Shown here: in pieces, positions 1 to 64,000 of the stretch
How the letters are laid out: the number at the start of each line of letters is the position of its first letter
Position numbering within the stretch: the stretch's first letter is position 1
DNA from: Escherichia phage W22
DNA length: 64,000 bases
Direction: 5' to 3' (one strand)
Sequence record: PV159336
Translations under genes and position numbers: made by a program
The notes under the pieces: generated by a model
Databases searched by the model: none
What the model saw: only the letters and a program-made list of their open reading frames with translations
What the model was told of the DNA's origin: nothing

Positions 1-253
1 GAAGTAACCGACCTGCCATATCACTATATGCCTGATCTTTCTTATCAATACATGCTGCTATCATAGCTTTATGTAAATCACGAGTAGGCACACCGTCGTA
101 ACAACGTTTAACAGCTTCAAGTTCAATTTCAGACCAATTTAATTTACCAGCAGCAAACTCTGACCATTTACGAAGTTTTTCTGGATTAAATTCTTCTTTC
201 TTGCCGTTTGTTTTTGTTACATAACGGATAGATTTGCTTAGATACTGAGTCAC
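1..253 (-). CDS. nrdA: ribonucleotide reductase large subunit, N-terminal ATP-cone region (partial; rest of gene lies beyond window start)
   Basis: Manual minus-strand translation VTQYLSKSIRYVTKTNGKKEEFNPEKLRKWSEFAAGKLNWSEIELEAVKRCYDGVPTRDLHKAMIAACID matches the NrdA ATP-cone pattern (V.K.DG..E...K....AA.GL...S..EL....YDG..T.D.H..I.AA.D); GTG start at 251-253 after AGGAGAGG RBS. Confidence 0.6.
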   Translation of the reverse strand, partial: MTQYLSKSIRYVTKTNGKKEEFNPEKLRKWSEFAAGKLNWSEIELEAVKRCYDGVPTRDLHKAMIAACIDKKDQAYSDMAGRLL

Positions 254-264
254 TTCCTCTCCTA

Positions 265-525
265 TTAATTGTGCATGTTTAGAACATCTACATCATAACC
301 GCCACGCATCTCATTATATAAGCCATTTGCGTATAGAAAACCTTCAAAATGATCTATACCTTCAAAACCTTTTGCCTTTGCTTTGCGGTCTGCTTCTTGT
401 CTTTTTGGTGATAATCTTTTAGATGTATCAAGGATAACTGTTACATTGCAACCTAATGTTTCATCAAAATAGACTTCAATTTCACAGCCTTCATATTTAT
501 TACTTTCTGTCATTTGGCCTCTCAA
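265..525 (-). CDS. hypothetical protein (86 aa)
   Basis: ORF track; compact same-strand packing with neighbours. Confidence 0.4.
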   Translation of the reverse strand: MRGQMTESNKYEGCEIEVYFDETLGCNVTVILDTSKRLSPKRQEADRKAKAKGFEGIDHFEGFLYANGLYNEMRGGYDVDVLNMHN

Positions 526-936
526 TTAGAATTCAGAATCATCATCTCGTGATGGATCATGTTCATTTCCGAAGTCTTCCATTTTGATATGAGAGCTACC
601 CCAACCTGTAAAATCTTCTTCTCCAAAGTGCAAAATATCTACACCTTGATAGATTCGCTTATATTTATAGTCTTGTCGAACTGGGAAAGTATACAATGTA
701 GTATTTGCAAACACCACACGTCGATTGTTGTTACTACGAATATTAACACCACGTTCTACTGTATAATGTCCATCGGTAGACATACCAAGCATTACTAATG
801 CTGCTCGCAATGTGGTGTTATGATACTCGTGAGGAATTTTTCCTCCGTGCTTTTTAGCCATTTCTTTCCAGATCGGTGTAGCCTTAATGGTAGACATACT
901 TACGGTCGCCCAAATGGTTGTATTAATTAGTGACAT
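526..936 (-). CDS. hypothetical protein (136 aa)
   Basis: ORF track; abuts previous ORF with no gap. Confidence 0.4.
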   Translation of the reverse strand: MSLINTTIWATVSMSTIKATPIWKEMAKKHGGKIPHEYHNTTLRAALVMLGMSTDGHYTVERGVNIRSNNNRRVVFANTTLYTFPVRQDYKYKRIYQGVDILHFGEEDFTGWGSSHIKMEDFGNEHDPSRDDDSEF

Positions 937-1033
937 AAATTCTCCTTCTCTCTTTTAAGGAGAGCATAGCTCTCCTAACGTTAGCCTATACTACACGAAT
1001 CTCAATTAAAAGTCAACTATAATTTTAAGTTGA

Positions 1034-2005
1034 TCACCATTTTGTATGGTTCGTCAAAAGTTGACGATGTTGAATCCAACCACAGAAGTTTCCACTCCAC
1101 AAACGATGTTTACGATCCATATGTGTAATACCTTCTTCCCAGGAGGAAGGGAACGGAGGAATATTAATACCACCTTTCTGTTGTTTTAATCCTGACAAAT
1201 CCATTTCTTTCATTGGCGTTGCCTGGTGTTCAAACGGAGATGCATGTACCTTTTGTCCAGACAGCAAACGAGAATAGATATCCAATGCTTTATCTTTAGT
1301 ATCATTCAACTTACGATAACTTACCTGAGCGCAACAAGAAGCTGAAATAGCTTTTGCTTCGTCTTCTGTCAACATTTTCTCGTTGGAGAAGGTTTCACCC
1401 AAGAAATAACGGATCATACCAGTTTCTGGATCTCGATCACGATTAACGTAAGGTGTATGCCATTCCCCTGGGAAAAGAAGATATGGTTCAGAAGATTCAT
1501 ACAGTTTTTTAATTTCTTTAGCAAGAGCCTCAATAGTTGGATCTGCATCAGCATCTACGCGCAACCACAAGAAGTTTTCTAGCTCTGTAGTGGTTACTAC
1601 AGTCTTCATACGCTGAAATGGTTCTAGTAGGCGGTTTGCAACCTGTTTATGATAACCAGCAAGGGCAAACTCTTCTGCAAAACGTGCAGCACTTAGCGCA
1701 GCCAAGTCCCACCATTCTTTTGCAGTGTAACCTGCATCAATCAGGGCATCGTGATCTGTGCCTTTATCTTGCATACCTGGTTGGTTAGCACCAAAACGAT
1801 AAGGACGTGCTGGAGATTGCCGTACCATTTCAATCAGGGTTTTAACAGGGATAGCTCGACTTGATGCGGCATTACGAGAAAACAAACGATGCGTCATCAA
1901 TTCAGAGTGAATGATTCGAGGATATTCAAGTTCAAAGGTAACAATATCCTTACCTTCGGATGTTTGAGAGTGTGCAATAATTTTTGCTGAAATAGAATTT
2001 GTCAT
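1034..2005 (-). CDS. thyX: flavin-dependent thymidylate synthase ThyX
   Basis: 323 aa; ThyX signature RHR....S present as MTHRLFSRNAASSRAIP. Confidence 0.85.
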   Translation of the reverse strand: MTNSISAKIIAHSQTSEGKDIVTFELEYPRIIHSELMTHRLFSRNAASSRAIPVKTLIEMVRQSPARPYRFGANQPGMQDKGTDHDALIDAGYTAKEWWDLAALSAARFAEEFALAGYHKQVANRLLEPFQRMKTVVTTTELENFLWLRVDADADPTIEALAKEIKKLYESSEPYLLFPGEWHTPYVNRDRDPETGMIRYFLGETFSNEKMLTEDEAKAISASCCAQVSYRKLNDTKDKALDIYSRLLSGQKVHASPFEHQATPMKEMDLSGLKQQKGGINIPPFPSSWEEGITHMDRKHRLWSGNFCGWIQHRQLLTNHTKW

Positions 2006-2014
2006 TATTTCTCC

Positions 2015-2605
2015 TTAAGGTAGTAAAATACTTTCAATTTCTTCCCACTGATTATCTAAACCAGTGATAATTACATTAGGAAGTTTCTTTAACTCTTCCA
2101 AATATGGATCTTCGTAAATAGTGTTGAAATATATTTTCAACGTTTCATCTGGAAACAGGACAAGATTTTCAGCCCTATCGTCAATAGTTACATCGCAAGG
2201 TAATAAGTATTTTTCTTTTGTTGCGAAAAAACCATTACCAGATGTTCTACTAAAATCCACTTTATCTAAAGATCGTGTTACGTGTCTATATTTAGAACTA
2301 AGGTGTCCACCCTTAGTGTGACTCGCTATAGATATATTAGCTCCATTTGCAATTATACGATGAACAACATCTGTACTATTAGGTACTACTCCCATAGTAT
2401 CATATAGATGTTGGTTATCCCAAAAAGAGTAAGGATCTACACCAAATTGCTTTTTAAAATCAGGGAAATATTTCGTAATATCATAGTGCACAGTTTTATG
2501 TGTCTTATCAAATTTGATATTAGATCTACTTACCGCATTTAACCAATTTAACCATTCTATATCCGCTGGAGCTATTACTAAATCCCAATCACATACTAGA
2601 CGCAT
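2015..2605 (-). CDS. hypothetical protein in nucleotide-metabolism neighbourhood (start trimmed to internal ATG with AGGAG RBS)
   Basis: ORF track gives 2015..2719; the Met at 2603-2605 is preceded by ATAACAGGAGAAATA and removes most of the overlap with tdk. Confidence 0.45.
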   Translation of the reverse strand: MRLVCDWDLVIAPADIEWLNWLNAVSRSNIKFDKTHKTVHYDITKYFPDFKKQFGVDPYSFWDNQHLYDTMGVVPNSTDVVHRIIANGANISIASHTKGGHLSSKYRHVTRSLDKVDFSRTSGNGFFATKEKYLLPCDVTIDDRAENLVLFPDETLKIYFNTIYEDPYLEELKKLPNVIITGLDNQWEEIESILLP

Positions 2606-3152
2606 TATTTCTCCTGTTATAACATTTTCTACACATTGTTTCGTAAATGTCTTCTCCTCCAATAACAATCTGTTCTTTAGAGTCGATAAGTCTAGCATTG
2701 AAAATAGCTTTTCTTCCACATTTACAAATGCTTTTCAATTCTGTAATTGAATCTGCTATGGCTAATAACCGTTCAGAACCTTCAAACAATTCTGTAGCAA
2801 AATCTGTTTTAAGTCCATAGCAGAATACAGGAATATCGTAATTATCTACCACATCTCCAAGAATGTCAACCATATCTTTAGTTAGGAATTGTGATTCGTC
2901 CACAAATACTGCATCTACGGGATTTTCTTTAAGTTGTGTATAAATTTCCAGCATATCTTCTTTTGTTTTAACTGGTTTTGCTTCCTCTTTAATACCTATC
3001 CTGGAAGCAATAGCACCACCAGATCTGGTATCTAAAGCTGAAGTTAAAAGAAGAACTTTCATATTTCTTTCTTTATAGTTCCAAGCTGTTTGTAGAAGAT
3101 GTGTGCTTTTACCACTGTTCATCGGACTATATCGGAAATAAAGTTTAGCCAT
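2589..3152 (-). CDS. tdk: thymidine kinase
   Basis: 187 aa; P-loop MNSGKST near N-terminus; C-terminal Cys cluster CKCG...CRKC typical of Tdk zinc ribbon. Confidence 0.85.
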   Translation of the reverse strand: MAKLYFRYSPMNSGKSTHLLQTAWNYKERNMKVLLLTSALDTRSGGAIASRIGIKEEAKPVKTKEDMLEIYTQLKENPVDAVFVDESQFLTKDMVDILGDVVDNYDIPVFCYGLKTDFATELFEGSERLLAIADSITELKSICKCGRKAIFNARLIDSKEQIVIGGEDIYETMCRKCYNRRNNASSM

Positions 3153-3197
3153 ATTTTCTCCTCTAACGCTCCCGTTTGTGGGAGCGATAATACTTTA

Positions 3198-3773
3198 TTA
3201 TTTCTCTTCGTCAAGAAGAATTTTTACTATTTGTTTTCTTCGCTTACTTACTGTACTTTCTGGTGAAATTCCGCGCTTCGTTAGCCAATTTTTATCCTTT
3301 TTAGACTGGCATAAAGCTATCGCTTCCTTCTCCGCTTTTGCTTCCCTGAATGTCATATCGTGCTTGTCAGCATAAGCCAAGATAGCGTTACACTGCTTAC
3401 AAACTACACGCAGGTCGTCTTCTGTTACATACAATAGGCGTAAAACAAAACTTGGGATATCTTCATAACAGGTTAATGTACCTGCTGCATTAATATGGTC
3501 TACTTGAAAGTCTTTCATACCTCCTGTATGTCCACACAATTCACATTGACAATTCCAAACCTGTTTCGGTTTGCCTGTTTTCTTATCTAAAACTACATTG
3601 CCATCTTTATCCAACCTATCGGCTTTAAATCGTACAGATTGGATCTTTTTTATCTTATTCGGGTGTCTCACCCATGCTTTCCTTAAGCAGCCCCTTAAAT
3701 ATGTATAAAAGGCTGCTTGAGTTTTCCAAGGTGTTCCATCTCCCCAAATAACTTTAGGTTCTTTATTTTCCAA
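3198..3773 (-). CDS. HNH endonuclease
   Basis: 191 aa; CQCELCGH...FQVDHINAAG...CKQCN matches the HNH Zn-finger / DH catalytic motif arrangement. Confidence 0.6.
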   Translation of the reverse strand: MENKEPKVIWGDGTPWKTQAAFYTYLRGCLRKAWVRHPNKIKKIQSVRFKADRLDKDGNVVLDKKTGKPKQVWNCQCELCGHTGGMKDFQVDHINAAGTLTCYEDIPSFVLRLLYVTEDDLRVVCKQCNAILAYADKHDMTFREAKAEKEAIALCQSKKDKNWLTKRGISPESTVSKRRKQIVKILLDEEK

Positions 3774-3957
3774 TAGTGCTCACCTTTTTAGCTACATAAT
3801 CTCCAGGTGGAATGTTATATTTAAAGAAAAGCATACGGTCTAAACCAGCCTTACACATGTTTTCTGGGATTGTGATTGTATATAGGAGTTTATCTCCACG
3901 TTTATTGTATATTTTATATACTTCACCCTCTCCGTATTGTTTACCATGAGAAGCCAT
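3763..3957 (-). CDS. hypothetical protein (64 aa)
   Basis: ORF track. Confidence 0.35.
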   Translation of the reverse strand: MASHGKQYGEGEVYKIYNKRGDKLLYTITIPENMCKAGLDRMLFFKYNIPPGDYVAKKVSTIGK

Positions 3958-4342
3958 CTACACTCTCCTTCAATTGTTCAATAGCATCTGCTGCTTCAAT
4001 ATACTTACCTCTATACATTGCTTTTAAAGCCTTACGAACAAGATCATCGTCCGTGTATAAATCAATTAGCTGATTAGCTAACTCAATTTTTACAGGATTT
4101 TTTAAGTTAGGGTAGGCTTCATACAACATATTGTAATATTTATCACTCAATTCTTTTTCAATATGAATAACGTGAATTGCTTTGTTTAGGTTGATCACAC
4201 GATCACCTTTGTTTCGACAAGCATACTTAGCTAACTTAGTGAAACAAGGAGTTGCACCAATTAGATATGCAAGTTCCAAAGGTTGCATACGCATACGTTT
4301 GTAGTGATCACCATCAATTTGAATATCCAGTGCTGTAGTCAT
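3941..4342 (-). CDS. hypothetical protein (133 aa)
   Basis: ORF track; preceded by hairpin terminator of upstream gene. Confidence 0.4.
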   Translation of the reverse strand: MTTALDIQIDGDHYKRMRMQPLELAYLIGATPCFTKLAKYACRNKGDRVINLNKAIHVIHIEKELSDKYYNMLYEAYPNLKNPVKIELANQLIDLYTDDDLVRKALKAMYRGKYIEAADAIEQLKESVDGFSW

Positions 4343-4351
4343 AAATCCTCC

Positions 4352-4380
4352 AAAAATAAAGGGGCTTTCGCCCCTTTTTA
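4352..4380 (-). terminator. rho-independent terminator
   Basis: AAAGGGGC-TTTCG-CCCCTTTTTATT between exonuclease gene end and next gene. Confidence 0.5.
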
Positions 4381-5343
4381 TTAAATTCCAATAACAGTGT
4401 TTACACGCTTCTCTTTGCTACGTAAATTAACACGTCCACGAGACAGGCTATTACAGGATGTGCATCTTAGCACTTGGAATGTACTAACCGCTGTTGTGTA
4501 AACCTTACCAGGAACAACTTCAAGGTGCTCTTTACCGCAACGAGGACAACGAAGTTTTTCATCGTCATAGAATGCAGATACGTTAGGATGTTGTGGAATC
4601 CACGCACGAAGTTTGATGTAAAGATCTCTAAGAGAAACAACATCACCATCGTTGTATGTTTGCATACGGAAGAAGGCGTGTCTGTCTCCTTCACAACATG
4701 CTTTCCACAAAGGAAAACCTTCATTATCAAGTTTAAAGTTTTCTGTATCAAAATACAAACACATTTCTTTAAGCGCATTAGAAGGTAGTGCAAACTGCTT
4801 CTTAGCTGCCTTGAGTGTATCAATCACAACATAGTGTGATGGTGGCTCCATACCGTGAAAAGCAAAACGTTGGTTAATATAAGCCTTATCAAACTTAATA
4901 CCGTTGTGTGCGATCACAATATCTGCATCGTCAAGCAAGTGCCACAGATCTTGACATAATTCCCAATCATCTGTATGATCTATGTCAAACAGAGGGTAAT
5001 TGCTAAGGTTCTTACCTTCTACTTCTCCTGTTTCTAAATCAGCAGATGAATAGGAAAGCAAGTAACCTCGACGAATAACTTGTTCAGGTGCAATAAAGGC
5101 TTTGAAACGTGAGAAGCTATACACAATCTCCGGTGCTGTCTCTACGTCAATAATTTTAATTACTGGCCCACCTTTATCTTGCGGAGCACCGCGATGTGGT
5201 GAATTTACACGAGCTAAGTAATCATTTACTGTGCTCTTCTTAGTAGAACTTCCCAACACCTCTTGTGCAATCTTACGCGAAGAATAACCTTGTGCTTTCA
5301 TAGATACAATCAAGGCTTTCTGTTCGTCTGTTAATTTACTCAA
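4381..5343 (-). CDS. DnaQ-like (DEDD) 3'-5' exonuclease with N-terminal helix-turn-helix
   Basis: 320 aa; exo motifs IIDVETAP, HNGIKFDKAY, YNDGDV; C-terminal CPRCG...CTSCN zinc ribbon. Confidence 0.6.
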   Translation of the reverse strand: MSKLTDEQKALIVSMKAQGYSSRKIAQEVLGSSTKKSTVNDYLARVNSPHRGAPQDKGGPVIKIIDVETAPEIVYSFSRFKAFIAPEQVIRRGYLLSYSSADLETGEVEGKNLSNYPLFDIDHTDDWELCQDLWHLLDDADIVIAHNGIKFDKAYINQRFAFHGMEPPSHYVVIDTLKAAKKQFALPSNALKEMCLYFDTENFKLDNEGFPLWKACCEGDRHAFFRMQTYNDGDVVSLRDLYIKLRAWIPQHPNVSAFYDDEKLRCPRCGKEHLEVVPGKVYTTAVSTFQVLRCTSCNSLSRGRVNLRSKEKRVNTVIGI

Positions 5344-6374
5344 TGTTCCTCCTGCTCTGAAATATATGCTTGTAGCATACTTTCAAAAGTTGTTTCATCA
5401 TTCGCCCAACGTTTCATATATACCAACTGAAAAATTGTCTCTATCCATTCGTCAGTTGTCATCTCTACTTCTTCACCATCCCAAGAAGTAAATTTAACGC
5501 CATCTGGGAACCATTCATAATACTGATCTTTAACTGTCTGAAAAAGTTCAGCCTGTGTTTTACATTTGGAAATAAGATTAAAGCAAGTAATATCTCCAAA
5601 CTTAACATCGAAATCTTGGTAAGGTCGAATACTATCTGTCTTATCGCCCATTAACATTTGATAAGCTAACCAGTAACTACCCCAACCCTTAATTTCTTTT
5701 TTCTTACCTTTTTCTACGATCCAGATATCACCGATAGATTCATCAATCAGAATAATGCAAGGATTTTTATAAACACCATCCTCTTTATAAAAGTTAAAGA
5801 GTAAACTTGGTGTGTGCAAGCTATCTTTGTCGATAGATGCTACAATATGAGAAAACTTACCAGTTTCCTTGTAGGCTTTATACCCTGCATATCCATAGAT
5901 TTCTAAAGCATCATCTGCCTCAATACCAGTAACAACGTCACCGTTATGTTTTTCAACTAGATAATCTTTAGTATCTGATAAATGGATTGGTCTTAAATCT
6001 GATCGTTCTGATTTATATTCTTTTGGCATTTTGAAAGAATGCCGGAAGGTTTTTCCTACCCCGATGACACCGCAATACTTTTGAAGTTTTAGGTGATCCA
6101 TCATCTGGGTTATTTTTGTCTTTGCAGCTTGAAACGTAAAAGAAATATTATCTGGGACTATTTGAACATCTTTTATTTCAAAATCTTCTCTAGAGAACAA
6201 CTTCTTACCAGCAGCTTCGCGTTGCGCGTTAAGTGCTCCTAACCATCCTCCAATATTTTTTGAAGATTTACCCCAAAAATCTGTTCTTGTTTCAAACTCT
6301 TTTACATTACCGGAAGCCTTATGTACAGCGTGGATTTTTCTTTGTTCTAAAGCTGAAGATGCTTGGAACGCCAC
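5340..6374 (-). CDS. hypothetical protein (344 aa), possibly nuclease-like
   Basis: ORF track; Asp/Glu-rich patches (GIEADDALEIYGY, ILIDES) but no firm motif. Confidence 0.4.
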   Translation of the reverse strand: MAFQASSALEQRKIHAVHKASGNVKEFETRTDFWGKSSKNIGGWLGALNAQREAAGKKLFSREDFEIKDVQIVPDNISFTFQAAKTKITQMMDHLKLQKYCGVIGVGKTFRHSFKMPKEYKSERSDLRPIHLSDTKDYLVEKHNGDVVTGIEADDALEIYGYAGYKAYKETGKFSHIVASIDKDSLHTPSLLFNFYKEDGVYKNPCIILIDESIGDIWIVEKGKKKEIKGWGSYWLAYQMLMGDKTDSIRPYQDFDVKFGDITCFNLISKCKTQAELFQTVKDQYYEWFPDGVKFTSWDGEEVEMTTDEWIETIFQLVYMKRWANDETTFESMLQAYISEQEEH

Positions 6375-6466
6375 TTGATCGTAGTCTATTGCAAGAATTG
6401 TGTTCTCGTCAACATATTTGTGCAGGTCTTCCGGTTGGATTAAAATGTAACCGCTAATATTACCTC

Positions 6467-6679
6467 CTATTCATCATCTGAACTCTCTGTTGAGAATGTT
6501 CGTGTGTAGGGACACTGACGACTTGCAGAAACCTCTATAACCTTGTCGTACATACCGTTAGAGTAAAAACAGTATTTTGTACTTCCAGAAACTTGTTCTC
6601 CAGAATTAATTAAAGTTATTTGACCAGCATAAGAATAAGAACTGATTACTAAAAGTAAACCGACAAGAAGTTTTTTCAT
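6467..6679 (-). CDS. small secreted protein (signal peptide, 2 Cys)
   Basis: 70 aa; MKKLLVGLLLVISSYSYA|GQ looks like a Sec signal peptide with AxA-type cleavage site. Confidence 0.45.
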   Translation of the reverse strand: MKKLLVGLLLVISSYSYAGQITLINSGEQVSGSTKYCFYSNGMYDKVIEVSASRQCPYTRTFSTESSDDE

Positions 6680-6753
6680 GGTGTGTCTCCTTAAAAGCCC
6701 ACCTAACTAAGTAGGTAGGCATATTAACACATATTAAATTAGTAAGTCAAGTA

Positions 6754-7638
6754 TTATTTTTGAATAGTTGACTTGATAAGGTCTTGCATAATACCACGGA
6801 TTTCGTTAAAGCACAGAAGGACAGATGCTTCAAAAGATCCTTCTTCATCATTAAAGTATTTAGGGAATTTAATACCACTCAACTTAAATTCTTTATCAAC
6901 AATAAAGTTAACGAAACCGTCATATTCCAGGCCAATGGCAACAACGTGCTTACCATCTTCCATAAGTTCTACTGCACGAGATTCATAAAGGGACTCTTTA
7001 CTCCATACAACCACACCTTCCGAATCTTCAAGTTTAATATAATTACCCAGGGTCAGTCGTTCAGCCTCATGTTCTTCTAAGATGGTATCAAAACCTTTAA
7101 TAATGGCTTCTTCGTGTACACTAAACGGCAGAACTGGGAAAGTACCCAACACCTCACGAAGAAATACAGCAATATCTTCACTAATTTTCTTAGTACCATT
7201 AAGAACATAGGTAATACTGTTTTCAGTGTCTACAACAACATAGTTATAGAAATCATCTGCCTCTGTTTCTGGGAGCAGAGAAAACACAATATCAGCCTCA
7301 ATTGCTTTTTTGCTTTCTTTGTCCAAGAAGAACTCTTTAGTAGGATTTGCAGCAATAAACTCTTGTTCCATCTCCTGGAGTTTTTCATTAAGAATGCGTT
7401 TAACTTTCTTCTTATTAACTTTCTTAACAGACTGCCCTACTTTAATAACCTCTAAACCAGAAAACACTTTTACATAGGAACCATCATCTTCAAAACGAAC
7501 AAGACCAATGGTATGTGCTTGTTGCCCCTGTGCCACAACAAAATCCAGCGGTTTGTCTGTTACTGTGTTCAGTGCTGAAATAGACAGACCATCACCAGAA
7601 ATCAGGGTTACGCAAGATTTGAAATTTTTAGCAAACAT
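6754..7638 (-). CDS. rdgC: RdgC-like recombination-associated protein
   Basis: About 294 aa; central block SLLPETEADDFYNYVVVDTENSITYVLNG...FLREVLGTFPVLPFS parallels E. coli RdgC SLLPRAF..WIDTVNGLIMVD...LLRKSLGSLPVVPLS; start set at ATG 7636-7638 with GAGGAG RBS. Confidence 0.55.
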   Translation of the reverse strand: MFAKNFKSCVTLISGDGLSISALNTVTDKPLDFVVAQGQQAHTIGLVRFEDDGSYVKVFSGLEVIKVGQSVKKVNKKKVKRILNEKLQEMEQEFIAANPTKEFFLDKESKKAIEADIVFSLLPETEADDFYNYVVVDTENSITYVLNGTKKISEDIAVFLREVLGTFPVLPFSVHEEAIIKGFDTILEEHEAERLTLGNYIKLEDSEGVVVWSKESLYESRAVELMEDGKHVVAIGLEYDGFVNFIVDKEFKLSGIKFPKYFNDEEGSFEASVLLCFNEIRGIMQDLIKSTIQK

Positions 7639-7648
7639 AGTTTTCTCC

Positions 7649-7927
7649 TCAAATAACAACTACAAAATATTTTACACCATCATATTCGACAATATGATCA
7701 GGATATTTAAATCCTTTATAAGATTTACCAAACAGACTAACAGCTTCATTAGCTTTGTTTTGCGGATTACTCAACCACTGTTCTTCTGTGTAAAACTTAA
7801 ATTCTGTTCTCTTACCTTCTTTTTCTAAACCAACAATTTCCTGTGTGATATCTTCAATACCTGCATTCTTCAAGGATTTGATTACCTGACGCAAACCGTG
7901 TTTAAAGATATCTTCTGCTGTTAACAT
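7649..7927 (-). CDS. hypothetical protein (92 aa)
   Basis: ORF track. Confidence 0.4.
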   Translation of the reverse strand: MLTAEDIFKHGLRQVIKSLKNAGIEDITQEIVGLEKEGKRTEFKFYTEEQWLSNPQNKANEAVSLFGKSYKGFKYPDHIVEYDGVKYFVVVI

Positions 7928-7929
7928 AA

Positions 7930-7960
7930 TACCTCCAATAAGCCCCCGAAGGGGCTTTAT
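7930..7960 (-). terminator. hairpin terminator downstream of the MazG-like gene
   Basis: AGCCCC-CGAA-GGGGCT hairpin flanked by A/T. Confidence 0.45.
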
Positions 7961-7963
7961 TTC

Positions 7964-8686
7964 TTAAGCAATGATTGCTGCGATATTAGGTTTAACAAAG
8001 GTAGATGGTTTCATAATTTTACCTTTGTCATCAAAGAATACGTACACCTTTTGAACTTCGTTATATACAGCATGTACCCCAGTATAAGAACCTTCTGCAC
8101 GATCTTTGCTTCGCATCTCGATAGCATCACATTCTTTTTCAAGAGCTTCAATAATATCCTTAGTTTCCCAAATAGCCAGGAGTTGCTTTTTGGTAGGATA
8201 CTTGGACTCATTGCTATTCAACACTTCACGCATAACCTTCTTCTCGTTATAAACAGAACGCACCAAAGTATCTCGTGCCATACGTGTAAGTGTAAGAGAC
8301 ATTAGGGCAAATTGCAAGTCATTTTCTACCATTTTATCAAATTCAATGATAACATCGTAGATGTTTTCTGCCAGAACATCTCCTGTCGGCATTTCCAGAG
8401 CTTTATCAACACCTTCTTTACCAAAGAACATAAACGCCAGGTAGGATGCTACCACAAAAATATCTGCTGCTGCATCAAGTAATTCAACGTGATCATTTTC
8501 CTGTGCTGCTGCTTGGAACTCTTTTAGTTCTTCTCGTACAAAAGAAAGTTGAGCTTCAAACATCTCTTGAGTAAATTCTGGGGTTACGCCACCACGTGCC
8601 TTAGCATTCCAAGCAACAATTTGATCGGCAGCTTTGATAAAGAAGCTATTGTCCACTTTTACTTGTTTGAAAAAATTCTCGATCAT
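7964..8686 (-). CDS. MazG-like nucleoside triphosphate pyrophosphohydrolase
   Basis: 240 aa; EELKEFQAAAQENDHVELLDAAADIF matches the MazG E..E...E..D metal-binding helix pattern. Confidence 0.5.
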   Translation of the reverse strand: MIENFFKQVKVDNSFFIKAADQIVAWNAKARGGVTPEFTQEMFEAQLSFVREELKEFQAAAQENDHVELLDAAADIFVVASYLAFMFFGKEGVDKALEMPTGDVLAENIYDVIIEFDKMVENDLQFALMSLTLTRMARDTLVRSVYNEKKVMREVLNSNESKYPTKKQLLAIWETKDIIEALEKECDAIEMRSKDRAEGSYTGVHAVYNEVQKVYVFFDDKGKIMKPSTFVKPNIAAIIA

Positions 8687-8884
8687 TGTTTCTCCTTATT
8701 TAAAATATTGTTCTAACAAAACACTAATGCGAACTACCGATTCGCCCATATACGCCCCAGCACAGAGGAAAACAACAAATCTACAAAAATTGCAGTACCA
8801 TTTGTTCACTGGAAACGAGGCTAACATTATAATTGCAATAGCAATTAACATCATAAGAACTGTTACTAATACCATATTTACCTC

Positions 8885-10000
8885 TTACTCTGCTGGTTCC
8901 CAAGTACCTGGAATCATCTTACGTACACGTACCCCAACAGGCTTGGTAGGAATACCTTCGTCTGAAAATTCTTCGTACTCAATTTCAACAAATTGACCAA
9001 TAAGTGTCAAAGCATTTTCTTCTTTACGATAGTTAATGGTTTCATCTGAATCCTTACGCATCAGGAATTCGACTACTTTACCATTTTCCATCTCGCCTGT
9101 CAATACCCCGTCACCATTTTTATCACGCTTTGCACTTACCACCTTAACTTCAAGCGTCTGCCGTGGTTTACGTTTAATAACATCATAAGAACGTTTATCA
9201 AACTCGTAAACACCTTGTGCATTACGATACACCACACCTTCCGCTTTCTCACGCAGAGCTTTTGCATAGAATTCATCAAACTGCTCTTGGTTTTCAATGT
9301 ACTCTGTATGTACTACACAAATAAGTTCGTCTAAACCTTTATCTTGAACAACTTCTTTTAGAGCAGCCAAAACTTCAACCCTCTTCTCAAATGGTACAGA
9401 TGGCACAGGAACATCATATACATAGTATTTAAGAAGCGGAGTGTTAGCATTATGCTTTTTCCACGCACTATTAATTTGTTGAAGGCTAAGAACACCCAAA
9501 CCAGCAAAAACTTCACCATCAAGAGGATGACCAACTACTTCTTTAATGAAGGTTGGAATTTCTTTCCAGTGAGGTGGAAGTTTATATACTTCCCCAGCTT
9601 TAGATAAGCATTCACCTTGCATGTTAATCATTGAACGTAGACCATTCAATTTATACTGTGCATAACCTGGGAACAAAACACGATCAGCATAATCTTTATA
9701 ATCCTGACATTTCATGGGTGTGGAAGGAACATGGTTTTCAGCTTCCTCTTTTGTTTTATAATACCCATTCTTAAGTTGCTTTGTCCATTTGGCAAGAGCT
9801 TCTATTTCAGCTTGTTCTTCTGCTGTTGTTTCATTTGAGCGACCAATATTTTTAGGTTCTGCTGTATAAGATTTGCTAGTAATCTTTCCACCTAATTGAC
9901 CATGAGCAACAGTTACAACACTACCTTCGGTATAGACTGACCACTGTTTAATTTTACCTGTAGAAGTTTTACCATACAATGTAGGATTAGTTTGTTTCAT
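8885..10000 (-). CDS. ATP-dependent DNA ligase
   Basis: Nucleotidyltransferase motifs KLNGLR (I), LDGEVF (III), EGVVYR (IV), VIKRK (V) plus C-terminal OB-like region; start trimmed to ATG 9998-10000 with GGAGG RBS. Confidence 0.65.
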   Translation of the reverse strand: MKQTNPTLYGKTSTGKIKQWSVYTEGSVVTVAHGQLGGKITSKSYTAEPKNIGRSNETTAEEQAEIEALAKWTKQLKNGYYKTKEEAENHVPSTPMKCQDYKDYADRVLFPGYAQYKLNGLRSMINMQGECLSKAGEVYKLPPHWKEIPTFIKEVVGHPLDGEVFAGLGVLSLQQINSAWKKHNANTPLLKYYVYDVPVPSVPFEKRVEVLAALKEVVQDKGLDELICVVHTEYIENQEQFDEFYAKALREKAEGVVYRNAQGVYEFDKRSYDVIKRKPRQTLEVKVVSAKRDKNGDGVLTGEMENGKVVEFLMRKDSDETINYRKEENALTLIGQFVEIEYEEFSDEGIPTKPVGVRVRKMIPGTWEPAE

Positions 10001-10190
10001 CTTTAACCTCCAGTTGCGAAAGAACCCATTTAGCCATTTCAATTTCACCGTGTAGTCTGCCTAGTTCATAGGCATCATCAATATTACCACCAGTGTAATC
10101 ATCCACCATAAAGTAAGGATCTTCACTACTGTTAGGTGCGTTTGCAATTCTCGTTAGTTCTTCAATAAATGTCATAGTTACCCTTACCAA
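9987..10190 (-). CDS. hypothetical protein (67 aa)
   Basis: ORF track. Confidence 0.35.
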   Translation of the reverse strand: MVRVTMTFIEELTRIANAPNSSEDPYFMVDDYTGGNIDDAYELGRLHGEIEMAKWVLSQLEVKDETN

Positions 10191-10408
10191 TTATACACAA
10201 GAGTTTGAATCTCTTCCATCAAGTCTTCAAGATCTGTATCAACGTATTCAGAAGATGTTGCCATAAAGTATGTAATCATTGTGAACCCTTCCGAAGAAAG
10301 GGCATCAAGGATATCATTAAACATATCTTCCATTTCAGTATTCTCACCAAATGAGAATAACATTTGTTGATCTTCGCTTACACCTTTAACATAGATAGCT
10401 GTACTCAT
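10184..10408 (-). CDS. hypothetical acidic protein (74 aa)
   Basis: ORF track. Confidence 0.35.
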   Translation of the reverse strand: MSTAIYVKGVSEDQQMLFSFGENTEMEDMFNDILDALSSEGFTMITYFMATSSEYVDTDLEDLMEEIQTLVYNW

Positions 10409-10411
10409 ATA

Positions 10412-10732
10412 TTAATCCTTAAGACGTTCATTTAAATCTGCAATAACATCACCTAAATCTTCACATTCCAGTGTTAACTCTGAAACTTGTCCACTCAAAT
10501 AACAAACTTCTTCATTTAAATCTGAAATAATGTTTTCTAATGAATCTACTTGGTCATCATATGAACGTTTTGTTTCTTCAAGTTCTTCTGTAAGATCATT
10601 AATCAAACGGAGCAAAGATAAGATATAGCCGTCTCCTGTCTCGTTCCTCCACTCACTTCCGTAGCGATAAATAATAATTTCACCATTATCGACTACTGTA
10701 AAATACTTACCTTCACCAGAATAAATTTCCAT
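10412..10732 (-). CDS. hypothetical protein (106 aa)
   Basis: ORF track; acidic C-terminal half. Confidence 0.4.
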   Translation of the reverse strand: MEIYSGEGKYFTVVDNGEIIIYRYGSEWRNETGDGYILSLLRLINDLTEELEETKRSYDDQVDSLENIISDLNEEVCYLSGQVSELTLECEDLGDVIADLNERLKD

Positions 10733-10741
10733 ACACTCTCC

Positions 10742-11146
10742 TTATTGTAGCTTAAGTGAACTGCGAAGACGTTTCTCTTGCTGATCACGAATATGTTGTG
10801 GAACCTCATGAATTGAGTCGTTACCGTGCCTATTTTCAACAACTAAAGAGATAACTTGATAACCAAACTCTTCAGCAAGAGTAAAATAAGGTTTAAGTTC
10901 TTTCTCTGTGGTTGAAGTGTTAGAGACAATAATCTTTTTAATATTAGATGCCATAGCATCACGAACAATACTCTGACACCATGCGTGTGCTTTACCTACA
11001 TTCTCTGGCTTCCAATCGTAAACACCACTTTCTGTGTAATGATATTGATCTGCCTCACAGATAGGCCAATAACCTTCAGAAATAATTTCTGCTACTGTAG
11101 ATTTACCTGCACCTGAAACACCACGTAAGATGATAAGTTGTTTCAT
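10742..11146 (-). CDS. P-loop kinase, candidate polynucleotide 5'-kinase
   Basis: 134 aa; Walker A GVSGAGKST at residues 9-17; directly abuts the ligase-like gene. Confidence 0.5.
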   Translation of the reverse strand: MKQLIILRGVSGAGKSTVAEIISEGYWPICEADQYHYTESGVYDWKPENVGKAHAWCQSIVRDAMASNIKKIIVSNTSTTEKELKPYFTLAEEFGYQVISLVVENRHGNDSIHEVPQHIRDQQEKRLRSSLKLQ

Positions 11147-12079
11147 TTAGCCTCCAAAGAAGTTTTCTATTTCTTTACGTCGCTCTTGTGGATCTAAAGC
11201 AGCCCATTGAGTCTTAGTAAAGTTGTTTCGAAGCCATTCTAGCAAAGTATAATATTCTTCGTCAACAATTTGTTTAGCATTTTTTGGGTTGTCCCAAATC
11301 ATATCCCACTTCTTATTGCCACCACGCATAAGGAATTTCTTAGCAAGATAGTATGGTGACTTAATCTTTAACAGCAAGTTAAACGGATAGTTTGTTTCAC
11401 GAACAACAAACCCTTCGTGCTTACAATGTTTAGACATTTCAACAACATCTGAAAATTTAATCATCGGATAAACTTCAGGACGTTTAAATTTTGTAATAGA
11501 TGCAATCCCATCAAGCACACCTTCGGGTAGCATGAAACTTGTCCCATCAGGATTTTGAATCCTTGCTCCAATTAAGTATGCGCCTGGTTCTTCTTCAACA
11601 ATATGTGGATCAGAAGGATCACAGATTTCAAAAAGGAAAGTTGCTTTTGCACTTTCTGTCCACTTAATGAAATATTCTATGTCATCACACTCGGAAACAA
11701 TATGGTTCTTGGCAAGAATTGCAAAATCTGACTCTAGGCTCCCTGTTGTTGATACAATAAGTTGCCCTTTGTACACACCTACAGATGCCATAAAACCGTT
11801 TACTTTACGGACAGCATCTACAAGCTGGTCTGCTGGAAGATCTGTACCATTCTCAAAACGATTAAAGATTTTAGTAAAAGGCCAAATAACAACATTGTCT
11901 TCTGAGTCAACAACCAACCCACGACAATCTAGAAGGCGTTTGTCTACGTCCCACAAGTTATCCCAGAATACATTGTTTTTGTATTTAAGTACAGCAAGAC
12001 CAGCATACTCTCCAGATTTAACTTCTTTTTTATGCACTAAACCTTTTGCAATCAGGTCATCACAATTGAACTTAGCCAC
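11147..12079 (-). CDS. putative ATP-dependent RNA ligase (nucleotidyltransferase superfamily)
   Basis: 310 aa; candidate motif I KVNG (lysine nucleotidyltransferase), EGFVVRE (IV), LKIKSP (V); flanked with 0-1 nt gaps by kinase and phosphoesterase. Confidence 0.5.
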   Translation of the reverse strand: MAKFNCDDLIAKGLVHKKEVKSGEYAGLAVLKYKNNVFWDNLWDVDKRLLDCRGLVVDSEDNVVIWPFTKIFNRFENGTDLPADQLVDAVRKVNGFMASVGVYKGQLIVSTTGSLESDFAILAKNHIVSECDDIEYFIKWTESAKATFLFEICDPSDPHIVEEEPGAYLIGARIQNPDGTSFMLPEGVLDGIASITKFKRPEVYPMIKFSDVVEMSKHCKHEGFVVRETNYPFNLLLKIKSPYYLAKKFLMRGGNKKWDMIWDNPKNAKQIVDEEYYTLLEWLRNNFTKTQWAALDPQERRKEIENFFGG

Positions 12080-12080
12080 C

Positions 12081-12632
12081 TTAATCTCCTTTGATTATCT
12101 TATGATGGTCTACAACAACAATATCACGTTTATCCATAATAGAGATGATTTCGTCAAAATGCAAGATTTTTCCGTGTGCGTCCCAACCAACATCCAACAT
12201 TTTCCCATACAAATGATCAGGGAATGATCCGTGAGAGTGCCCGTGTAGCATGATTGATCCATGCCCTTGTTTATTCCAGGCAGCCATAGGGTAATGACTT
12301 AAGACGAAGAACAGTTTCTGATATTTCACTTCGTCATAATACACAACCTCACCATATTCTGCAAGCACTTCTCGGTGTTTGCTGTAATCATGGTTCCCAA
12401 CACAGTAAGTGATATCACCTTGAAGACGTGAAGCAATTTTACGGGTATCTTCTTCAGTCCCGAAACAGAAGTCCCCAAGATGGTACATCTTTACTCCTGG
12501 TGTTGTGGCACATTTATTCCATGCCTCGATCAGTGCTTCTGTCATATGCTCCATATCTTCCCACGGGCGATATTCAGGAGCAAACTCTCGGATACGTTTG
12601 TGCATAAAATGCAAATCACTTGTAATAAACAT
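12081..12632 (-). CDS. calcineurin-like metallophosphoesterase, candidate 2',3'-phosphatase
   Basis: 183 aa; DLHF, GDF..G, GNHD, GHSH metallophosphatase signature motifs. Confidence 0.7.
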   Translation of the reverse strand: MFITSDLHFMHKRIREFAPEYRPWEDMEHMTEALIEAWNKCATTPGVKMYHLGDFCFGTEEDTRKIASRLQGDITYCVGNHDYSKHREVLAEYGEVVYYDEVKYQKLFFVLSHYPMAAWNKQGHGSIMLHGHSHGSFPDHLYGKMLDVGWDAHGKILHFDEIISIMDKRDIVVVDHHKIIKGD

Positions 12633-12994
12633 TAGTATAATCCCTCGCTGAATAGTTCACTGTCGTGACCATTTCTTTCATAGTTAATTTGTTTGGCGTT
12701 ATCTGCAATGATATAAGCATCTTTGCGACTCCACCAGTTATAATACTGATCAATAAACCCTTGATTATCAGGTAAGCAAAACAGTTTATCAATCAATCCT
12801 GCATCTTTTAAAACATTAAGTTGTGCAGATAGTACAGGATTTGCATGCCTAACACAAGGAATAATTAACTCTTCGCCATTGTTGAGAATATACTTATTCG
12901 CAGCGCAGACTATAACACGTTGAGCATAGTGATCCTCACCAATCCAAGTAAGAGGTTGGTAACAAATATCATGTTGATTAGTAGCGCACATCAA
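12632..12994 (-). CDS. hypothetical protein (120 aa)
   Basis: ORF track; overlaps phosphoesterase start by 1 nt. Confidence 0.4.
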   Translation of the reverse strand: MMCATNQHDICYQPLTWIGEDHYAQRVIVCAANKYILNNGEELIIPCVRHANPVLSAQLNVLKDAGLIDKLFCLPDNQGFIDQYYNWWSRKDAYIIADNAKQINYERNGHDSELFSEGLY

Positions 12995-13139
12995 TTTTCT
13001 CCGTACTCTTTTAATCTATCAGCGAAAAAACTGTAATCAGGAAGTAAAAGATCATTACTCGTATCGTTACAGTTTTCTTCCTCTTTATAGATAAAACGCC
13101 CTTCATCCTCTTCTTGCTCTGACCAAACTGAATAATGCA
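12990..13139 (-). CDS. small hypothetical acidic protein (49 aa)
   Basis: Manual ORF (MHYSVWSEQEEDEG...) not in track; stop overlaps the next start as ATGA. Confidence 0.3.
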
Positions 13140-13149
13140 TAATACCTAC

Positions 13150-13524
13150 TTAATAGTTAACACGTTTAATTTCAACACCATAGGATGAAATAAAATTTTC
13201 CTTAGCTAACATATATTTACCAGCAGCAGAAGGATTTGATGTATGAACATAGATAGTTTTAAGAGCATCCCATTCACCAGCGTACAACATACATTCTACG
13301 TCTAAGAACGCATGATATCCTTCTTGATCTTCCCCAAGATCATTATCGAAGTGTATCTCTGAGATATTATTGAAATTATCTTCATCTGAAACAAAAGATA
13401 ACCAATCCTCAAAAGATTTTAACCAAATGGCATCCTCATAACCATAATCTTTAGGATCTCTTAAATCGTCTAACCAAAGAATTTTAGCCACTATCAACCC
13501 CCTTCCTGTTTCTCTTCTTTCCAA
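13150..13524 (-). CDS. hypothetical protein (124 aa)
   Basis: ORF track. Confidence 0.4.
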   Translation of the reverse strand: MERRETGRGLIVAKILWLDDLRDPKDYGYEDAIWLKSFEDWLSFVSDEDNFNNISEIHFDNDLGEDQEGYHAFLDVECMLYAGEWDALKTIYVHTSNPSAAGKYMLAKENFISSYGVEIKRVNY

Positions 13525-13685
13525 GTTTTACCATTATCTACCAACTTCTTAGAAACAGCAAATCTTTCTCCATTGATATAAAACAAATAAAGAATAAAGG
13601 ATTTTCCTATAGTTACAGTATCTACTACTTCTACACGCTTCACACCTTGCATGTATTTGGCTTTACCTGAATAAATAAGGAACAT
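13494..13685 (-). CDS. hypothetical protein (63 aa)
   Basis: ORF track. Confidence 0.3.
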   Translation of the reverse strand: MFLIYSGKAKYMQGVKRVEVVDTVTIGKSFILYLFYINGERFAVSKKLVDNGKTWKEEKQEGG

Positions 13686-13963
13686 TACTTATTCCTTTTG
13701 TTGTTGATCACATCTAAAGCTGTGTAAGGTTTGTTTGTACCGCTGTATTCAAGAATAATTGATACATATTCATAGACCAACTCAAAAGTACCATACATAG
13801 AATCTGCAACTGAAATAAGCATTTCAGTGCCTTTGTCGTTCTTAATTAATGAAAATCTTGCCCCTGGTTTATTGAGCACTTCATATTTCTTACCTGCTGT
13901 CAGCAAACCTGAATACCATTCATTTTGCACAACAGACAAACACTTCAGATAAGTTTTTCTCAT
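13685..13963 (-). CDS. hypothetical protein (92 aa)
   Basis: ORF track. Confidence 0.4.
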   Translation of the reverse strand: MRKTYLKCLSVVQNEWYSGLLTAGKKYEVLNKPGARFSLIKNDKGTEMLISVADSMYGTFELVYEYVSIILEYSGTNKPYTALDVINNKRNK

Positions 13964-14301
13964 TTCTTTTTGCTCCTTCTTTTAGGTTTCTCGTATAAAC
14001 CTAACACAGCCGACTCTTTTGCGCAAATAGGAACTGACTTCATTCCTCGTTTTTTAGCTTCTGGTAGATTCAAAACCCACCAGCCAAACCAGTACAATTC
14101 ATCTTCTGTGAAAGGATCTGCCATAGGATCTGCATCACGTGCTTCAAATTTAGCAAGAGCTTCTTCTATCTTTTCTATTGGAGTATCAAAGACAAAAGCC
14201 TCTGTGTCAAATTTTTGTTTCTTAGGAGCGGCTTTTGCCGCCCCATCTTTAGATGCGCGCTTTGTTACGGATCGCTTCTTCGGTGTTTTCGCCATCAACA
14301 A
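13960..14301 (-). CDS. hypothetical lysine-rich protein, possibly nucleic-acid binding
   Basis: 113 aa; basic N- and C-termini (KKRSVTKRASK, KPKRRSKKK). Confidence 0.4.
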   Translation of the reverse strand: MLMAKTPKKRSVTKRASKDGAAKAAPKKQKFDTEAFVFDTPIEKIEEALAKFEARDADPMADPFTEDELYWFGWWVLNLPEAKKRGMKSVPICAKESAVLGLYEKPKRRSKKK

Positions 14302-14488
14302 CCTCCATGCGGTGTAAGAAATCTTGCTGGAATCGCCAATACTGTTGACCAGTCCTTACATCTTCGTAGATCACAACAGGATCAAATACTTTAGATACAC
14401 CCGCTGGTTTAGGAAAGCCAACTACACGATATAAACCGCCTTTGCTAATACAAGAATATGTTACATCAGTTAAAATTTCTTTTTTCAT
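14249..14488 (-). CDS. hypothetical protein (79 aa)
   Basis: ORF track; overlaps neighbour in another frame. Confidence 0.3.
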   Translation of the reverse strand: MKKEILTDVTYSCISKGGLYRVVGFPKPAGVSKVFDPVVIYEDVRTGQQYWRFQQDFLHRMEVVDGENTEEAIRNKARI

Positions 14489-14682
14489 TTCTTAATAAAC
14501 TCCAATACAGGTACGTGATCAGCAGTTAAAGTTACACAATTGTAACTTACCTTTTCAACTTCAGAGAATGCTTCAACCCATAGCAAGAAATTCTCTTTAG
14601 CTTCTTCATAATTCAATGTTGACTTAACAACATGGAACTCACCAAGGATTACTCTATAGATTGTTTGCATAGTTTGATTCAT
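14485..14682 (-). CDS. hypothetical protein (65 aa)
   Basis: ORF track. Confidence 0.35.
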   Translation of the reverse strand: MNQTMQTIYRVILGEFHVVKSTLNYEEAKENFLLWVEAFSEVEKVSYNCVTLTADHVPVLEFIKK

Positions 14683-14748
14683 TTATTTTTCCTTTGTTTA
14701 AAATGTGTTAAACAATCGCAAATGCTTGTGACGCACTTTGTGATCCCA

Positions 14749-15117
14749 CTAATTAACGTCAGCACTATGATTGTTGAGAGTATAGGATACTCCATCGCCC
14801 AAGTCAACATGAATCTCAACTCCTAACTGTCTTTCTAATGGTAAACGTTTTGAGAATTGATAATTACAAAGTTTACAGTCTAAGTCAAGCAACTCATGTT
14901 TGCTTAAACCTGCAACGATAACTTTGCTTCCCACTGTCCACTCAATACCTTCAAAGTTATCTCTTCTTTTCAAAATGTCAAGTAAGAAAATGATTTGTTG
15001 CCATTCCGTAGACAAGTCTTCTTCATAGAATGCAGAACAAAAAGTTTTATCATCGTAGAAAGCATACATTATGCCTCCATCTATTGTTTCACTTCTAACG
15101 TAACGTGTGACCCTCAT
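14749..15117 (-). CDS. hypothetical protein, first gene of the minus-strand early operon
   Basis: ORF track 14749..15156; ATG at 15115-15117 preceded by AGGAGGG RBS chosen as start. Confidence 0.45.
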   Translation of the reverse strand: MRVTRYVRSETIDGGIMYAFYDDKTFCSAFYEEDLSTEWQQIIFLLDILKRRDNFEGIEWTVGSKVIVAGLSKHELLDLDCKLCNYQFSKRLPLERQLGVEIHVDLGDGVSYTLNNHSADVN

Positions 15118-15248
15118 TATTCCCTCCTGTATGGCTCTGTAACGAGCTAATAGCACCTAAGATATGCAATCACCTTACCTCACAGTAAAACTCGTTACAA
15201 TCGTTTTTAGGAGGTTTAGGTTGTACTTAAAAATAATCTAAAAAGGTG

Positions 15249-15277
15249 TTGACAAACGCAAAAAAGTATGCTACCCT
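15249..15277 (+). promoter_or_regulatory. sigma70-like promoter (TTGACA, 17 nt spacer, TGn-TACCCT)
   Basis: Consensus -35 hexamer with extended -10-like element in the divergent control region. Confidence 0.35.
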
Positions 15278-15459
15278 AACCCCCGAAAAACGCCGAGCGC
15301 AGCGAGGGGGGTGTTATCTAATCTTGTGATACATGATCTAACAGACAACTGAGTAGTCTACATATAGCACTATGTTATGTCTATAATACTAACATACATG
15401 CTCTATACTAACAATAGATTATTTATTAATTTTATTATTAATTAAATAATAAATATCTA

Positions 15460-15488
15460 TTGACTTTAGATCTATCTGTATGTAGATT
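15460..15488 (+). promoter_or_regulatory. sigma70-like promoter upstream of the PRPP-synthetase-like gene
   Basis: TTGACT, 17 nt, TAGATT about 40 nt upstream of the 15528 start. Confidence 0.45.
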
Positions 15489-15527
15489 AGAGAACATAAA
15501 GTCCTAACTCAACTAAGGAGATAAAGA

Positions 15528-16421
15528 ATGAAAGTTAGTATTCTGCATGGTGTTGACTGTTATGTTACTGATGTAGACGTTAAAGTGTTTACATTCTCTG
15601 GTGGAGAACAACATGTTCAATTAGATACGAATCTATCAGGTTTCAATCATGCTACAGACAGAATCTTACTCACTTTAGAAGTAAGATCTGCTAAAGACTT
15701 GATGACTTTGGTTATGACTAAGAATGCATTGGACAATATGCTATATCATAAACCATATTGTGTTGATTTACTCATGTTGTATGTGCCGTATGCACGACAA
15801 GACAGAGTGTGTGAGCCTGGGGAAGCATTCGGAGTTAAAGCATTTGCTTCTATAATTAATTCATTAAATTTCTCACGTGTTATCGTTGCTGATCCACATA
15901 GTGATGTTACTCCAGCAGTGTTTGACAGACTCTGTGTAATACCTCAAGAAGAGATTGCTTACGAAACTTTAAAGTGGAAGTTACGTATGGAGAATTTTGC
16001 TCTTGTTAGCCCTGATGGTGGTGCTCTTAAGAAAATATTTAAATTATCTAAGAAAATGTCTTTAGATGTGTTCTGTGCAGAGAAGGTTAGAGATACCGCA
16101 ACAGGTGCTATTGTTCGTACAGACATTTCTGTACAGGATTTCAATAAGCGTAACCTGATGATCGTAGATGATATCTGTGATGGTGGTAGAACTTTTATCG
16201 AATTGGCTAAAGTGCTACGTGCTCGTAACGCAGGTAAGATTGAGCTATATGTTACACACGGTATCTTTTCTAAAGGTCTTAAAGAGTTGAGTGAGCACTT
16301 TGACTGCATTCATTCTCTTAATGTGTGGGAAGATAACATCCAAGAAGATTCCGGTGTTCTTGTTAAGAATCAGTCAGATTTGCAACAACAAATTGTATCT
16401 CCATACGTGTGGAATTTTTAA
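15528..16421 (+). CDS. prs: ribose-phosphate pyrophosphokinase (PRPP synthetase)-like; possibly ADP-ribose pyrophosphokinase of an NAD+ reconstitution pathway
   Basis: 297 aa; PRPP-binding loop LMIVDDICDGGRTF; AGGAG RBS. Confidence 0.7.
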   Translation: MKVSILHGVDCYVTDVDVKVFTFSGGEQHVQLDTNLSGFNHATDRILLTLEVRSAKDLMTLVMTKNALDNMLYHKPYCVDLLMLYVPYARQDRVCEPGEAFGVKAFASIINSLNFSRVIVADPHSDVTPAVFDRLCVIPQEEIAYETLKWKLRMENFALVSPDGGALKKIFKLSKKMSLDVFCAEKVRDTATGAIVRTDISVQDFNKRNLMIVDDICDGGRTFIELAKVLRARNAGKIELYVTHGIFSKGLKELSEHFDCIHSLNVWEDNIQEDSGVLVKNQSDLQQQIVSPYVWNF

Positions 16422-16431
16422 ATAACAAGTG

Positions 16432-16460
16432 TTGACAATAGGGAGTATGCTTAGTAAGAT
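16432..16460 (+). promoter_or_regulatory. sigma70-like promoter (TTGACA, 17 nt, TAAGAT)
   Basis: Sequence match upstream of the 16493 start. Confidence 0.45.
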
Positions 16461-16492
16461 ACTCCCACACTAACAAACAAGGAGACATAACT

Positions 16493-18226
16493 ATGAATAT
16501 TTTTGCACCTTTTGCTACTGATTGGTACAAACCTGGTCACAAGCAGATGTACAATCAAAATACAAAACTCATTTTCTCTAATTTAACTCCTCGTAATGAT
16601 AAAAACTTTGCGCACTATGCAGATCGTGAAGCACGTGGTGTGATTGTTTTAGGTATTCGTCGAGCAGTCACTGATGCTCTTGTAACTATGTGGGATAGCT
16701 TCTTTAAAATGTCTCGTAGTGCAGCAGTAAATAAATTTTATCGTATGTCTAAAAATGCATTAGGTGCTTCTGCTCCTTCTGCTGAATGTTGGGGAGAATT
16801 GCACGATTTAGGTTATCTTCCGCTGGAAGTTCGATCTCTGCCAGAAGGTGTTTTGTGTCCTATTGGTGTTCCTGTGTTTACTGTGCATAATACTTTAGAA
16901 AAATTCTTTTGGTTAACTAACTATGTGGAAACACTGTTGTCAGATGAAACTTGGAAGACAATGACTAATGCCACAGCAGCTTTTCAGTATAAGCGTATCG
17001 CTATGGCATATGCGATGGCAACGTGTGATAATATTGATCACGTTAACTTCCAGTGTCATGATTTTAGCCTACGTGGTTTAAGTAATATCGAAGATGGTTA
17101 TAAGAGTGGTATCGCTCATTTAGCATCTTTCACAGGGACAGATAATATTCTGGCTATTGAAACTGTGCATGATTATTATGGTATTGATTATGATCAGTTT
17201 GTTGCAGGTTCTATTCCGGCAACAGAACATTCAGTAGCAACGACTAACATTGGAGCTATTGTTGAAGACCTGAAGAAACATTTCCCACATCTTAAAGATG
17301 ATGTAGATGGTCTTCGTTATGTAGCAGAGAAAGAGTTTCTTCGTCGTTATATTGAAGAAATTGTTCCAGAAGGTTTTTGTTCATATGTAGCAGATTCCTA
17401 TGATTACTGGGCTGTCTTGACTCGCATTCTGGTAGAATTGAAAGAATCCATTATGTCACGAAATGGTCGTCTTGTTATTCGTCCAGATTCAGGAGATCCG
17501 GTTAAAGTTGTTGCAGGATACAATGTTGAATCTTTTGATAACTATGAAGACCTTTTAAATAATGGTATTGCGACAGCCACTGAAGTAGTTCATTTGGCTG
17601 ATGTTAATAAGTATTACAATGTTCTTCAGGATTGCAGTGTTGCTGACTGTATTGATGAAACTTATGAGATTCCTTATTGTGAAGCAGTAGGTTCTATTCA
17701 AATCCTTTGGGAAGTGTTTGGTGGTACTATCAACCGAAAAGGCTACAAGGTTCTTGATCAGCATATCGGTATGATTTATGGTGATTCTATTACTGTTGAA
17801 CGAGAACACGAGATCTTACGCCGACTGAAGAAGAAAGGTTTTGCAGCTTCCAATATCGTATTTGGTGTTGGTAGTTATACTTATCAGTTCAATACACGAG
17901 ATACTTTCGGTTTTGCTGTTAAAGCAACAGGTAGTATCATCGGTGAACACGAAATTTTGGTAAGTAAGGAGCCTAAAACTGATCCTGGTAAACGCTCTGC
18001 AAAAGGTTTTATTAAGGTTGTTAAGGATACCAATGGTAATCTGTCTCTTGTAGATAATCTTTCTTTTAAAGATATCCAGGATGAAGACAATGAGTTACAA
18101 GTTATCTTCAAGGATGGTAAGGTTATTACACCACAAGTAGAAGGCCGTGATGAAACATTCACTGATATCCGCAACCGTGTTGACGTAGAGGTTCTTCGTA
18201 CTATGGGAACCATCCAGGTTGACTAA
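16493..18226 (+). CDS. nadV: nicotinamide phosphoribosyltransferase (NadV/NAMPT)-like
   Basis: 577 aa; N-terminal FATDWYKPGHKQMY and overall length typical of the NAMPT family. Confidence 0.7.
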   Translation: MNIFAPFATDWYKPGHKQMYNQNTKLIFSNLTPRNDKNFAHYADREARGVIVLGIRRAVTDALVTMWDSFFKMSRSAAVNKFYRMSKNALGASAPSAECWGELHDLGYLPLEVRSLPEGVLCPIGVPVFTVHNTLEKFFWLTNYVETLLSDETWKTMTNATAAFQYKRIAMAYAMATCDNIDHVNFQCHDFSLRGLSNIEDGYKSGIAHLASFTGTDNILAIETVHDYYGIDYDQFVAGSIPATEHSVATTNIGAIVEDLKKHFPHLKDDVDGLRYVAEKEFLRRYIEEIVPEGFCSYVADSYDYWAVLTRILVELKESIMSRNGRLVIRPDSGDPVKVVAGYNVESFDNYEDLLNNGIATATEVVHLADVNKYYNVLQDCSVADCIDETYEIPYCEAVGSIQILWEVFGGTINRKGYKVLDQHIGMIYGDSITVEREHEILRRLKKKGFAASNIVFGVGSYTYQFNTRDTFGFAVKATGSIIGEHEILVSKEPKTDPGKRSAKGFIKVVKDTNGNLSLVDNLSFKDIQDEDNELQVIFKDGKVITPQVEGRDETFTDIRNRVDVEVLRTMGTIQVD

Positions 18227-18297
18227 ATAAAAACTTCGTGATAAGATTAAGGTAAGGAGAGCCTACAACTGCCCTGGATGGGCTTCACGAAGGATTT

Positions 18298-18519
18298 ATG
18301 AAACAACATAATTTTTATTTTCGTTGCCGAGCCTGTAACAGACACTTGACTAATCACTCCCGTAGAGACAGGAATGGTAATATTCAAGAGTCGGATCTAT
18401 GCTCGATTTGTACAAGTTTGGCATTCGACGACAGTCCCGAAAGGGTTTATCAACATCAAAGTGTAACTGATCTTCTTCTAAATTACACAACACCAGAGGA
18501 GGAATTAGATTTCACATAA
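18298..18519 (+). CDS. small zinc-ribbon protein (73 aa)
   Basis: CRACNRH...CSIC pattern. Confidence 0.4.
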   Translation: MKQHNFYFRCRACNRHLTNHSRRDRNGNIQESDLCSICTSLAFDDSPERVYQHQSVTDLLLNYTTPEEELDFT

Positions 18520-18532
18520 TTAAGGAAACAGT

Positions 18533-18643
18533 ATGTCTACAGAAATTATTTTTGGCTTATCTGTTTTTATTGCTATTGTATCTTTTGTATGCGGTTATAC
18601 ACTAGGTTACAGATCAAGAAAAAATATTGTAAAAACTAGTTGA
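18533..18643 (+). CDS. small hydrophobic protein (36 aa, one predicted TM helix)
   Basis: Manual ORF MSTEIIFGLSVFIAIVSFVCGYTLGYRSRKNIVKTS after AAGGA RBS. Confidence 0.3.
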   Translation: MSTEIIFGLSVFIAIVSFVCGYTLGYRSRKNIVKTS

Positions 18644-18669
18644 CAACATAGCTAGTTATTTGCTAAGAT
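18640..18669 (+). promoter_or_regulatory. sigma70-like promoter (TTGACA, 18 nt, TGc-TAAGAT)
   Basis: Sequence match upstream of the 18700 start. Confidence 0.4.
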
Positions 18670-18699
18670 AAGCCCAAGTTAAACAAAAAGGAGAAAACT

Positions 18700-18966
18700 A
18701 TGACAGAACGTACTTATGGTAAAGAACTGATTGAGAAGCACGTATTGATTGATAATAAAGGTGGAGCAATCTTTATTTTTGAACCTGAATCAGTTCTTAC
18801 TGAAAACGAAAATGGTAGCGTTAGCCTTAAAACAGAAAGTTTGGTAATTGACTTCCTTGCTCTTCTGGATGAAATGGGGCTTCCTCACGAAGAAGAAGCA
18901 GCTATTGCTTTGATTACAGTTCTTCTGGAGAAACGCGAAGCTGGTGAAATGACCCAGTATGCTTAA
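18700..18966 (+). CDS. hypothetical acidic protein (88 aa)
   Basis: ORF track; GGAG RBS. Confidence 0.45.
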   Translation: MTERTYGKELIEKHVLIDNKGGAIFIFEPESVLTENENGSVSLKTESLVIDFLALLDEMGLPHEEEAAIALITVLLEKREAGEMTQYA

Positions 18967-18973
18967 TATTCAA

Positions 18974-19049
18974 GGTTCCATAGCTCACTGACGAGAGCGC
19001 ACACCTCATAAGTGTCGAGGGCAGGGATTGTAACCCTGGGGAACCACCA
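18974..19049 (+). tRNA. tRNA, anticodon CAT (Met or Ile2), atypical T-loop
   Basis: Manual fold: acceptor GGTTCC/GGAACC, anticodon loop CTCATAA, CCA encoded. Confidence 0.45.
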
Positions 19050-19080
19050 TTTAAAAGGAGGTGCTATGCATCTCCTATAT

Positions 19081-19166
19081 GCAAGTGTGGTGGAATTGGT
19101 GATACACATTGTGCTTAAAACGCAACGCTTAAATGCTTGAGGGTTCGAATCCCTCCACTTGCACCA
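19081..19166 (+). tRNA. tRNA-Leu (anticodon TAA)
   Basis: Manual fold: acceptor GCAAGTG/CACTTGC, loop CTTAAAA, long variable arm, T-loop GGTTCGAATCC, CCA. Confidence 0.6.
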
Positions 19167-19168
19167 AC

Positions 19169-19273
19169 GCCTAGTAGGGTATTTGGTAATTCCGAGGCCA
19201 TCAAAGCCTGAAAAATATGTTAGACCGCTTTGTCTAACTAAATACGAAATATGGTTCGATTCCATAACTAGGC
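19169..19273 (+). ncRNA. atypical tRNA-like element (about 105 nt; possible UCA anticodon; no CCA)
   Basis: Perfect 7-bp acceptor GCCTAGT/ACTAGGC, T-arm TATGG-TTCGATT-CCATA, anticodon-like hairpin with loop CATCAAA, 7-bp extra arm GTTAGAC/GTCTAAC. Confidence 0.3.
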
Positions 19274-19306
19274 TTCAATTTAAATAATAATTTTAGTAAA
19301 AATATC

Positions 19307-19335
19307 TTGACATTCACTTAGTTTTTTGTTATAGT
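19307..19335 (+). promoter_or_regulatory. sigma70-like promoter (TTGACA, 17 nt, TGt-TATAGT)
   Basis: Near-consensus promoter inside the tRNA cluster. Confidence 0.5.
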
Positions 19336-19345
19336 TACTGTGAAA

Positions 19346-19427
19346 ACGGGGTGTATCTCACCTGACTTCTAATCAGGCGTTAACCGAGTAATTGGAGTAT
19401 GCAGGTTCGAATCCTGTCACCCCGACC
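19346..19427 (+). ncRNA. atypical tRNA-like element (anticodon-like loop CTTCTAA, no recognisable D-arm)
   Basis: Perfect acceptor CGGGGTG/CACCCCG plus ACCA, T-arm GCAGG-TTCGAAT-CCTGT, hairpin CCTGA-CTTCTAA-TCAGG only 7 nt after the acceptor. Confidence 0.35.
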
Positions 19428-19446
19428 AAAAAGTTTTTAAAAACTA

Positions 19447-19475
19447 CTTGACAAGCAAGATAGTTTTATGTTAGA
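19447..19475 (+). promoter_or_regulatory. sigma70-like promoter (TTGACA, 17 nt, TGt-TAGATT)
   Basis: Sequence match inside the tRNA cluster. Confidence 0.45.
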
Positions 19476-19491
19476 TTTAAAGTATGATAAC

Positions 19492-19581
19492 GGGAAGGTA
19501 GGGCGCAGCGGTGCGCAACCAGGTTTGAACCCTGGCCCATTGTAGCGATACGGTGATGGTTCGACTCCATTATCTTCCTCC
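19492..19581 (+). tRNA. tRNA-Ser (anticodon TGA)
   Basis: Manual fold: acceptor GGAAGGT/ATCTTCC, stem CCAGG/CCTGG with loop TTTGAAC, long variable arm, CCA. Confidence 0.55.
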
Positions 19582-19600
19582 AAATTCAACTAGGAGCTTT

Positions 19601-19753
19601 ATGAATTATAAAACTATTGGACAGGTTGTTACCGGAGTTAAGATTGTAGATAATAAAGTTGTTTATGAGTATTCTAATCTTCAACAATCTGAAGATGGTA
19701 AGAATATTCGTATGGTAAAAGCAGAACAAAAAGATTCCGGTTGTTTTGAATAA
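19601..19753 (+). CDS. small hypothetical protein (50 aa)
   Basis: ORF track 19553..19753 overlaps tRNA-Ser; internal ATG after AGGAG RBS chosen. Confidence 0.35.
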   Translation: MNYKTIGQVVTGVKIVDNKVVYEYSNLQQSEDGKNIRMVKAEQKDSGCFE

Positions 19754-19761
19754 TTAAGAAC

Positions 19762-19847
19762 GGTAGATTGGTGAAATGGTAGCCACAACAGTTTGCTAAA
19801 CTGTCGTCGGAAACGGCGTGTAGGTTCAAGTCCTACATCTACCGCCA
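19762..19847 (+). tRNA. tRNA-Ser (anticodon GCT)
   Basis: Manual fold: acceptor GGTAGAT/ATCTACC, stem ACAGT/ACTGT loop TTGCTAA, long variable arm, discriminator G, CCA. Confidence 0.6.
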
Positions 19848-19974
19848 AGTTATCTTTAATGTAGCTTGTAATCTTACTTTAATAGAGTAAACTTTCGGCA
19901 GATGGCCCCCCACCATCTTACCGATATCCCATAGTCAAGTGCCGCAAACACTGGCTATTTTAAAGATAATTTAT

Positions 19975-20050
19975 ACATCGTTAGCTTAGTTGGTAGAGCA
20001 AGGGGCTTTTAACTCCAAGGTCGAAGGTTCGAATCCTTCACGATGTACCA
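19975..20050 (+). tRNA. tRNA-Lys (anticodon TTT)
   Basis: Manual fold: acceptor ACATCGT/ACGATGT, D-arm GCTTAGTTGGTAGAGC, loop CTTTTAA, T-loop GGTTCGAATCC, CCA. Confidence 0.6.
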
Positions 20051-20055
20051 AACAC

Positions 20056-20142
20056 GTAGGTATCGCATAGCGGCAATTGCTGGAGACTGTAAATCTCTTG
20101 CCCTTCGGGGCTTCGTTGGTTCGAGTCCAACTACCTGCACCA
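20056..20142 (+). tRNA. tRNA-Tyr (anticodon GTA)
   Basis: Manual fold: acceptor GTAGGTA/TACCTGC, stem GGAGA/TCTCT loop CTGTAAA, long variable arm, CCA. Confidence 0.6.
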
Positions 20143-20149
20143 AATTAAA

Positions 20150-20234
20150 GATGGATTGGCCTAGTGGTTGGGCGACGGACTGTTAATCCGTGAACGAAAG
20201 TTCTAGCAAGGTTCAAATCCTTGATCCATCGCCA
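20150..20234 (+). tRNA. tRNA with Asn anticodon GTT on a class-II (long variable arm) scaffold
   Basis: Manual fold: acceptor GATGGAT/ATCCATC, stem ACGGA/TCCGT loop CTGTTAA, 15-nt variable arm GAAC-GAAA-GTTC, discriminator G, CCA. Confidence 0.45.
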
Positions 20235-20241
20235 GAATTAT

Positions 20242-20318
20242 GGACTTGTAGAGTTAAGGTAAACCTCCAGTCGCCAAGAGGCTTCTGGAATTGCAGGTAT
20301 CGAATCCTGCCGAGTCCA
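20242..20318 (+). ncRNA. atypical tRNA-like element (anticodon unresolved, 8-nt T-loop, no CCA)
   Basis: 7-bp acceptor GGACTTG/CGAGTCC and T-arm GCAGG-TATCGAAT-CCTGC; no clean anticodon arm found. Confidence 0.3.
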
Positions 20319-20324
20319 AGTATT

Positions 20325-20399
20325 GCTCCTATCGTATAACGGCTATTACGGTTGCCTTGTAAGCAACTTATCAGGGTTCGAGTCCTTGTGGGAGCACCA
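20325..20399 (+). tRNA. tRNA-Thr (anticodon TGT)
   Basis: Manual fold: acceptor GCTCCTA/TGGGAGC, stem GTTGC/GCAAC loop CTTGTAA, CCA. Confidence 0.6.
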
Positions 20400-20416
20400 A
20401 TTTTAACTCTAAAGGA

Positions 20417-20746
20417 GTGTATGTGACAGAAAAAGAGTTAGAGAAATATTTTAATATCAATGTTTTCGATGGTTTTGATGATATTGAAGATGTTGAAAGA
20501 TATTATGAAGTAGAGTTAGATAAGGATAACATTGTAATTCTTTCTGCCACTTATGATTGTGCATATTATGAAGGTGAATCTCACGTTTATTTTTATGATA
20601 TGAAAACATCTTTGTTTTATGAAGTACACGCATATCATTGTTCTTGTTATGGCTTAGAAGGTCAGTGGGAACCTGAAGAAATAGGTGATTTGGACTTTAC
20701 TATTGCATATCTAAACAGACGTGGTGCATCTACTATTTTAAAATAA
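20417..20746 (+). CDS. hypothetical Cys/His-containing protein inside the tRNA cluster
   Basis: ORF track (109 aa); GTG start region after AAGGAG RBS; motif HAYHCSCYG. Confidence 0.45.
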   Translation: MYVTEKELEKYFNINVFDGFDDIEDVERYYEVELDKDNIVILSATYDCAYYEGESHVYFYDMKTSLFYEVHAYHCSCYGLEGQWEPEEIGDLDFTIAYLNRRGASTILK

Positions 20747-20760
20747 ATATCAAAAGCCTC

Positions 20761-20789
20761 TTGACAAAGGGGCTAATAATATGTTAGAG
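20761..20789 (+). promoter_or_regulatory. sigma70-like promoter (TTGACA, 17 nt, TGt-TAGAGT)
   Basis: Sequence match upstream of tRNA-Gly. Confidence 0.45.
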
Positions 20790-20801
20790 TAATATTGTTA
20801 A

Positions 20802-20876
20802 GCGGGTATAGTGTTAATGGTAGCATATGAGGTTTCCACCCTCCAGGTGCAGGTTCAAGTCCTGTTACTCGCTCCA
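20802..20876 (+). tRNA. tRNA-Gly (anticodon TCC)
   Basis: Manual fold: acceptor GCGGGTA/TACTCGC, loop TTTCCAC, T-loop GGTTCAAGTCC, CCA. Confidence 0.55.
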
Positions 20877-20975
20877 AGATTATTTAAATGGAATCGCTAG
20901 AGAAAATTTCTCTTTTCGCTCATGGTTTTCTCCTTCAAACTCTAGCGGTTCTTTTTAAGTGATTTTTAGTTTTAT

Positions 20976-21050
20976 TGGAGATTAGCCTAGTGGGAAGGCA
21001 ACGGCCTTTGAAGTCGTGATGACTAGGTTCGATTCCTAGATCTCCAGCCA
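20976..21050 (+). tRNA. tRNA-Gln (anticodon TTG)
   Basis: Manual fold: acceptor TGGAGAT/ATCTCCA, stem ACGGC/GTCGT loop CTTTGAA, T-loop GGTTCGATTCC, CCA. Confidence 0.55.
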
Positions 21051-21057
21051 GTATTTA

Positions 21058-21133
21058 CAGTGCGTAGCGCAGTTGGTAGCGTGGGAGCTTTGGATGCTTC
21101 GGGTCGCAGGTTCGAGTCCTGCCGCACTGACCA
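21058..21133 (+). tRNA. tRNA-Pro (anticodon TGG)
   Basis: Manual fold: acceptor CAGTGCG/CGCACTG, D-arm GCGCAGTTGGTAGCG, loop TTTGGAT, T-loop GGTTCGAGTCC, CCA. Confidence 0.55.
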
Positions 21134-21138
21134 AATTT

Positions 21139-21213
21139 GCAGAGATAGCTGAGACGGATTAGTGCTACCCTGAAAAGGTAGAAAGGATGGATCGTTACCA
21201 TCTCTCTGCACCA
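21139..21213 (+). tRNA. tRNA-Phe (anticodon GAA), atypical T-loop
   Basis: Manual fold: acceptor GCAGAGA/TCTCTGC, stem CTACC/GGTAG loop CTGAAAA, CCA. Confidence 0.5.
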
Positions 21214-21289
21214 AATAACACCATCCAAGGAGTAGACTTGGTTAACTGTCAATAGCACATTGAGGCTTCTTACAGTGGTGTATTTTTAT

Positions 21290-21374
21290 GGCTAAGTGGT
21301 GGAATGGTATACACGATACGCTTAGAACGTATTGCCCCAAGGGATTGTGAGTTCGAGTCTCACCTTAGCTACCA
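21290..21374 (+). tRNA. tRNA-Leu (anticodon TAG)
   Basis: Manual fold: acceptor GGCTAAG/CTTAGCT, stem ATACG/CGTAT loop CTTAGAA, long variable arm, CCA. Confidence 0.6.
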
Positions 21375-21462
21375 TATCTAAGAGATATCATAGGGTTTGC
21401 AACGGATATCTACCGTCCTGTTAAGGATACCACGCCAAGACGGGTTATAAAGGGTTAGCCAT

Positions 21463-21538
21463 TGATAGTGTGAAGCTGGCGTTTCGAGTGCTTTCATAAG
21501 GCATTGCGAGAAGAGTTCGATTCTCTTACTATCAACCA
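21463..21538 (+). tRNA. tRNA, anticodon CAT (Met, fMet or Ile2)
   Basis: Manual fold, 76 nt: acceptor TGATAGT/ACTATCA, loop TTCATAA, T-arm AAGAG-TTCGATT-CTCTT, CCA. Confidence 0.55.
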
Positions 21539-21553
21539 AATTACTACAGATTG

Positions 21554-21632
21554 CGCGGGATAGAGGAGTCTGGTCGTCCTCGCCAGTTTCATATGCTGGA
21601 GATCGTAGGTTCAAATCCTACTCCCGCCTCCA
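21554..21632 (+). tRNA. tRNA, anticodon CAT (Met, fMet or Ile2)
   Basis: Manual fold: D-stem GAGG/CCTC, stem CCAGT/GCTGG loop TTCATAT, T-loop GGTTCAAATCC, CCA; one acceptor mismatch. Confidence 0.45.
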
Positions 21633-21697
21633 ATAAATACCTCCCTTCTGGTGTAATGATTAAGTTACATTGACACTTCAAGGAACTTATAGCCGGG

Positions 21698-21773
21698 TAG
21701 ATTTAAAAGAGTATGGTACTCAATATGGCTCCAAACCATAGATCAAGGGGTTCGATTCCTCACCTTGCTGCCA
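21698..21773 (+). ncRNA. tRNA-Trp-like element (anticodon-like loop CTCCAAA) with unpaired acceptor
   Basis: Perfect stem TATGG/CCATA with loop CTCCAAA, T-arm with TTCGATT loop, 3' CCA; no complementary 5' acceptor strand found. Confidence 0.3.
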
Positions 21774-21778
21774 ATTAT

Positions 21779-21854
21779 TGTGGTATCGTACAGATGGTTA
21801 GTACACTCGACCGATAATCGAGAAACAACGGTTCGACTCCGTTTACCACGACCA
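21779..21854 (+). tRNA. tRNA-Ile (anticodon GAT)
   Basis: Manual fold: acceptor TGTGGTA/TACCACG, D-arm GTACAGATGGTTAGTAC, stem CTCGA/TCGAG loop CCGATAA, T-loop GGTTCGACTCC, CCA. Confidence 0.55.
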
Positions 21855-21965
21855 AACTCCGTGCCAGCGGTGTCTTCGAAGAACAAGCCTAGTTCCTTCT
21901 GAGATGGAGGGGTGCGACTCCTTAACGCACATACCACTACTACTAAATACTTATCAGGAGATATT

Positions 21966-22235
21966 ATGTATACTTTAAAAGTAATTCGCAAGTTTCCTCA
22001 AGAAGAGGAAGTAAGAATTTATAACACTGTACCATTCGTAGTAAATGAAGAAGAATTCTTTTATTGCTTAGAAGATGAAGTAATTATTCAATATCATTGG
22101 GAAGGTTACGACAGACAAGATGGTGTTGTAGCTTCTGTGATTGCTGGTGAAAGAGTGTTATTCATTCACAAAACTGAATCAGCATATTTAATGAATGATA
22201 AAGGACAAACTGTTAAAGTAATTAACAGACCATAA
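21966..22235 (+). CDS. hypothetical protein (89 aa)
   Basis: ORF track 21912..22235 trimmed to the ATG after CAGGAG RBS; followed by an intrinsic terminator. Confidence 0.45.
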   Translation: MYTLKVIRKFPQEEEVRIYNTVPFVVNEEEFFYCLEDEVIIQYHWEGYDRQDGVVASVIAGERVLFIHKTESAYLMNDKGQTVKVINRP

Positions 22236-22246
22236 AGAATTTTATA

Positions 22247-22275
22247 AAAGCCTCCTTTTTGGAGGTTTTTTATTA
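22247..22275 (+). terminator. rho-independent terminator
   Basis: AAAGCCTCC-TTTTT-GGAGGTTTTTT hairpin with U-tract. Confidence 0.6.
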
Positions 22276-22292
22276 TCTGTAAAATAAAGATC

Positions 22293-22321
22293 TTTACAAA
22301 ACGTATAAAATATGTTATCCT
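22293..22321 (+). promoter_or_regulatory. sigma70-like promoter (TTTACA, 17 nt, TGt-TATCCT)
   Basis: Sequence match at the start of the late region. Confidence 0.35.
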
Positions 22322-22341
22322 TAAGTAAGGAGGTGCATATT

Positions 22342-22632
22342 ATGCCTAAATTGAAAAGAGGTCGAGGTAGACCTACAGCCGAAATGCAACAGATCTATGC
22401 TATGGATGCTGCACAGGCGCAAGTAAAAGAAATTTTTGCTGGTCGTTATTTAGATGCTATGCGTTACATTGCAGATCTTGTTGTAGATGAAAAGGCTTCT
22501 GCTAATATCAAGTTGACTGCTTCTAAGATCATCAAAGAACAAGTAGAAGAATGGCTGGAAGAACATTATGAATCTATGGAAGAAGAAGATATTCTTCCAG
22601 AAAATTCTCCCCCTCAAAAAATCGTTATCTAA
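22342..22632 (+). CDS. DNA-binding protein with AT-hook-like KRGRGRP; possible terminase small subunit
   Basis: ORF track trimmed to ATG after AAGGAGG RBS; position ahead of the large terminase. Confidence 0.4.
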   Translation: MPKLKRGRGRPTAEMQQIYAMDAAQAQVKEIFAGRYLDAMRYIADLVVDEKASANIKLTASKIIKEQVEEWLEEHYESMEEEDILPENSPPQKIVI

Positions 22633-22769
22633 TTCTCCTCTCTTGGGAACTTTGTTCCCCCTCTCCTTGTTAATTAACACCCCTTTCCGAAAGGTTAGGG
22701 GGTTTTTTATTTATACCTATTGCTTTTATATATGTTTTTATGATATGATTAATACAGGAGGACTATAAA

Positions 22770-22943
22770 ATGAGAAACTATGTAGCTAAACACGATTTCA
22801 ATAGGGCTTCTTATCACAGAGATAAGAAGAACAGTTATTCGCGTAAATGGGATCTGGAGGAAGAGTTAGACTATGATTACAGAAGAACAATGGAAGGAGA
22901 TTTTGGAGAATGCACAACCGATGGTAGTGAAGAAGATAGTTAA
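22770..22943 (+). CDS. small hypothetical protein (57 aa)
   Basis: Manual ORF MRNYVAKHDFNRASYHRDKK... after ACAGGAGGA RBS. Confidence 0.35.
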   Translation: MRNYVAKHDFNRASYHRDKKNSYSRKWDLEEELDYDYRRTMEGDFGECTTDGSEEDS

Positions 22944-22978
22944 TAATTCACCAAGTCTCCCTAAAGTAAAATTTAAAG

Positions 22979-33147: not shown

Positions 33148-34554
33148 ATGGCAACTTTTCGTGATAAGGTAGTTTCCGTAACCCTTACCTACGGTGCTAC
33201 TTCAATTAGTGAAACACAGTTTGATATCCCTCTAATTCTTACAGGGCATAATGTTACTGGCAATCTTGTAGATTATTTCACTTCTTCAGACGCACTTCTG
33301 CAAGCAGGTTTTGGCACTGCCGATCCAGCTTATAAAATGGCAAAACTACTATTTGACGGTCTGTTCGCACCAGAACAAGTTATCGTCGGTAAGCGTGATG
33401 TTTCTAAAACAACTCTAACTCCAGTAGTTGAATATAGTGCAACTTACGTTATCACTATTAAAGCAAATTCAAAAAGCAAGGACTTCAAGTTTGTTGCCGA
33501 TGATACTGCAACTGCTCAAGAGATTGTTGTTGGTTTAACAGAAATGATCAACGCAGACATGGTGTATAAAGAATTCTTCACTGTGTCAAACGATGGTAGT
33601 GTTATCACTGTAACCCCAGTTGCAGGTAAATACGCTACTATGGATAGTTCAGGATTCACAACTAAAGTAGAATATGCAAATGATATCTTAGAAGATATTG
33701 CTAAAATTGCAGATTATGAAAACAGTTGGTTCTGGTTACTATCTGATTCTCACGCAGAACAAGATATTATCGATCTAGCAGGTTATGTAGAAGAGCACGA
33801 TAAAGTGTATTTCTTCTCTACCTCGCAACCAGGTGTTCTAACTAAAGAAGAAGATAACATTCTAGAACGCTTAGGTGATATGGGCTACAATAACACTTGT
33901 ATGGCATTGTGGATGACTAACGCTGATACAGTGTTCCCAGAGGCTGCTGTAGTTGGTTCTATCTGCTCTGCAACACCAGGTACTACTACCCTGCATGGTA
34001 AAACCCTTGTTGGTATCGAGATTGAAAAACTTGGTCAGACAGCAGAAAACTTTATCGTTCAACAGAATGGTAATATTTACCGTAAAGAACACGGTGTTCT
34101 GTTCTACCGTGATGGTTTCATGGTTAGTGGTTTCTATGTTGACTATGTGGTACACGCTCTGTGGTTCAAAGCTCGTGTAGAAGAATCTCTGTTCGCTCTA
34201 TTTAAACAGCAATCTATGCTTGGTAGTGGTGTTAGAGCAACTTCTGCTGGTCTTGCTTTGATTCGTCAGGCTGTTACTGCAAACCCAATCCAAGTAGGTA
34301 TTAACAATGGTTCTATTGCCAATGAGGTAGTAACTTCAGAGGAAACAGGACTTCTGGTAAGCCTTAAACCTACTATCTATATCCCATCTCGTGCAGATAT
34401 GACTGATGCTCAAATCAATGCACGTTTGGTTGATGGTATGGTTATTGAATACGTATATGCTGGATTCTTCCACTATGTTAAAGTGCAGGTAAACGTTCTG
34501 ACGAACCGCACTGCAAATAGCCAGAATTCCAATAGCTCTACTGTATCTTCATAA
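33148..34554 (+). CDS. tail sheath protein
   Basis: 468 aa; precedes the tube gene, followed by a hairpin; biased codon usage. Confidence 0.45.
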   Translation: MATFRDKVVSVTLTYGATSISETQFDIPLILTGHNVTGNLVDYFTSSDALLQAGFGTADPAYKMAKLLFDGLFAPEQVIVGKRDVSKTTLTPVVEYSATYVITIKANSKSKDFKFVADDTATAQEIVVGLTEMINADMVYKEFFTVSNDGSVITVTPVAGKYATMDSSGFTTKVEYANDILEDIAKIADYENSWFWLLSDSHAEQDIIDLAGYVEEHDKVYFFSTSQPGVLTKEEDNILERLGDMGYNNTCMALWMTNADTVFPEAAVVGSICSATPGTTTLHGKTLVGIEIEKLGQTAENFIVQQNGNIYRKEHGVLFYRDGFMVSGFYVDYVVHALWFKARVEESLFALFKQQSMLGSGVRATSAGLALIRQAVTANPIQVGINNGSIANEVVTSEETGLLVSLKPTIYIPSRADMTDAQINARLVDGMVIEYVYAGFFHYVKVQVNVLTNRTANSQNSNSSTVSS

Positions 34555-34612
34555 TTAAAAGCAGCGGGGGAAACCCCGCTTATATGAAAAGTAGTATAAA
34601 AGGAGATCCACT

Positions 34613-35092
34613 TTGGATAAAATGCTTACTGGCGTAATGGCCTATGATCCTTCTCAAGTAATCCTGTCTTTGGGTGGTTGGGAACCTTGGGGTTTCGCCG
34701 CAGATACCAAAATTGTTATTAACAAAACTAACGATATCATCAACCCATATTCAGGTACTGATGGTGACGTTTCCTTGGCGCTTAGTCGTAACCGTTTAGG
34801 TACGCTAACAATGTCACTGCAACGTACTTCTCCAGCAAACGAAGTTCTTGCTGCTTATGCACAAACGATGTATTCTACTCGTCAAGTAGCATTTAGCGTA
34901 TATCTGGAAGACCCTCGCGGATATTATATCAGCACAATTGGTTGGATTCAAAGCCAACCGGACGATACTATTGGTGAAACTATTCAAGAAAACCAATGGG
35001 TAATTGGTCTTAAAGATGCAAGCCTACTTCGTTCTACTGTAGGTGTTGGTGTTAACGCACTTAACTCTATTAGTGCTCTAACTATTCAGTAA
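34613..35092 (+). CDS. tail tube protein
   Basis: 159 aa directly after the sheath gene and before the chaperone/tape measure; terminator follows. Confidence 0.45.
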   Translation: MDKMLTGVMAYDPSQVILSLGGWEPWGFAADTKIVINKTNDIINPYSGTDGDVSLALSRNRLGTLTMSLQRTSPANEVLAAYAQTMYSTRQVAFSVYLEDPRGYYISTIGWIQSQPDDTIGETIQENQWVIGLKDASLLRSTVGVGVNALNSISALTIQ

Positions 35093-35093
35093 T

Positions 35094-35121
35094 AAAAAGG
35101 GCAGAAATGCCCTTTATTTTT
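35094..35121 (+). terminator. rho-independent terminator
   Basis: AAAAAGGGCAGAAATGCCCTTTATTTTT. Confidence 0.55.
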
Positions 35122-35135
35122 AAAGAGAGGAAATA

Positions 35136-35618
35136 ATGGAACAACAAAAAGATAATACTATTGCAAAATTTGCTCGTCCAGAAGTAATGGTTGAAATTGA
35201 TCTGGATGAAGGACGCAGTGTAAAATTTAGAGTTCTCAAGTGGAGTCCAACTAAAGTTTTTGAAAGGATTCCAGAACTAGGTAGTGTACTGGCTGTTCCT
35301 ATGACAATGTATAATACTGCTCTTATGTCAGCAGACGAAGATCTAGAAGCTCGTATTGCTATGGCACTGATCCAATTATTCAGTGGTCTGGAAGAAAAAA
35401 ACTTAGCCGCATTCTTACGTAAAATTTTAGATGAAGTTTACACAGAAGCAGGACACAGTGTTTCCGATAATTTTGATGAATTGTTTTTTGCTCACCCAGA
35501 ATTAGTTGTTGACTTAGCTGCAAAAGTTCTTGAGGTGAACTATGCCCCTTTTTTCAAACGAGGTTTCGGAAAACTGTTGACCCAATTTCAAGGAATAGAG
35601 ACTCTAGCGAAGAGTTAA
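35136..35618 (+). CDS. tail assembly chaperone (zero-frame product)
   Basis: 160 aa; position directly upstream of the tape measure gene. Confidence 0.5.
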   Translation: MEQQKDNTIAKFARPEVMVEIDLDEGRSVKFRVLKWSPTKVFERIPELGSVLAVPMTMYNTALMSADEDLEARIAMALIQLFSGLEEKNLAAFLRKILDEVYTEAGHSVSDNFDELFFAHPELVVDLAAKVLEVNYAPFFKRGFGKLLTQFQGIETLAKS

Positions 35619-35893
35619 GTCCGGCAATTAAATCAGCAATTGAAATTGCCTCACAAACCCTTAGCTTGACATGGTATGAAGTAATTCTTTGTAAGGTAAT
35701 TAAGAATACCTCCGAAACCTTGTCCTCGTTAGATAATTATGGTGTAGATTATCTACTTAAAATTTATGAATATTTAACATTTGAAGACTATGTACAAGAT
35801 CTTCACGTTAAAGATGCGGATATTAAACGTGGTCAACAGAGAACAATAAGAGAACTGGATACGGCTATGAAAAAATTAATTCCAGATTCATAA
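35136..35893 (+). CDS. tail assembly chaperone, predicted -1 frameshift fusion product
   Basis: Slippery heptamer T_TTT_TTC at 35549-35555; the -1 frame is open from 35534 to 35893 and contains the 75-aa ORF 35666..35893. Confidence 0.4.
35549..35555 (+). other. candidate -1 programmed ribosomal frameshift slippery site (TTTTTTC)
   Basis: X_XXY_YYZ heptamer in the chaperone reading frame, 61 nt before its stop. Confidence 0.4.
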
Positions 35894-35912
35894 GTAATAC
35901 GGAGGATTACCC

Positions 35913-37892
35913 TTGTTAGAAATTAACACTTCCAAGATTAAGAATACAGTAACGTTTACTGTAGATAAAGACAGTTTAAAAAATACTAAAGACGCAATTA
36001 AAAACCTTAAAACTTTTACAGAATCTATTGAACCATCTTTAAATATGACTAAAATGCGTCGTCAATTTAAAAGTATGGAAGAGTATGCTAAAAGAATAAG
36101 GCAGCAAATGTCAGGTCTTGGCGGCGGTAATCCTCCACCAATCCCACCAACCGGAGGTTCAAGAGGTGGTGGAAAAGGAGGAAGTGGTAGAGGTGGTTCT
36201 GGATCTTCTGGAGGACGTAAAACACCAGAGGAAAGAGCCGCAGAAGCCGCCGCTAAACGTGCAGCACTTGCTAATATGAAGCAAGACGATTTTAGTTTTA
36301 AAGCTATGCCTTTTACAAAAGCAGACAGCAGAATTCTAGAAAAATCTAAAAAGATTGTAGAAGAAACTGTTGAACTTTATCGTAAAGGTGTAATCACTAG
36401 CCAACAAATGAATAATACTTTGGCTAGACAGTTAGAAGAACTACGAAGATCTCATAGAGAGAAGAATGCACAACTTCTTGATGAAGAGAGAGCTAGACGT
36501 AGAATTGCCCGTCTGCAAGAAGCAGAAGATAAAAGAAGACAGCGTATCCGAGAAAGAGAAAGAAAGGATTTCGAACGTCAGCAAAGAAGAGAGAAAGAAG
36601 CAAGACAACGAGATAGACAACGTAAGCTATCTGGTGTAGGTAATGCTGCTATTGCTCTTAACCCTGCTATGTTTGGTGCTGCTCTTTTAGGTGCTGGTTT
36701 ATATCAAGGTATAAGCAAAATAGCTGAAAATATTACAGCGGCGGCAGAACGTATTAATATGGTTAGTAAAGGTGGTCAGAACGTACAGGTAAACCCTAAC
36801 GCAATTTTAACAATGCGTACTTGGGGTGAAATGAACGGTGTAGACTCTGCCAGCATTATTAAAGCCATTGACAATATTAAAGACGTTCGTGAACGTTTAG
36901 GTAATACTGTACTCCACTCTGAATTTGATGAAAAATCAGGTAAATGGAAAGGTGGAGACAGTGGTATTAATGAAATCATGAACCAATTTGGTTGGTCGAA
37001 AGAAGATGTTGCTAAATTCCAGAACAGACCTCTAGACTTTGTTCAAGCACTTGTTAATGAAGGTCAAAAAAGAGGAATGAACTCCGCGCAAATTGGTCGT
37101 TTGATGGAAAACCTTGGTGATGACTTAATGCACTACCAACGTATGTTTTTGGATAACGGTAAAGAGTATATGAAAGTCTTGGATATGTTAAAAAATTCAG
37201 GAGCAACTCTTAACGATGAAAACATCAAAGCAGCACAAGATTTTGTTAAACTAAGAGCAGAAATTAGTGCAGCAGGAGAAGGTTTTACCAATAACTTACT
37301 TGTAGGTTTTATGGATGGTTTAAAATCTGCACCAGATTTTGCAGAAAATATGAAAACTTTCCAAGAAGCTGCTCGTGGTCTTGGTGAAATGTCTGGTAGT
37401 ATTGTAAGTAGCCTTGCAAAAATTGCAAAATATTTCCTTGATTTTTCCAATAAGGTTGGGCCAAAAAACAATACTAAAGAAGCTGTAAGAGATTATTATA
37501 ATGGTACGCAGTATGGGTACGATGCACAGGTTGGTGGTAATCCTTGGGCTTATTGGCCTATTGGAAGAGATCAACATAAACCTGAAAATCAACCTTTAGG
37601 TGACTTTGATAGTAGTTTCTTAACTAGCGCCTTAAATCCAAGTGCTTCTAGTATTGGTTACAACAGACCTGATTTAACAGCATCTATGCTAACACCACGC
37701 CAAGGTGTTCCAGTACCGTTAAGTCTAGAGAATACGGTTGTTATCCCAGACAACGCATTCCAGATTAATGTTATTCCAGATGGTTATGGTTTTAGTAATT
37801 ATCTAGATGCGACAATGAATACCAGTTTTAGTAACTTCTCACAAGGTTTAACTCTTCAGTTAAGCAGTGGACAATCTTCTACTGGTGGTTAA
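35913..37892 (+). CDS. tail tape measure protein
   Basis: 659 aa; Gly-rich low-complexity stretch, Arg/Glu-rich coiled-coil region; TTG start after GGAGG. Confidence 0.55.
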   Translation: MLEINTSKIKNTVTFTVDKDSLKNTKDAIKNLKTFTESIEPSLNMTKMRRQFKSMEEYAKRIRQQMSGLGGGNPPPIPPTGGSRGGGKGGSGRGGSGSSGGRKTPEERAAEAAAKRAALANMKQDDFSFKAMPFTKADSRILEKSKKIVEETVELYRKGVITSQQMNNTLARQLEELRRSHREKNAQLLDEERARRRIARLQEAEDKRRQRIRERERKDFERQQRREKEARQRDRQRKLSGVGNAAIALNPAMFGAALLGAGLYQGISKIAENITAAAERINMVSKGGQNVQVNPNAILTMRTWGEMNGVDSASIIKAIDNIKDVRERLGNTVLHSEFDEKSGKWKGGDSGINEIMNQFGWSKEDVAKFQNRPLDFVQALVNEGQKRGMNSAQIGRLMENLGDDLMHYQRMFLDNGKEYMKVLDMLKNSGATLNDENIKAAQDFVKLRAEISAAGEGFTNNLLVGFMDGLKSAPDFAENMKTFQEAARGLGEMSGSIVSSLAKIAKYFLDFSNKVGPKNNTKEAVRDYYNGTQYGYDAQVGGNPWAYWPIGRDQHKPENQPLGDFDSSFLTSALNPSASSIGYNRPDLTASMLTPRQGVPVPLSLENTVVIPDNAFQINVIPDGYGFSNYLDATMNTSFSNFSQGLTLQLSSGQSSTGG

Positions 37893-37897
37893 TGCAT

Positions 37898-37928
37898 AAA
37901 GCCTCGCTTCGGCGGGGCTTTTTATTTG
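37898..37928 (+). terminator. rho-independent terminator
   Basis: AAAGCCTCGC-TTCG-GCGGGGCTTTTTATTT. Confidence 0.6.
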
Positions 37929-37930
37929 TC

Positions 37931-37959
37931 TTGACAAAGAGTTGTTTTTCGTGATAAAA
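37931..37959 (+). promoter_or_regulatory. sigma70-like promoter (TTGACA, 17 nt, TGa-TAAAAT)
   Basis: Near-consensus promoter right after the terminator. Confidence 0.5.
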
Positions 37960-38007
37960 TGAGTGATAAGGGAGAATGTTTCTTATCACATTAAGAGGTA
38001 AAATTAT

Positions 38008-38718
38008 ATGGCAGCAAACACTCCAGAACAACACGTTCAAGCGGTTTATAAAGCGGAACAAGATATAAATTCTACAAAAAACACAAATAACTCTGCCTCT
38101 ACTGTGAAAGGGGAGAATGGTTTTTGTATTTTAGCAAGTGTTTACAATAGTGCAAGTGATCAATATATTCAAAACTACCAGGCTATAGTTTTTGATGCTG
38201 TGCCAAATATCGGTGTAAAACGCCAAGCAGATGTTACTAGCTATCCTGTAGAAAATGGTGCTAATGTATCGGATCACGTTCAAGTTAAAAATAATACTTT
38301 CTCTTTATCAGGAATGATTACAGAGACACCTGTAAGATTGATGCGAGATATGCTATATAGTGCTGGTGTTAACGGTACTCGTATCAGTCAAGCAATTACT
38401 TATTTAGATAAAATATTTGATGAAAGACAGCCTATCATTTTAATAACAGAACATAAGGTGTATGAGAATGTTATTTTGAAAGGCATATCATATGAATATC
38501 AAACAGAATATGCAATGCAATTTGACTTGGAATTTGAACAAGTAAGATTAGTTTCCTACGGGGAAACAAATGCTATTGCACTTAAGACAAAACCAAATAA
38601 GAATACAGGTGTTAAAAACAAGAAAGGTACTAGTCCAGATGCTGATTTGGATGCAAGAACAGGGAAAGCAACTGGTACAGAACATCTTAGTGATCACAGT
38701 GCAGATGGTAAAAAATAA
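38008..38718 (+). CDS. baseplate / tail structural protein
   Basis: ORF track 236 aa; position after the tape measure. Confidence 0.4.
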   Translation: MAANTPEQHVQAVYKAEQDINSTKNTNNSASTVKGENGFCILASVYNSASDQYIQNYQAIVFDAVPNIGVKRQADVTSYPVENGANVSDHVQVKNNTFSLSGMITETPVRLMRDMLYSAGVNGTRISQAITYLDKIFDERQPIILITEHKVYENVILKGISYEYQTEYAMQFDLEFEQVRLVSYGETNAIALKTKPNKNTGVKNKKGTSPDADLDARTGKATGTEHLSDHSADGKK

Positions 38719-38729
38719 GGAGAAAATTT

Positions 38730-39149
38730 TTGGCTATTTCATCTTATTCAAAGATCAGTAGAAGCACATCTAATAGTGGCTACAATGCAGTATTTATTGA
38801 TCGAAATTTAGGTTATTATTCTTGGTACTTACCTACAGAACAGTACCCAGACCAAACATATACGGTAACTCTCGATGGAGTAGATTATGATATACGTTTG
38901 AGATGGAATACAAGAGATCAAGCGTGGCAAATGCAATTAGGATTATCAGGAGACAATCCTAGTGTAACTTTTAAAGTAACTAATGGTTTAGATCTTCTAG
39001 AACCATATAAGTATATAGAATCTGTACCGGATGGTCAACTCTATTTGGTAGATACTGTTAAAATAAACGGTAGACCTAATTACTATGACACAGGTGTAGA
39101 TAAAAGATTTGCTTTGGTTTATATCGACGCTCTTCCATATCAAGCATGA
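38730..39149 (+). CDS. baseplate / tail structural protein
   Basis: ORF track 139 aa (TTG start). Confidence 0.35.
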   Translation: MAISSYSKISRSTSNSGYNAVFIDRNLGYYSWYLPTEQYPDQTYTVTLDGVDYDIRLRWNTRDQAWQMQLGLSGDNPSVTFKVTNGLDLLEPYKYIESVPDGQLYLVDTVKINGRPNYYDTGVDKRFALVYIDALPYQA

Positions 39150-39165
39150 TAAAAGGAGTTTTTAA

Positions 39166-40176
39166 ATGGCAGAAGAAAGAAATTACACAAAAGCTCCTGC
39201 ACCAAATCTAAACAGAGCATACAAACTGTTAATAGGTACAGCTACTAATACTAAAGAAAAAAGGACAAAAAATTCCTCTTTCAAATCTACAGTAGACTTA
39301 GATACTAAACTAGGGGATGCTAAAAAATCAACCCCTAATTTGTATGTTATTACGGAGCACCAAATATCTTTCACAATAAGAAAAGATAATAATAAAGATC
39401 CTAATCAAGCCGAGATAACTATTTATAACCTAAGTGATGATACTGTTAATTATATTAACAAAGGTATTCGTAACAACTTGGCTGTTGCTTTGGCAGTAGG
39501 TTATGAAGGTCAAGAGTTAATTATGATCTTTAAGGGAACGGTGCAGTGGGTGAGTGATACCTTTAACAATACAGACAGACGTACAGTGTTACATTGTCTG
39601 GATGGTGGTATTAACATCTCCGAAGCAAGGACAAGCAGAAGTTATCCGAAAGGTACAAAAGTAAGTAAGGTTGTTAAAGATTTAGTTAAAGATTTAGGTA
39701 CTACAGAAGGTAATATTCACGTAGATACAGAGAAAACTTTATCATCTGCAACAGCTATGTGTGGGAACACATCACATTACTTAGAAAGTATCTGTAAAGG
39801 TATTGATCATAATGTGTCAATACAAGACGGATCTGTTTACGTGACACCAAGATCACAAATGTCTAGTGCAAGATGTGCATATATTAGCGCAGAAACAGGT
39901 TTAATTGGTAGTCCAGAACCTTTCCACAATGATATTAAACCGACACAAAAAGTAACCAAATCTTCTAAGAAAGCTAAAAAGCCTACAGATGGTGTTAAGT
40001 TCAGATGTGAGATGAACGGTGCTATTTTACCAGAAAAAACTGTTTGGCTCAAGAGCCATAACTACGATGGTGGTTTTAAGGTGGTGTCTGTTGTTCATAC
40101 AGGCGATAGGGAAGGTAAAGACTGGACAACTGAAGTAGAGTCTGTATCTGTATCTGCAATTATTAAGAAGGGCTAG
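39166..40176 (+). CDS. baseplate / tail structural protein (possibly late-control gpD-like)
   Basis: ORF track 336 aa; position. Confidence 0.4.
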   Translation: MAEERNYTKAPAPNLNRAYKLLIGTATNTKEKRTKNSSFKSTVDLDTKLGDAKKSTPNLYVITEHQISFTIRKDNNKDPNQAEITIYNLSDDTVNYINKGIRNNLAVALAVGYEGQELIMIFKGTVQWVSDTFNNTDRRTVLHCLDGGINISEARTSRSYPKGTKVSKVVKDLVKDLGTTEGNIHVDTEKTLSSATAMCGNTSHYLESICKGIDHNVSIQDGSVYVTPRSQMSSARCAYISAETGLIGSPEPFHNDIKPTQKVTKSSKKAKKPTDGVKFRCEMNGAILPEKTVWLKSHNYDGGFKVVSVVHTGDREGKDWTTEVESVSVSAIIKKG

Positions 40177-40178
40177 AA

Positions 40179-40916
40179 ATGGATGCTTTAAATTTTGTAA
40201 CAGCAATCCGTGGATTAATCAACGAGCAAGTTGCGGAAGTACATACATCTTTACCTGTAAGGGTAATTGGTGTAGATTATGGATCTAAGACAGTAACTTT
40301 AGAATCTATCGTAAAGAATACCAGATCTACTGAAGATGAAATAGATTACCCAACATTCCACGATGTTCCTTTTATGGTAAATGGTGGTGGTACAGGTAGA
40401 ATTTCATTTCCAATTAAAGCAGGAGATATTGGTGTTGTTGTCTTTTCAGAAAGAGATCCGTCGAATGCTTTCCAGACAGACGGAGATACAGCCAGTAGCG
40501 GAACATTAATTCAACCTTGTGGTTTGTATCCAGCCTGTTTTATTCCTAAGATAGCAACAGCTACGGATTCTTCTGAAGAAGTAGATTCTGAAAAAGTTGT
40601 TATCTCAAATAATAAGCAAACTTACGCTTCGTTTGATCCTAACGGTAATATATCTGTGTACAACACACAAGGTATGAAAATAGATATGACACCAGACAGT
40701 ATCGTTCTTACTGATGCAGGAGGAGGAAAACTTACACTGCAAGGTGGGACTATGACATATAAAGGTGGTACTGTAAATTTAAACGGTTTAACAATCACAC
40801 CTGACGGTCGTATGAAAGATAGTGGTGGCATTGGTTTACACACACATACACACCCTGTACGCGGTGTTGAAACTGGTGGTAGCACTGTTACTTCCGACAA
40901 ACCAAATGGAGGTTAA
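40179..40916 (+). CDS. baseplate central spike protein (gpV-like)
   Basis: 245 aa; size and position; Gly-rich C-terminus (TGGSTVTSDKPNGG). Confidence 0.4.
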   Translation: MDALNFVTAIRGLINEQVAEVHTSLPVRVIGVDYGSKTVTLESIVKNTRSTEDEIDYPTFHDVPFMVNGGGTGRISFPIKAGDIGVVVFSERDPSNAFQTDGDTASSGTLIQPCGLYPACFIPKIATATDSSEEVDSEKVVISNNKQTYASFDPNGNISVYNTQGMKIDMTPDSIVLTDAGGGKLTLQGGTMTYKGGTVNLNGLTITPDGRMKDSGGIGLHTHTHPVRGVETGGSTVTSDKPNGG

Positions 40917-40919
40917 CAG

Positions 40920-41555
40920 ATGGGAATACCATTTGATTTAAAACTTGATGGTTCTAACGATTTAGTAATGGTGGATGGTGATTTAACACTAACCACAACT
41001 AAAAGTGAAATTGCAGCACAGACGCTTGGAATAACACTTAGAACTTTCCGTGGAGAATGGTTCCTCAATTCTAATTTTGGGGTTCCATATCTGCAAGAGA
41101 TTATTGGTGTTGCCAAGAAGAAAGAGATTGTTGATCGCATTTTCTTATCAACTATCGCAAGTAATGTTTATATAGATAATATTAATTCCTACACATCCTC
41201 TTATGATAGAGATGATAGGTATTACTCAATGAACGTTACTGTTACAGTTGGTGAACAAGTTGTTAGTGCGCTGTTCAGTACACAGCCGTCTGAAGAATAT
41301 ATCTATCCAGAAGCTGGTGATGATAATGCAGCAATCACTTGTGAAGCATTTGAAATTGTTGAATCTGCAAATAGACTCTATCGCTTTATTAACATTGTTG
41401 GTCTTCCTAGAAATACTTATTCTACTTGGTGGAATGAGTGGTCTAACGAGGCATTGATTGAAAAATACCTTGTTAACGAAGCCAATAAAGGTCTTGCAAC
41501 CAATTACAACTATGCTATAACAGCAACAATGGGAGCTACAAACAATAATGGCTGA
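40920..41555 (+). CDS. baseplate wedge protein (gpW/gp25-like)
   Basis: 211 aa; position immediately after the spike gene. Confidence 0.35.
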   Translation: MGIPFDLKLDGSNDLVMVDGDLTLTTTKSEIAAQTLGITLRTFRGEWFLNSNFGVPYLQEIIGVAKKKEIVDRIFLSTIASNVYIDNINSYTSSYDRDDRYYSMNVTVTVGEQVVSALFSTQPSEEYIYPEAGDDNAAITCEAFEIVESANRLYRFINIVGLPRNTYSTWWNEWSNEALIEKYLVNEANKGLATNYNYAITATMGATNNNG

Positions 41556-42021
41556 TTTAACTACAATCAAGGTGTCTGATCTACCTGTAACAACATCTGT
41601 TTCAGACACAGATTATTTTGTAACAGATCAATCGGGCATCACTAAGAAAACATCATTACGTGTTCTTCTTGCGGGTGCTGGTGTTACACGAAATCGTCTT
41701 TCTGCAAGGGGTACTGTTACAAACACCCTAGCTTTAGATATTAGTACGGCAGAGTATTTCTCTGCCACTTTATCTAGTCCAACTTGCAGTATTTCATTTA
41801 GTAATGTTCCAGTTACAACTAACATTGTTCAAAACTTTACTCTATCCCTACGTCAAGGAAGTGGAGCAAATAAAGTAACGTGGCCTCAATCTGTTAAATG
41901 GAGTTTTGGTCGCGCTCCTGTTTTGAGTTATAAACAGGGAGCTACAGATATTTTTGAATTTGTTAGTTATGATAATGGAGCTACCTGGATAGGTAGTTTA
42001 GTGATGGCAGGAGTGATTTAA
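41548..42021 (+). CDS. tail protein with fibre-type N-terminal anchor motif
   Basis: 157 aa; N-terminus IKVSDLPVTTSVSDTDYFVTDQSGITKKTS resembles that of ORF 47074. Confidence 0.4.
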   Translation: MADLTTIKVSDLPVTTSVSDTDYFVTDQSGITKKTSLRVLLAGAGVTRNRLSARGTVTNTLALDISTAEYFSATLSSPTCSISFSNVPVTTNIVQNFTLSLRQGSGANKVTWPQSVKWSFGRAPVLSYKQGATDIFEFVSYDNGATWIGSLVMAGVI

Positions 42022-44897
42022 TGTCAAGAATTAAGCACAGAATTGACAATGTTTTTCAACTGATCGATGGACATATTCAGTTCTTAGATCGTAATACAGG
42101 TTTAACTGTAGATCCTACAGTGCAACACTATGTATTAAACCCACAAAACGTTCTAGCTAATAACAGACACTTTATAAACTGGACTGCTCAAGAAGGGCAA
42201 CCAAACGGGGATGCTACAACAGAAGGTCAATCCGTGCTTATTCTTGGTTGCGCTTATGCATACCTAGCTTCCGGCGATACAAAGTATTTAGACTCTGCTA
42301 AAAAATATTGGCAAGCCTATATAGATTACTTCTTTGGTGGTCAGCCTATTCCAGATCCGCCAGCAAAATATCGCCCTAACTGGATTATTAACGGTAAAGA
42401 ACCACGTCTTGCGCACTATCCTCTTACAGATGATGGCTACCCTACACACGGAGGTTTTAAGGGTAGCTTAATGACGTGGACTAACGGTAGAACAGTTATT
42501 CCTCATGGTGCTCCACATTGGGGAGAATACCTTGACAAAGCATGGTTTGCTTTTAATGGTAATCTAGGATGGAACTCTGTAAACGCTACAGTATATGCTG
42601 TTAATGCAGATGGAACAACAGATTGGTCTAAGAATGGAGATCAATGGGATGTTGATTGGATCATTGATCGTCTAGGACGTAAAGTTGATTGGGATGGAAA
42701 TATCTTAGAAGAAGGTTTTCCAACATCTCAATACGGAACAGTTCAACTAAAAAATACTTCTGTAAACGGTACATATAAATTTAACTACGCGACTTGTAAC
42801 CCTGTTGAACACGGTGGTTATTTAATGGAGCGTAACACTATGTGGCATAACAGACCAGTTAACGTTCCGGTAGAAATGGGCTTTCAGGATAATGCGTCAG
42901 ATGCCGAAACTTGGTGGTGTGATGCTAATTACCTGATGTACCAAATTACAGGAGAAAGAAAATATTGGCTATGCTGGCAGTCTTCACTGTTAGTGTGTCA
43001 AGATTACTCAAACATTGATATGTTTGATAAATTCTTCCGTAAATCTACATATGCAACTATTCCGTTTACAGATGGCATCTCTTACGATTATTCGTATCCA
43101 TCTACAGCAATACCTAAATATTCAAGAGATACTTTAGGTTATATTGTTATTAGACAAGATGTTGCTGCTCAAACAACATTAGAACAGCAAGCCATTTGGT
43201 TTAAAGTGGATCAGAACTCTAAGTTACGAGTTCAGTTTCAAGGTGTAGATGACGCAGGACATGGTATTCTTTTCCGTCCAGAGTTGGAACTAAGTAAGAC
43301 CAAAGATGAAAATAACACAGTAACTTACCGTTGTGGCTTACCACTGGGTACAGCTAGTATGACAAGCATGGATATTCCATTATCCAGCTTTATGAGAAGC
43401 ACCCCTCCGAATGGTGGAACATATATTATCGCAGATCCGCGAATTATTGTTGACTGGGGTGGCAATACTGTGGTACAATTTAAGTATGTAACAGGTATTG
43501 CTGGAACTAATAATGACCAGATTGTTACTGCATCAATGGATACGGATGGTGGTATTACTGTTGGTTTTTGGTTAACTCCTACATCAAAAGCTAATGTTAA
43601 GTCTATTACATATAGAACATATGAAGATGACTTTAACATGACTATCACGGATGCTCAAGGTTGGAGATGGTGGGCTATGCTTCCTAAAACGCAAGGGGCA
43701 TGGAGTACGAAGACTTTATCAGCTTCTGATTTTAAGTTAAGTGCTTACCAGCCTAATCATCCAGAAACAGATCCTAAACCTTCAGCAATAAATCTTACTG
43801 CGGTAGACCAGGTAAATTTAGTTCTCGATACGGCTCCTGTCAATGGTTTAACAGGAACAATAGATTTCTATTGTATTAACGATGTACCTGAAAGATATTC
43901 GTCATCTTCTGGTGATGATTATACCATGTACTTCCGTATCACTGTACAGGCTTCAAGTCCTCATACTGCTAAATTAGGTGATTGTACTATTATTGACTAT
44001 AAGTTAAATAGTCTTAATTACACACCAGGAATAATTCCATTCTCTAATATCAGTGACCCAAACACTGCATTGTATGATGGCTGGCGTGGTATTCCATACC
44101 CAGGATACCAATACCCTTCCTTATACTGTTTTGCAGGTAGAGATATTGATTGGACGCGTTTAAATAACAGTATCAATTTCTTGTATGATGCTCAAATGTG
44201 GTTTTATAACACGTTTGATCCTGTGATGCCTGGGCCTATGGCACAAGCATATGTGTGGGATCGTTGGGATGCAAGAAAATACGGTGAACCTAATACGTTT
44301 ACAATGAAACACTGGAATGAAAAAGCGTGGGATGGTTATGAAGCTCGTGCATTCTACTGTGCTTGTCATGCTGTATACGAACTTGTACAAAGAGGAGAAA
44401 CACCTCCTGAAAAACTAGTAACTGTTTGTAAAAATTGGATCAACTACCTTAAATGGTTCCAAGACAATAATGATGGAAGAACACCAACTATCTTTAACCC
44501 AGATGGTACAGTTCTTGCACCTATAGATGACTTTACTAGTCATATGTCTGCACTGTTTATGGCGGGTTGTTCAATCATGGGCTTGGCAGGTTATGATTCA
44601 CAAATTCCAAACATTGGTATTGTAGCAGACAGATGTTTTGATCTGATTCAGCAAAACTATATTGTGCTTTCCCCTAACCATCCGATGAATGGTTCCTGGA
44701 GTGTTGCACCACGCCCAGATTCAGATAACGGAATGTTCTTTGGTTTCCATGCTGGAGAACTATTACGTGGTTTTGGTTTATATGCCTTGTATCGTAAACT
44801 AAACCCTCAAAACGCTTTACCAATTTTGGATAATAGTAACATACCAACACTAACTGTTCTAACTATGAATGATATTAGTGTTGATGTAACCAAATAA
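42021..44897 (+). CDS. large tail / baseplate-associated structural protein
   Basis: 958 aa ORF; Trp/aromatic-rich. Confidence 0.4.
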   Translation: MSRIKHRIDNVFQLIDGHIQFLDRNTGLTVDPTVQHYVLNPQNVLANNRHFINWTAQEGQPNGDATTEGQSVLILGCAYAYLASGDTKYLDSAKKYWQAYIDYFFGGQPIPDPPAKYRPNWIINGKEPRLAHYPLTDDGYPTHGGFKGSLMTWTNGRTVIPHGAPHWGEYLDKAWFAFNGNLGWNSVNATVYAVNADGTTDWSKNGDQWDVDWIIDRLGRKVDWDGNILEEGFPTSQYGTVQLKNTSVNGTYKFNYATCNPVEHGGYLMERNTMWHNRPVNVPVEMGFQDNASDAETWWCDANYLMYQITGERKYWLCWQSSLLVCQDYSNIDMFDKFFRKSTYATIPFTDGISYDYSYPSTAIPKYSRDTLGYIVIRQDVAAQTTLEQQAIWFKVDQNSKLRVQFQGVDDAGHGILFRPELELSKTKDENNTVTYRCGLPLGTASMTSMDIPLSSFMRSTPPNGGTYIIADPRIIVDWGGNTVVQFKYVTGIAGTNNDQIVTASMDTDGGITVGFWLTPTSKANVKSITYRTYEDDFNMTITDAQGWRWWAMLPKTQGAWSTKTLSASDFKLSAYQPNHPETDPKPSAINLTAVDQVNLVLDTAPVNGLTGTIDFYCINDVPERYSSSSGDDYTMYFRITVQASSPHTAKLGDCTIIDYKLNSLNYTPGIIPFSNISDPNTALYDGWRGIPYPGYQYPSLYCFAGRDIDWTRLNNSINFLYDAQMWFYNTFDPVMPGPMAQAYVWDRWDARKYGEPNTFTMKHWNEKAWDGYEARAFYCACHAVYELVQRGETPPEKLVTVCKNWINYLKWFQDNNDGRTPTIFNPDGTVLAPIDDFTSHMSALFMAGCSIMGLAGYDSQIPNIGIVADRCFDLIQQNYIVLSPNHPMNGSWSVAPRPDSDNGMFFGFHAGELLRGFGLYALYRKLNPQNALPILDNSNIPTLTVLTMNDISVDVTK

Positions 44898-44905
44898 GGA
44901 AAATA

Positions 44906-47065
44906 ATGAAACAGGCTATTTTTACTGTAACTCGAAATACGAGAGTAAATGCCAGTTCATTCAGCTATAAGACCGTCGATGGAACGGCGGTCGCTGGTAG
45001 AGATTATGTAGCTAAACAGGGAACAGTAACGTTCCCTTCTGATGCAGATTCTGCTACTGTAGTGGTTGATGTATATGAACGTCCGGCAAACTCTTTAGAT
45101 CTTTATTTTACTCTTGAGATTACTAGCATAAGTCAAAATAACATGATGATCAACGAAGAAATTCGTTGTGTTATTACGACTGATCAATCGAATACAACCC
45201 CGCTAACTTGGCCTGTTGTGAAGTCTAGAATGTTTGATCCTAAGTTTTGGACAATAGATTCTCAAGCAACAGAAAGTTGTTCTATTATCTCTAATGGTGA
45301 TTCTTTCACAGCAAGAATGGTTAATAGGACAGTGGCTGGTCTTGCTGGGATTATTTGGTCAACTTACGATAAATATGATCACAAAGGATTAGGCTACCAA
45401 GAACATTCTGACTTAAGTAAAGAGAAACTTTGGTTTAAAATGGAACTTAGTCAAGGTGTTCCTGGATTAAAAGAAGAAAAATTAATACCATCCTTAACAG
45501 TGACACTGAAGGATGAAACAGTTCATTATGTATCTCTAAACTTTTATGCAGAAGAAGTTTCAGAGGATGGTAAAACAGCAACAATCAAACTAGATTTCTC
45601 AAATTTAAAATCTGGGCCAGAAAATGATATTGTTGTTGACACTACACAGATAGATAATATGTTCTTCTCCTTGATCTCAACGAGGTATCAAGAAATTGAA
45701 GATATTATTCCTGTAGACAATGAGGATCTTTCCTTTAAGTTTACCATACTGGAGCCTGATACTGGTTACAGTATGATGAATATGGGTAATTTAAATGTTC
45801 CAGCACACACCATAAGAATGTGTACATCTTATGATGATATGTATAACCTGACCCCAGAGCGAGTTATTTCTAACACCTACAGATTAGGTTATAGGGATAT
45901 GATTAACCACTATAATGGTATGTCACACTATTATCAGTTTAGTTGGGATGCTGGTTCTAATAAATGGGCTTTGAATAGAACAGAATATTTAAACCCAGCA
46001 ACAGAAGCATGGTTTGATAATTTCCACGCTAATGCAAAAGCTATGGGCTACACAGTAATGAATTCCTTAAGTTTTGAACTTATGAGTACAGTGTGTCCTG
46101 TAGAATGGGTACAACATACTTGGAATGATAATCTTGCTGCTACAGGTTATGAGCCACCAAGTTATGTTTTATCTCCTTCAATTGATGAAGGGATGAATTA
46201 TTTACAAGGTGTAATAAATAAGATAGCTTCTATATCCGCTGCTAATGATCTTCCGGTTATTATTCAGGTTGGTGAACCGTGGTGGTGGTATAACACAGCT
46301 ACCAATCTACCGTGTATTTATGATTATACAACCAAAGTTGCATTTAATAATGAAACTGGATTGTATGCACAAGATGTTGGTACAGTTAAAAATTATAAAA
46401 CTGGTACACCATATGATGAATATTATGCATTCCTATCTAAAACATTAGGACTGCGTGTTGCTAAATTTGCAACAGATACCAGATTAGCATATCCTGGAGC
46501 TAAAGTTACATTGTTACCATTTGTGCCATCCATTTTGGGTAACGGTATGATGGAATTTGTTAACTTCCCTAAAGATTATTATATCCCAGAAAACTTTGAC
46601 TTTTATTGTTCAGAATGTTATGATTGGTTGTTGGAAGGTAAGATGGAAAGATCTTTCGACGCTATCACAATACCTAATGAGCAACTAGGTTTTAGTTATG
46701 ATAAGATACATTATCTTGCAGGGTTTGTTCCAGATGCAACTCTAGCACCATTATATGGCTTTGATCCTGAATCAGACTACAGAACATATTTGTGGAAAAT
46801 GATTATAGGTAATATTGTATTGAATGACCAGAAGTTTGTTGGTTTATATCAATACATATGGGCTTATCCACAAATAATGCATGATTCAATAACTGTTCTT
46901 AATTCAAAATCCCAAGTTTTTTATATGGGTAATGTGCCTTTGAATTGCTATTTGCAAGATATCACTCTTAAACAGGTAAATGTTACGATTGCTACTATAA
47001 GCGGAATTACATTAGCCACTAAATCTGGAGAAGATTTAGTAACAACACAAAAATTTTATATATAG
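44906..47065 (+). CDS. tail-associated structural protein
   Basis: 719 aa ORF. Confidence 0.4.
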   Translation: MKQAIFTVTRNTRVNASSFSYKTVDGTAVAGRDYVAKQGTVTFPSDADSATVVVDVYERPANSLDLYFTLEITSISQNNMMINEEIRCVITTDQSNTTPLTWPVVKSRMFDPKFWTIDSQATESCSIISNGDSFTARMVNRTVAGLAGIIWSTYDKYDHKGLGYQEHSDLSKEKLWFKMELSQGVPGLKEEKLIPSLTVTLKDETVHYVSLNFYAEEVSEDGKTATIKLDFSNLKSGPENDIVVDTTQIDNMFFSLISTRYQEIEDIIPVDNEDLSFKFTILEPDTGYSMMNMGNLNVPAHTIRMCTSYDDMYNLTPERVISNTYRLGYRDMINHYNGMSHYYQFSWDAGSNKWALNRTEYLNPATEAWFDNFHANAKAMGYTVMNSLSFELMSTVCPVEWVQHTWNDNLAATGYEPPSYVLSPSIDEGMNYLQGVINKIASISAANDLPVIIQVGEPWWWYNTATNLPCIYDYTTKVAFNNETGLYAQDVGTVKNYKTGTPYDEYYAFLSKTLGLRVAKFATDTRLAYPGAKVTLLPFVPSILGNGMMEFVNFPKDYYIPENFDFYCSECYDWLLEGKMERSFDAITIPNEQLGFSYDKIHYLAGFVPDATLAPLYGFDPESDYRTYLWKMIIGNIVLNDQKFVGLYQYIWAYPQIMHDSITVLNSKSQVFYMGNVPLNCYLQDITLKQVNVTIATISGITLATKSGEDLVTTQKFYI

Positions 47066-47073
47066 GAGTAAAA

Positions 47074-47988
47074 ATGTCAACTACAATTACTAATTTACCC
47101 GAAACATCAAAAGTTAATGGTTCAGATTACCTGGTTTTAGATCAATCTGATAAAACTGTTAAAAGCACAGTTTCCAACTTTCTTACTGACACTGGGGTGG
47201 TTAAAGATTACACTCGTCCTAATATCCGTCAGTTGATCCGCGACCGTGAGGAAGCATTGATCGGAAACAAGGTTCGCTTTGTAACATGGAACACTCAAGG
47301 ATATAACAGTGTGTACAAGTATTATGGAAAAGACTTCGCTAACCAACAACGTGTAACAGACTTGACAGAGTGGTTCCTTCGCATAGGGGCTGATTTTGTG
47401 GGATCACAAGAAGTCTGGTCTGTGCCAGATCAACCGGATAGATTCTTCGCACAATATCCGTATATTTCTGCTTTCCAGTCTATCTCTCTTTGGGAATCAT
47501 CGCTAGGACGCCGCTACGGAAACCTGGCAGTAGCTACACGCGCTTTGAACAACAGTACGTTTAAGATTTATGACTCTCAGCCTATCCCTGGTGACACCGA
47601 TAAGGAACTCCGTTCATATATCCGAACGGAAATGACGGTAGCAGGAACGACCATCGCAATCTACGTCACACACTTGTCTCTTAATCAGACACGCATAAAT
47701 GAAGAGATTGCCGAGTTGGGGCTGGCAATGCAGAACGACACAGCGACGCACATCGTTGTCATGGGGGACTGGAACACTAACACTGATACTGACTTCGCGC
47801 CGTTCACCGATCATGGATTCACTATGGTGAACAGGTTCGGTGAATTTAACACCAACAACGTTGGCAATACCTGGTATCTCGACCGAATTTTCTACAAAGG
47901 TTTCTCGGCTGAAGATGATCGCGGGGTCTTTGATACTCCTGTGTCACTTGGCGACCACAAGGCTCTCTATGTAGATCTGGTAATTTAA
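47074..47988 (+). CDS. tail-anchored endonuclease/exonuclease/phosphatase (EEP) family hydrolase
   Basis: 304 aa; fibre-type N-terminus then EEP-like motifs WNTQGY, SQEVW, GDWNTN, SLGDHKALY; GC content visibly higher than flanks. Confidence 0.5.
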   Translation: MSTTITNLPETSKVNGSDYLVLDQSDKTVKSTVSNFLTDTGVVKDYTRPNIRQLIRDREEALIGNKVRFVTWNTQGYNSVYKYYGKDFANQQRVTDLTEWFLRIGADFVGSQEVWSVPDQPDRFFAQYPYISAFQSISLWESSLGRRYGNLAVATRALNNSTFKIYDSQPIPGDTDKELRSYIRTEMTVAGTTIAIYVTHLSLNQTRINEEIAELGLAMQNDTATHIVVMGDWNTNTDTDFAPFTDHGFTMVNRFGEFNTNNVGNTWYLDRIFYKGFSAEDDRGVFDTPVSLGDHKALYVDLVI

Positions 47989-48000
47989 GGGGAAAGGAAA

Positions 48001-49308
48001 ATGAATTTACATACAATTGACGCAAACATACTTGACATGCAGGGGCTGCCTTTGGATCTCCGCATCAACAAGATGCTGTCAGACATCAACCGCCTGTATC
48101 AACGAGGGCAGGTTATACTGCTTACTAAGTTTGCTGATTTAGGTCTTGCTGACACCGAAGCTACAATGGCAAATGTGTTCGCTCGTATGCCTAATAACAC
48201 CATCTTTATGACTGAAGTTTACCGTGGTGTTCACACCAATTTCGACATGCCGACACTAATCAACGGTGCGAGATTATCTGGACGGTTGATTGTCTATGGT
48301 TCGTCCGAGTCAAGTAACAAATTGACTGCATACTTTCAGCAAGAAACAGGTTTGTGGACACGCCACCTGAACAAAGGTGCTGCCACAAATTATACCGATA
48401 CGGGATGGCATAAGATTGAAGTTCATGGTTTGCAAGAGGATCTAACCACAAGCTCTGTGACTAATCTTGAAAACAAGCTGTCAAACCTAAAAACGCCAGG
48501 CATCTATTACATAGCTGGTAGCATAATGTCACAATTCACAGACGTGCCCACAACAGGTTCAGGAGCATCACTGTGTGAAGTGACCTATATTCACCATCTG
48601 GCTGACACAATACAGACTTTGCGTACCAACGGGGTTGCTCAGACCGGGTGGCGTAGACAAATTTCTAACAATGGAACTGTTGGGGAATGGAAACAGGAGT
48701 TTGTTAGTGGCTCTCCTATGAATAGTTCGTCTACTATAAGTTTCGCCGGGGGAACTGTTTCTGGGACATTAACTACAAGGACGCTCCAACCTGAAAAAAC
48801 AGCAACCCACAACATCGGTTATGCTTCTGCTGCATACAATCAAGCGTATTTTCAGAATGCGCCCACAGTTGTTTCTGATGTGAATTATAAACTATTCATA
48901 GACGATATTCCTGACGATGTTTTGGATGCGTGGAGCACGGTTAACTACTATCAGTGGAAAATGAAAACTGCTGTTGCGGAGAAAGGTGAGGAAAAAGCGC
49001 GCCTTCATGTAGGTGTCCTTGCACAAGAAATCAAAGAGAAGTTTGAAGCTGCTGGTTTGGATGCAACCAAGTATGGCATTCTTATCTATGATTGTTGGGA
49101 AGCTGTTGAGGCTGTTGAATATAAACCTGCTGTATACGATCCAGATACTAACGAATTAATCTCTGAAGAAGTTCAGGCTGTTGAAGGACGTGAAGCAGGT
49201 GAGATCTGGATGGTGCGAATGGAAGAGTGTCTTGCTTTAGAAGCGGCACTGATGCGCCGGACTACAAAACGACTGGAAGATCGCATGGCTGCTCTGGAAG
49301 GCAAGTAA
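48001..49308 (+). CDS. tail fibre protein with C-terminal chaperone-like domain
   Basis: 435 aa; C-terminal region rich in LE..R..ALE repeats; shares the GC shift of 47074. Confidence 0.4.
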   Translation: MNLHTIDANILDMQGLPLDLRINKMLSDINRLYQRGQVILLTKFADLGLADTEATMANVFARMPNNTIFMTEVYRGVHTNFDMPTLINGARLSGRLIVYGSSESSNKLTAYFQQETGLWTRHLNKGAATNYTDTGWHKIEVHGLQEDLTTSSVTNLENKLSNLKTPGIYYIAGSIMSQFTDVPTTGSGASLCEVTYIHHLADTIQTLRTNGVAQTGWRRQISNNGTVGEWKQEFVSGSPMNSSSTISFAGGTVSGTLTTRTLQPEKTATHNIGYASAAYNQAYFQNAPTVVSDVNYKLFIDDIPDDVLDAWSTVNYYQWKMKTAVAEKGEEKARLHVGVLAQEIKEKFEAAGLDATKYGILIYDCWEAVEAVEYKPAVYDPDTNELISEEVQAVEGREAGEIWMVRMEECLALEAALMRRTTKRLEDRMAALEGK

Positions 49309-49310
49309 AT

Positions 49311-49335
49311 AAAGCCCCGCTTCGGCGGGGAATTA
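49311..49335 (+). terminator. hairpin terminator
   Basis: AAAGCCCCGC-TTCG-GCGGGG hairpin with weak U-tract. Confidence 0.45.
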
Positions 49336-49539
49336 TAAAGGTACTATCATGGTCTTCATTACGATTCACACAAACTATGTCCTGCAAGCGCATGTCATCG
49401 CCATGTGATAAAATGATGAAAACATATCGTAGCAGGGTTAATCTTGTCTTTAGTTACTATCGTACTAACTCAAAATGTTGTCACTACCACTGCAAACCCC
49501 TCCAAAGAGGGGCTTACTTAGAAAAACAAAGAGGTTGTT

Positions 49540-49689
49540 ATGAACGAAATGTTCTCCCAAGGCGGTATTGCCCCAGGTACTACTGCCATTAGTCTTAGTG
49601 CTGCTGTACTTGTGCATTCAGCGGGTTCTGTAGACCTTGGGGAATTAGCTGTATATCGTGATTTAAAAAGTAATGAGAACGCACTATGA
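49540..49689 (+). CDS. small hypothetical protein (49 aa)
   Basis: Manual ORF MNEMFSQGGIAPGTTAISLSAAVLVHSAG... after AAAGAGG RBS; stop overlaps the next start as ATGA. Confidence 0.3.
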   Translation: MNEMFSQGGIAPGTTAISLSAAVLVHSAGSVDLGELAVYRDLKSNENAL

Positions 49690-49931
49690 GAAAATTTTTA
49701 ATAGGTATGTTCTGTACATATCCTGATAATAAAGTCAGTTCTACTAAAGTTTGGAATGCTATTGGTATGATTGTTATGTCCAGTATGTTTATTTATTTGG
49801 GAATTGATAAAGAAATTCCTGAATGGATGGGCTGGGCTTTTGTTTTTATGATCACACCATCTAGACTAATGAAGAATTTAATAGATTTACGTTGGGGCAG
49901 ATCACCTGCCCCTGATAAGGAGGATAACTAA
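49686..49931 (+). CDS. small membrane protein (two predicted TM helices), holin-like candidate
   Basis: 81 aa; hydrophobic segments AIGMIVMSSMFIYLGI and WMGWAFVFMI. Confidence 0.35.
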   Translation: MRKFLIGMFCTYPDNKVSSTKVWNAIGMIVMSSMFIYLGIDKEIPEWMGWAFVFMITPSRLMKNLIDLRWGRSPAPDKEDN

Positions 49932-51418
49932 TGGCAGATTATGGTTTAACAGATGCTGGTTTTGTCATTCCAACATTTGATGATATTCTAAATAATTATA
50001 TGACAGCATTGAAAAACACTTTCGGTGCAGATACAGCTACATCTGAAGATACTGTCTTTGGTCAACTGTTTCGTATTATTGCATATACAGATTACACCCT
50101 TTGGGAAGGTATGCAAGGTGTTTACAATACCCAAACCTTAGATGGTGCAGAAGGTATTTACCTTGATGAAATCTTCTCTAAAAGAGGTTTTTATCGTAAA
50201 GCTGCTTCTGCTGGTAGTGGTTATGCTTATGTTAAATCTAACAATAAGGCAGCTTGGACTTATGAACTAAGCACAGATGTTTATTTTAATGCCGATAACG
50301 ATTTGACATATTATGTCAGTGCACCAACAATGTTGAATGCTAAGATTGGAGCATATACCATTTCTAAAGCAAACGCAACAGCTTCTGGTGAAACTTCTAT
50401 TACTTTCTACATTCAAAGTGCTATTGATGGTGGTCTTAACAGTAAAACACTAAGTCCTAGCAATACAAACTTTATTGTAGATCTCACGAATTTCATTAAA
50501 GCTAACGTATCAACAACAGATCGTGCTTTAGTATGGAATGATGCTAGTAATGTTTACATGGGTTATAATCCAGAAGATAATGTTAACCCAATAGGTCTAG
50601 TAACACCAGTGAAATTTTATGCATCCATTGCAATTGGTACAAAATGGAGTGAAATTCCAGTTACGTGTTCAGACGTTGGTTATAATCCAGTAGGTACAGA
50701 AAGTATTACAGGTATTTCTTCAACGTTTACAGGCTTTTTAGATACAGGTAACTTCTATCCGTTCTCTCCAGGTACAGATGTTGAAACAGATGCAGAATTC
50801 CGTTCTCGTTTCAATGATAATATGGATGAAGCTAATGCTGCTACTCGTGCTGCTATTGTTAAAGCTCTATTACTGACAGATGGTGTGACAAAGGTTAAGA
50901 TTTATGATAACCCTACACTACACGATCAGGAACATGCTCCAGCTATGACATTCCAGACTATTGTGTATGGTGGTACAGCAGAAGAAGTTGCACAGGTTAT
51001 TTATAATACTAAGCCTATTAACACCTTAACTTATGGTACGACAGCAATTACTATCATAACAGAAGATGGTGGTCAAGAAGTAATTCGTTTTTCTCCTGGT
51101 GATAATGCGGAATACTCACTTAAACTGGTATATCAAACTGGCAATGGTAGTGTGTTAAGTACAACAGAAAGGGAAAATATTGTTTCTGCTCTTGCAAACT
51201 TACAGGCTTACTTTGAATTAGGCTCAACAGTAACTAACGATCAGATAAAAGGTGTAATTTATTCTGCACTTGCGTTCGGACGCTTGACTTCTCTCCGTGT
51301 TTATGTTAAACTTAATACTGAGGATGACAGTAAATATAATGAGGGAGATATTACTCCAGCGTACAATGTTGTACCATCCTTTGACCTTGATAATATTTCC
51401 TACGAGTACGGAGTCTAA
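49931..51418 (+). CDS. baseplate protein J-like
   Basis: 495 aa; size and position before gpI-like and fibre genes. Confidence 0.4.
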   Translation: MADYGLTDAGFVIPTFDDILNNYMTALKNTFGADTATSEDTVFGQLFRIIAYTDYTLWEGMQGVYNTQTLDGAEGIYLDEIFSKRGFYRKAASAGSGYAYVKSNNKAAWTYELSTDVYFNADNDLTYYVSAPTMLNAKIGAYTISKANATASGETSITFYIQSAIDGGLNSKTLSPSNTNFIVDLTNFIKANVSTTDRALVWNDASNVYMGYNPEDNVNPIGLVTPVKFYASIAIGTKWSEIPVTCSDVGYNPVGTESITGISSTFTGFLDTGNFYPFSPGTDVETDAEFRSRFNDNMDEANAATRAAIVKALLLTDGVTKVKIYDNPTLHDQEHAPAMTFQTIVYGGTAEEVAQVIYNTKPINTLTYGTTAITIITEDGGQEVIRFSPGDNAEYSLKLVYQTGNGSVLSTTERENIVSALANLQAYFELGSTVTNDQIKGVIYSALAFGRLTSLRVYVKLNTEDDSKYNEGDITPAYNVVPSFDLDNISYEYGV

Positions 51419-51420
51419 AA

Positions 51421-52050
51421 ATGGCAGTGAGTGTTGACCATGTGACAACGTGGGATAGTATCAATGAAGATGTTAAAGACCTACTGATTGAAGATTTTAA
51501 ATCTTCTCCGAACATTGTCAAACTACTCTATATCATTTCTAGCGAAAAACAAAAGATAGATCAGGCAATGATCTATCTTGCCAAACACCGCTTAATCTCT
51601 ACTGCAACTGGTAAGTATTTAGATCTTATTGGTGAAGAGATGGGGATGGAAAGAAATGGTGCTACGGATGAAGAGTATCGTACAATATTAAAAATCAGGG
51701 CTTATCGTGTTGCGTCTTCTGGTACGCGAGATGATATCATTGATATGTTCGCTCGTTTTACAGGAACAGAAAAAGAAACGATTAATACATACGTTGGATT
51801 AAATAAAACATTCGACGTATTCTTTTATAATTTGTGTCTACAATCCGATCAGGCAGTAGCACAGTTACTTAACGTTTTCCCGATCCTAAGTAGTTATCGC
51901 TTAGGTGCGAAAGCGGGTGCAGCCTTTGGTTTCACTTCCTACTATGCCACAAAGCCACCTCATGGTATAGGTGGTTTAGGTTCTCTTTACACAGAGGCTG
52001 AAGGAGATGATACAGGGCGAATGACTATGCTGATAGCTCAAATAGAATAA
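51421..52050 (+). CDS. tail protein I-like (baseplate)
   Basis: 209 aa; position after the J-like gene. Confidence 0.35.
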   Translation: MAVSVDHVTTWDSINEDVKDLLIEDFKSSPNIVKLLYIISSEKQKIDQAMIYLAKHRLISTATGKYLDLIGEEMGMERNGATDEEYRTILKIRAYRVASSGTRDDIIDMFARFTGTEKETINTYVGLNKTFDVFFYNLCLQSDQAVAQLLNVFPILSSYRLGAKAGAAFGFTSYYATKPPHGIGGLGSLYTEAEGDDTGRMTMLIAQIE

Positions 52051-52063
52051 GGAGTTACCCTTA

Positions 52064-53044
52064 ATGGCAAAGCCACAATACTACCCTGACTGGGCGACAC
52101 AAACAGTAACCCTCCCAGGAACGGGAAACACAAACAAGATTAGACCAAAAGAAACCATCCGTAATGTTGGTATGGACTTTGGTCAGATTATGACTTGTGA
52201 AGAAATGAACTGGATCTTAAACAATATTGGGTCTTGGATTCGCTATATGCAAGATGAATTCTTCCCAACATTGCCTACTACATATCTTCCTATAGTCGGT
52301 ACTAAAATTACAATGGCAGGTGATGCTACAGGTGAAGTTACATGGAATGGTAATGCTGCTGTAACATTATCTATTCAAGTCGTAGATAACAGCCATAATC
52401 ACTTATCAGCTAACATTACAGACGCAACATCAAACCAAGTTGTAGGGAATGTCCTTGTTAAACGTGATAATGGTGGTGCTATCTATGCAGGTGATATTTA
52501 CACTTGTGGTACAGGTGCTACAGATCCTGCAACATTATTTTTTAGAAACTATAATGGACAAACAGTAGGCAATATGTCTTCTGAACCAGGTGCAGGTGGT
52601 CAACTCTATATTTATAGAATAAATCCATCTACTGGAGGAACATCTTGTGGAGTTCGTTTGTATGATGCAGGTTATGTTTTAATAGACAACCCTCGCTCTA
52701 ATTCTGGTCAAGATACTGGCAATGGTAATGCTCTTGTAAGATTAGATTATCTTAACTCAAGACTAAACTCATTGCAAAGCACACTGCAAAATAACATTAA
52801 CAACGTTAATAGTAACTTGCAAGGCCAAATTAATAACATTAACAATAGAGTTTCTTCTGTTGTGTCTTCTATCCGTCTAGGTACACGTATTAAAGCTGGT
52901 GTATCTGAATCTCCTTTCTATGCTGGTCACGTGATCACAGGCTGGGGTTTTGGTGATAAGAAAGAACTTCGTGGTGCTTGGTATTGGTCTGCTCCGCTAC
53001 AATATTACATTAATGGTAGGTGGATAACAGTAACCAACGTTTAG
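52064..53044 (+). CDS. tail fibre protein
   Basis: 326 aa; Gly/Asn/Thr-rich with repeat NNINNVNSNLQGQINNINN. Confidence 0.45.
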   Translation: MAKPQYYPDWATQTVTLPGTGNTNKIRPKETIRNVGMDFGQIMTCEEMNWILNNIGSWIRYMQDEFFPTLPTTYLPIVGTKITMAGDATGEVTWNGNAAVTLSIQVVDNSHNHLSANITDATSNQVVGNVLVKRDNGGAIYAGDIYTCGTGATDPATLFFRNYNGQTVGNMSSEPGAGGQLYIYRINPSTGGTSCGVRLYDAGYVLIDNPRSNSGQDTGNGNALVRLDYLNSRLNSLQSTLQNNINNVNSNLQGQINNINNRVSSVVSSIRLGTRIKAGVSESPFYAGHVITGWGFGDKKELRGAWYWSAPLQYYINGRWITVTNV

Positions 53045-53056
53045 TAAGGAGAACAC

Positions 53057-53608
53057 ATGAAAAAAGATGTTATTTACACTGGCTTTGAACTATATCAACC
53101 AGAATTGACAGAAGAAAATGTCATGTATCTTTCAATAGGTGCTGGTTTTCTTAAAGATAAAGATGGTAATGATTGGTACGAAATTCAGAAATATTTATCC
53201 AAAAATTACCCTGATGCCTATTTCTTAACTCTAGATCACAACAATGTAGTTGTTGCAGTTACGAAAGATGTTTCTACATATTTTCCTGCTGGTCTTACTG
53301 TTCTTGTAACGTATAATGTTCCAGATAAAATAGAAGAAGAAAGCAATCTAGGATCGTGGAAATATGATAATGGTAAGTTTATTTCTTATAATGGGTTTGC
53401 AATAGAAGATGCCAACCTTAAAATGGAAAAAGAATTAACTTGGGCCACAAATCAAATATCTGCAATGCAAGATTTAGAGGAATTACAAGGTTTATCTGAA
53501 GAACAAAAAGATTGGTTAGGAAAAGTTAAACTATATCGTGCAACACTGATTCAAATTAACGTTGAAGATGCACCTAATATAACTTGGCCTACAAGACCTA
53601 AGAAATAG
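53057..53608 (+). CDS. tail fibre assembly protein (chaperone)
   Basis: 183 aa directly downstream of the fibre gene. Confidence 0.4.
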   Translation: MKKDVIYTGFELYQPELTEENVMYLSIGAGFLKDKDGNDWYEIQKYLSKNYPDAYFLTLDHNNVVVAVTKDVSTYFPAGLTVLVTYNVPDKIEEESNLGSWKYDNGKFISYNGFAIEDANLKMEKELTWATNQISAMQDLEELQGLSEEQKDWLGKVKLYRATLIQINVEDAPNITWPTRPKK

Positions 53609-53617
53609 GGGTAATGT

Positions 53618-53959
53618 ATGGAGCTAACAGAAGTATGGGATATCGCTAAAGAGGCGATTATCCCTCTTATTGGTGTAATCTGGGTGGTCTTCAAACAGAA
53701 GATAGATGATATGGCAAGTGATTTGGATAAAATGGAAGACAAATACCGTGAACTAGAAAAGAAGTTGGTGTTTGTTGAATCCACTTATGCTACCAAAGCA
53801 GAACTTGCTCAAATGCTTAACCAGATCAACTCTACATTAATGGCAAATAATACTGCCTTAGAACAGAAGATTGAAAAAATAATGGATTTAAAAAATGCTC
53901 CTGTTCAATTAATGCTAGAGGAGATTACGAAGCGCACACAAAGTAAGGACAAAAATTAA
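53618..53959 (+). CDS. small protein with N-terminal TM helix and coiled coil
   Basis: 113 aa; AIIPLIGVIWVVF then a helical Lys/Glu-rich region. Confidence 0.35.
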   Translation: MELTEVWDIAKEAIIPLIGVIWVVFKQKIDDMASDLDKMEDKYRELEKKLVFVESTYATKAELAQMLNQINSTLMANNTALEQKIEKIMDLKNAPVQLMLEEITKRTQSKDKN

Positions 53960-56373
53960 TGGCGAATTTTCCAACATATCCTGCTACGACACTAGAACAA
54001 GGTGTTGATCTGGTTATATTCTCGTCTAACCAGATGCATGATGTTATTAACGGGGATGCTACAGCAACTGTAGAAACCGAAACAGGTTTAATACCTACAC
54101 TGCGTAAAGCACTTGTTGATAACTTCTTCTTTAAGAGTCCTGTTGCTTGGTCAGCAGGATCAACTGAAACTGTATTTAACCAGTTACGTTATTTTGAAAA
54201 CGGTATCTTGAGTGGGTACTACTATGCCCCATCTGCCACTACTGCGAACCCTGTACCTATGCAGGGTACACCTGTAGGAGACAGTAACTGGACTCTGTAC
54301 GCTCTTAAAACTGAACAGTTAGCTTCAGATGTGTATCCTTGGTATTTTAAAGGTGCTACAGGATATGAAACAGAAATCAGTCCTCCTTATATCTTTGATA
54401 ATGCTATTGTCACCATTAACGGTGTAATTCAGATTCAAGGTGAAGCATTTACTATCAAAGATAGTAAAATTATTCTGGCAGAACCATTAGGTTTAGATCC
54501 GTCTACTGGGCTACCTAACAAATTGTTTGCTTTTATTGGTAAAACAACAGCCTCTACTTCTTACGTAGAGAAAAACCTTTTGTCATCTACCACTGGTGCA
54601 GCAATGGTTGGTCTTCCATCTGGAGGCAACCTGTTACAAGCTCAATACTTTGTAACGCCTGAACAGTTTGGTGCAATTGGTGATGGAGTTACCGATGATA
54701 CTCAAGCAATTTTAAAAACCATTACTTTCGCTAACACGAATAACATTCAAGTACGTGCAGATAAGAATTATAGATTCACAAGCTCAATTGCTATGTCTGG
54801 TATTCGTTGGTATGGTGGTACATTCACTGGTAACGGTGGAACAATGATTTCTACTGTGTCCTGTTGGATTGAAAACGTTCGCTTTGAAAAATGTTATGTT
54901 AAGATGTTAGGTGGGGATTGCCGATTCTATCGTAATATCTTCTCCAACGCAACATCTACAGCAGCATTCTTAATGCAAGCGATGACAAGTGAAGGTACGT
55001 TGGACTTCAGTTACAACGAAATGTATGGTTGTAAATATGCGATCCTGCAACAAGGTACTGGAGAAGTAATGACCTATGGGCGTTACTCTAACAACTACAT
55101 TCACGATATCAAAGGTGATGCTATTGAACTTAACGTAGTTCAAAAACACTACACTGAAGGTTTGATCATCGAGAATAACCACATTGCTAACGTAGATGCT
55201 TCTGGACAAGGGGCAAACTGGGGTATTGGTATTGGTGTAGCAGGTAGTGGCCCATATGGTGTTGATGCTCCTGATTCACAATATGTACGTAACTTCAGTA
55301 TCGTTGGGAATAGGGTTTACAATTGCCGTCAATGTTTACACGTTGAAATGGGTAAAAACTTTACGATACGTGATAATGAAGTTTATCCTAACACAGCAGT
55401 TTCAACAGGTACAGGTTTAACTACTTGTGGTGTTGCATTATACGGATGCCAAGACTTTGAAGTTGATGGTTTAACTGGTTATCTGCTTAATGATCCGTCT
55501 GTTTCAACACGCATGGTCTTTATTGACTGGGGTGTTAACAGTGGAAGATATGCGGGGCCACCAATTAACTTTACAATTAAGAATTTGGATATTCCAGAAT
55601 CTTCAATTGAAATTGCAACGGCTGGATCAGATGCCTGGGAAAACTCTACAATTGTTAGTAACATCAATTGTAATGTTTTTAAATGGCGTGGACTACCATC
55701 TAGCTCTACCTTTAATAATATTCGTTGCCGTAGTATTGACTTTATTGGTCAACACGGAAGCGGAGAAGGAAGTGGTGGCGGTTTCTATACTCGCAGCCAA
55801 TTCACTTATATGAAGTGGGTAGGATGTACAGCACTTAGCGGAGATGAAACAACAGTTTCTTTTGCTAAAATCTACACGGATCGTTGCGATCAGGTTGGAA
55901 ATAACTTTGGTGTTCCAACTGCTGTTGATGGTACAGGTCATCGTGGGCCAGTCTTAACCACTATTTCTGAACAATATTTTACAGATTATGATGAATTCCC
56001 AGGTGGGCGTGACTTCCCTACTGGAACAGTTATTCATTGTGCAAGCGGTAAAAAACACGTTGTTACAGTAGGTGGTGCTTTCTTTAGTAATAATGAGAAA
56101 ATAAAAGCAACTGTTACAGGTCAAACCTATCTACAGTCTAATGCTTTAAACTGGGCTAGTAATGGCTACGCTAAAGCGGCAGGTACTAAGATTGTTATTC
56201 CAGGTGCAGGAGCAAATGGTGGCGATCTTGTGACAACTATAGCACGTGCTACGTATGTGACAAATAGTTTGTACACAATAGATATTGCAGATCCAATTGT
56301 AACACCTACAGCAGAGAATACACAAATTAAAGCTCTGAACCCTGTTACTTTTGTTACTGTCAATAATGCTTAA
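53959..56373 (+). CDS. tailspike protein with right-handed beta-helix (pectate-lyase-like) domain
   Basis: 804 aa; repeated NN.I.N / G.G.G motifs (NNYIHDIKGDAIELN, NNHIANVDASGQGANWGIGIG) typical of parallel beta-helix depolymerases. Confidence 0.5.
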   Translation: MANFPTYPATTLEQGVDLVIFSSNQMHDVINGDATATVETETGLIPTLRKALVDNFFFKSPVAWSAGSTETVFNQLRYFENGILSGYYYAPSATTANPVPMQGTPVGDSNWTLYALKTEQLASDVYPWYFKGATGYETEISPPYIFDNAIVTINGVIQIQGEAFTIKDSKIILAEPLGLDPSTGLPNKLFAFIGKTTASTSYVEKNLLSSTTGAAMVGLPSGGNLLQAQYFVTPEQFGAIGDGVTDDTQAILKTITFANTNNIQVRADKNYRFTSSIAMSGIRWYGGTFTGNGGTMISTVSCWIENVRFEKCYVKMLGGDCRFYRNIFSNATSTAAFLMQAMTSEGTLDFSYNEMYGCKYAILQQGTGEVMTYGRYSNNYIHDIKGDAIELNVVQKHYTEGLIIENNHIANVDASGQGANWGIGIGVAGSGPYGVDAPDSQYVRNFSIVGNRVYNCRQCLHVEMGKNFTIRDNEVYPNTAVSTGTGLTTCGVALYGCQDFEVDGLTGYLLNDPSVSTRMVFIDWGVNSGRYAGPPINFTIKNLDIPESSIEIATAGSDAWENSTIVSNINCNVFKWRGLPSSSTFNNIRCRSIDFIGQHGSGEGSGGGFYTRSQFTYMKWVGCTALSGDETTVSFAKIYTDRCDQVGNNFGVPTAVDGTGHRGPVLTTISEQYFTDYDEFPGGRDFPTGTVIHCASGKKHVVTVGGAFFSNNEKIKATVTGQTYLQSNALNWASNGYAKAAGTKIVIPGAGANGGDLVTTIARATYVTNSLYTIDIADPIVTPTAENTQIKALNPVTFVTVNNA

Positions 56374-56400
56374 TTAAAAGGGGCGAAAGCCCCTTTATAA
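56374..56400 (+). terminator. hairpin terminator
   Basis: AAAAGGGGCGAAAGCCCCTTT. Confidence 0.5.
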
Positions 56401-56413
56401 AAGGAGTAGTAAA

Positions 56414-58375
56414 GTGATTTTAACACGTCCAAATAGTGCCATTGCAGACATGGTAGAGTCTCGCTATAGAAAGCGTAGAAGTTTTGCAAGTGGTTTTACC
56501 TTAAGAGATGCTCGTGAAGCATTGCTCTTTGAAGCTGACGGTAACTACTATCAGTGGAAAGGCTCTCTACCTAAAGTTGTACCTGCTAACTCTACTCCTA
56601 CATCTACTGGAGGGATTTCAGATACAGCTTGGAAAAATGTGGGTAATGCAGATGACATTGCTCAAATAGAATCAGAATTAGATGCTATTGAAGCTGAAAT
56701 TGAAGATCTTAGAGAATCCATCCCAGAAGCTGGTAAATCAGCTTACCAGATTGCCGTAGACAATGGTTTCCAAGGTACTGAGACACAGTGGTTGGCTTCT
56801 TTAAAAGGTGATCCAGGTGCTCCATTAAAGCTATTAGGGACACTATCTAATACCAACCAATTACCTACAAGTGGAAACAATGCAGGGGATGCATGGATTG
56901 TAGGCGAGAATATGTATGCTTGGGATGGTACTGCTTGGAGAAAAGTAAACTCACAGGGGCCAGAAGGTAAATCTGCTTATGAAGTATGGCTTGCAGCAGG
57001 AAATGAAGGTACAGAACTAGATTATCTTGCTTCAATTAAAGGTGATAAAGGGGAGCCTGGCCCAGAGGGGCCACAAGGTGTGCCAGGTAATAATGCTAAT
57101 GGTTTTGATTACCAAGGCGCAGCTAATTCCGTTTCAGATCTTCCTTCTGCATCTCATGGAAACACATCTCAAGCATGGAGTGTTGGTACATATCTATACG
57201 TGTCAAACGGTGTAGAATGGATCAATATGGGTGCTATAGTGGGGCCAAAAGGAGATAAAGGCGACAAAGGTGATAAGGGTAACACTGGTGATTCAGCTTA
57301 TCAAGTCTGGTTAAATGCTGGTAACGTTGGTACTATTGATGAATATATTGCCTCTCTGAAAGGAGAAAAAGGTGATAAGGGAGACAAGGGTGATCAAGGT
57401 GCACAGGGTATACAAGGCTTGACGGGGCCAACTGGTGCAGGGTTGACCATTATTGACATTCTTACTAGCACTTCTGAACTACCACAAACTGGAGAAGAGG
57501 GTGATGGTTATCTAATCAATAATGAACTTTGGGTCTGGTTGCAAGGAGCCACAGAGTGGACAAATGTTGGTCGTTTAGCTGGTACTCCAATCACTGCAAA
57601 AGGACACGTTGCGTCTGCAAGTGCACTTCCTCCTACAGCTAATTACGGTGATGCTTATCTGACGGAAGATACAGGTCATCTTTACATTTACACCTATGAT
57701 GAACAAACTCAAACTGCTGAATATGTAGATATGGGTAGTTTGAAAGGTGATAAGGGTGAAAAAGGTGACGCTGGTACTAACGGTACAGACGGTGCAACTT
57801 GGATTGTTAAAACAACAGATCCAATCTCTAGTGATGGTAAACAAGGTGATTATGCCTTTAATATCTCCACTGGCGAGGTGTTCTTAAAAACATCTGCAAC
57901 TGTCTGGACTTCTCAAGGTACACTACCTAGTATCACAGATGCACCTAGTGATGGTAAGACTTATGCTCGTAAAGATGGGGCATGGGAAGAACTCACTAAT
58001 TCTGTAGATGGTCAAGATATAGTTCCAACAAAAGTAACAACTAATTTTATAGAGGTTACAGCATATACCAACAATTCTGTTACAGGCGACTGGACACCTC
58101 CAGGAACACATAACATGAATGTGTTGAATCTTACTGGTAACTCTACTATAAAAGCATGGCCTGGTGTCGAAGATAGCACAAAACCTAAACCATTCTCTGC
58201 AATAGTTTATCTTATCCAAGATGCCACTGGAGGTCATACTGTTACTTTAGATCCATCTTACAAAGTAATTGGTTCTAGTGATATTAATACAGATCCTAAC
58301 GGAGTAACAATACTACAACTAACATATTGTGGTGTTGGCGATTACGTGGATGCTATTGTTGCTAAACGCACATAA
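56414..58375 (+). CDS. tail fibre protein with collagen-like Gly-X-Y repeats
   Basis: 653 aa; GDKGEPGPEGPQGVPG, GPKGDKGDKGDKGNTGDS, GEKGDKGDKGDQGAQGIQGLTGPTGAG. Confidence 0.55.
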   Translation: MILTRPNSAIADMVESRYRKRRSFASGFTLRDAREALLFEADGNYYQWKGSLPKVVPANSTPTSTGGISDTAWKNVGNADDIAQIESELDAIEAEIEDLRESIPEAGKSAYQIAVDNGFQGTETQWLASLKGDPGAPLKLLGTLSNTNQLPTSGNNAGDAWIVGENMYAWDGTAWRKVNSQGPEGKSAYEVWLAAGNEGTELDYLASIKGDKGEPGPEGPQGVPGNNANGFDYQGAANSVSDLPSASHGNTSQAWSVGTYLYVSNGVEWINMGAIVGPKGDKGDKGDKGNTGDSAYQVWLNAGNVGTIDEYIASLKGEKGDKGDKGDQGAQGIQGLTGPTGAGLTIIDILTSTSELPQTGEEGDGYLINNELWVWLQGATEWTNVGRLAGTPITAKGHVASASALPPTANYGDAYLTEDTGHLYIYTYDEQTQTAEYVDMGSLKGDKGEKGDAGTNGTDGATWIVKTTDPISSDGKQGDYAFNISTGEVFLKTSATVWTSQGTLPSITDAPSDGKTYARKDGAWEELTNSVDGQDIVPTKVTTNFIEVTAYTNNSVTGDWTPPGTHNMNVLNLTGNSTIKAWPGVEDSTKPKPFSAIVYLIQDATGGHTVTLDPSYKVIGSSDINTDPNGVTILQLTYCGVGDYVDAIVAKRT

Positions 58376-58400
58376 TCAAAGCCCCTTCGGGGGCTTATTA
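58376..58400 (+). terminator. hairpin terminator
   Basis: AAAGCCCC-TTCG-GGGGCTT. Confidence 0.5.
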
Positions 58401-58414
58401 TTTAAGGAGATTAA

Positions 58415-61234
58415 ATGTATCCTATTCCTTTATTTATGTCAACAACATCAGCTTCAGTAGTAACAGCTACATCTATAACCACTTCCTCTATTGGTATTGC
58501 AATAGTTGGTAGTAAAAAGCAACTGACATACACAGTTTCACCGGAAGATGGTGCGTTATTTGATATAGCTTTTTCATCTTCAGATAATACCAAAATGGTT
58601 ATAGATAATAACGGTATGATGGAGTTTGTTGCTGAAGGCGGTTTTGATGCAATAATGACAGCTAAAAATAATTTAGGTGCTGTCTTAACTGATCAGTCTG
58701 GTGGCTATGCTTCAGAATTAAGTGTGTACACTGAAAGTCTGTCTGCTATGGATGCAGGAACTACTCAACAATTGGTTGCTACAATCAGTCCAGAAGGTGC
58801 TAAAGACCTTCCAGACATGGTAATTACGTACACCACAACAGATCCAGAAGTAGCTACTGTAAGCCCTACAGGATTAATAACTGCTCTTAAAGATGGCAGT
58901 TGCCGTATAGGTTGCACTGCAACTTATCAAGGAACAGTGGTGGCCTCTGATAGTTCTTATTTAGGTGTTAATGCTGTTCCTGTTATTTCTAATGTAACAG
59001 CCGTGGCAAACAGCTATGGAGACATTCGTGTTGCTTGGGATGTAGCTGATCCGCTAGATGGTGATACTTATACTGTAGAAGTATTAGATTTAAGTAATAA
59101 CAGTGTCCAGTGGACTACAACAACCACGAATACTTACGCCTACTTTGATATCTCTGACTCTATTCCTCTTTATGGGTTTGCTCCAACATACCTTAAAATT
59201 AGCGTTAAGAGCACCAAAGCAGCAGCCGTTATCTTTAATAACTCAATAGCTACAGATGATTCATTCATTAAAGAAGTTATTGTCTTTGCTGGACAAGATA
59301 ACGTAAATGCACACTTTACAGAACTATCTGGTGCAAATAAAGCAGCAATGAGTAGCACAACAGCCCGTAATGCATATGCTACGCAACGTGGTTTAGCAAA
59401 TGCTGAAGTTCTCCCGTTAAATACAGCTTCTGGATCATCAGCAGCAGATAAATATGCAGATGATAAAGCCGGAACAGGTACACCAGACAACTACTGGTAT
59501 GATCTGGATAACACAGCAGATGGGCCATGCTTAACTAACTTTATCACTAAAGTCACACCTTATGCAAGTAAGGTTAAAGCAATTATTTGGGGACAAGGTG
59601 AAAATGATGCTGTATCAGCATCTTCGACTGTTGCAGGAAGATACAGTAACACTACACGTTACCATGATGCTACGATAGCTATCTTTGATAAGATGCGTAC
59701 AATAGTTCCTGCTTCTCAAGCAAAAATTGTTTGGCAGATCCTAGGACGTTCTTATCTGTATGGTGTAGAAGTTAATGGTGTGGATTGGCAGAAATACAGA
59801 AATGTACAAAGAACCATCTCTACAGCACGTGACGATGTTATCATTGGTTCTTGGGTAGATGGTGCTGAACGTTACAGTGGTTATGTTTATGAAGAAGGTA
59901 TTGATGGTCGTATCCATTATATTTCTTCTGTATACCAGACAGCAGCTACAAAACTTGCTAAATCAGCAGCAGACGGTACAGACCTAACATCAACGTCACC
60001 TGTTTGGGTTGATATGGCTGTTCCAACTGGAGCAACAGCTACTTCCCAACCTAATCAAGATACAATCTTAGCATGGGATGCTCAAGGTTATAGTAAACAC
60101 TACTTCCGTAATATTAACGTCTTAACAGCATCTGTATTAACTGAACAAACGCTTAATACGAACAGTTATACGTTTACCTATGCAGATCAAGTAGAACAAT
60201 ATGGTTTTGCAGCAGGTACTACGATATTTGATGTTGCATATTATGACGAAGCAAATGATGTGTTATCTCCTTTAGTACGTTTTAATGTTAGCGTTACAGC
60301 AGGAAAAGTAGAAGATAAACCTGTCGTGATGGACTATGATTTGACGCAAGAAACTCTCCCATCAGATGTTAAGGTTAATGGTGGAAACTCTTTTGCTCGT
60401 GCTTCTGGAGATACACTTGTAGCCACTAACACCTTGGTTGCTCCGTTGGAGTATGTTGGCACTACCCCTGTAGGTAGACGTGTAACAGCTAACACAGCTA
60501 CACAAATTTTTGTCAACAACGCCTTAACAAGCGCAAGCCCGTGGGTAAAGACCAACTTAACTGTTGCAGCTTCATCTGATAAATCTCCGGCTGGAACTAC
60601 TGCTAATGTATTCAAATTAACTCCGACTACAACCTCTGGTAGTCATATCTTAACTGCAACATATACTAACGCGTACAACATATCTGCCGGACGTAACTGG
60701 TCTGCCTCTGTTTTCTTGAAAGCGAACGGGATTACTAAGGCCAAACTAAGATTAAAAGCAGGGACTGAAGTTAATGAAGGTACTTTTGATTTAGCAGCAG
60801 GTACATTCACAGGAAGTGAAGCTAATATTATATCTATGGGCAACGGTTGGTATCGTGCTATTCTGCATAAAACAGGGATAGCCAAACAGTCCTCCATAAG
60901 TTTTGAAATAATTGCCTTGGATGCTACTGGTGCGGAGATTTTCGCTGGGGATGGTACTAGTAACCTTGCAGTTTGGTTGCCACAGCTTGAAGGTGCTTCT
61001 ACAGGAGAAACATCAAAAGCTGGATCGCCTTATGTCTGCACATATCCTGGAAATTTAGGAGGAGTATCCTTCACTATACCAAGGAACGGACATACTGGTG
61101 TGGATGTTTACTATTCCAACGGAGACGTTGTTCGTGACGTATTCTCTGGTACGGCATCTACTTGGACAATAAACTACTCCAGCTTGTACGATTGGGGATC
61201 AGTCTTTATTACAGGTTTGAAATATTACGACTAA
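58415..61234 (+). CDS. large tail fibre / side-tail protein with Ig-like region and putative SGNH-type esterase domain
   Basis: 939 aa; Ser/Thr-rich beta-rich N-terminal region; central VIVFAGQDN...IIWGQGENDA resembles SGNH/carbohydrate-esterase catalytic blocks. Confidence 0.45.
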   Translation: MYPIPLFMSTTSASVVTATSITTSSIGIAIVGSKKQLTYTVSPEDGALFDIAFSSSDNTKMVIDNNGMMEFVAEGGFDAIMTAKNNLGAVLTDQSGGYASELSVYTESLSAMDAGTTQQLVATISPEGAKDLPDMVITYTTTDPEVATVSPTGLITALKDGSCRIGCTATYQGTVVASDSSYLGVNAVPVISNVTAVANSYGDIRVAWDVADPLDGDTYTVEVLDLSNNSVQWTTTTTNTYAYFDISDSIPLYGFAPTYLKISVKSTKAAAVIFNNSIATDDSFIKEVIVFAGQDNVNAHFTELSGANKAAMSSTTARNAYATQRGLANAEVLPLNTASGSSAADKYADDKAGTGTPDNYWYDLDNTADGPCLTNFITKVTPYASKVKAIIWGQGENDAVSASSTVAGRYSNTTRYHDATIAIFDKMRTIVPASQAKIVWQILGRSYLYGVEVNGVDWQKYRNVQRTISTARDDVIIGSWVDGAERYSGYVYEEGIDGRIHYISSVYQTAATKLAKSAADGTDLTSTSPVWVDMAVPTGATATSQPNQDTILAWDAQGYSKHYFRNINVLTASVLTEQTLNTNSYTFTYADQVEQYGFAAGTTIFDVAYYDEANDVLSPLVRFNVSVTAGKVEDKPVVMDYDLTQETLPSDVKVNGGNSFARASGDTLVATNTLVAPLEYVGTTPVGRRVTANTATQIFVNNALTSASPWVKTNLTVAASSDKSPAGTTANVFKLTPTTTSGSHILTATYTNAYNISAGRNWSASVFLKANGITKAKLRLKAGTEVNEGTFDLAAGTFTGSEANIISMGNGWYRAILHKTGIAKQSSISFEIIALDATGAEIFAGDGTSNLAVWLPQLEGASTGETSKAGSPYVCTYPGNLGGVSFTIPRNGHTGVDVYYSNGDVVRDVFSGTASTWTINYSSLYDWGSVFITGLKYYD

Positions 61235-61235
61235 T

Positions 61236-61266
61236 AAAAAAGGAGCCATTAGGCTCCTTTTCTTTT
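61236..61266. terminator. bidirectional hairpin terminator at the convergence of plus and minus gene blocks
   Basis: AAAAAGGAGCC-ATTA-GGCTCCTTTTCTTTT with A/T tracts on both sides. Confidence 0.6.
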
Positions 61267-61269
61267 ATC

Positions 61270-61701
61270 TTAATCAGTGAAAATTACGCTCACATCTTCT
61301 TTAGAGAAGAGTTTATGATCTTCGCCTTTTGTCTCAAGAGTTTCATACAGGTTAAGAAGTTCTGAAACATCTTTCTCTACCAGTTTCTTCAATGTTGCAA
61401 TTTTCTGTTTGCGACTCTTAATACGTTCAGCTACAACCTTACGTTGGTATCCAGCAGTACGATAACCTGAGAAAGTTACACCAGTAAGACTTGCAGTTAC
61501 AGGATCGTAGTGACGTTCAATCTGAAATTTATTAAAAGGTACAGCGTCATCACGAATAATCTTACCGCCATTACTTACTTGACGAAGACCAGTAACTTGT
61601 TCCAGTCGTGCCATAGAAATCTTTGGAGACAGACCAGAGTCCAAATTCATACCGTTGTTAATCAGTGCTTTCAGGGTGATTTTGCTGTTCATTGTACTCA
61701 T
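61270..61701 (-). CDS. hypothetical protein (143 aa)
   Basis: ORF track; overlaps the methyltransferase 3' end. Confidence 0.4.
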   Translation of the reverse strand: MSTMNSKITLKALINNGMNLDSGLSPKISMARLEQVTGLRQVSNGGKIIRDDAVPFNKFQIERHYDPVTASLTGVTFSGYRTAGYQRKVVAERIKSRKQKIATLKKLVEKDVSELLNLYETLETKGEDHKLFSKEDVSVIFTD

Positions 61702-62389
61702 TTAGTCGTTCCTCCGCTTGCTTAAAAATATTTACATCGGCTTCACAGCCTAAGTATTCTCTACCTGTTAAAAGTGCCGCAACTTGTGTTGTTGCACTTC
61801 CAGAGAAGAAGTCTAAGACTACATCTCCTTCGTTGGTATGTATATTAATAAGGTCACAAAACAAAGTCAAGTGTTTTTGTGTTGGATGAAAACGATCTGC
61901 TCCTTGATAGATAGGATACTCAAACACACCCTTATGGTAGGAAGCATTGAAGGTTGGCTTCGAACCTTTAACACAAACAATAGCCATCTCTTTAGCGTTA
62001 CTAAGGTAGTTAACACCACTGTTGATGGGTACAGGGTTTGTTTTAATCCATTCAATAGTACGGAACATACGAAAACCAAGCGGTTCAAGGATTTCACGTA
62101 GCTCCTGGATCTTCCAGATATCATACCAAACTATGCAAGTACCACCTTTTCTAAGCACCCTATAGGCTTCTTTGAATACTTCTTTAAAGTAAGGAATATC
62201 TACAACGTCCCAGTCACCAAAGTTGTAAGATACACGGAATCTATCCGTATCTTTTCCAGTAGGCTCTCCAGATTGAAAATTTGTGTCACGAGAAATAGCA
62301 TATGGTGGGTCAGTAAGAATCAAATCTACACTATTGCTTTCGAGGGTTTGCAGGTAGTTTAATGCAGTGTTGTTTACAAATTCGCTCAT
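61658..62389 (-). CDS. DNA N6-adenine methyltransferase (amino-MTase, DPPY motif)
   Basis: 243 aa; motif IV DLILTDPPYAIS near N-terminus and AdoMet motif VLDFFSGSATT near C-terminus (beta-class order). Confidence 0.7.
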   Translation of the reverse strand: MSEFVNNTALNYLQTLESNSVDLILTDPPYAISRDTNFQSGEPTGKDTDRFRVSYNFGDWDVVDIPYFKEVFKEAYRVLRKGGTCIVWYDIWKIQELREILEPLGFRMFRTIEWIKTNPVPINSGVNYLSNAKEMAIVCVKGSKPTFNASYHKGVFEYPIYQGADRFHPTQKHLTLFCDLINIHTNEGDVVLDFFSGSATTQVAALLTGREYLGCEADVNIFKQAEERLNEYNEQQNHPESTD

Positions 62390-62394
62390 TATAT

Positions 62395-62430
62395 CTCCTT
62401 CAAAGAAAAGGAGCCGTTAGGCTCCTTATA
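62395..62430 (-). terminator. hairpin terminator downstream of the SSB-like gene
   Basis: AAAGGAGCC-GTTA-GGCTCCTT hairpin. Confidence 0.45.
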
Positions 62431-62449
62431 TTCACACAATATTTAACTA

Positions 62450-63397
62450 TTAGAAACAGTGCAGGAAGTTTCGACCATATTGCAAACCAATAGGAGCAAA
62501 CGGGATATCATCATCGAAATCTTGAACAACAGGTTCTGGTTCTTTCGGTGCTGGCTCTTTCTTCTCTACTTTTTTAGTTTCTTTCTTAACATCTTGTACT
62601 GGAGTAGACATTCCACGGATAGCAGCAGCTACTTTATCAGACAAAGCAAGAACTTCACGAGCAGCTTCAATAATCTCTTCTGCCGTTACAGTTTTACCTG
62701 TATGATCACGACAAGCGTTAAGAATTGCGTGTCCAACTGAAGCACCAAGATCATAGTCAGTCACATCAACACCACGATCTTTAGCAATTTCAGCTTTCAG
62801 AGTAACAGTTGCAGATTGTACCACACCAGCCAAATCGAAAGCATCACCTTTCACACCAGCACGTAGAAGCTCCAGAGCGCCGTTTACAGCGTGTCCTGTT
62901 TCAATCCCTACGGTATCACGTTTTTTGTAGTTAGGCTTGTTACCGTCATTATTAGATGGCTTATTTCCACCTTTTGAAGAGGATTGCGCTTGCTGAACAC
63001 CTTCTGTTGAAAGAATAGTGATTTTACCTTTAGAGGAGTTGTAGTATGTTTTACCATTCCATTCGGAAGGTTTAACATCCATAGTTAGTTCTACGCCTTT
63101 TTCGATAGTAACCCACTTATCACCATCTTTAACTTGCAGGTTTTCATGTTCTGGGTGCAGTTTAACTTCACCTAGGCTAACCCAAACACCTTTATCATCA
63201 GCACCAGCACCTTTCTCTTTAATAAGCAGAGATGCTTTGTGAGTTGATTCAATTTTCTTATCTGGCTGACCTGCAACCTTAATATAAGAGACTTTCATTT
63301 CATCAAACTTATCTAGCTTGACATATTCGACAATACCTTCAGCCCAGAATGCTTCTTTTTTAGTACGACGGTCGATTTCAGAATTAATTACTGGCAT
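62450..63397 (-). CDS. ssb: single-stranded DNA-binding protein-like
   Basis: 315 aa; C-terminus ...VQDFDDDIPF matches the acidic DDDIPF tip of bacterial SSB; Gly/Asn/Lys-rich linker. Confidence 0.55.
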   Translation of the reverse strand: MPVINSEIDRRTKKEAFWAEGIVEYVKLDKFDEMKVSYIKVAGQPDKKIESTHKASLLIKEKGAGADDKGVWVSLGEVKLHPEHENLQVKDGDKWVTIEKGVELTMDVKPSEWNGKTYYNSSKGKITILSTEGVQQAQSSSKGGNKPSNNDGNKPNYKKRDTVGIETGHAVNGALELLRAGVKGDAFDLAGVVQSATVTLKAEIAKDRGVDVTDYDLGASVGHAILNACRDHTGKTVTAEEIIEAAREVLALSDKVAAAIRGMSTPVQDVKKETKKVEKKEPAPKEPEPVVQDFDDDIPFAPIGLQYGRNFLHCF

Positions 63398-63413
63398 AAA
63401 TTCTCCTCTATAA

Positions 63414-63812
63414 TTACATTACTTTAACACAAAACTCTCGTAAAAGAGTAGCGTCAGTTTCTTCCAACAGGTATTTACCAAGACCAATACCAAATCCTAT
63501 TTCACCACTTTCAAAATGGAGAATTTGTATCTTTTCTCCACCAAGGTTAATTACTTTTGCTTTTCCAGGATTGTCCAAAACATCTCGTATTGTGTCCTGT
63601 AGTAGCATTAGTTCACGTTTTGTGATAGTGGTTTCAGATATCTCTTTGTCTTCTACCCGCACTGTTAAACGGTTGTATCCACCAAAGAGACATAGTATTT
63701 GAATAAAAAAGGTATTATCTTGAGGTTCAACATCTTTTTTAGTTAGTTCAAGACGATTAGTTTCTCTACTGTAGAACGTCTCGACTAAGATTTTAGAACG
63801 ATTGTCTGTCAT
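63414..63812 (-). CDS. hypothetical protein (132 aa)
   Basis: ORF track. Confidence 0.4.
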   Translation of the reverse strand: MTDNRSKILVETFYSRETNRLELTKKDVEPQDNTFFIQILCLFGGYNRLTVRVEDKEISETTITKRELMLLQDTIRDVLDNPGKAKVINLGGEKIQILHFESGEIGFGIGLGKYLLEETDATLLREFCVKVM

Positions 63813-63855
63813 TCAAGTCCTCATAATAACACATAATTGTAAGGTTTGTCAACAC

Positions 63856-64000
63856 TTAAATCTTAAATTCTTCGTTGTTAAATGAATCCAGTGTACGTAC
63901 TTCTGGTTCTTTGGGAATGAAAACGTCTTTTACAAAGCGGAACATAGGGAAACGTTCTGCCATTTTACGGACGTGTGCTTCTTTACCTGTGTATCGGTGA
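63856..64000 (-). CDS. hypothetical protein, C-terminal fragment (gene starts beyond window end)
   Basis: Manual minus-strand translation ...AHVRKMAERFPMFRFVKDVFIPKEPEVRTLDSFNNEEFKI ending at TAA 63856-63858. Confidence 0.3.
   Translation of the reverse strand, partial: HRYTGKEAHVRKMAERFPMFRFVKDVFIPKEPEVRTLDSFNNEEFKI

What the first reader, a model, noticed from the sequence alone, without database searches (positions are those of the whole stretch)
19169..19273. 105-nt tRNA-like RNA with possible UCA anticodon and long extra arm
Immediately after tRNA-Leu there is a perfect 7-bp acceptor pairing (GCCTAGT/ACTAGGC) and a T-arm (TATGG-TTCGATT-CCATA), but the span is 105 nt, no CCA is encoded, the anticodon-like loop reads CATCAAA (anticodon UCA, which would read UGA) and a perfect 7-bp extra hairpin is present. 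It could be a suppressor or Sec-like tRNA, a tRNA with an insertion, or a tRNA-derived regulatory RNA.
Basis: inference. Interest (0 to 1): 0.5.

Follow-up and report, generated by a model that had tools for sequence, protein, structure and literature searches.

The report
Conserved phage tRNA-like RNA, not suppressor
The 105-base element is a real gene for a tRNA-shaped RNA with an extra 40-base module; relatives occur in the tRNA clusters of several phage groups, and comparison shows it is most likely a tRNA mimic, not a tRNA that reads the UGA stop codon.

Summary

The element belongs to a family of 100-112 nt tRNA-like RNAs. I found the family in Stephanstirmvirinae, five genera of Vequintavirinae, one N4-like Salmonella phage and some metagenomic phage contigs. 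I found it in no bacterial genome. I found no Rfam family or paper that describes it, within the limits of those searches.

Across 20 distinct sequences, 98.7% of helix cells pair and 13 of 23 pairs show compensatory changes. The tertiary G19:C56 elbow pair also covaries (G-C in 13, U-A in 7).

The family does not share an anticodon:
- The anticodon-like arm has only 4 pairs flanked by an invariant G.G.
- The window's loop has A where tRNAs have U33.
- The loop differs between subgroups: CAUCAAA, an 8-nt CCNNCCAG, UUUUUAA, UUUAUAA.

The tRNA-Sec model scores 29.4 bits against a threshold of 47, no better than ordinary tRNA-Ser. No gene in the window is interrupted by TGA. About 25 of 55 genomes of the genus have deleted the element.

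Best reading: a processed, probably CCA-tailed, non-decoding tRNA mimic that looks derived from tRNA-Gly. Its function is unknown; a decoy or competitor for a tRNA-binding protein is my leading guess. It resembles the T4 and T5 tRNA-like stable RNAs in kind but is not detectably homologous to them.

The parts
18640..18669 (+). Sigma-70-like promoter (TTGACA-18-TAAGAT), probable start of the unit: small ORF, tRNA-Met, tRNA-Leu, element
   Evidence: Consensus scan, 10 of 12 matches with a TG extension. The link to the element is inferred from the lack of any promoter-like site between it and the element.
19081..19166 (+). tRNA-Leu(UAA) with encoded CCA, directly upstream; the 2-nt spacer AC is 19167-19168
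   Evidence: ARAGORN; Rfam tRNA 56.1 bits
19169..19175 (+). Acceptor stem, 5' strand (GCCTAGT)
   Evidence: Pairs with 19267-19273. In the family 100% of cells pair and 3 of 7 pairs have compensatory changes. G1:C72 and C2:G71 are invariant.
19176..19194 (+). A8-G9, then the D arm (GGTA / TTTGGTAA / TTCC) and an invariant G
   Evidence: 3 of 4 D-stem pairs covary. The window type has one U.U mismatch. A8 and U14 are invariant, the reverse of the usual U8:A14. G in the UUUGG loop covaries with the T-loop C: GC in 13, UA in 7.
19195..19209 (+). Anticodon-like arm: 4-bp stem AGGC/GCCT with 7-nt loop CAUCAAA (19199-19205)
   Evidence: 2 of 4 stem pairs covary and 100% of cells pair. The loop sequence is subgroup-specific. 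One genus member has UAUCAAA.
19210..19218 (+). Invariant G followed by an A-rich linker (GAAAAAUAU)
   Evidence: The G and three of the following A positions are invariant in all 20 sequences; a fourth is nearly so
19219..19238 (+). Variable-region hairpin: 7 bp GTTAGAC/GTCTAAC, loop CGCTTT
   Evidence: The three modelled basal pairs all covary. Every family member folds a hairpin here, but with different sequences and lengths. Substitutions within the genus fall in its loop.
19239..19249 (+). 3' linker UAAAUACGAAA, containing the family motif AAUAC
   Evidence: AAUAC is invariant in the 20 aligned sequences; two metagenomic members keep only AUAC. Most members read AAUACAUA, and the window type reads AAUACGAAA.
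19250..19266 (+). T arm: TATGG / TTCGATT / CCATA
   Evidence: Canonical T loop. 2 of 5 stem pairs have compensatory changes, and the window type carries both of them.
19267..19277 (+). Acceptor stem 3' strand (ACTAGGC), discriminator U (19274), then UCA where most relatives encode CCA
   Evidence: Most relatives encode U-CCA. Variants within the genus read U-CCC or U-UCA.
19307..19335 (+). Next promoter (TTGACA-17-TATAGT), which marks the end of the element's transcription unit
   Evidence: 11 of 12 consensus matches. It drives the neighbouring tRNA(UCU) that lacks a D arm.

Best explanation
The element is a gene for a non-canonical tRNA-like RNA. It belongs to a conserved family that I found only in phages.

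Shown:
- It folds as a tRNA: a 7-bp acceptor stem, a D arm, a T arm and the D-loop/T-loop elbow pair.
- It differs from a tRNA in three ways. The anticodon-like arm is one pair short. Positions 8 and 14 are swapped to A8/U14. The variable loop is replaced by a 40-nt module (A-rich linker, hairpin of variable sequence, AAUAC linker).

Inferred:
- It is transcribed from the early promoter at 18640 together with tRNA-Met and tRNA-Leu.
- RNase P cuts its 5' end, two bases after the CCA of tRNA-Leu. Its 3' end is trimmed and completed to CCA by host enzymes. Most relatives encode U73-CCA.
- It does not decode UGA. The scaffold looks derived from tRNA-Gly: invariant G1:C72, C2:G71 and G10:C25, with U73 in most members and NCC in the Seunavirus and Mydovirus loops.
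- It acts as a tRNA mimic away from the decoding site. It would engage a protein that recognises tRNA shape plus the anticodon-like loop, either a host aminoacyl-tRNA synthetase or a tRNA-cleaving defence nuclease, as a decoy or competitor. It may do so in aminoacylated form.

Confidence by layer:
- Conserved, structured tRNA-like RNA gene: about 0.9.
- Not a UGA or Sec decoder: about 0.8.
- The decoy/competitor mechanism specifically: about 0.3.
For: Family and structure:
- Homologues at 70-78% identity lie inside the tRNA clusters of Henunavirus, Seunavirus, Mydovirus, Avunavirus, Vequintavirus and one Schitoviridae phage. Further members are on metagenomic phage contigs.
- 98.7% of cells pair, 13 of 23 pairs carry compensatory changes, and slid controls give 31-47%.
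- The elbow pair covaries, G-C in 13 and U-A in 7, with no mismatches.
- G.U pairs in the T stem identify + as the RNA strand.

Processing context:
- Spacers to the flanking tRNAs are 2-6 nt in the window, Hena1, PVP-SE1, UTK0002 and rV5-type phages.
- U-CCA is encoded in 13 of the 20 family members tabulated.

Against a decoding role:
- See the loop table, the Rfam and ARAGORN results, stop-codon use and the deletions.

Identity-like covariation:
- Seunavirus and Mydovirus loops read CC-N-(U/G)-CC-AG. Only the two positions before CC vary. These members also have U73, G1:C72 and C2:G71.
- rV5-type members have UUU with A73, and the rV5-type cluster I scanned (L041, which holds only part of an 84-kb contig) shows no other tRNA-Lys.
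- These combinations match the Gly and Lys identity sets listed in PMC9976931.

Context:
- The phage encodes a P-loop kinase, an Rnl1-type RNA ligase and a metallophosphoesterase side by side (10742-12632, minus strand). This looks like a tRNA-repair module, which suggests pressure from tRNA-cleaving defences.

Selection within the genus:
- Substitutions fall only in the hairpin loop, at loop position 32 and in the 3' trailer.
Against: - There is no expression, processing or aminoacylation data for any member.
- The target protein is unknown, and no partner gene is consistently adjacent.
- The identity-element argument rests on only two or three independent evolutionary events. It also numbers non-canonical 6- or 8-nt loops by analogy with tRNA.
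- The window type fits the family consensus least well. It has a U.U mismatch in the D stem, UCA or CCC instead of CCA, an altered 3' linker and the lowest model scores apart from the rV5/Avunavirus-type copies (about 102 bits).
- It has been lost at least twice in the genus, so this particular copy may be losing function.
- UCA matches no complete synthetase identity set.
Confidence: 0.55

Rival explanations
1. It is a working opal (UGA) suppressor or recoding tRNA, perhaps inserting Gly or Cys. The long variable module would be tolerated, as in class II tRNAs, and would give low-level read-through of UGA stops.
For: The 7-nt loop CAUCAAA puts UCA where an anticodon would sit, followed by A37 and A38. 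The loop is identical in four divergent lineages (window, Henunavirus, UTK0002, metagenome L089), even though their stems differ. GenBank annotators called the Hena1 and pEp_SNUABM_01 copies tRNA-sup(tca). U73 with C35 and A36 partly matches Cys identity, and the scaffold is Gly-like. rV5-type copies have a fully canonical-looking loop (U33, UUU, A37), reach 35.5 bits on Rfam tRNA, above its threshold of 29, and are annotated tRNA-Lys.
Against: A33 replaces the near-universal U33. The stem has 4 pairs, and sister subgroups have 6- or 8-nt loops on the same scaffold. ARAGORN finds no tRNA, Rfam finds none in the cluster scan, and tRNA-Sec scores below threshold. TGA ends 9 of 69 long ORFs, with no open frame of 40 codons or more after it and no TGA-split genes in the 64 kb. 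The element has been deleted in about 45% of the genus's genome records.
Confidence: 0.12
2. In this genus the copy is a decaying relic. The family is or was functional elsewhere, but the Justusliebigvirus copy is neutral and is being lost.
For: There were two independent deletions: 99 nt in KKE7M, leaving a CTAGGC remnant, and a larger one in A150-type genomes. About 25 of 55 records lack the element. The copy has a D-stem U.U mismatch, a degenerate CCA and an altered 3' linker, and its model score is lower than all but the rV5/Avunavirus-type copies.
Against: The window type carries compensatory double changes in the T stem and acceptor stem and a perfect 7-bp hairpin, which implies selection for structure after it diverged. 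The 30 records that keep it are 96.8-100% identical across it, and their changes fall only in loops and the trailer.
Confidence: 0.15
3. It works only in cis, as a tRNA-shaped processing or stability element at the 3' end of the tRNA-Met/tRNA-Leu transcript, recruiting RNase P or blocking 3' exonucleases, with no role as a free RNA.
For: In the window it is the last structured element before the next promoter, and no terminator follows it on the + strand. It abuts tRNAs with 2-6 nt spacers in every lineage.
Against: In other phages it lies in the middle of the cluster, for example between tRNA-Ser and tRNA-Asn in UTK0002. The invariant single-stranded motifs (GAAAA, AAUAC), the loop sequences conserved within subgroups and the encoded U73-CCA are not needed for a punctuation role.
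Confidence: 0.1
4. It is not an RNA gene of the + strand. It is either a minus-strand intrinsic terminator (the hairpin followed by ATATTTTTC) or the small ORF annotated here in phage cardinal.
For: The terminator scan flags the minus-strand hairpin 19238-19219 followed by a T run. A 35-codon 'hypothetical protein' is annotated over the element in phage cardinal, and that frame is open in the window and Hena1 types.
Against: G.U pairs in the T stem would be C.A on the minus strand. All flanking genes are on the + strand. The frame contains stops in the Seunavirus, Mydovirus and rV5 types, and a 1-nt indel shifts the frame across the conserved T loop. The substitution pattern is compensatory in helices, not synonymous.
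Confidence: 0.02

Closest known systems
Phage T4 species 1 and species 2 RNAs (rnaC, rnaD) and phage T5 RNA1/RNA2 and related 'stable RNAs with unknown functions'
   Same: These are small RNAs encoded inside phage tRNA gene clusters. Some have tRNA-like acceptor and T arms plus extra sequence, lie directly next to tRNAs, and have no known function (annotations; sequences).
   Different: No detectable homology. Model R1 gives T4 rnaC 11.3 bits (E = 0.69) and hits none of the T5 stable RNAs, while true tRNAs in the same loci score higher. Sizes and architectures differ: 119-144 nt there (T4 rnaC/rnaD, T5 RNA1/RNA2), with no shared linker motifs.
Class II (long variable arm) tRNAs and tRNA-Sec (Rfam RF00005, RF01852)
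   Same: Cloverleaf with a hairpin between the anticodon arm and the T arm. The best non-family hits of model R1 are tRNA-Ser, tRNA-Tyr and tRNA-Leu. The loop CAUCAAA differs from the E. coli tRNA-Sec loop CUUCAAA, which I recall from memory, only at position 33.
   Different: The variable region is 40 nt, with long conserved unpaired linkers. The anticodon stem has 4 pairs, position 33 is A, and positions 8 and 14 are A and U. The acceptor/T branch is 7/5, the D arm is 4 bp with an 8-nt loop, and the discriminator is U. Scores fall below both Rfam thresholds.
Bacterial tRNA-Gly, including the non-proteinogenic tRNA-Gly of Staphylococcus used for cell-wall synthesis (from my own knowledge), and the B. 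cereus pseudo-tRNA 'tRNA-Other' (PMC3399842)
   Same: The family shares G1:C72, C2:G71, U73, G10:C25 followed by a G after the anticodon arm, and (in the Seunavirus and Mydovirus types) an invariant CC at the positions equivalent to 35-36. These match the Gly identity set and consensus in PMC9976931. The concept also matches: a tRNA-shaped RNA that is kept out of decoding.
   Different: Sequence similarity to tRNA-Gly is confined to those positions. The window type has UCA, not NCC. The extra module has no counterpart. Charging has not been tested.
Anticodon-loop variant tRNAs that phages use against tRNA-cleaving defences (PMC10264068; PARIS commentary PMC11455837)
   Same: Encoded by a phage within its tRNA array, in a genome that also carries an RNA-repair-like module. 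rV5-type members carry a tRNA-Lys(UUU)-like loop, and tRNA-Lys(UUU) is a frequent nuclease target, for example of a bacterial Schlafen (PMC13056530).
   Different: Those are otherwise canonical, decoding tRNAs. This RNA has a non-canonical anticodon arm and an added domain. No link to any defence system has been shown.

Membership tests
Canonical elongator tRNA (Rfam RF00005 / ARAGORN) | 7-bp acceptor stem, 5-bp T stem, GTTCRANYC-type T loop | tested here: met
   Sequence. 100% of cells pair in both helices across the family.
Canonical elongator tRNA (Rfam RF00005 / ARAGORN) | D arm with G18 G19 that pairs with the T loop (G19:C56) | tested here: met
   Loop UUUGGUAA. Columns 18 and 92 covary, GC in 13 and UA in 7. 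Positions 8 and 14 are A and U rather than U and A.
Canonical elongator tRNA (Rfam RF00005 / ARAGORN) | 5-bp anticodon stem and 7-nt loop with U33 and a purine at 37 | tested here: not met
   4 pairs flanked by an invariant G.G. The loop is CAUCAAA, with A at position 33. Sister subgroups have 6- or 8-nt loops.
Canonical elongator tRNA (Rfam RF00005 / ARAGORN) | Detected by tRNA finders and scoring at or above the Rfam gathering score (29 bits) | tested here: not met
   ARAGORN does not call it. No RF00005 hit is listed at E <= 10. rV5-type homologues do reach 35.5 bits.
tRNA-Sec (Rfam RF01852) | Score at or above the gathering score of 47 bits | tested here: not met
   29.4 bits for the window and 39 bits for Hena1. 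Ordinary tRNA-Ser and tRNA-Tyr score 35-38 bits on the same model.
tRNA-Sec (Rfam RF01852) | 13-bp acceptor/T branch (8/5 in bacteria), 6-bp D stem with a 4-nt loop, G73 | tested here: not met
   The branch is 7/5, the D stem is 4 bp with an 8-nt loop, and the discriminator is U. The cmscan alignment shows deletions and mismatches in these helices. The defining features themselves are from my own knowledge.
tRNA-Sec (Rfam RF01852) | UCA anticodon | tested here: inconclusive
   UCA is at the right place in the loop of the window type, but next to A33, and it is not conserved in the family.
Nonsense-suppressor tRNA in a recoded phage | In-frame stop codons of the suppressed type in phage genes, or depletion of that codon as a terminator | tested here: not met
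   9 of 69 long ORFs end in TGA. None is followed by an open frame of 40 codons or more. Only 64 of about 148 kb were examined.
T4 rnaC/rnaD and T5 tRNA-like stable RNAs | Location in a phage tRNA cluster with a tRNA-like acceptor and T arm | tested here: met
T4 rnaC/rnaD and T5 tRNA-like stable RNAs | Homology in sequence and structure | tested here: not met
   Model R1 gives 11.3 bits for rnaC and no hit for the T5 RNAs.
T4 rnaC/rnaD and T5 tRNA-like stable RNAs | Accumulates as a stable, processed RNA during infection | not testable with these tools
   No transcript data are available.
tmRNA / YrlA (Y RNA-like) | Detection by ARAGORN tmRNA search or by the Rfam tmRNA or YrlA models | tested here: not met
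   No tmRNA was called. No YrlA or tmRNA hit falls on the element.
The family defined here (model R1) | tRNA core with A8/U14, G.G flanking a 4-bp arm, GAAAA linker, hairpin, AAUAC linker, T arm | tested here: met
   102 bits, E = 3e-23. All motifs are present, with a variant 3' linker. The window sequence was part of the model's seed alignment, so the independent support is the blastn matches to Hena1 and UTK0002.

The most novel reading that the evidence does not exclude
The family is an aminoacylatable tRNA-like adaptor that does not decode. Its acceptor-end and loop identity elements change together: Gly-like G1:C72, C2:G71, U73 and NCC in one group; Lys-like A73 and UUU in another; UCA with U73 in the window. 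Host synthetases would charge it, or it would sequester them. The conserved variable-region module would be a handle for a second partner. The RNA would then serve as an amino-acid donor for a non-ribosomal reaction, or as a decoy that soaks up a synthetase or a defence nuclease specific for one tRNA species. That would be a phage strategy not described so far.
Probability: 0.2. Interest if true: 0.75.

Novelty: new variant of a known kind. Interest (0 to 1): 0.48.

Why it matters
Phage tRNA clusters have been known since the 1970s to contain extra tRNA-like stable RNAs whose function has never been found. This family offers a better-constrained case. It is spread over at least three phage lineages. 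It has enough covariation to fix its fold, including a tertiary pair. It carries a modular extra domain. Natural deletion variants exist in otherwise near-identical genomes, which makes genetic tests simple.

If it proves to be a decoy for tRNA-targeting immunity or for a synthetase, it would add an RNA-based member to the phage counter-defence repertoire.

There is also a practical point. Homologues are currently annotated inconsistently, as tRNA-sup(tca), tRNA-TERM, tRNA-OTHER, tRNA-Lys or a 'hypothetical protein', or not at all. The 'suppressor' labels could wrongly suggest stop-codon recoding in these therapeutic-candidate phages.

Tried and rejected
- **T5 and T4 stable RNAs.** I tested homology with covariance model R1. 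There was no hit on any T5 stable RNA, and T4 rnaC scored 11.3 bits. Rejected as homologues and kept as analogues.
- **Rfam.** Scanning the cluster region at E <= 10 gave nothing on the element. Scanning the element alone gave only a sub-threshold tRNA-Sec hit.
- **Collection scans.** Two IMG/VR pattern scans returned only the same phage groups or chance matches. My first genome and metagenome pattern found nothing because I set the gap too long. The corrected pattern found further members on nine metagenomic contigs, including three new sequence variants, and no credible bacterial copy.
- **E. coli genomes.** blastn found no match, so I see no sign of a host origin.
- **Coding hypothesis.** Rejected.
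- **Minus-strand terminator.** Rejected on the G.U pairs.
- **Mobile element or insertion.** Rejected, because KKE7M retains a 6-nt remnant of the acceptor 3' strand, so the polymorphism is a deletion.
- **tRNA intron.** Rejected: the extra sequence is in the variable region, not the anticodon loop, and at 40 nt it is too short for a group I intron.
- **Base-pairing target.** A search for a target of the family motif AAUACAUAG (the window itself reads AAUACGAAA) gave one match, which is the chance expectation.
- **Internal pairings.** Inspection by eye found no conserved loop-loop or linker-linker pairing across subgroups.
- **Literature.** Six full-text searches (a seventh call failed on a term-length error) found no description of this RNA. 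A genus genome paper lists only the 16 canonical tRNAs.
- **Possible partner enzymes.** Pfam scans of neighbouring and early genes found no aminoacyl-tRNA-dependent transferase.
Full report
**Where the window comes from.** A 701-nt segment around the finding is 99-99.7% identical to Escherichia phages EC.P2, PD114, PHB05 and others of the genus Justusliebigvirus (Stephanstirmvirinae, phi92-like myophages of about 147 kb). ARAGORN finds 16 tRNA genes between 18974 and 21854, all on the + strand. Upstream lie genes for a PRPP-synthetase-like protein and a nicotinate/nicotinamide phosphoribosyltransferase-like protein. Downstream lie the large terminase and portal genes.

**The observation.**
- tRNA-Leu(UAA) ends with CCA at 19166, and the spacer is AC.
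- The acceptor arms GCCTAGT (19169-19175) and ACTAGGC (19267-19273) form 7 perfect pairs.
- The T arm is TATGG/TTCGATT/CCATA (19250-19266).
- The loop CATCAAA (19199-19205) sits on the stem AGGC/GCCT.
- The hairpin GTTAGAC/GTCTAAC (19219-19238) has 7 perfect pairs.
- The acceptor is followed by T-TCA, not N-CCA.

Folding the single sequence reproduces the acceptor, hairpin and T arm, but with only a moderate z-score of -2.5. The case for a real feature therefore rests on comparison with relatives.

**A family.**
- blastn with the element finds it at 96.8-100% identity in 30 records of the genus. It also finds matches at about 70% identity in Erwinia phages of the genus Henunavirus and in Salmonella phage UTK0002 (Schitoviridae).
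- Searching again with those copies reaches Seunavirus (PVP-SE1, GAP31), Mydovirus, Avunavirus and Vequintavirus (rV5-like). At least 166 records cover 80% or more of the Hena1 query.
- In every case the element lies inside the phage's tRNA cluster, 2-6 nt from a neighbouring tRNA.
- Annotators have called the copies tRNA-sup(tca)/tRNA-TERM (Hena1, pEp_SNUABM_01), tRNA-OTHER (phage ime), tRNA-Lys-TTT (Gotham) or a 35-codon hypothetical protein (cardinal), or have left them unannotated.
- A corrected pattern scan added metagenomic members on phage-sized contigs and no credible bacterial copy. E. coli genomes give no match.

**Structure.** I aligned 20 distinct sequences, built covariance model R1 and realigned the sequences to it.
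- For the five helices, 98.7% of cells form standard pairs, against 31-47% when partners are slid by 1-3 columns. Thirteen of 23 pairs carry changes on both sides. No shuffle out of 500 reaches the observed covariation score.
- Each helix has compensatory pairs: acceptor 3 of 7, D 3 of 4, anticodon-like 2 of 4, variable hairpin 3 of 3, T 2 of 5.
- The alignment was fitted to the model, which favours the structure. However, the core helices are already in register in the plain MAFFT alignment. The hairpin also folds independently in every member, although its sequence and length differ completely between groups.
- The D-loop G that corresponds to G19 and the T-loop C that corresponds to C56 change together to U and A in seven sequences, with no mismatch. 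That is the tertiary pair of the tRNA elbow, so the RNA very probably adopts the L shape.
- G.U pairs in the T stem show that + is the RNA strand.
- R1 scores members at 96-124 bits and true tRNAs at 31 bits or less.

**How it departs from a tRNA.**
- Positions 8 and 14 are invariantly A and U, the reverse of the usual U8:A14.
- The anticodon-like stem has four pairs flanked by an invariant G.G.
- The region between that arm and the T arm is 30-40 nt. It consists of an invariant G and an A run, a hairpin, and a linker with the motif AAUAC. Most members read AAUACAUA, the window reads AAUACGAAA, and two metagenomic members keep only AUACAUA.
- The loop differs between subgroups:

| Subgroup | Loop |
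|---|---|
| Window, Henunavirus, UTK0002, one metagenomic lineage | CAUCAAA |
| Seunavirus, Mydovirus | 8 nt, CC-N-(U/G)-CC-AG, which can close to a 5-bp stem with a 6-nt loop |
| rV5-like | UUUUUAA |
| Avunavirus | UUUAUAA |

**The suppressor / Sec reading.** I consider it unsupported, for these reasons:
- UCA is confined to one subgroup.
- The position of the universal U33 is A here, and A, C or U in other subgroups.
- The arm is a pair short.
- ARAGORN does not call the element, and Rfam finds nothing when the 4-kb cluster region is scanned. On the element alone, Rfam reports only tRNA-Sec at 29.4 bits against a gathering score of 47. That alignment forces deletions in the 9-bp acceptor stem and mismatches in the 6-bp D stem of the model.
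- Ordinary class II tRNAs score 35-38 bits on the same model, so the hit reflects only the long extra arm.
- In the window, 9 of 69 long ORFs end in TGA, and none is followed by 40 or more open codons.
- The element is dispensable. KKE7M has lost 19169-19267 and retains the last six bases of the acceptor 3' strand, so this is a deletion and not an insertion elsewhere. A150-type genomes carry a larger deletion. About 25 of the 55 genus records lack the element.

I cannot exclude weak suppression. The loop is strictly conserved across four lineages whose stems have diverged, so the loop sequence matters for something.

**Other alternatives.**
- *Small ORF.* The ORF annotated in phage cardinal is not conserved. 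The frame has stops in three subgroups, and an indel shifts the frame across the T loop.
- *Minus-strand terminator.* The terminator-like signal is the hairpin plus the complement of the A run. The G.U pairs and the + strand orientation of all neighbouring genes argue against it.
- *T5 and T4 stable RNAs.* The T5 stable RNAs (RNAI, RNAIII, RNA1, RNA2 and others) and T4 rnaC/rnaD are similar in kind. R1 does not detect them.

**What it may do.** This section is inference.

The tight spacing to tRNAs, and the U73-CCA encoded in 13 of the 20 members tabulated, imply maturation by the tRNA-processing machinery. In the window the unit would start at the promoter at 18640-18669 and end before the promoter at 19307-19335. 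The window's U-UCA, and the U-CCC of some relatives, would need 3' trimming and CCA addition.

The scaffold carries the acceptor-end features of bacterial tRNA-Gly: G1:C72, C2:G71 and U73. It also has G10:C25 followed by a G after the anticodon arm. In the Seunavirus and Mydovirus types only the two loop positions before an invariant CC vary, and the second of these is U or G, as expected for NCC glycine anticodons. The rV5 type has UUU together with a switch of the discriminator to A, which is the lysine identity set. The rV5-type cluster I scanned (L041, part of an 84-kb contig) shows no other tRNA-Lys (identity rules from PMC9976931). This suggests that the RNAs are recognised, and perhaps charged, by synthetases even though the loop geometry is not that of a decoder. 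The events are few, so this is a lead and not a result.

The phage also encodes, side by side, a P-loop kinase, an Rnl1-type RNA ligase and a metallophosphoesterase. This resembles the T4 Pnkp/Rnl1 tRNA-repair pair (from my own knowledge) and points to pressure from tRNA-cleaving defences.

I therefore favour a tRNA mimic that acts as a decoy or competitor for a tRNA-binding protein. A charged amino-acid donor is the more adventurous variant. The leading rivals are that this genus's copy is a decaying relic, that it acts only in cis, or that it is a weak opal suppressor.

**Novelty and verdict.** The family is absent from Rfam. It is also absent from the papers I could search, and a genome paper on a phage that carries it lists only the 16 canonical tRNAs. 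It is a new variant of a known kind, the phage tRNA-like stable RNAs and non-canonical tRNAs.

Noticed in passing
window 19345-19428 (+), promoter 19307-19335: A second odd tRNA sits right after the element, behind its own strong sigma-70-like promoter. It has a 7-bp acceptor stem, no D arm (about 7 unpaired nt instead), a canonical anticodon arm with loop CUUCUAA (UCU, Arg) and a 24-nt variable region with a small hairpin. It also has a T arm and an encoded A-CCA. Rfam tRNA scores it at 40 bits, but ARAGORN misses it. Relatives annotate it as tRNA-Undet or tRNA-OTHER. It occupies the place of tRNA-Arg(tct) in Henunavirus clusters.
   Followed up: partly
window 10742-12632 (-): Three adjacent genes encode a P-loop kinase (AAA_33, 10742-11146), an Rnl1-type RNA ligase (PF09511, 11147-12079) and a calcineurin-like metallophosphoesterase (weak hit, 12081-12632). 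This looks like a split tRNA/RNA repair module, analogous to T4 Pnkp plus Rnl1.
   Followed up: partly
window 15528-18226 (+): A PRPP-synthetase-like gene (15528-16421) and a nicotinate/nicotinamide phosphoribosyltransferase-like gene (16493-18226) lie just upstream of the tRNA cluster. Together they look like an NAD salvage pair, of the kind phages use against NAD-depleting defences (the function is from my own knowledge).
   Followed up: no
L026 328-402 and L038 2598-2672 (Mydovirus loci), directly upstream of their copy of the element: ARAGORN reports a 'tRNA-???' with a 2-nt anticodon (ga) immediately before the element in Mydovirus phages. This may be another non-canonical tRNA-like gene in these clusters.
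   Followed up: no
window 21692-21772 (+): A weak tRNA-like signal lies between tRNA-Met (21554-21632) and tRNA-Ile (21779-21854). Rfam tRNA gives 22.9 bits, below threshold, at 21710-21770, and R1 gives 15.1 bits at 21692-21772. It may be a degenerate tRNA or a further tRNA-like RNA.
   Followed up: no
Hena1 L005 609-716, UTK0002 L007 1501-1608, AV124 L026 405-513, K54_rec3 L029 405-513: In these lineages the variable hairpin has only 3-4 pairs, but its 12-14-nt loop (GAACUAACAGUA-like) is nearly identical across three phage groups, including the N4-like phage. Other lineages carry unrelated hairpins. The hairpin behaves like an exchangeable module whose loop sequence is itself conserved.
   Followed up: partly
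GenBank records MG065639 and related records ('Campylobacter phage A150' and others): Records labelled UNVERIFIED Campylobacter phages are about 98% identical to this E. coli phage genus across the segment that aligns. The host labels are probably wrong.
   Followed up: no

What the first reader, a model, noticed from the sequence alone, without database searches (positions are those of the whole stretch)
19346..19427. tRNA-like element lacking a D-arm, placed right after a strong promoter
A perfect acceptor stem (CGGGGTG/CACCCCG plus ACCA) and canonical T-arm (GGTTCGAATCC) enclose a perfect anticodon-type hairpin CCTGA-CTTCTAA-TCAGG (anticodon TCT, Arg) that begins only 7 nt after the acceptor, leaving no room for a D-arm, followed by about 23 nt of unpaired sequence. 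A near-consensus promoter (TTGACA, 17 nt, TATAGT) lies just upstream. Two further elements (20242-20318, 21698-21773) show similar partial tRNA architecture.
Basis: seen in the sequence. Interest (0 to 1): 0.45.

Follow-up and report, generated by a model that had tools for sequence, protein, structure and literature searches.

The report
Phage arginine tRNA with rewired D-arm
This is a gene for an arginine tRNA (anticodon UCU) of a phi92-like E. coli phage. Its D-stem is built from two strands that lie on either side of the anticodon arm, and this wiring recurs in hundreds of unrelated phages. I found no description of it in the papers I could search.

Summary
Bases 19347-19428 (+) carry a perfect 7-bp acceptor stem, A73 and an encoded CCA. 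They also carry a canonical T-arm and a perfect CCUGA-CUUCUAA-UCAGG anticodon arm that starts 7 nt after the acceptor stem. A TTGACA-17-TATAGT promoter lies just upstream. Rfam's tRNA model scores 40 bits (threshold 29), but only by deleting the D-arm.

The element does not lack a D-arm, and the 23 nt after the anticodon arm are not unpaired. CUC (19357-19359) pairs with GAG (19386-19388) around the anticodon arm. UAAUUGGAGUAU, which reads like a D-loop, follows and runs into the T-stem.

Two homologue sets from unrelated phages (35 and 48 distinct sequences) keep this helix through compensatory changes. These include Felix O1, T5-like, T4-like, jumbo, Vibrio and Streptomyces phages and many metagenomic viral contigs.

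Nearly all members carry Arg anticodons, mostly UCU. They fill the anticodon slot missing from otherwise near-complete phage tRNA sets. AGA makes up 28% of Arg codons in the window.

The best reading is a functional tRNA-Arg(UCU) with a three-way-junction core. Expression and charging are untested. I found no published description.

The parts
19307..19335 (+). Sigma-70-type promoter: TTGACA, 17-nt spacer, TATAGT, with a TG (extended -10). The predicted transcript start lies about 4-6 nt before the tRNA 5' end.
   Evidence: (11 of 12 positions, the best match in 18700-22100). The promoter-plus-element block is 94-99% identical in 55 phi92-like phage records.
19347..19353 (+). Acceptor stem, 5' strand (CGGGGUG).
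   Evidence: Pairs with 19418-19424. All 7 pairs show compensatory changes in the family, with 99.6% of cells paired.
19354..19356 (+). Junction UAU (U8- and A9-like bases). The first two bases are invariant in both alignments.
19357..19360 (+). 5' strand of the long-range D-stem-like helix (CUC), followed by A. This sits where the D-stem 3' strand (positions 23-25) and position 26 sit in a canonical tRNA, directly stacked on the anticodon stem.
19361..19377 (+). Anticodon arm CCUGA-CUUCUAA-UCAGG. Anticodon UCU at 19368-19370, with U33, A37 and A38.
   Evidence: All 5 stem pairs covary. T33, C35, U36 and A37 are invariant across the 35 close homologues.
19378..19385 (+). Bulge CGUUAACC on the 3' side, between the anticodon stem and the long-range helix. 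CGUUAA is nearly invariant in the UCU subfamily. In the wider class the bulge is A-rich and 4-7 nt long.
19386..19388 (+). 3' strand of the long-range helix (GAG). This is the equivalent of the D-stem 5' strand, with a G10-like base.
19389..19400 (+). D-loop-like connector UAAUUGGAGUAU. It matches the pattern A14 R15 Y16 Y17 G18 G19 A20 ... A21 U48 and runs straight into the T-stem.
   Evidence: T43 A44 A45, T47 and G48-T54 are invariant in alignment A2; only position 46 varies. The numbering by analogy to canonical tRNA is inference.
19401..19417 (+). T-arm GCAGG-UUCGAAU-CCUGU.
19418..19428 (+). Acceptor stem 3' strand (CACCCCG), discriminator A and an encoded CCA.
   Evidence: CCA is encoded in 42 of 83 distinct family members.

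Best explanation
Bases 19347-19428 encode a functional, non-canonical tRNA-Arg(UCU). It is transcribed from its own strong promoter in the phage's tRNA array.

Fold. The RNA forms a three-way junction, not the usual four-way cloverleaf.
- The acceptor stem and T-arm are canonical.
- The anticodon stem is extended by a 3-4 bp helix (CUC:GAG). This helix occupies the place of the D-stem, but the anticodon arm is nested inside it.
- A 7-8 nt bulge closes the point where a normal tRNA has its strand junction.
- The D-loop nucleotides (A14, R15, G18, G19, A20) follow the helix and lead directly into the T-stem.

Relative to a normal tRNA, the segments 'D 5' strand plus D-loop' and 'D 3' strand plus anticodon arm' have swapped order. 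The same stacked D/anticodon limb, and the same elbow contacts between the GG and the T-loop, can still form.

Proposed function. After RNase P processing, the RNA is charged by the host ArgRS. It then reads AGA (and AGG), codons that this AT-rich phage uses about five times more often than E. coli.

Status of each step.
- Shown here: the sequence features, the covarying helix, the phylogenetic spread, and the fact that members fill an anticodon slot otherwise empty.
- Inferred: the three-dimensional equivalence, processing, charging and decoding.
- Speculation: the unusual wiring might give an extra advantage, such as escape from host nucleases or modification enzymes that read the D-arm or variable region, or altered flexibility during decoding.
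For: Helices are under selection.
- In 35 distinct close homologues, the acceptor, anticodon and T helices pair in 96-99.6% of cells.
- The long-range pairs show 12:41 as UA 25, GC 8, AU 2 and 13:40 as CG 31, UA 3, GC 1. None is unpaired. Pair 11:42 is invariant C:G.
- In 48 further, more distant members the three pairs take all four Watson-Crick types or nearly so: CG 32/UA 7/AU 5/GC 3; GC 21/CG 16/AU 7/UA 4; CG 20/GC 13/AU 2/UG 1.
- A check anchored on motifs rather than on the model alignment finds 65 of 83 sequences with fully complementary triplets. None of 2000 shuffles reached this.

The competing local hairpin predicted by energy minimisation has no compensatory change and is broken in 11-15 sequences.

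Functional positions are fixed. U33, C35, U36, A37, UAAUUGGAGUAU, GGUUC and A58 are invariant, and position 73 is mostly A or G. CCA is encoded in half of the members.

Anticodons stay within arginine in 84 of 88 members: UCU 68, ACG 8, CCU 5, UCG 3. The rest are GAU 3 and CAU 1.

Members fill an empty slot.
- The window has 16 canonical tRNAs and none for Arg.
- Felix O1 has 25 canonical tRNAs, including Arg(ACG) but not Arg(UCU).
- Locus L072 has canonical Arg GCG, UCG and CCU, plus the rewired UCU.
- Only 2 of 88 members share a locus with a canonical tRNA of the same anticodon.

Demand exists. AGA is 28% of Arg codons, 11 per 1000 codons, in the window's ORFs.

A dedicated near-consensus promoter lies upstream.

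The element is widespread in unrelated phage families: 258 GenBank phage records and many viral contigs.
Against: - There is no expression, processing or aminoacylation data.
- Nearest-neighbour energies do not favour the long-range helix: -21.2 kcal/mol, against -22.5 without it and -26.1 for the local-hairpin fold in this particular sequence.
- RNAalifold does not predict the helix. It therefore rests on covariation alone, as a 3-bp helix.
- The fourth pair is A.C in most members.
- Alignment A3 was fitted to the model. This is only partly offset by the independent check.
- The wider set was collected with a pattern that fixes TAATTGGA, so conservation of that motif in the wider set is circular.
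- The loci examined for missing anticodons are partial genome stretches, so a canonical tRNA could lie elsewhere in those genomes.
- Whether the host ArgRS, EF-Tu, the ribosome and the t6A and mnm5U enzymes accept this core is unknown.
Confidence: 0.68

Rival explanations
1. It is a tRNA mimic that does not take part in translation. Possible roles are a decoy or inhibitor for a host tRNA-targeting defence nuclease or modification enzyme, or a regulator. On this view the tRNA-Arg anticodon loop and acceptor/T limb are kept only so the target protein binds it.
For: Phage tRNAs are known to counter tRNA-cleaving defences (papers PMC10264068 and PMC11555353; retron Eco2 cuts host tRNA-Arg among others, PMC12916289). 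The strong dedicated promoter recalls the promoter-driven tRNA-Tyr overexpression described in a section heading of PMC11555353. The odd core might block normal use in translation.
Against: The anticodon varies only among synonymous Arg anticodons, plus a few Ile or Met ones, and is almost never duplicated by a canonical tRNA in the same array. This is what a decoding tRNA predicts; it is not what a decoy predicts. Full acceptor-stem covariation, A/G73 and the encoded CCA point to a chargeable 3' end. High AGA use gives a plain translational need. A nuclease-resistant tRNA that still decodes would fit both views.
Confidence: 0.17
2. One reading: a truly D-armless tRNA in which the 23 nt after the anticodon arm are unstructured, or form only the local CCGA/UUGG hairpin, like a long variable arm.
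For: Energy minimisation predicts exactly this for the window sequence (-26.1 kcal/mol). RNAalifold leaves the stretch unpaired.
Against: The local hairpin has no compensatory change. It is unpaired in 8-15 of 35 homologues at three of its four pairs. The long-range pairs are kept through double changes in every homologue. The UUGG half is invariant while its supposed partner varies.
Confidence: 0.08
3. A decaying tRNA-Arg pseudogene: a canonical gene damaged by a deletion in the D-arm and an insertion in the variable region, with no function.
For: Phage tRNA arrays do hold degenerate tRNA-like remnants. This window has several odd ones.
Against: The same 82-nt architecture is kept at 80-87% identity in Felix O1-like, T5-like, T4-like, jumbo, Kuravirus, Vibrio and Streptomyces phages. 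All four helices show compensatory changes and the functional positions are invariant. It also has its own promoter.
Confidence: 0.03

Closest known systems
Canonical bacterial and phage tRNA-Arg(UCU), such as E. coli argU and phage T4 tRNA-Arg (recalled from general knowledge)
   Same: 7-bp acceptor stem, A/G73 and CCA. A 5-bp T-stem with a GUUCGAAUC loop. A 5-bp anticodon stem with loop CUUCUAA. A D-loop-type UAAUUGGA motif with an A after the GG. Located in a phage tRNA array. The presumed job is supplying an AGA decoder.
   Different: There is no local D hairpin. The two D-stem strands lie on opposite sides of the anticodon arm. The D-loop is fused to the T-stem where the variable loop normally sits. 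The core is a three-way junction, not a four-way one. ARAGORN misses it, and the few records that annotate it call it tRNA-Undet, tRNA-OTHER or a tRNA with no isotype.
Metazoan mitochondrial D-armless tRNAs, such as tRNA-Ser(AGY), anticodon GCU or UCU
   Same: No local D hairpin, a three-way-junction layout, and an anticodon for AGN codons.
   Different: The mitochondrial forms have no D-stem pairing at all. They carry a short replacement loop between the acceptor and anticodon stems. They have usually lost the G18G19/T-loop elbow contacts and need adapted mitochondrial factors. Here a covarying D-stem-like helix exists, the connector sits on the other (3') side, the elbow nucleotides are invariant, and the tRNA must work with ordinary bacterial machinery.
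Circularly permuted and split tRNA genes (Cyanidioschyzon merolae; archaea, PMC3218864)
   Same: Segments of a tRNA occur in a non-standard order in the gene.
   Different: In those cases the 3' half precedes the 5' half, or lies at another locus, and processing restores a canonical mature cloverleaf. Here the acceptor strands are in normal order. No splicing motif is needed, because the RNA as transcribed already satisfies all the pairings, so the mature RNA itself would be rewired.
allo-tRNAs and (8/4) or (9/3) tRNAs of bacteria and their phages (Mukai et al., PMC5389517)
   Same: Non-canonical tRNA architectures found by sequence mining, some in phage tRNA clusters.
   Different: Those alter the acceptor/T-stem lengths and keep a local D-arm. 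This element has a standard 7/5 acceptor/T branch and changes the D/anticodon limb.

Membership tests
tRNA (Rfam RF00005, canonical cloverleaf) | Score at or above the family's curated gathering threshold | tested here: met
   40.0 bits against a threshold of 29.
tRNA (Rfam RF00005, canonical cloverleaf) | 7-bp acceptor stem, discriminator base, and a 3' CCA (encoded or added) | tested here: met
   CGGGGUG/CACCCCG, then A and CCA. All 7 pairs covary in homologues.
tRNA (Rfam RF00005, canonical cloverleaf) | T-arm: 5-bp stem and a 7-nt loop of the form UUCRANY | tested here: met
   GCAGG-UUCGAAU-CCUGU.
tRNA (Rfam RF00005, canonical cloverleaf) | Anticodon arm: 5-bp stem and a 7-nt loop with U33 and a purine at position 37 | tested here: met
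   CCUGA-CUUCUAA-UCAGG. U33 and A37 are invariant.
tRNA (Rfam RF00005, canonical cloverleaf) | A local D stem-loop between position 9 and position 26 | tested here: not met
   The covariance model deletes 15 D-arm positions. Only 7 nt separate the acceptor and anticodon stems. A long-range helix with equivalent strands takes its place.
tRNA (Rfam RF00005, canonical cloverleaf) | Aminoacylated and used by the ribosome | not testable with these tools
   Only indirect evidence: the element fills a missing anticodon slot and AGA codons are common.
tRNA-Arg isoacceptor (E. coli ArgRS identity set A20, C35, U36/G36, A/G73; recalled from the literature) | C35, U36 and a purine at position 73 | tested here: met
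   C35 and U36 are invariant. Position 73 is A here and mostly A or G in the family.
tRNA-Arg isoacceptor (E. coli ArgRS identity set A20, C35, U36/G36, A/G73; recalled from the literature) | A20 in the D-loop, presented to ArgRS | tested here: inconclusive
   An invariant A follows the invariant GG (UUGGA). Whether it sits where A20 sits in three dimensions cannot be tested here.
Mitochondrial-type D-armless tRNA | No D-stem pairing, with the D-arm replaced by a short unpaired loop between the acceptor and anticodon stems | tested here: not met
   A covarying 3-4 bp helix joins the bases after the acceptor stem to bases beyond the anticodon arm. The long connector is on the 3' side.
Permuted or split tRNA gene | The 3' half is encoded upstream of the 5' half or elsewhere, and processing restores a canonical cloverleaf | tested here: not met
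   The acceptor 5' and 3' strands are in normal order and pair directly. No rearrangement is needed for all helices to form.
allo-tRNA or (8/4), (9/3) tRNA | Acceptor/T branch of 8/4 or 9/3 base pairs | tested here: not met
   7 and 5 base pairs.

The most novel reading that the evidence does not exclude
Phages carry a widespread class of translationally active tRNAs of their own, mostly tRNA-Arg and a few tRNA-Ile or Met. The core of these tRNAs is topologically rewired. The D-stem is formed around the anticodon arm, the D-loop is fused to the T-stem, and the junction is three-way, yet the RNA works with ordinary bacterial synthetases, EF-Tu and ribosomes. The rewiring may be kept because it removes the strands that host tRNA-directed nucleases or modification enzymes read, or because it changes the hinge used during decoding.
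Probability: 0.5. Interest if true: 0.85.

Novelty: new variant of a known kind. Interest (0 to 1): 0.72.

Why it matters
The cloverleaf connectivity of cytoplasmic-type tRNAs is treated as almost universal. The known exceptions are reduced mitochondrial tRNAs that need co-adapted factors.

Here the same L-shape parts appear to be strung together in a different order. This happens in tRNAs that must use unmodified bacterial machinery, and in well-studied phages such as Felix O1 and the phi92 group.

If the RNA is charged and decodes, four things follow:
- It shows how much of tRNA recognition depends on shape and not on strand topology.
- It offers a natural scaffold for tRNA engineering.
- It reveals a gap in tRNA gene finders. 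Phage tRNA-Arg(UCU) is being missed, labelled 'undetermined', or overwritten by spurious protein-coding calls.
- It gives a testable link to the contest between phage tRNAs and host tRNA-cleaving defences.

Tried and rejected
- A canonical cloverleaf in another register. Neither Rfam's tRNA model nor ARAGORN finds one.
- The local CCGA/UUGG hairpin from energy minimisation. Rejected because it does not covary and is often broken.
- RNAalifold on the family. It predicts only the three standard helices, so the long-range helix cannot be claimed on thermodynamic grounds.
- Other Rfam families in the region. Only chance-level hits appeared.
- A host origin or prophage copies. There was no match in 5,426 complete E. 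coli genomes.
- A 16-mer scan of 185,579 species genomes. It returned mostly unrelated coding matches, with one true copy on a gammaproteobacterial metagenome-assembled contig.
Rejected.
- Ten full-text literature searches, plus reading five papers, for D-armless, non-canonical or unusual phage tRNAs and for the sequence motif itself. No description turned up. Subscription-only papers were not searchable.
- A conserved protein neighbour. HNH endonuclease genes follow the element in Felix O1 and Roth37 but not elsewhere, so I dropped this lead.

Full report
**Context.** The window comes from a phi92-like E. coli myophage (Stephanstirmvirinae, Justusliebigvirus). The stretch 18900-22000 is 99% identical to phages EC.P2, ECGD1 and PHB05. 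Bases 18974-21854 form a tRNA array. ARAGORN finds 16 canonical tRNAs there and none for arginine.

**Observation.** All the listed features are present:
- acceptor stem CGGGGUG/CACCCCG, then A73 and an encoded CCA;
- T-arm GCAGG-UUCGAAU-CCUGU;
- anticodon arm CCUGA-CUUCUAA-UCAGG, starting 7 nt after the acceptor stem;
- 23 nt between the anticodon arm and the T-stem.

The promoter TTGACA-17-TATAGT, with an upstream TG (19307-19335), is the best sigma-70 match in the region at 11 of 12 positions. Rfam's tRNA model scores the element 40 bits against a threshold of 29. It does so by deleting 15 D-arm positions and inserting 20 nt before the T-arm.

**Relatives.** BLAST of the element finds 258 phage records.
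- The whole promoter-plus-element block is 94-99% identical in 55 phi92-like genomes.
- The 82-nt element alone is 80-87% identical in unrelated phages. These include Felix O1 and other Felixounavirus, Sugarland and Roth37 (about 110-kb Klebsiella phages), Asteriusvirus jumbo phages (PBECO4) and Kuravirus TH42. They also include phage ManiMatter (Bas94), Vequintavirinae (Mydo), the T4-like Pectobacterium phage POP12, a Vibrio phage and Streptomyces phages.
- Pattern scans of IMG/VR added dozens more.
- None was found in 5,426 complete E. coli genomes.
- Public records mostly leave the element unannotated. A few label it tRNA-Undet, tRNA-OTHER or a tRNA with no isotype. Others overlap it with doubtful protein-coding calls.

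**Structure.** I aligned 35 distinct close homologues (alignment A2). This showed that the three bases after the invariant UAU (CUC here) change together with three bases just before the invariant UAAUUGG (GAG here). Observed combinations include CUC:GAG, CGC:GCG, CAC:GUG, CUU:AAG, CAUC:GAUG and CGGU:ACCG.

Counting on A2 gives:

| Pair | Types seen | Unpaired |
|---|---|---|
| 11:42 | C:G in all 35 | 0 |
| 12:41 | UA 25, GC 8, AU 2 | 0 |
| 13:40 | CG 31, UA 3, GC 1 | 0 |
| 14:39 | mostly A.C | 29 |

The acceptor, anticodon and T helices pair in 96-99.6% of cells, with compensatory changes in 13 of 17 pairs.

The local hairpin CCGA/UUGG, which energy minimisation predicts for the window sequence, shows no compensatory change. 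It is unpaired in 8-15 sequences at three of its four pairs.

I built a covariance model with the long-range helix (model R1). It separates the family cleanly from canonical tRNAs:
- full-length family members score 87-103 bits;
- two divergent variants score 53 and 60 bits;
- canonical tRNAs score at most 42 bits.

**A wider class.** A looser scan asked for a D-loop motif placed 5-12 nt before GGTTCGA. That spacing cannot occur in a canonical tRNA. Model R1 picked 51 more members from them (alignment A3).

In these 48 distinct sequences the three long-range pairs take all or nearly all Watson-Crick types:
- CG 32, UA 7, AU 5, GC 3;
- GC 21, CG 16, AU 7, UA 4;
- CG 20, GC 13, AU 2, UG 1.

Because A3 was fitted to the model, I repeated the test using only sequence anchors. 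65 of 83 distinct members have fully complementary triplets, in at least 14 different helix sequences. None of 2000 shuffles reached this.

**Caveat.** Nearest-neighbour energies do not favour a 3-bp helix closing a 1 x 8 internal loop. The values are -21.2 kcal/mol with it, -22.5 without it, and -26.1 for the local-hairpin fold. RNAalifold does not predict it. The helix therefore rests on covariation.

**Reading of the fold (inference from textbook tRNA geometry).** In a normal tRNA the strand 22-25, 26, 27-31 is continuous. Its partners along the stacked D/anticodon limb run 39-43, 44, then 10-13.

In this RNA:
- CUC-A-CCUGA is that continuous strand.
- UCAGG, the bulge and GAG form the partner strand, now covalently continuous through the bulge CGUUAAC(C).
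- The D-stem and anticodon stem therefore make one long hairpin.
- After GAG comes U-A-A-U-U-G-G-A-G-U-A-U. This matches the D-loop pattern A14 R15 Y16 Y17 G18 G19 A20 ... A21, followed by U48, and leads straight into G49 of the T-stem.
- The invariant U and A after the acceptor stem can play the roles of U8 and A9.

Every partner of the classical core contacts is present and invariant: U8-A14, R15-Y48, G18-psi55, G19-C56 and T54-A58. Only the strand connectivity differs. Two segments have swapped order: 'D 5' strand plus D-loop' and 'D 3' strand plus anticodon arm'. The result is a three-way junction.

**Function.** Several independent lines point to a decoding tRNA-Arg.
- The anticodon loop is that of tRNA-Arg(UCU), with invariant U33, C35, U36 and A37. 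Position 73 is mostly a purine.
- CCA is encoded in 42 of 83 distinct members.
- Across 88 members the anticodons are UCU 68, ACG 8, CCU 5, UCG 3, GAU 3 and CAU 1. Almost all variation stays within arginine.
- One contig carries a CCU member next to a diverged UCU member.
- Members are not redundant with canonical tRNAs. Felix O1 has 25 canonical tRNAs with Arg(ACG) but no Arg(UCU). Locus L072 has canonical Arg GCG, UCG and CCU plus the rewired UCU. L024 and L078 have 23 and 26 canonical tRNAs with only Arg(ACG).
- Overall 2 of 88 members, and 1 of 19 in tRNA-rich loci, share a locus with a canonical tRNA of the same anticodon.
- AGA is 28% of Arg codons, 11 per 1000 codons, in the window's ORFs. 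This is several times the E. coli level of about 2 per 1000, a figure recalled from general knowledge.
- The gene has its own near-consensus promoter.

None of this shows expression or charging. Those steps remain inferred.

**Rivals.**
- *Non-translating decoy.* This is conceivable, given the known contest between phage tRNAs and tRNA-cleaving defences (PMC10264068, PMC11555353 and PMC12916289). The synonymous anticodon variation and the slot-filling argue against it. A tRNA that both decodes and resists a nuclease would satisfy both ideas.
- *Decaying pseudogene.* This is excluded for practical purposes by conservation with compensatory change across unrelated phage families.

**Comparison with known kinds.** The element passes the tRNA family tests except the local D hairpin.
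- It is not a mitochondrial-type D-armless tRNA. A D-stem-like helix exists, the long connector is on the 3' side, and the elbow nucleotides are kept.
- It is not a permuted or split gene, because the acceptor strands are in normal order and the transcript needs no rearrangement.
- It is not an allo-tRNA or 8/4-type tRNA, because its acceptor/T branch is 7/5 (PMC5389517).

Ten full-text searches and five papers gave no description of this architecture or its sequence motif. Subscription-only literature could not be searched, so prior description cannot be excluded.

- Element 20242-20318 keeps a GAG...CUC D hairpin. It has an odd anticodon loop (GCCAAGA) and an 8-nt T-loop. It is confined to phi92-like and phAPEC8-like phages at 94-99% identity.
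- Element 21692-21773 is a tRNA-Trp(CCA)-like sequence with 9 extra nt before its D hairpin. It scores 22.9 bits with Rfam, below the threshold.
- Neither appears among the listed R1 matches in the window. They are different things.

**Verdict.** The element is the window's copy of a widespread phage tRNA class with a strand-swapped D-stem, and is most likely a working AGA decoder. It is a new variant of a known kind, and of high interest to tRNA and phage biologists if charging and decoding are confirmed.

Noticed in passing
window 19170-19275 (+): Another tRNA-like element that ARAGORN did not call. Acceptor GCCUAGU/ACUAGGC, T-arm UAUGG-UUCGAUU-CCAUA, and a long extra hairpin GUUAGAC-CGCUUU-GUCUAAC like a class II variable arm. 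It has a weak anticodon hairpin AGGC-CAUCAAA-GCCU, possibly anticodon UCA with A in place of U33. It is found in 33 phage records. The 70%-identical copy in Erwinia phage Hena1 is annotated 'tRNA-TERM', so it may be a UGA-suppressor-type tRNA.
   Followed up: partly
window 20242-20318 (+): tRNA-like element with a good acceptor stem (GGACUUG/CGAGUCC) and a D-type hairpin. Its anticodon loop is aberrant (GCCAAGA) and its T-loop has 8 nt (UAUCGAAU). The fold z-score is -4.0. It is conserved at 94-99% identity, only in phi92-like and phAPEC8-like phages.
   Followed up: partly
window 21692-21773 (+): Sub-threshold tRNA match (Rfam 22.9 bits) with anticodon hairpin UAUGG-CUCCAAA-CCAUA (CCA, Trp). 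It has 9 extra nt before the D hairpin and one C.U mismatch in the acceptor stem. Related copies occur in Klebsiella phage FKP3 (81%) and Hafnia phages (75-76%).
   Followed up: partly
window 21855-21950 (+): The last spacer of the array holds a T-arm-like GGAGGGGUGCGACUCC and ends in ACCA-like sequence. It does not fold convincingly (z about 0).
   Followed up: no
viral contigs, e.g. L228:6435-6514, L232:5340-5418, L225:10605-10684, L302:4321-4400: The same rewired architecture occurs with anticodons ACG, UCG and CCU (Arg) and, rarely, GAU and CAU (Ile or Met). Some contigs carry two rewired tRNAs (L044, L220, L234, L245, L297 and L302).
   Followed up: partly
L010:385-490, L012:390-495, L024:3690-3795, L230:2625-2730, L028, L037: In six family members without an encoded CCA, the 5' leader and 3' trailer form a 6-10 bp helix that extends the acceptor stem. 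This may be a precursor-processing structure or the ends of a mobile unit.
   Followed up: partly
L003:454-846 (Felix O1), L009:451-540 (Mydo), L008:378-497 (Vibrio phage 424E50-1): Public annotations place protein-coding calls over the element: an HNH endonuclease start in Felix O1 and short hypothetical proteins in Mydo and the Vibrio phage. These are probably annotation errors.
   Followed up: no
window 19448-19477 and 20761-20790 (+): Two more TTGACA-type promoters (10 of 12 positions, each with TG) sit just before tRNA-Ser(UGA) and tRNA-Gly(UCC). The array therefore seems to be transcribed from several strong internal promoters.
   Followed up: no
window 19601-19753 and about 20423-20746 (+): Two small ORFs lie inside the tRNA array. 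They correspond to Phi92_gp111 and gp112 in related records, and their function is unknown. In relatives, HNH endonuclease genes are inserted between tRNAs at other points of the array (phage PATM).
   Followed up: no
window 18974-19049, 21463-21538, 21554-21632 (+): Three tRNAs have anticodon CAU. By analogy with other genomes, one may be an initiator and one a lysidine-modified tRNA-Ile. I did not examine this.
   Followed up: no
L072:6424-6703: ARAGORN calls a tmRNA (tag ANSMNASAFALAA) on a viral contig whose rewired tRNA matches that of Streptomyces phage BoomerJR. The contig also carries a rewired tRNA-Arg(UCU).
   Followed up: no

What the first reader, a model, noticed from the sequence alone, without database searches (positions are those of the whole stretch)
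20150..20234. Class-II-shaped tRNA carrying an Asn (GTT) anticodon
This element folds with a perfect anticodon stem (ACGGA/TCCGT) and loop CTGTTAA, but also has a 15-nt variable arm forming a GAAC-GAAA-GTTC hairpin and a G discriminator. Long variable arms are normally confined to Leu, Ser and Tyr (and Sec). If it is charged according to its Ser-like body it could misincorporate at AAC/AAU codons; alternatively it is a true Asn tRNA with an insertion.
Basis: inference. Interest (0 to 1): 0.5.

Follow-up and report, generated by a model that had tools for sequence, protein, structure and literature searches.

The report
Phage asparagine tRNA with extra arm
This is a real phage asparagine tRNA carrying an extra hairpin arm normally seen only in leucine, serine and tyrosine tRNAs. 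The same design recurs, with compensating base changes, in hundreds of unrelated phages, so the arm is probably selected; its purpose, possibly protection from bacterial tRNA-cutting defences, is untested.

Summary
Window 20150-20234 (+) is an 85-nt tRNA with anticodon GTT, G73, an encoded CCA and a 15-nt variable region (GAAC-GAAA-GTTC hairpin plus TAG). The window is a phi92-like E. coli myophage, and the gene sits in a tRNA cluster.

- **Recurrence.** The same architecture occurs in at least four phage lineages (phi92/phAPEC8, PVP-SE1, T5-like, T4-like), in at least 526 GenBank phage records, and in diverse uncultivated viral contigs.
- **The arm is a real helix.** It is 98% paired, and three of its four pairs show changes on both sides.
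- **Arm shape.** Its geometry (3-4 bp stem, three unpaired 3' bases) matches phage tRNA-Tyr, not tRNA-Ser.
- **Asn features.** The E. coli asparagine identity set (G34 U35 U36, G73) is complete, and the anticodon arm is nearly identical to host tRNA-Asn.
- **Ser features.** This copy also has six of the seven published bacterial serine determinants, lacking G2-C71. My anticodon-blind isotype score does not rank it as Asn.

Most likely it is a working Asn tRNA whose added arm is under selection, perhaps against host tRNA nucleases; that last step is inference. Serine mischarging is unlikely but not excluded. I found no published description of this architecture.

The parts
20150..20234 (+). Complete tRNA-Asn(GUU) gene with extra arm, 85 nt including the encoded CCA
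   Evidence: ARAGORN; Rfam tRNA 56.5 bits; fold
20150..20156 (+). Acceptor stem 5' strand GATGGAT (G1-C72, A2-U71, U3-A70, G4-C69)
   Evidence: Sequence; ARAGORN bracket structure; 7 of 7 pairs covary across homologues
20159..20173 (+). D arm GCC(U)-AGUGGUU-(G)GGC: 3 bp plus a possible U13.G22 pair, short loop, C11-G24
   Evidence: D-region length compared with Ser, Leu and Tyr
20175..20191 (+). Anticodon arm ACGGA-CUGUUAA-UCCGU. It matches E. coli tRNA-Asn at 13 of 14 compared positions (anticodon left out), and its positions 36-41 read UAAUCC as in the host
   Evidence: host 36-41 sequence from PMC12409363
20182..20184 (+). Anticodon GTT (reads AAC and AAU)
   Evidence: ARAGORN, anticodon at position 33
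20192..20203 (+). Extra-arm hairpin GAAC-GAAA-GTTC (4 bp plus a GNRA tetraloop), starting directly after the anticodon stem
   Evidence: compensatory changes in homologues such as GAGA/TCTC, GAGT/ACTC, GTTC/GAAC, GTCA/TGAC
20204..20206 (+). Three unpaired bases TAG between the extra arm and the T stem; the middle A is nearly always kept in the family
   Evidence: A56 is at least 90% conserved; a three-base linker is typical of Tyr, not Ser
20207..20223 (+). T arm CAAGG-UUCAAAU-CCUUG
20224..20234 (+). Acceptor 3' strand ATCCATC, discriminator G73 (20231) and encoded CCA (20232-20234)
   Evidence: G73 in 40 of 42 distinct family members
19448..19477 (+). Promoter-like site TTGACA-18-TAGATT with TG extension. 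It is the nearest strong upstream candidate for the transcript carrying Ser, Ser, Lys, Tyr, Asn and Thr
   Evidence: Consensus scan only; function not shown
19975..20142 (+). Immediate upstream neighbours tRNA-Lys(UUU) and tRNA-Tyr(GUA); tRNA-Thr(UGU) follows at 20325-20399. The host versions of these tRNAs are reported targets of PARIS (Lys, Thr, Asn) and of Septu/retron-Eco7 (Tyr)
   Evidence: ARAGORN; PMC12409363; PMC13096335

Best explanation
This is a functional phage-encoded tRNA-Asn(GUU).

- **Expression (inferred).** It is transcribed within the phage tRNA cluster and needs no CCA addition, because CCA is encoded.
- **Charging (inferred).** Host AsnRS most likely charges it with asparagine. 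In E. coli that enzyme reads the anticodon G34-U35-U36 and the discriminator G73.
- **Decoding (inferred).** It then reads AAC and AAU, which make up 5.7% of codons in this 38%-GC phage.
- **The extra arm (shown).** The 12-nt hairpin plus 3-nt linker is not an accident of this genome. It is a conserved module on a core with a short D arm, held in one geometry (no 5' spacer, 3-4 bp, usually a GAAA loop, 3-nt 3' linker), which is the geometry of phage tRNA-Tyr.
- **What the arm is for (inferred).** It changes how host tRNA-binding proteins see the molecule. The leading candidates are defence nucleases that dock on the anticodon stem, variable region or D loop of host tRNA-Asn, such as PARIS AriB. 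The arm would do this while leaving AsnRS, EF-Tu and ribosome use intact.
For: **A real tRNA with a conserved arm**
- It is a genuine, well-folded tRNA.
- All helices keep pairing through compensatory changes in 32 homologues, including the extra arm at 98% paired.
- The architecture occurs in Stephanstirmvirinae, Vequintavirinae, Demerecviridae and Straboviridae.
- At least 526 GenBank phage records hold a match spanning the arm.
- It is also found in 36 of 120 viral-contig pattern hits, against 0 of the first 120 hits in cellular genomes.
- About 7-9% of a length-unbiased sample of viral tRNA-Asn have such an arm.

**Asparagine identity**
- The Asn identity set (G34, U35, U36, G73) is complete. 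Transplanting it converts tRNA-Lys to Asn identity (PMC9976931).
- G73 is present in 40 of 42 family members.
- Full-length relatives found by similarity are almost all annotated tRNA-Asn, and the seven I read all have GTT.
- The anticodon arm matches host tRNA-Asn at 13 of 14 positions.
- Twenty of 42 family members have the U1-A72 first pair of E. coli tRNA-Asn, and 23-26 of 42 score as Asn when the anticodon is hidden.

**Against serine charging**
- The arm geometry is Tyr-like. Three or more unpaired 3' bases occur in 74% of long-arm Asn, 77% of Tyr and 8% of Ser. Stems of 5 bp or more occur in 5%, 5% and 69% respectively.
- The window's clade keeps A2-U71 instead of the G2-C71 serine determinant.
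- Asn codons are 56.6 per 1000, so wholesale Ser insertion would be very costly.

**Defence context**
- Host tRNA-Asn(GUU) is cut by PARIS AriB between positions 40 and 41, and phage tRNAs rescue infection (PMC12409363).
- Variable arms are already a known battleground: Septu and retron-Eco7 cut the tRNA-Tyr variable arm, and T5 tRNA-Tyr escapes through a different arm (PMC13096335).
- In this window the phage Lys and Thr tRNAs differ from the host at positions 39-41. The Asn tRNA keeps the host UAAUCC and instead carries the arm.
Against: - No experiment addresses the charging, expression or nuclease resistance of any long-arm tRNA-Asn.
- The PARIS rescue experiments used phage T5's own tRNA-Asn, which I found has no long arm (78 nt).
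- This copy's body is not Asn-like in my surrogate isotype score: Ser 40.9, Gln 40.7, Tyr 34.5, Asn 25.3 bits. Its nearest neighbours are Ser tRNAs at 71% identity.
- It carries six of the seven bacterial Ser determinants.
- The anticodon stem keeps the host AriB cleavage-site sequence, so resistance, if any, would rest on the arm or the D loop alone.
- Other enterobacterial phages carry host-like tRNA-Asn without a long arm, so the arm is not required.
- From general knowledge, class II synthetases such as AsnRS approach tRNA from the variable-region side, so the arm could interfere with charging.
Confidence: 0.6

Rival explanations
1. It is a true Asn tRNA whose arm is a tolerated, essentially neutral insertion with no function of its own. 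The arm persists because removing it would disturb a co-adapted core.
For: - Viral tRNA clusters show general looseness in the variable region. Hairpin arms occur at 1-9% in many isotypes that normally lack one, and only 54% of viral tRNA-Leu have a long arm.
- Host-like tRNA-Asn without the arm serves other enterobacterial phages.
- In T5-like phages the arm-less allele and the long-arm allele replace each other at the same position after tRNA-Cys.
Against: - One precise geometry (no 5' spacer, 3-4 bp, GAAA, an N-A-N linker) is kept across lineages whose acceptor stems share almost nothing.
- The arm helix is 98% paired, with many changes on both sides.
- A neutral insertion would be expected to decay or vary in length and position.
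Confidence: 0.14
2. SerRS charges it wholly or partly because of its long arm, G73, C72, C11-G24 and G30-C40. It then inserts serine at AAC/AAU codons, giving ambiguous decoding.
For: - Six of the seven bacterial Ser determinants listed in PMC9976931 Table 1 are present.
- SerRS ignores the anticodon.
- The anticodon-blind score puts Ser first, and the nearest neighbours are Ser tRNAs.
- Precedent: nematode nev-tRNAs carry a long arm with a non-Leu, non-Ser anticodon (PMC3333845); from general knowledge they are charged with Leu.
Against: - G2-C71 is described as absolutely conserved in E. coli tRNA-Ser. Here it is replaced by A2-U71, which is conserved in this clade.
- The arm has 4 bp and a three-base 3' linker, which is Tyr-type. 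Ser-type arms are mostly 5 bp or longer with one base or none. E. coli SerRS is reported to recognise tertiary shape.
- Across the family 2:71 is C-G in 12 of 42 (an anti-SerRS element in E. coli tRNA-Leu) and 1:72 is U-A in 20 of 42. The family is therefore not kept as a SerRS substrate.
- Asn codons make up 5.7% of phage codons.
- The strong AsnRS determinants would compete for the tRNA.
Confidence: 0.08
3. Its main role is not decoding. It acts as a decoy or sponge that binds and occupies a host tRNA-targeting effector, or another tRNA-binding protein, and so spares host tRNA-Asn or tRNA-Tyr.
For: - The PARIS authors raise the possibility that overexpressed viral tRNAs inhibit AriB by competition.
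- Phage tRNA-Tyr partly suppresses Septu cleavage of host tRNA-Tyr.
- This tRNA combines a host-identical Asn anticodon arm with a Tyr-like extra arm and G34-U35.
- The cluster also holds tRNA-like RNAs with no usable anticodon.
Against: - A perfect acceptor stem, G73, an encoded CCA, a canonical 7-nt anticodon loop and the GUU anticodon are all conserved. That is what a translated tRNA needs and more than a decoy needs.
- Asn codon demand in the phage is high.
Confidence: 0.08
4. It is a degenerate or recombinant pseudogene, or a prediction artefact.
For: Broken relatives exist. Phage Bas34 (SelmaRatti) carries the 5' part of a long-arm Asn gene fused to the 3' end of a tRNA-Met-like gene, with a mismatched acceptor stem.
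Against: - All five helices are intact.
- The sequence is identical in at least 20 listed phage genomes, and 52 records match it at 99% or better.
- More distant relatives keep pairing by compensatory change.
Confidence: 0.02

Closest known systems
Ordinary bacterial tRNA-Asn(GUU), e.g. E. coli asnT/U/V/W
   Same: Anticodon GUU, loop CUGUUAA, G73, and an almost identical anticodon arm (13 of 14 compared positions). The decoding task is the same.
   Different: - The host tRNA has a 5-nt variable loop (AUGUC) and is 76 nt long.
- The acceptor stems are unrelated (1 of 15 positions): the host has U1-A72, this copy G1-C72.
- The D arm sequences differ.
Bacterial and phage long-arm tRNA-Tyr(GUA)
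   Same: - The extra-arm geometry is the same: 3-4 bp stem, tetraloop, three unpaired 3' bases.
- It shares G34 and U35; the anticodon differs by one base.
- In this window it is the adjacent gene.
   Different: - Tyr has A73, and G73 is an antideterminant for TyrRS.
- Tyr has A36.
- Tyr has a longer D region.
- Body similarity to the window's own tRNA-Tyr is only 53%, and Tyr is rarely the nearest neighbour within a locus (1 of 29).
Bacterial tRNA-Ser
   Same: Long arm, G73, C72, R4-Y69, C11-G24, G30-C40. A GAAA-capped arm with no 5' spacer also occurs in this window's tRNA-Ser(GCU).
   Different: - It lacks G2-C71.
- Its arm is shorter and has three unpaired 3' bases rather than one or none.
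- Its anticodon is not a serine anticodon.
Nematode nev-tRNAs: long-arm tRNAs with a unique non-Leu, non-Ser anticodon (PMC3333845)
   Same: A long variable arm combined with an anticodon of an amino acid whose tRNAs normally lack one.
   Different: - From general knowledge, nev-tRNAs are tRNA-Leu derivatives and are charged with Leu.
- Here the determinants of the synthetase matching the anticodon (AsnRS) are all present, and half of the family has the U1-A72 first pair of E. coli tRNA-Asn.
- This family is viral, not nuclear.
Phage T5 tRNA-Lys, tRNA-Thr and tRNA-Asn that neutralise PARIS, and T5 tRNA-Tyr that escapes retron-Eco7/Septu (PMC12409363, PMC11555353, PMC13096335)
   Same: - They are phage tRNA-cluster genes for isotypes whose host copies are cut by defence nucleases.
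- T5 tRNA-Tyr escapes through an altered variable arm.
- The genomic setting is the same: Lys, Tyr, Asn and Thr lie side by side.
   Different: - T5's own tRNA-Asn has no long arm; it has a divergent, mismatched anticodon stem instead.
- None of those papers mentions an Asn tRNA with an extra arm ('variable' occurs 0 times in PMC12409363).
- Resistance of the long-arm form is untested.
allo-tRNAs and tRNA-Sec (non-canonical long-arm tRNAs; PMC5389517, PMC7609411)
   Same: A long variable arm, G73, and unusual anticodons found in bacteria and their phages.
   Different: Those have 8/4 or 9/3 acceptor/T-stem layouts and are SerRS substrates. This tRNA has the standard 7/5 layout and an Asn identity set.

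Membership tests
tRNA (Rfam RF00005) | Cloverleaf with 7-bp acceptor stem, D arm, 5-bp anticodon stem with 7-nt loop, and 5-bp T stem with a GTTCRANYC-type loop | tested here: met
   56.5 bits against a gathering score of 29; ARAGORN; the minimum-free-energy fold is a cloverleaf; 96.4% of cells paired across 32 homologues
E. coli-type tRNA-Asn (AsnRS substrate) | Anticodon G34, U35, U36 | tested here: met
   GTT at 20182-20184; determinants from PMC9976931 Table 1
E. coli-type tRNA-Asn (AsnRS substrate) | Discriminator G73 | tested here: met
   G at 20231; G in 40 of 42 family members
E. coli-type tRNA-Asn (AsnRS substrate) | A37 in a U36-A37 context (the position that is modified in the host tRNA) | tested here: met
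   The loop CUGUUAA is identical to the host's. Whether it is actually modified cannot be tested here.
E. coli-type tRNA-Asn (AsnRS substrate) | Short (about 5-nt) variable loop and an Asn-like body | tested here: not met
   The variable region is 15 nt. In the anticodon-blind score Asn ranks seventh or eighth for this copy. The acceptor matches E. coli tRNA-Asn at 1 of 15 positions.
E. coli-type tRNA-Asn (AsnRS substrate) | Actually aminoacylated with asparagine | not testable with these tools
   Needs an aminoacylation assay or analysis of charged tRNA from infected cells
Bacterial tRNA-Ser (SerRS substrate) | G73 and C72 | tested here: met
   G73 and G1-C72; determinants listed
Bacterial tRNA-Ser (SerRS substrate) | G2-C71 (described as absolutely conserved in E. 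coli tRNA-Ser) | tested here: not met
   A2-U71 here and in all 5 distinct members of this clade; statement on conservation
Bacterial tRNA-Ser (SerRS substrate) | R4-Y69, C11-G24, G30-C40 | tested here: met
   G4-C69, C11-G24 and G30-C40 read from the sequence; list. G30-C40 is also present in host tRNA-Asn.
Bacterial tRNA-Ser (SerRS substrate) | Long variable arm of serine-type size and orientation | tested here: not met
   Here the stem is 4 bp and three 3' bases are unpaired. In 75 viral tRNA-Ser, 69% have stems of 5 bp or more and 79% have one unpaired 3' base or none. Orientation itself was not modelled.
Bacterial tRNA-Tyr (TyrRS substrate) | A73 plus G34 and U35 | tested here: not met
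   G34 and U35 are present but the discriminator is G. All 43 viral tRNA-Tyr have A73, and G73 is listed as an antideterminant for TyrRS.
Long-arm (class II) tRNA architecture | Variable region of 10 nt or more forming a stem-loop | tested here: met
   15 nt with a 4-bp stem and a GAAA loop; covariation
Long-arm (class II) tRNA architecture | 3-bp D stem with an enlarged D loop | tested here: inconclusive
   ARAGORN draws 3 bp with a 9-nt loop. The free-energy fold and the Rfam alignment both pair at least a fourth base pair (U13.G22), leaving a short loop of 5-7 nt. The D region (positions 13-22) is 9-10 nt in long-arm Asn and mostly 10-12 nt in Ser, Leu and Tyr.
Phage nuclease-resistant replacement tRNA (as T5 tRNA-Lys against PARIS) | Substitutions at or near the cleavage site (positions 39-41) relative to the host tRNA | tested here: not met
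   U36-A-A-U-C-C41 is identical to host tRNA-Asn. The window's Lys (UAACUC) and Thr (UAAGCA) do differ from the host.
Phage nuclease-resistant replacement tRNA (as T5 tRNA-Lys against PARIS) | Resists cleavage and rescues infection under the defence system | not testable with these tools
   No published test of a long-arm tRNA-Asn was found. The T5 tRNA-Asn used in PMC12409363 has no long arm.

The most novel reading that the evidence does not exclude
Extra arms grafted onto tRNAs that normally lack them may be a general, so far unrecognised phage counter-defence device.

- **Where it is seen.** Asn is the most prominent case. Thr(UGU), Lys(UUU), Ile, Met and Glu in viral tRNA clusters also carry such arms.
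- **Proposed action.** The arm would act as structural armour that stops immune tRNA nucleases docking on the anticodon-stem, variable-region and D-loop face. Candidates are PARIS AriB, OLD-family Toprim enzymes and PrrC/RloC-type or colicin-like enzymes.
- **What is spared.** The arm would have a Tyr-type orientation that synthetase, EF-Tu and ribosome still accept.
Probability: 0.22. Interest if true: 0.8.

Novelty: new variant of a known kind. Interest (0 to 1): 0.55.

Why it matters
- **It breaks a textbook rule.** In bacteria, long variable arms are said to be confined to Leu, Ser, Tyr and Sec tRNAs. Here a widespread, conserved group of tRNA-Asn breaks that rule in well-studied coliphage groups, and is annotated without comment in hundreds of GenBank records.
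- **If AsnRS charges it,** a class IIb synthetase tolerates a fifth arm. That is useful for tRNA engineering and for understanding synthetase docking.
- **If the arm blocks defence nucleases,** it is a new, structure-based route of immune evasion. It would sit beside the anticodon-stem point mutations and gene amplification already described, and would help predict which phages escape tRNA-targeting defences.
- **If SerRS charges it,** that would be programmed Asn-to-Ser ambiguity in a virus.

All three outcomes can be tested directly with a short transcript and purified E. coli enzymes.

Tried and rejected
- **Using the PARIS rescue data as functional evidence: rejected.** Phage T5's own tRNA-Asn is a 78-nt tRNA with no long arm and a mismatched anticodon stem.
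- **Bas34 as a natural test of the long-arm form against PARIS: rejected.** Its copy is a chimera with a tRNA-Met-like 3' end and a broken acceptor stem. ARAGORN does not call it.
- **Origin by duplication of the neighbouring tRNA-Tyr or tRNA-Ser with an anticodon change: not supported.** Identity to the window's Tyr is 53% and to Ser(GCU) 65%. Across 29 loci the nearest isotype is most often Lys, and Tyr only once.
- **A rule that long-arm copies keep host-like anticodon stems while arm-less phage copies diverge: not supported.** Host-like arm-less tRNA-Asn exists in other enterobacterial phages.
- **Copies in E. coli genomes or prophages: none found.** There was no match at E up to 10 in 5,426 genomes.
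- **Prior description in the literature: none found.** Searches on tRNA-Asn with variable arm, V-arm or extra arm plus phage, and on isotype mismatch, found nothing. Subscription-only papers are not covered.
- **tRNAscan-SE isotype models: not available.** I used my own position-specific score instead (70-74% cross-validated accuracy). It is only a surrogate.
Full report
**What is there.** The window is a phi92-like (Justusliebigvirus, Stephanstirmvirinae) E. coli myophage. The 3-kb tRNA region is 99% identical to phages EC.P2 and ECGD1. ARAGORN finds 16 tRNA genes at 18974-21854, all on the + strand, and calls 20150-20234 tRNA-Asn(gtt), 85 nt. The Rfam tRNA model scores it at 56.5 bits (gathering score 29) and places the surplus bases as an insertion between the anticodon and T arms. 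The minimum-free-energy and centroid folds are a cloverleaf plus a fifth hairpin, at -29.5 kcal/mol; 3 of 200 shuffles fold as well. Read directly:
- acceptor GATGGAT/ATCCATC
- D arm GCC(U)-AGUGGUU-(G)GGC
- anticodon arm ACGGA-CUGUUAA-UCCGU
- variable region GAAC-GAAA-GUUC plus UAG
- T arm CAAGG-UUCAAAU-CCUUG
- G73, with CCA encoded

**It is a conserved design, not an accident.**
- BLAST with the 85 nt finds 154 phage records. The more distant hits have the same layout with different arm sequences:
  - Klebsiella phage phi1_175008: GAGA/TCTC
  - Salmonella PVP-SE1: GAGT/ACTC
  - phAPEC8: GTTC/GAAC
  - T5-like Lindwurm: GTC/GAC
  - Proteus Stubb and Providencia PSTCR5
- The T4-like phage CC31 has GTCA/TGAC.
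- Starting from the Lindwurm copy, 695 records match, and 526 of them span the arm.
- A structural pattern fixed only the anticodon loop, one G, GAAA and GGTTC. It recovered 36 genuine long-arm tRNA-Asn in 120 viral-contig hits, with very diverse acceptor stems.
- In a length-unbiased viral sample, 7 of 104 distinct GTT tRNAs have a variable region of 10 nt or more with a hairpin. Two further long-arm copies lie in loci that were hit again.
- On an alignment of 32 distinct members the five-helix structure is 96.4% paired, against 64% in shuffles and 35-46% when partners are slid.
- The extra arm is 98.1% paired. Its inner pairs are U-A 14 / A-U 13 / G-C 3; C-G 10 / G-C 7 / U-A 4; and C-G 9 / A-U 6.
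- The 3' half of the arm was not constrained by the search pattern. ARAGORN may still favour paired arms, and the 5' G and the GAAA loop were imposed for most members.

**Whose arm is it?** I compared variable-arm geometry in the same viral data set.

| Measure | Ser | Leu | Tyr | Long-arm Asn |
|---|---|---|---|---|
| Stem of 5 bp or more | 69% | 26% | 5% | 5% |
| Three or more unpaired 3' bases | 8% | 14% | 77% | 74% |

- The arm is Tyr-type, not Ser-type.
- The D region is shorter (9-10 nt) than in Ser, Leu and Tyr (mostly 10-12). The free-energy fold and the Rfam alignment both allow a fourth D-stem pair, U13.G22.
- Descent from a neighbouring Tyr or Ser gene is not supported. The window copy is 53% identical to its own tRNA-Tyr, 65% to Ser(GCU) and 69% to Gln. 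Across 29 loci the nearest isotype is most often Lys.
- The picture is a core with a short D arm that bears a Tyr-style arm.

**Which amino acid?**
- Published E. coli rules (PMC9976931) give Asn identity as G34, U35, U36 and G73, and this set can be transplanted into tRNA-Lys. All are present here.
- The anticodon arm matches E. coli tRNA-Asn at 13 of 14 compared positions. I verified the host sequence in 5,425 of 5,426 genomes.
- Serine identity is G73, C72, G2-C71, R4-Y69, C11-G24, G30-C40 and a large variable region. This copy has all of these except G2-C71, where A2-U71 is conserved in its clade. Its arm is not serine-shaped.
- An anticodon-blind position-specific score trained on about 1,250 viral tRNAs reaches 70-74% cross-validated accuracy. 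It assigns 23-26 of 42 long-arm members to Asn. It ranks this copy Ser 40.9, Gln 40.7, Tyr 34.5 and Asn 25.3 bits.
- Against serylation at family level: U1-A72 in 20 of 42 members, C2-G71 in 12 of 42, and G73 kept in 40 of 42. Full-length relatives found by similarity are almost all annotated tRNA-Asn, and the seven I read all have GTT.
- Asn codons make up 56.6 per 1000 in the window's 51 long ORFs. From memory, the E. coli figure is about 39 per 1000. Serine insertion at these codons would damage most phage proteins.

**What might the arm do?** This part is inference.
- Host tRNA-Asn(GUU) is a target of the PARIS nuclease AriB, together with Lys(UUU) and Thr(UGU). AriB cuts between positions 40 and 41 and is modelled as also gripping the D loop. 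Phage T5 tRNAs for these three isotypes neutralise PARIS (PMC12409363).
- Septu and retron-Eco7 cut the variable arm of host tRNA-Tyr, and T5 tRNA-Tyr escapes through a different arm (PMC13096335).
- In this window Lys, Tyr, Asn and Thr lie side by side.
- The phage Lys and Thr tRNAs differ from the host at positions 39-41. The Asn tRNA keeps the host UAAUCC and carries the arm instead.
- That fits an arm that changes nuclease docking, but nothing tests it directly.
  - T5's own tRNA-Asn has no long arm.
  - Bas34's long-arm copy is a broken chimera.
  - Host-like arm-less tRNA-Asn exists in other enterobacterial phages.

**Comparison with known things and novelty.**
- The gene is routinely annotated tRNA-Asn, for example in phi92. 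I found no paper that remarks on the architecture. A review of non-canonical tRNAs does not mention phages at all.
- The nearest precedents are:
  - nematode nev-tRNAs, which also carry a long arm with a non-Leu, non-Ser anticodon;
  - allo-tRNAs;
  - the altered variable arm of T5 tRNA-Tyr.
- I rate this a new variant of a known kind. Long arms on other isotypes that normally lack them also occur at 1-9% in viral tRNA clusters. That makes Asn less unique but the phenomenon broader.

**Verdict.**
- Probability that it is Asn-charged with a selected arm: about 0.6.
- Probability of serine mischarging: about 0.08.
- Interest: 0.55.

Noticed in passing
window 20242-20318 (+): A tRNA-like RNA lies between tRNA-Asn and tRNA-Thr. 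Its acceptor and T arms are good, but the anticodon arm is replaced by a longer closed hairpin (CCAG-UC-GCC-AAGA-GGC-UU-CUGG), so there is no 7-nt anticodon loop and no encoded CCA. Rfam tRNA scores 30.4 bits only when a small region is searched, and ARAGORN is silent. The fold z-score is -4.1. It is about 97% identical in phAPEC8, whose Asn gene is only about 75% identical, and it is absent from the Klebsiella relative. It could be a decoy or a stable tRNA-like RNA of the kind annotated in phage T5.
   Followed up: partly
window 19347-19428 (+): A tRNA-Arg(UCU)-like gene has no D arm: only 7 unpaired bases separate the acceptor and anticodon stems. It carries a long extra arm CCGA-GUAA-UUGG and an encoded CCA. 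Rfam tRNA scores 40 bits, above the gathering score; ARAGORN does not call it. A strong promoter-like site (TTGACA-17-TATAGT with TG) lies at 19307-19335.
   Followed up: partly
window 19169-19273 (+): A tRNA-like RNA of about 105 nt has an acceptor stem GCCUAGU/ACUAGGC and a T arm (AUGG-UUCGAUU-CCAU) enclosing a long insert with its own 7-bp hairpin. It resembles the 'tRNA-like stable RNAs' annotated in T5.
   Followed up: partly
L366 (Escherichia phage SelmaRatti = Bas34, MZ501103.1) 401-483: The annotated tRNA-Asn of Bas34 is the 5' three-quarters of a long-arm tRNA-Asn fused to a tRNA-Met-like 3' end, so its acceptor stem cannot pair. This may explain why Bas34 needed plasmid-borne T5 tRNA-Asn to escape PARIS in PMC12409363.
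   Followed up: yes
Viral loci L007-L364 (e.g. L021 Thr 87 nt; L051 Lys 89 nt; L117 Glu 89 nt; L270, L272 and L296 Ile(UAU) 90-92 nt): Hairpin extra arms also occur on other isotypes that normally lack them in viral tRNA clusters: Ile 8.6%, Met 6%, Thr 3.7%, with single cases in most others. Conversely, only 54% of viral tRNA-Leu have a long arm.
   Followed up: partly
L365 (phage T5, NC_005859) 9953-10030 compared with L004 (Lindwurm) 295-377: T5-like phages carry one of two unrelated tRNA-Asn alleles at the same position after tRNA-Cys. One has no long arm and a mismatched anticodon stem (about 134 records at 95% identity or more). The other is the long-arm form (about 256 records at 95% or more). 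In T5 a 519-nt ORF (T5.069) sits between Cys and Asn and overlaps the tRNA.
   Followed up: partly
window 19493-19582 (+): tRNA-Ser(UGA) has U73 instead of the usual G73, like the T5 tRNA-Ser1 that the T5 record describes as an effective suppressor after anticodon replacement. Rfam scores it best as tRNA-Sec, below threshold at 35.3 bits.
   Followed up: no
L368 (phi92, NC_023693) 680-3378, the region upstream of the tRNA cluster: In phi92 the tRNA cluster lies directly downstream of PRPP synthetase and nicotinamide phosphoribosyltransferase genes (NAD salvage). From general knowledge such genes counter NAD-depleting defences, which hints that this is a counter-defence neighbourhood.
   Followed up: no
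window 21710-21770 (+): A weak tRNA-like match (Rfam 22.9 bits, below the gathering score) with no stable fold (z = 0.39). It is probably a decayed tRNA remnant.
   Followed up: partly

What the first reader, a model, noticed from the sequence alone, without database searches (positions are those of the whole stretch)
35136..35893. Candidate -1 programmed frameshift in the tail assembly chaperone
The chaperone ORF contains the canonical slippery heptamer T_TTT_TTC (35549-35555) 61 nt before its stop, and the -1 frame is open from 35534 through the 75-aa ORF ending at 35893, just before the tape measure gene. This matches the conserved long-tailed-phage arrangement in which a short and a frameshift-extended chaperone are both made.
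Basis: seen in the sequence. Interest (0 to 1): 0.5.

Follow-up and report, generated by a model that had tools for sequence, protein, structure and literature searches.

The report
Frameshift site in phage tail chaperone
This phi92-like E. coli phage almost certainly makes a short and a long tail-assembly chaperone from one gene by letting some ribosomes slip back one base at a conserved TTTTTTC; the trick is textbook for tailed phages, but public records of this phage group do not annotate it.

Summary
The window is a phi92-like coliphage (Justusliebigvirus). ORF 35136-35618 (phi92 gp132) is a tail assembly chaperone lying between the tail tube and tape measure genes. An in-frame T_TTT_TTC (35549-35555) sits inside an 85-nt overlap with a -1 frame that stays open to 35893 (phi92 gp133). 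A -1 slip gives a 252-aa fusion.

One genome alone is weak evidence: about 0.12 in-frame heptamers are expected by chance in the overlap. Comparison is decisive. All 14 GenBank lineages and all 31 unique IMG/VR relatives, down to about 30% protein identity, keep TTT-TTC and a preceding wobble T, even though that residue varies (Pro, Cys or Ser) and other invariant residues use mixed codons. The stretch with no start codon (35619-35665) evolves as -1-frame coding sequence. ORF2 has no conserved start or ribosome-binding site. More distant relatives carry other slippery motifs (G_GTT_TTT, G_GGA_AAG, A_AAT_TTT) in the same -1 layout.

No downstream RNA structure was found. An upstream Shine-Dalgarno-like GAGGTGA may stimulate the shift.

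Verdict: a real lambda G/GT-type programmed -1 frameshift. It is a new member of a known kind, proposed in 2025 for sister clades, and is useful mainly as an annotation fix. No experimental evidence exists.

The parts
33148..34554 (+). Tail sheath gene (context).
   Evidence: phrog_205 tail sheath, 3.4e-104; PF11863.
34613..35092 (+). Tail tube gene (phi92 gp131 homologue; context).
   Evidence: phrog_280 and PF11681. gp131 is the tube protein in the phi92 cryo-EM paper PMC13450770.
35096..35125 (+). Terminator-like hairpin with a T-run, between the tube gene and the chaperone gene.
   Evidence: Annotated as a terminator in the PATM and phAPEC8 records.
35136..35618 (+). TAC-N: the zero-frame tail assembly chaperone ORF, 160 aa (phi92 gp132). 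GAGG at 35127-35130 is its ribosome-binding site.
   Evidence: The AF2 model has pLDDT 72, with best matches to TACs of Hena1, Barbavirus and Moogle, and weakly to HK97 TAC 2ob9.
35532..35538 (+). Shine-Dalgarno-like GAGGTGA, 10 nt upstream of the heptamer. A possible 5' stimulator (inferred).
   Evidence: GAGG, GGAG or GGAGG at this position in 28 of 37 unique sequences, including all Stephanstirmvirinae. Glu133 is GAG 26 times and GAA 5 times, against a genome usage of GAA 284: GAG 57.
35546..35555 (+). Slippery tract CCCTTTTTTC. The conserved heptamer is T_TTT_TTC (35549-35555); it overlaps C_CCT_TTT (35546-35552). A shift at either gives the same protein.
   Evidence: H_HH.U_UU.Y heptamers are among the most efficient in E. 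coli (PMC4066793).
35555..35893 (+). The -1-frame extension read after the slip: 112 codons plus stop. With residues 1-140 of TAC-N it gives the 252-aa long form (TAC-NC).
   Evidence: The extension matches phrog_16039 at 3.2e-45.
35556..35618 (+). Dual-coding overlap. The zero frame encodes the KRGFGKLL... tail of TAC-N. The -1 frame encodes QTRFRKT... and the start of a variable linker.
   Evidence: Variation peaks at the zero-frame wobble position. G143 is GGT in 14 of 14 lineages, and RFR is conserved in the -1 frame.
35619..35665 (+). 'Intergenic' gap with no start codon that is nevertheless coding in the -1 frame (ELSPAIKSAIEIASQTLS).
   Evidence: Pairwise differences at codon positions 1/2/3 are 53/30/109, the same pattern as ORF2 (234/137/391). 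No ATG, GTG or TTG between 35534 and 35666.
35666..35893 (+). The 75-aa ORF as called in databases (phi92 gp133). This is really the C-terminal part of TAC-NC.
   Evidence: No SD before the TTG. The phi92 record lists RBS features for genes 132 and 134 but none for 133. Annotated starts differ between records, or the ORF is not called.
35913..37892 (+). Tape measure protein gene (phi92 gp134), the presumed client of the chaperone.
   Evidence: phrog_16051, E = 0. gp134 is the TMP in PMC13450770.

Best explanation
**What it is.** This is a lambda G/GT-type programmed -1 ribosomal frameshift in the tail assembly chaperone gene of a phi92-like myovirus.

**Short form (shown from sequence).** Most ribosomes read 35136-35618 and make the 160-aa short chaperone, TAC-N.

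**Long form (inferred).** A minority slip back one base when tRNA-Phe occupies TTT (P site) and TTC (A site) of T_TTT_TTC at 35549-35555, re-pairing with TTT-TTT. An equivalent slip one codon earlier, on C_CCT_TTT, gives the same product. These ribosomes continue in the -1 frame to 35893 and make a 252-aa long form, TAC-NC. It consists of TAC-N residues 1-140, a variable linker rich in charged and small residues (Gly/Ser-rich in relatives), and a conserved helical C-domain.

**Function (by analogy with lambda gpG/gpGT; not tested here).** Both forms coat the tape measure protein gp134. The C-domain of the rare long form recruits tail tube subunits. Neither form stays in the virion.

**What sets the rate (inferred).** The slippery tract itself sets the frequency. 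The Shine-Dalgarno-like GAGGTGA 10 nt upstream may help. No downstream RNA structure is involved.
For: **Geometry.** Frames, heptamer register and ORF limits are confirmed.

**Gene identity and position.** PF21822 Phage_TAC_15 at 1.6e-22 and phrog_3840 at 4e-54. The gene order is sheath, tube, TAC, ORF2, TMP. The TAC-N model matches phage TACs.

**Conservation.** T_TTT_TTC is in frame inside an open -1 window of 110-149 codons in 5 Stephanstirmvirinae lineages, 9 Vequintavirinae lineages and 31 of 31 unique IMG/VR loci. One IMG/VR locus (L051) reaches the contig end before its -1 stop. The +1 frame is never comparably open.

**Nucleotide-level selection.** F139 is TTT and F140 is TTC in 14 of 14 lineages, and residue 138 is Pro, Cys or Ser but always NNT. 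Other invariant residues use mixed codons, for example F31 8 TTT / 6 TTC and F117 5 / 9. The genome otherwise avoids TTT-TTC for Phe-Phe (3 of 38 sites).

**Coding gap.** The start-less gap 35619-35665 shows third-position-dominated substitutions in the -1 frame.

**No independent start.** ORF2 has no conserved start or SD. The first possible start lies inside the conserved peptide in KB57 and phiTE.

**Motif turnover in distant relatives.** Felix O1-like Alf5 has the same site. Pakpuna- and Nankokuviruses have G_GTT_TTT. Barbavirus has G_GGA_AAG. Vibrio qdvp001 has A_AAT_TTT. All have 100-126 open -1 codons.

**Motif efficiency.** U_UU.C is the second-best tetramer and H_HH.U_UU.Y are top-class heptamers in E. 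coli (PMC4066793).

**Virion content.** gp132 and gp133 are not among the phi92 virion proteins (PMC13450770).

**Precedent.** The same case was made for sister clades (PMC12846349).
Against: - There is no protein, ribosome-profiling or reporter evidence for this phage group. Everything rests on comparative sequence analysis.
- No stimulatory structure lies downstream. Fold z-scores are 0.11-0.15, consensus folds are about -6 kcal/mol, and the covariation terms are unfavourable. The efficiency is therefore unknown and could be very low.
- The SD-like element is absent in 9 of 37 unique sequences, including phiTE, KB57 and SSBI34. It also overlaps conserved Leu-Glu-Val codons.
- The 45 relatives are phylogenetically related, not independent trials.
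- One of the two patterns used to find the IMG/VR loci contained the FF motif, at the amino-acid level only.
- The structure of the C-terminal extension could not be modelled (pLDDT 46), so its tube-binding role is pure analogy.
Confidence: 0.88

Rival explanations
1. Transcriptional slippage. RNA polymerase adds one extra U in the T6 run (35549-35554). Normal translation of that mRNA subpopulation yields exactly the same 252-aa protein (…P F F Q T R…).
For: The tract is a homopolymer. A +1-nt mRNA insertion gives a product indistinguishable from the -1 ribosomal product (direct reading of the sequence). Sharma et al. note that U7 and A7 runs are avoided in all frames, possibly because of slippage (PMC4066793).
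Against: Efficient bacterial transcriptional slippage is described for runs of about 9 A or T (PMC5009743), and this run is only 6. Homologous loci keep the -1 layout with motifs that are not homopolymers: G_GGA_AAG in Barbavirus, A_AAT_TTT in Vibrio qdvp001, and a T5 run in Nankokuvirus Ab03. The conserved feature is the in-register X_XXY_YYZ pattern ending in C. TTT-TTT would make a longer run but is never used.
Confidence: 0.05
2. Two separate genes. The 75-aa ORF (gp133) is translated on its own from the TTG at 35666, or by reinitiation after the stop at 35616-35618. The heptamer is incidental.
For: This is how most GenBank records annotate it. The heptamer alone would occur by chance in the overlap with probability of about 0.1.
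Against: - No SD precedes the TTG, and no start codon is conserved in position across lineages.
- In KB57 and phiTE the first start lies 146 and 89 nt downstream of the zero-frame stop, within the conserved peptide.
- The 47 nt upstream of the TTG are under -1-frame coding selection and contain no start codon.
- The heptamer is invariant at synonymous sites in 45 of 45 relatives.
- Several annotators did not call ORF2 at all.
Confidence: 0.04
3. A non-functional relic. The -1 ORF is a decaying remnant or a sequencing or assembly frameshift in what is really one continuous gene.
For: Homopolymer runs are classic sites of sequencing indels.
Against: The same T6 length and the same two-frame layout recur in more than 130 independently sequenced phage records and in 31 metagenomic loci. 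Both the zero-frame tail and the -1 extension are under purifying selection. None of the 45 proteins returned by a database search with the fusion spans the junction as a continuous ORF.
Confidence: 0.01

Closest known systems
Phage lambda gpG/gpGT, and the conserved tail-chaperone frameshift of long-tailed dsDNA phages (Levin, Hendrix and Casjens 1993; Xu, Hendrix and Duda 2004, 2013, 2014; summarised in PMC5009743)
   Same: - Two overlapping ORFs between the major tail (tube) gene and the tape measure gene.
- The second ORF is in the -1 frame and has no start of its own.
[quoted passage not shown]
- The products are absent from the virion.
   Different: - The heptamer is T_TTT_TTC, not G_GGA_AAG.
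- No sequence similarity to gpG was seen here: Pfam assigns the protein to the separate family PF21822.
- The host virion is a 148-kb contractile-tailed phage.
- There is a possible upstream SD-like stimulator.
- The product ratio and the binding partners are untested.
TAC-N/TAC-NC -1 frameshift proposed for Vandenendeviridae (Pakpunavirus and relatives) and Andersonviridae (Felix O1-like, Moogle) (phage Adele paper, Viruses 2025, PMC12846349)
   Same: - A homologous virion module and a homologous chaperone motif (N-[YF]-G-x-F-F).
- The same kind of comparative argument: the -1 frame is always open and a T-run is conserved near the 3' end of TAC-N.
- I confirmed that Felix O1-like Alf5 has the identical T_TTT_TTC at the homologous position.
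   Different: - That paper did not analyse the TAC locus of Stephanstirmvirinae or Vequintavirinae.
- Its 'invariant GTTTTT' motif does not hold here, because phi92-like phages have CCCTTTTTTC with no G.
- Pakpuna- and Nankokuviruses use the non-canonical G_GTT_TTT in a different register. The window's clade has a canonical heptamer, doubled as C_CCT_TTT/T_TTT_TTC.
E. coli dnaX and IS-element -1 frameshift cassettes (5' SD-like element, heptamer, 3' hairpin or pseudoknot)
   Same: A canonical heptamer of the efficient E. coli class. An SD-like sequence (GAGGTGA) lies 10 nt upstream, which is the spacing I recall for dnaX. U_UU.U_UU.C is used by some IS elements (PMC4066793).
   Different: No 3' stimulatory structure was detected. 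The SD-like element is not universal among relatives. The purpose is to set a structural protein ratio, not to make a polymerase subunit or a transposase.
Phage T7 gene 10A/10B frameshift (G_GUU_UUC)
   Same: A U-rich slippery site decoded by tRNA-Phe that gives a minor C-terminally extended structural product. The Pakpunavirus relatives' G_GTT_TTT resembles it closely (PMC12846349).
   Different: It is a capsid protein, not a chaperone. The T7 site is non-canonical in the P site, whereas the window's site is fully canonical.

Membership tests
Lambda G/GT-type tail assembly chaperone with programmed -1 frameshift | The gene pair lies directly between the major tail/tube gene and the tape measure gene. 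| tested here: met
   Order: sheath 33148-34554, tube 34613-35092, TAC 35136-35618, ORF2 to 35893, TMP 35913-37892.
Lambda G/GT-type tail assembly chaperone with programmed -1 frameshift | The second ORF overlaps the 3' end of the first in the -1 frame and has no translation start of its own. | tested here: met
   85-nt overlap. No ATG, GTG or TTG from 35534 to 35665. No SD before the TTG at 35666. No conserved start in 14 lineages.
Lambda G/GT-type tail assembly chaperone with programmed -1 frameshift | A slippery sequence in the overlap, in the correct register, allows both tRNAs to re-pair in the -1 frame. | tested here: met
   T_TTT_TTC at 35549-35555 (plus C_CCT_TTT at 35546-35552). This motif class is efficient in E. 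coli (PMC4066793).
Lambda G/GT-type tail assembly chaperone with programmed -1 frameshift | The arrangement is conserved among relatives despite sequence divergence. | tested here: met
   45 of 45 distinct loci. Synonymous-site control. Motif turnover with a retained -1 layout in 5 more distant clades.
Lambda G/GT-type tail assembly chaperone with programmed -1 frameshift | The upstream product belongs to a tail assembly chaperone family or fold. | tested here: met
   PF21822 at 80.8 bits (cut-off 22); phrog_3840 at 4.4e-54. BFVD matches to TACs at E = 7e-9 and 9e-7. The PDB match to HK97 TAC 2ob9 is only weak (E 0.3).
Lambda G/GT-type tail assembly chaperone with programmed -1 frameshift | Both the short and the long product are made, the long one as a minor species. 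Both are needed for tail assembly and are absent from virions. | not testable with these tools
   Indirect evidence only: gp132 and gp133 are not among the proteins built into the phi92 virion structure (PMC13450770).
Lambda G/GT-type tail assembly chaperone with programmed -1 frameshift | The N part binds the tape measure protein; the frameshift-encoded C-domain binds the tail tube protein. | not testable with these tools
   The model of the extension was unusable (pLDDT 45.9).
dnaX/IS-type -1 frameshift cassette | A 3' stimulatory hairpin or pseudoknot 5-9 nt downstream of the heptamer. | tested here: not met
   z = 0.11 and 0.15 against shuffles. RNAalifold gave -6.3 and -5.8 kcal/mol, with positive covariation terms, in two subfamily alignments.
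dnaX/IS-type -1 frameshift cassette | A 5' Shine-Dalgarno-like stimulator about 10-14 nt upstream of the heptamer. | tested here: inconclusive
   GAGGTGA at 35532-35538 with a 10-nt spacer. Present in 28 of 37 unique sequences. The GAG codon is favoured against genome usage, but it overlaps conserved Leu-Glu-Val codons.
Transcriptional-slippage recoding | A long homopolymeric A or T run (about 9 or more) at the recoding site. | tested here: not met
   The run is T6. Relatives use non-homopolymeric heptamers. The threshold is taken from PMC5009743.

The most novel reading that the evidence does not exclude
The phi92-like site may be an unusually built, structure-free cassette. It would combine two overlapping canonical heptamers (C_CCU_UUU_UUC, giving the ribosome two consecutive chances to slip to the same product) with a dnaX-style internal Shine-Dalgarno stimulator (GAGGTGA, 10 nt upstream). 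Across the wider Felix O1 / rV5 / phi92 / Pakpunavirus chaperone superfamily, the slip motif has been swapped repeatedly (T_TTT_TTC, G_GTT_TTT, G_GGA_AAG, A_AAT_TTT) while the -1 layout stayed fixed. That would make the family a natural series for studying how frameshift efficiency is tuned without RNA structure.
Probability: 0.3. Interest if true: 0.4.

Novelty: new member of a known kind. Interest (0 to 1): 0.3.

Why it matters
**Annotation.** None of the 25 related GenBank/RefSeq records whose annotation I read (23 distinct phages) marks a frameshift. They give gp133 as a separate hypothetical protein with inconsistent starts, or do not call it. Feature names for about 100 more records list the same two kinds of entry. 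None of the 45 proteins returned by a database search with the fusion spans the junction. Recognising one gene with two products corrects the gene model of therapeutically used coliphage groups (Justusliebigvirus, Phapecoctavirus, Vequintavirus and others). It also assigns a function to a widespread 'hypothetical protein' (phrog_16039).

**Biology.** It extends the G/GT rule to another large clade of contractile-tailed phages. The same ancestral site is shared with Felix O1-like phages, and other clades have replaced it with different slippery motifs. It is not surprising to a specialist.

Tried and rejected
- **Downstream stimulatory structure.** I folded 65-nt and 125-nt stretches after the heptamer and ran RNAalifold on two subfamily alignments. 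Nothing rose above shuffled controls and there was no covariation, so I rejected it as part of the mechanism.
- **A_AAA_AAC at 35396-35402 as an alternative shift site.** Rejected: the -1 frame closes after 8 codons and the motif is not conserved.
- **+1 frameshift.** Rejected: the +1 frame is closed within a few codons in the window. In relatives its open stretch at the TAC 3' end is at most 63 codons, against 110-149 in the -1 frame.
- **Structure of the long form.** The extension folded alone gave pLDDT 46 and is unusable.
- **Sequence search of the PDB with the TAC-N profile.** No meaningful hit.
- **A second 'heptamer plus long open -1 frame' case at 13925-14317.** It is a spurious antisense ORF.
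- **Literature.** Searches for a frameshift statement on phi92, rV5, phAPEC8, PVP-SE1, Vequintavirinae or Stephanstirmvirinae found none. The library does not cover subscription journals, so absence is not proof.
Full report
**1. What the window is**

The 1.8 kb around the finding is 99.8% identical to Escherichia phage vB_EcoM_AMO3598 and about 99.3% identical to phage phi92 (Justusliebigvirus, Stephanstirmvirinae). The two ORFs in question are phi92 gp132 and gp133. The local gene order is:

| Coordinates | Gene |
|---|---|
| 33148-34554 | tail sheath |
| 34613-35092 | tail tube |
| 35136-35618 | 160-aa ORF (gp132) |
| 35666-35893 | 75-aa ORF (gp133) |
| 35913-37892 | tape measure protein |

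**2. Checking the observation**

- The 160-aa ORF is in the frame with position mod 3 = 0.
- The -1 frame has a TGA at 35531-35533 and then no stop until the TAA at 35891-35893.
- T_TTT_TTC at 35549-35555 is in the correct register: CCT TTT TTC encodes Pro138-Phe139-Phe140.
- 60 nt separate the heptamer from the stop codon at 35616-35618.
- The first possible start codon in the -1 frame is the TTG at 35666.
- Slipping at the heptamer gives a 252-aa protein: 140 residues from the zero frame plus 112 from the -1 frame.

An overlapping C_CCT_TTT (35546-35552) would give the same product. A third in-frame heptamer, A_AAA_AAC (35396-35402), is followed by a -1 stop after 8 codons.

**3. Is it more than chance?**

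In one genome, only weakly. Across 58 long ORFs of the window there are 73 in-frame XXXYYYZ heptamers in 17,632 codon positions, so about 0.12 are expected in a 28-codon overlap. Three features still stand out.
- Apart from one spurious antisense ORF (13925-14317), no other heptamer is followed by more than 33 open -1 codons. The TAC site has 114-115.
- The genome encodes Phe-Phe as TTC-first in 32 of 38 cases. It uses TTT-TTC only three times.
- The real weight comes from the comparisons below.

**4. Identity of the gene**

The 160-aa protein matches Pfam PF21822 (Phage_TAC_15; 80.8 bits against a cut-off of 22) and phrog_3840 'tail assembly chaperone' (4.4e-54). The -1 extension matches phrog_16039, a family of unknown function (3.2e-45).

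An AlphaFold2 model of TAC-N built with 22 database homologues has pLDDT 72 and pTM 0.65. Its confident core ends at about residue 144, just past the shift site. Its best matches are:
- predicted TACs of Erwinia phage Hena1 (E = 7e-9) and Rheinheimera Barbavirus (9e-7), and Moogle's 212-aa 'tape measure chaperone' (E = 0.036);
- the HK97 tail assembly chaperone 2ob9 as the top PDB hit, but only weakly (E = 0.3).

**5. Comparative test within the two subfamilies**

I examined five Stephanstirmvirinae lineages at 65-100% DNA identity (window/phi92, Klebsiella KP13-26/FKP3, phAPEC8/SKA64, phiWec181/PsgM04F, Klebsiella 05F01). I also examined nine Vequintavirinae lineages at about 30% protein identity (rV5, SSE121, Hena1, phiTE, KB57, GAP31, SSBI34, ABPH49, 24-2-1).
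- In all 14, T_TTT_TTC is in frame and encodes the FF of an N-Y-G-x-F-F motif (Ala replaces the Gly in the window and phi92).
- It lies 60 nt (Stephanstirmvirinae) or 90-102 nt (Vequintavirinae) before the zero-frame stop.
- It sits inside a -1 frame open for 117-136 codons.

A search of IMG/VR with the TAC-N alignment used two peptide patterns. One is unrelated to the shift site, and neither constrains codon choice. It returned 43 loci, of which 31 are unique, and all 31 show the same arrangement. Their -1 ORFs are 110-149 codons long; one (L051) reaches the contig end before its -1 stop. The +1 frame is never comparably open.

**6. Selection acts on the nucleotides, not only on the protein**

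| Position in the 14-lineage alignment | Codons used |
|---|---|
| F31 (invariant) | 8 TTT, 6 TTC |
| F117 (invariant) | 5 TTT, 9 TTC |
| Invariant Pro, Ala, Asp, Leu, Tyr | mixed synonymous codons |
| F139 | TTT in 14 of 14 |
| F140 | TTC in 14 of 14 |
| Residue 138 | Pro (CCT), Cys (TGT) or Ser (AGT): always ends in T |

That pattern is what a requirement for X_XXY_YYZ predicts. G143 is GGT in 14 of 14 lineages, which fits dual coding: the -1 frame reads a conserved Arg-Phe-Arg there. This places the shift at or just upstream of that motif.

**7. The 'intergenic' gap is coding in the -1 frame**

Between the zero-frame stop and the TTG (35619-35665) there is no start codon. Yet pairwise differences among five lineages fall 53/30/109 on -1-frame codon positions 1/2/3. 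ORF2 proper shows the same signature (234/137/391). Inside the overlap (35555-35618), variation peaks at the zero-frame wobble position (93/53/61), so the zero-frame tail is the more constrained reading there.

**8. ORF2 has no start of its own**

- In the window the TTG at 35666 has no SD.
- Across lineages the first candidate start moves about and almost never has an SD.
- In KB57 the first candidate lies 146 nt past the zero-frame stop, and in phiTE 89 nt. Both are well inside the conserved peptide.
- The phi92 RefSeq record lists RBS features for genes 132 and 134 but none for 133.
- Deposited annotations call ORF2 with different starts or not at all, and none joins the two ORFs.
- A search of 5.8 billion protein clusters with the fusion returned 45 proteins of 151-175 aa. 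None covers more than 60% of the query.

**9. More distant relatives**

I reached these through the tail tube protein.

| Phage (group) | Slippery motif |
|---|---|
| Alf5 (Felix O1-like) | T_TTT_TTC at the homologous N-F-G-S-F-F position |
| PAK_P4 and Ab03 (Vandenendeviridae) | G_GTT_TTT, like T7 gene 10 |
| Rheinheimera Barbavirus | Phe-Phe lost; lambda-type G_GGA_AAG a few codons downstream |
| Vibrio qdvp001 | A_AAT_TTT |

In every case the -1 frame is open for 100-126 codons up to the tape measure region. One slippery motif replacing another while the -1 layout stays fixed is strong evidence that ribosomal slippage is the selected function. It also argues against transcriptional slippage, which needs a long homopolymer. 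Runs of about 9 are the described case (PMC5009743).

**10. Stimulators**

RNA after the heptamer folds no better than shuffles (z = 0.11 and 0.15). Consensus folds of both subfamilies are weak, about -6 kcal/mol, with unfavourable covariation terms.

Upstream, GAGGTGA (35532-35538) matches the SD consensus and lies 10 nt before the heptamer. A 5' SD is described as a major feature of dnaX frameshifting and of about 56% of IS elements (PMC5009743).
- GAGG, GGAG or GGAGG occupies this position in 28 of 37 unique sequences, including all Stephanstirmvirinae.
- Glu133 is GAG 26 times and GAA 5 times, although the window's structural genes use GAA 284 times and GAG 57 times.
- It is absent in phiTE, KB57, SSBI34 and some others, and it overlaps conserved Leu-Glu-Val codons.

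I therefore rate it as suggestive only.

**11. Motif efficiency**

In E. coli, U_UU.C is the second most shift-prone A-site tetramer after A_AA.G. H_HH.U_UU.Y heptamers, which include both U_UU.U_UU.C and C_CC.U_UU.U, are among the most efficient. U_UU.U_UU.C shifts above 0.1% without any stimulator, is under-represented in genes, and is used by IS elements (PMC4066793).

**12. What is known**

The lambda G/GT frameshift and its conservation across long-tailed dsDNA phages is established knowledge (Levin et al. 1993; Xu et al. 2004, 2013, 2014). PMC5009743 summarises it:
- the G:GT ratio is about 30:1;
- the G part binds the tape measure protein;
- the T domain binds the major tail protein;
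- neither product is in the virion.

For this wider clade, PMC12846349 (Viruses, December 2025) argued for a -1 frameshift with a conserved GTTTTT motif in the TAC-N gene of Vandenendeviridae and Andersonviridae. It noted that Moogle's annotation already suspected the site. It also stated that these families are related to Vequintavirinae and Stephanstirmvirinae, but it did not analyse their chaperone locus.

I found no statement of the frameshift for phi92-, phAPEC8-, rV5- or PVP-SE1-like phages. The rV5 genome and proteome paper and the 2026 phi92 whole-virion structure paper both contain zero occurrences of 'frameshift'. gp132 and gp133 are absent from the phi92 structure. The paper library excludes most subscription journals, so priority cannot be excluded.

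**13. Verdict**

This is a genuine lambda G/GT-type programmed -1 frameshift in a TAC of family PF21822.

It is a new member of a known kind, not a new mechanism. Its value lies in:
- correcting gene models for a large group of therapeutic coliphages;
- giving a function to phrog_16039;
- showing that the site is shared with Felix O1-like phages, while the published 'invariant GTTTTT' motif does not hold in phi92-like phages (CCCTTTTTTC).

Efficiency, the role of the SD-like element, and the binding partners of the C-domain remain untested.

Noticed in passing
window 35096-35125: An 8-bp hairpin (AAAGGGCA-GAAA-TGCCCTTT) followed by ATTTTT lies between the tail tube stop and the chaperone start. 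It is terminator-like on both strands and is annotated as a terminator in the PATM and phAPEC8 records. It may lower chaperone and TMP transcription relative to the tube gene.
   Followed up: partly
window 35396-35402: A second in-frame canonical heptamer, A_AAA_AAC, lies inside the chaperone gene. A -1 slip there would terminate after 8 codons (stop at 35420). It is A_AAA_AAT in the Klebsiella relatives and absent in phAPEC8, so it is probably incidental.
   Followed up: partly
GenBank records MG065639, MG065645, MG065656, MG065689 and others: Records about 99% identical to this coliphage locus are labelled as Campylobacter phages. Other phages with this locus (74-99.7% DNA identity) are labelled Serratia, Salmonella, Acinetobacter or Pseudomonas phages, and rV5-like 'Campylobacter phages' also appear. 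These host labels look doubtful.
   Followed up: no
whole window, 58 long ORFs: Phe-Phe dipeptides are encoded TTC-first in 32 of 38 cases. TTT-TTT and TTT-TTC occur only 3 times each. This looks like a general avoidance of long T-runs in coding sequence.
   Followed up: partly
window 13925-14317 (+): A 130-aa plus-strand ORF with in-frame AAATTTA/AAATTTT followed by 82 and 61 open -1 codons looked like a second candidate. It is antisense to the real minus-strand genes (13960-14301, 14249-14488), so it is spurious.
   Followed up: yes
L067 3431-4108 (Rheinheimera phage barba_10-9C); L065 1722-2498 (PAK_P4): In Barbavirus, a reverse-strand 'putative DNA binding protein' gene sits between the chaperone extension ORF and the tape measure gene. 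In PAK_P4, a putative endonuclease gene sits between the sheath and tube genes. Both are insertions into an otherwise conserved tail module.
   Followed up: no
PV659873.1 Escherichia phage WPEC1 (hits H96, H122): This 161-kb Phapecoctavirus-like record matches the chaperone locus at 4 places, in 2-3 pieces. That may be a duplication or an assembly problem.
   Followed up: no
window 35913-36300: The tape measure gene starts with TTG behind a strong GGAGG (35903-35907). About 70 residues in, it carries a Gly/Ser/Pro-rich low-complexity stretch (GGGNPPPIPPTGGSRGGGKGGSGRGGSGSSGG).
   Followed up: no
BFVD entry A0A088C4M6: An unnamed 255-aa viral protein matches the TAC-N model (E = 6.7e-4, TMq 0.59). 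Its length is in the same class as the 252-aa fusion, so it may be a long form that someone already annotated as frameshifted. It could not be identified with the tables at hand.
   Followed up: no
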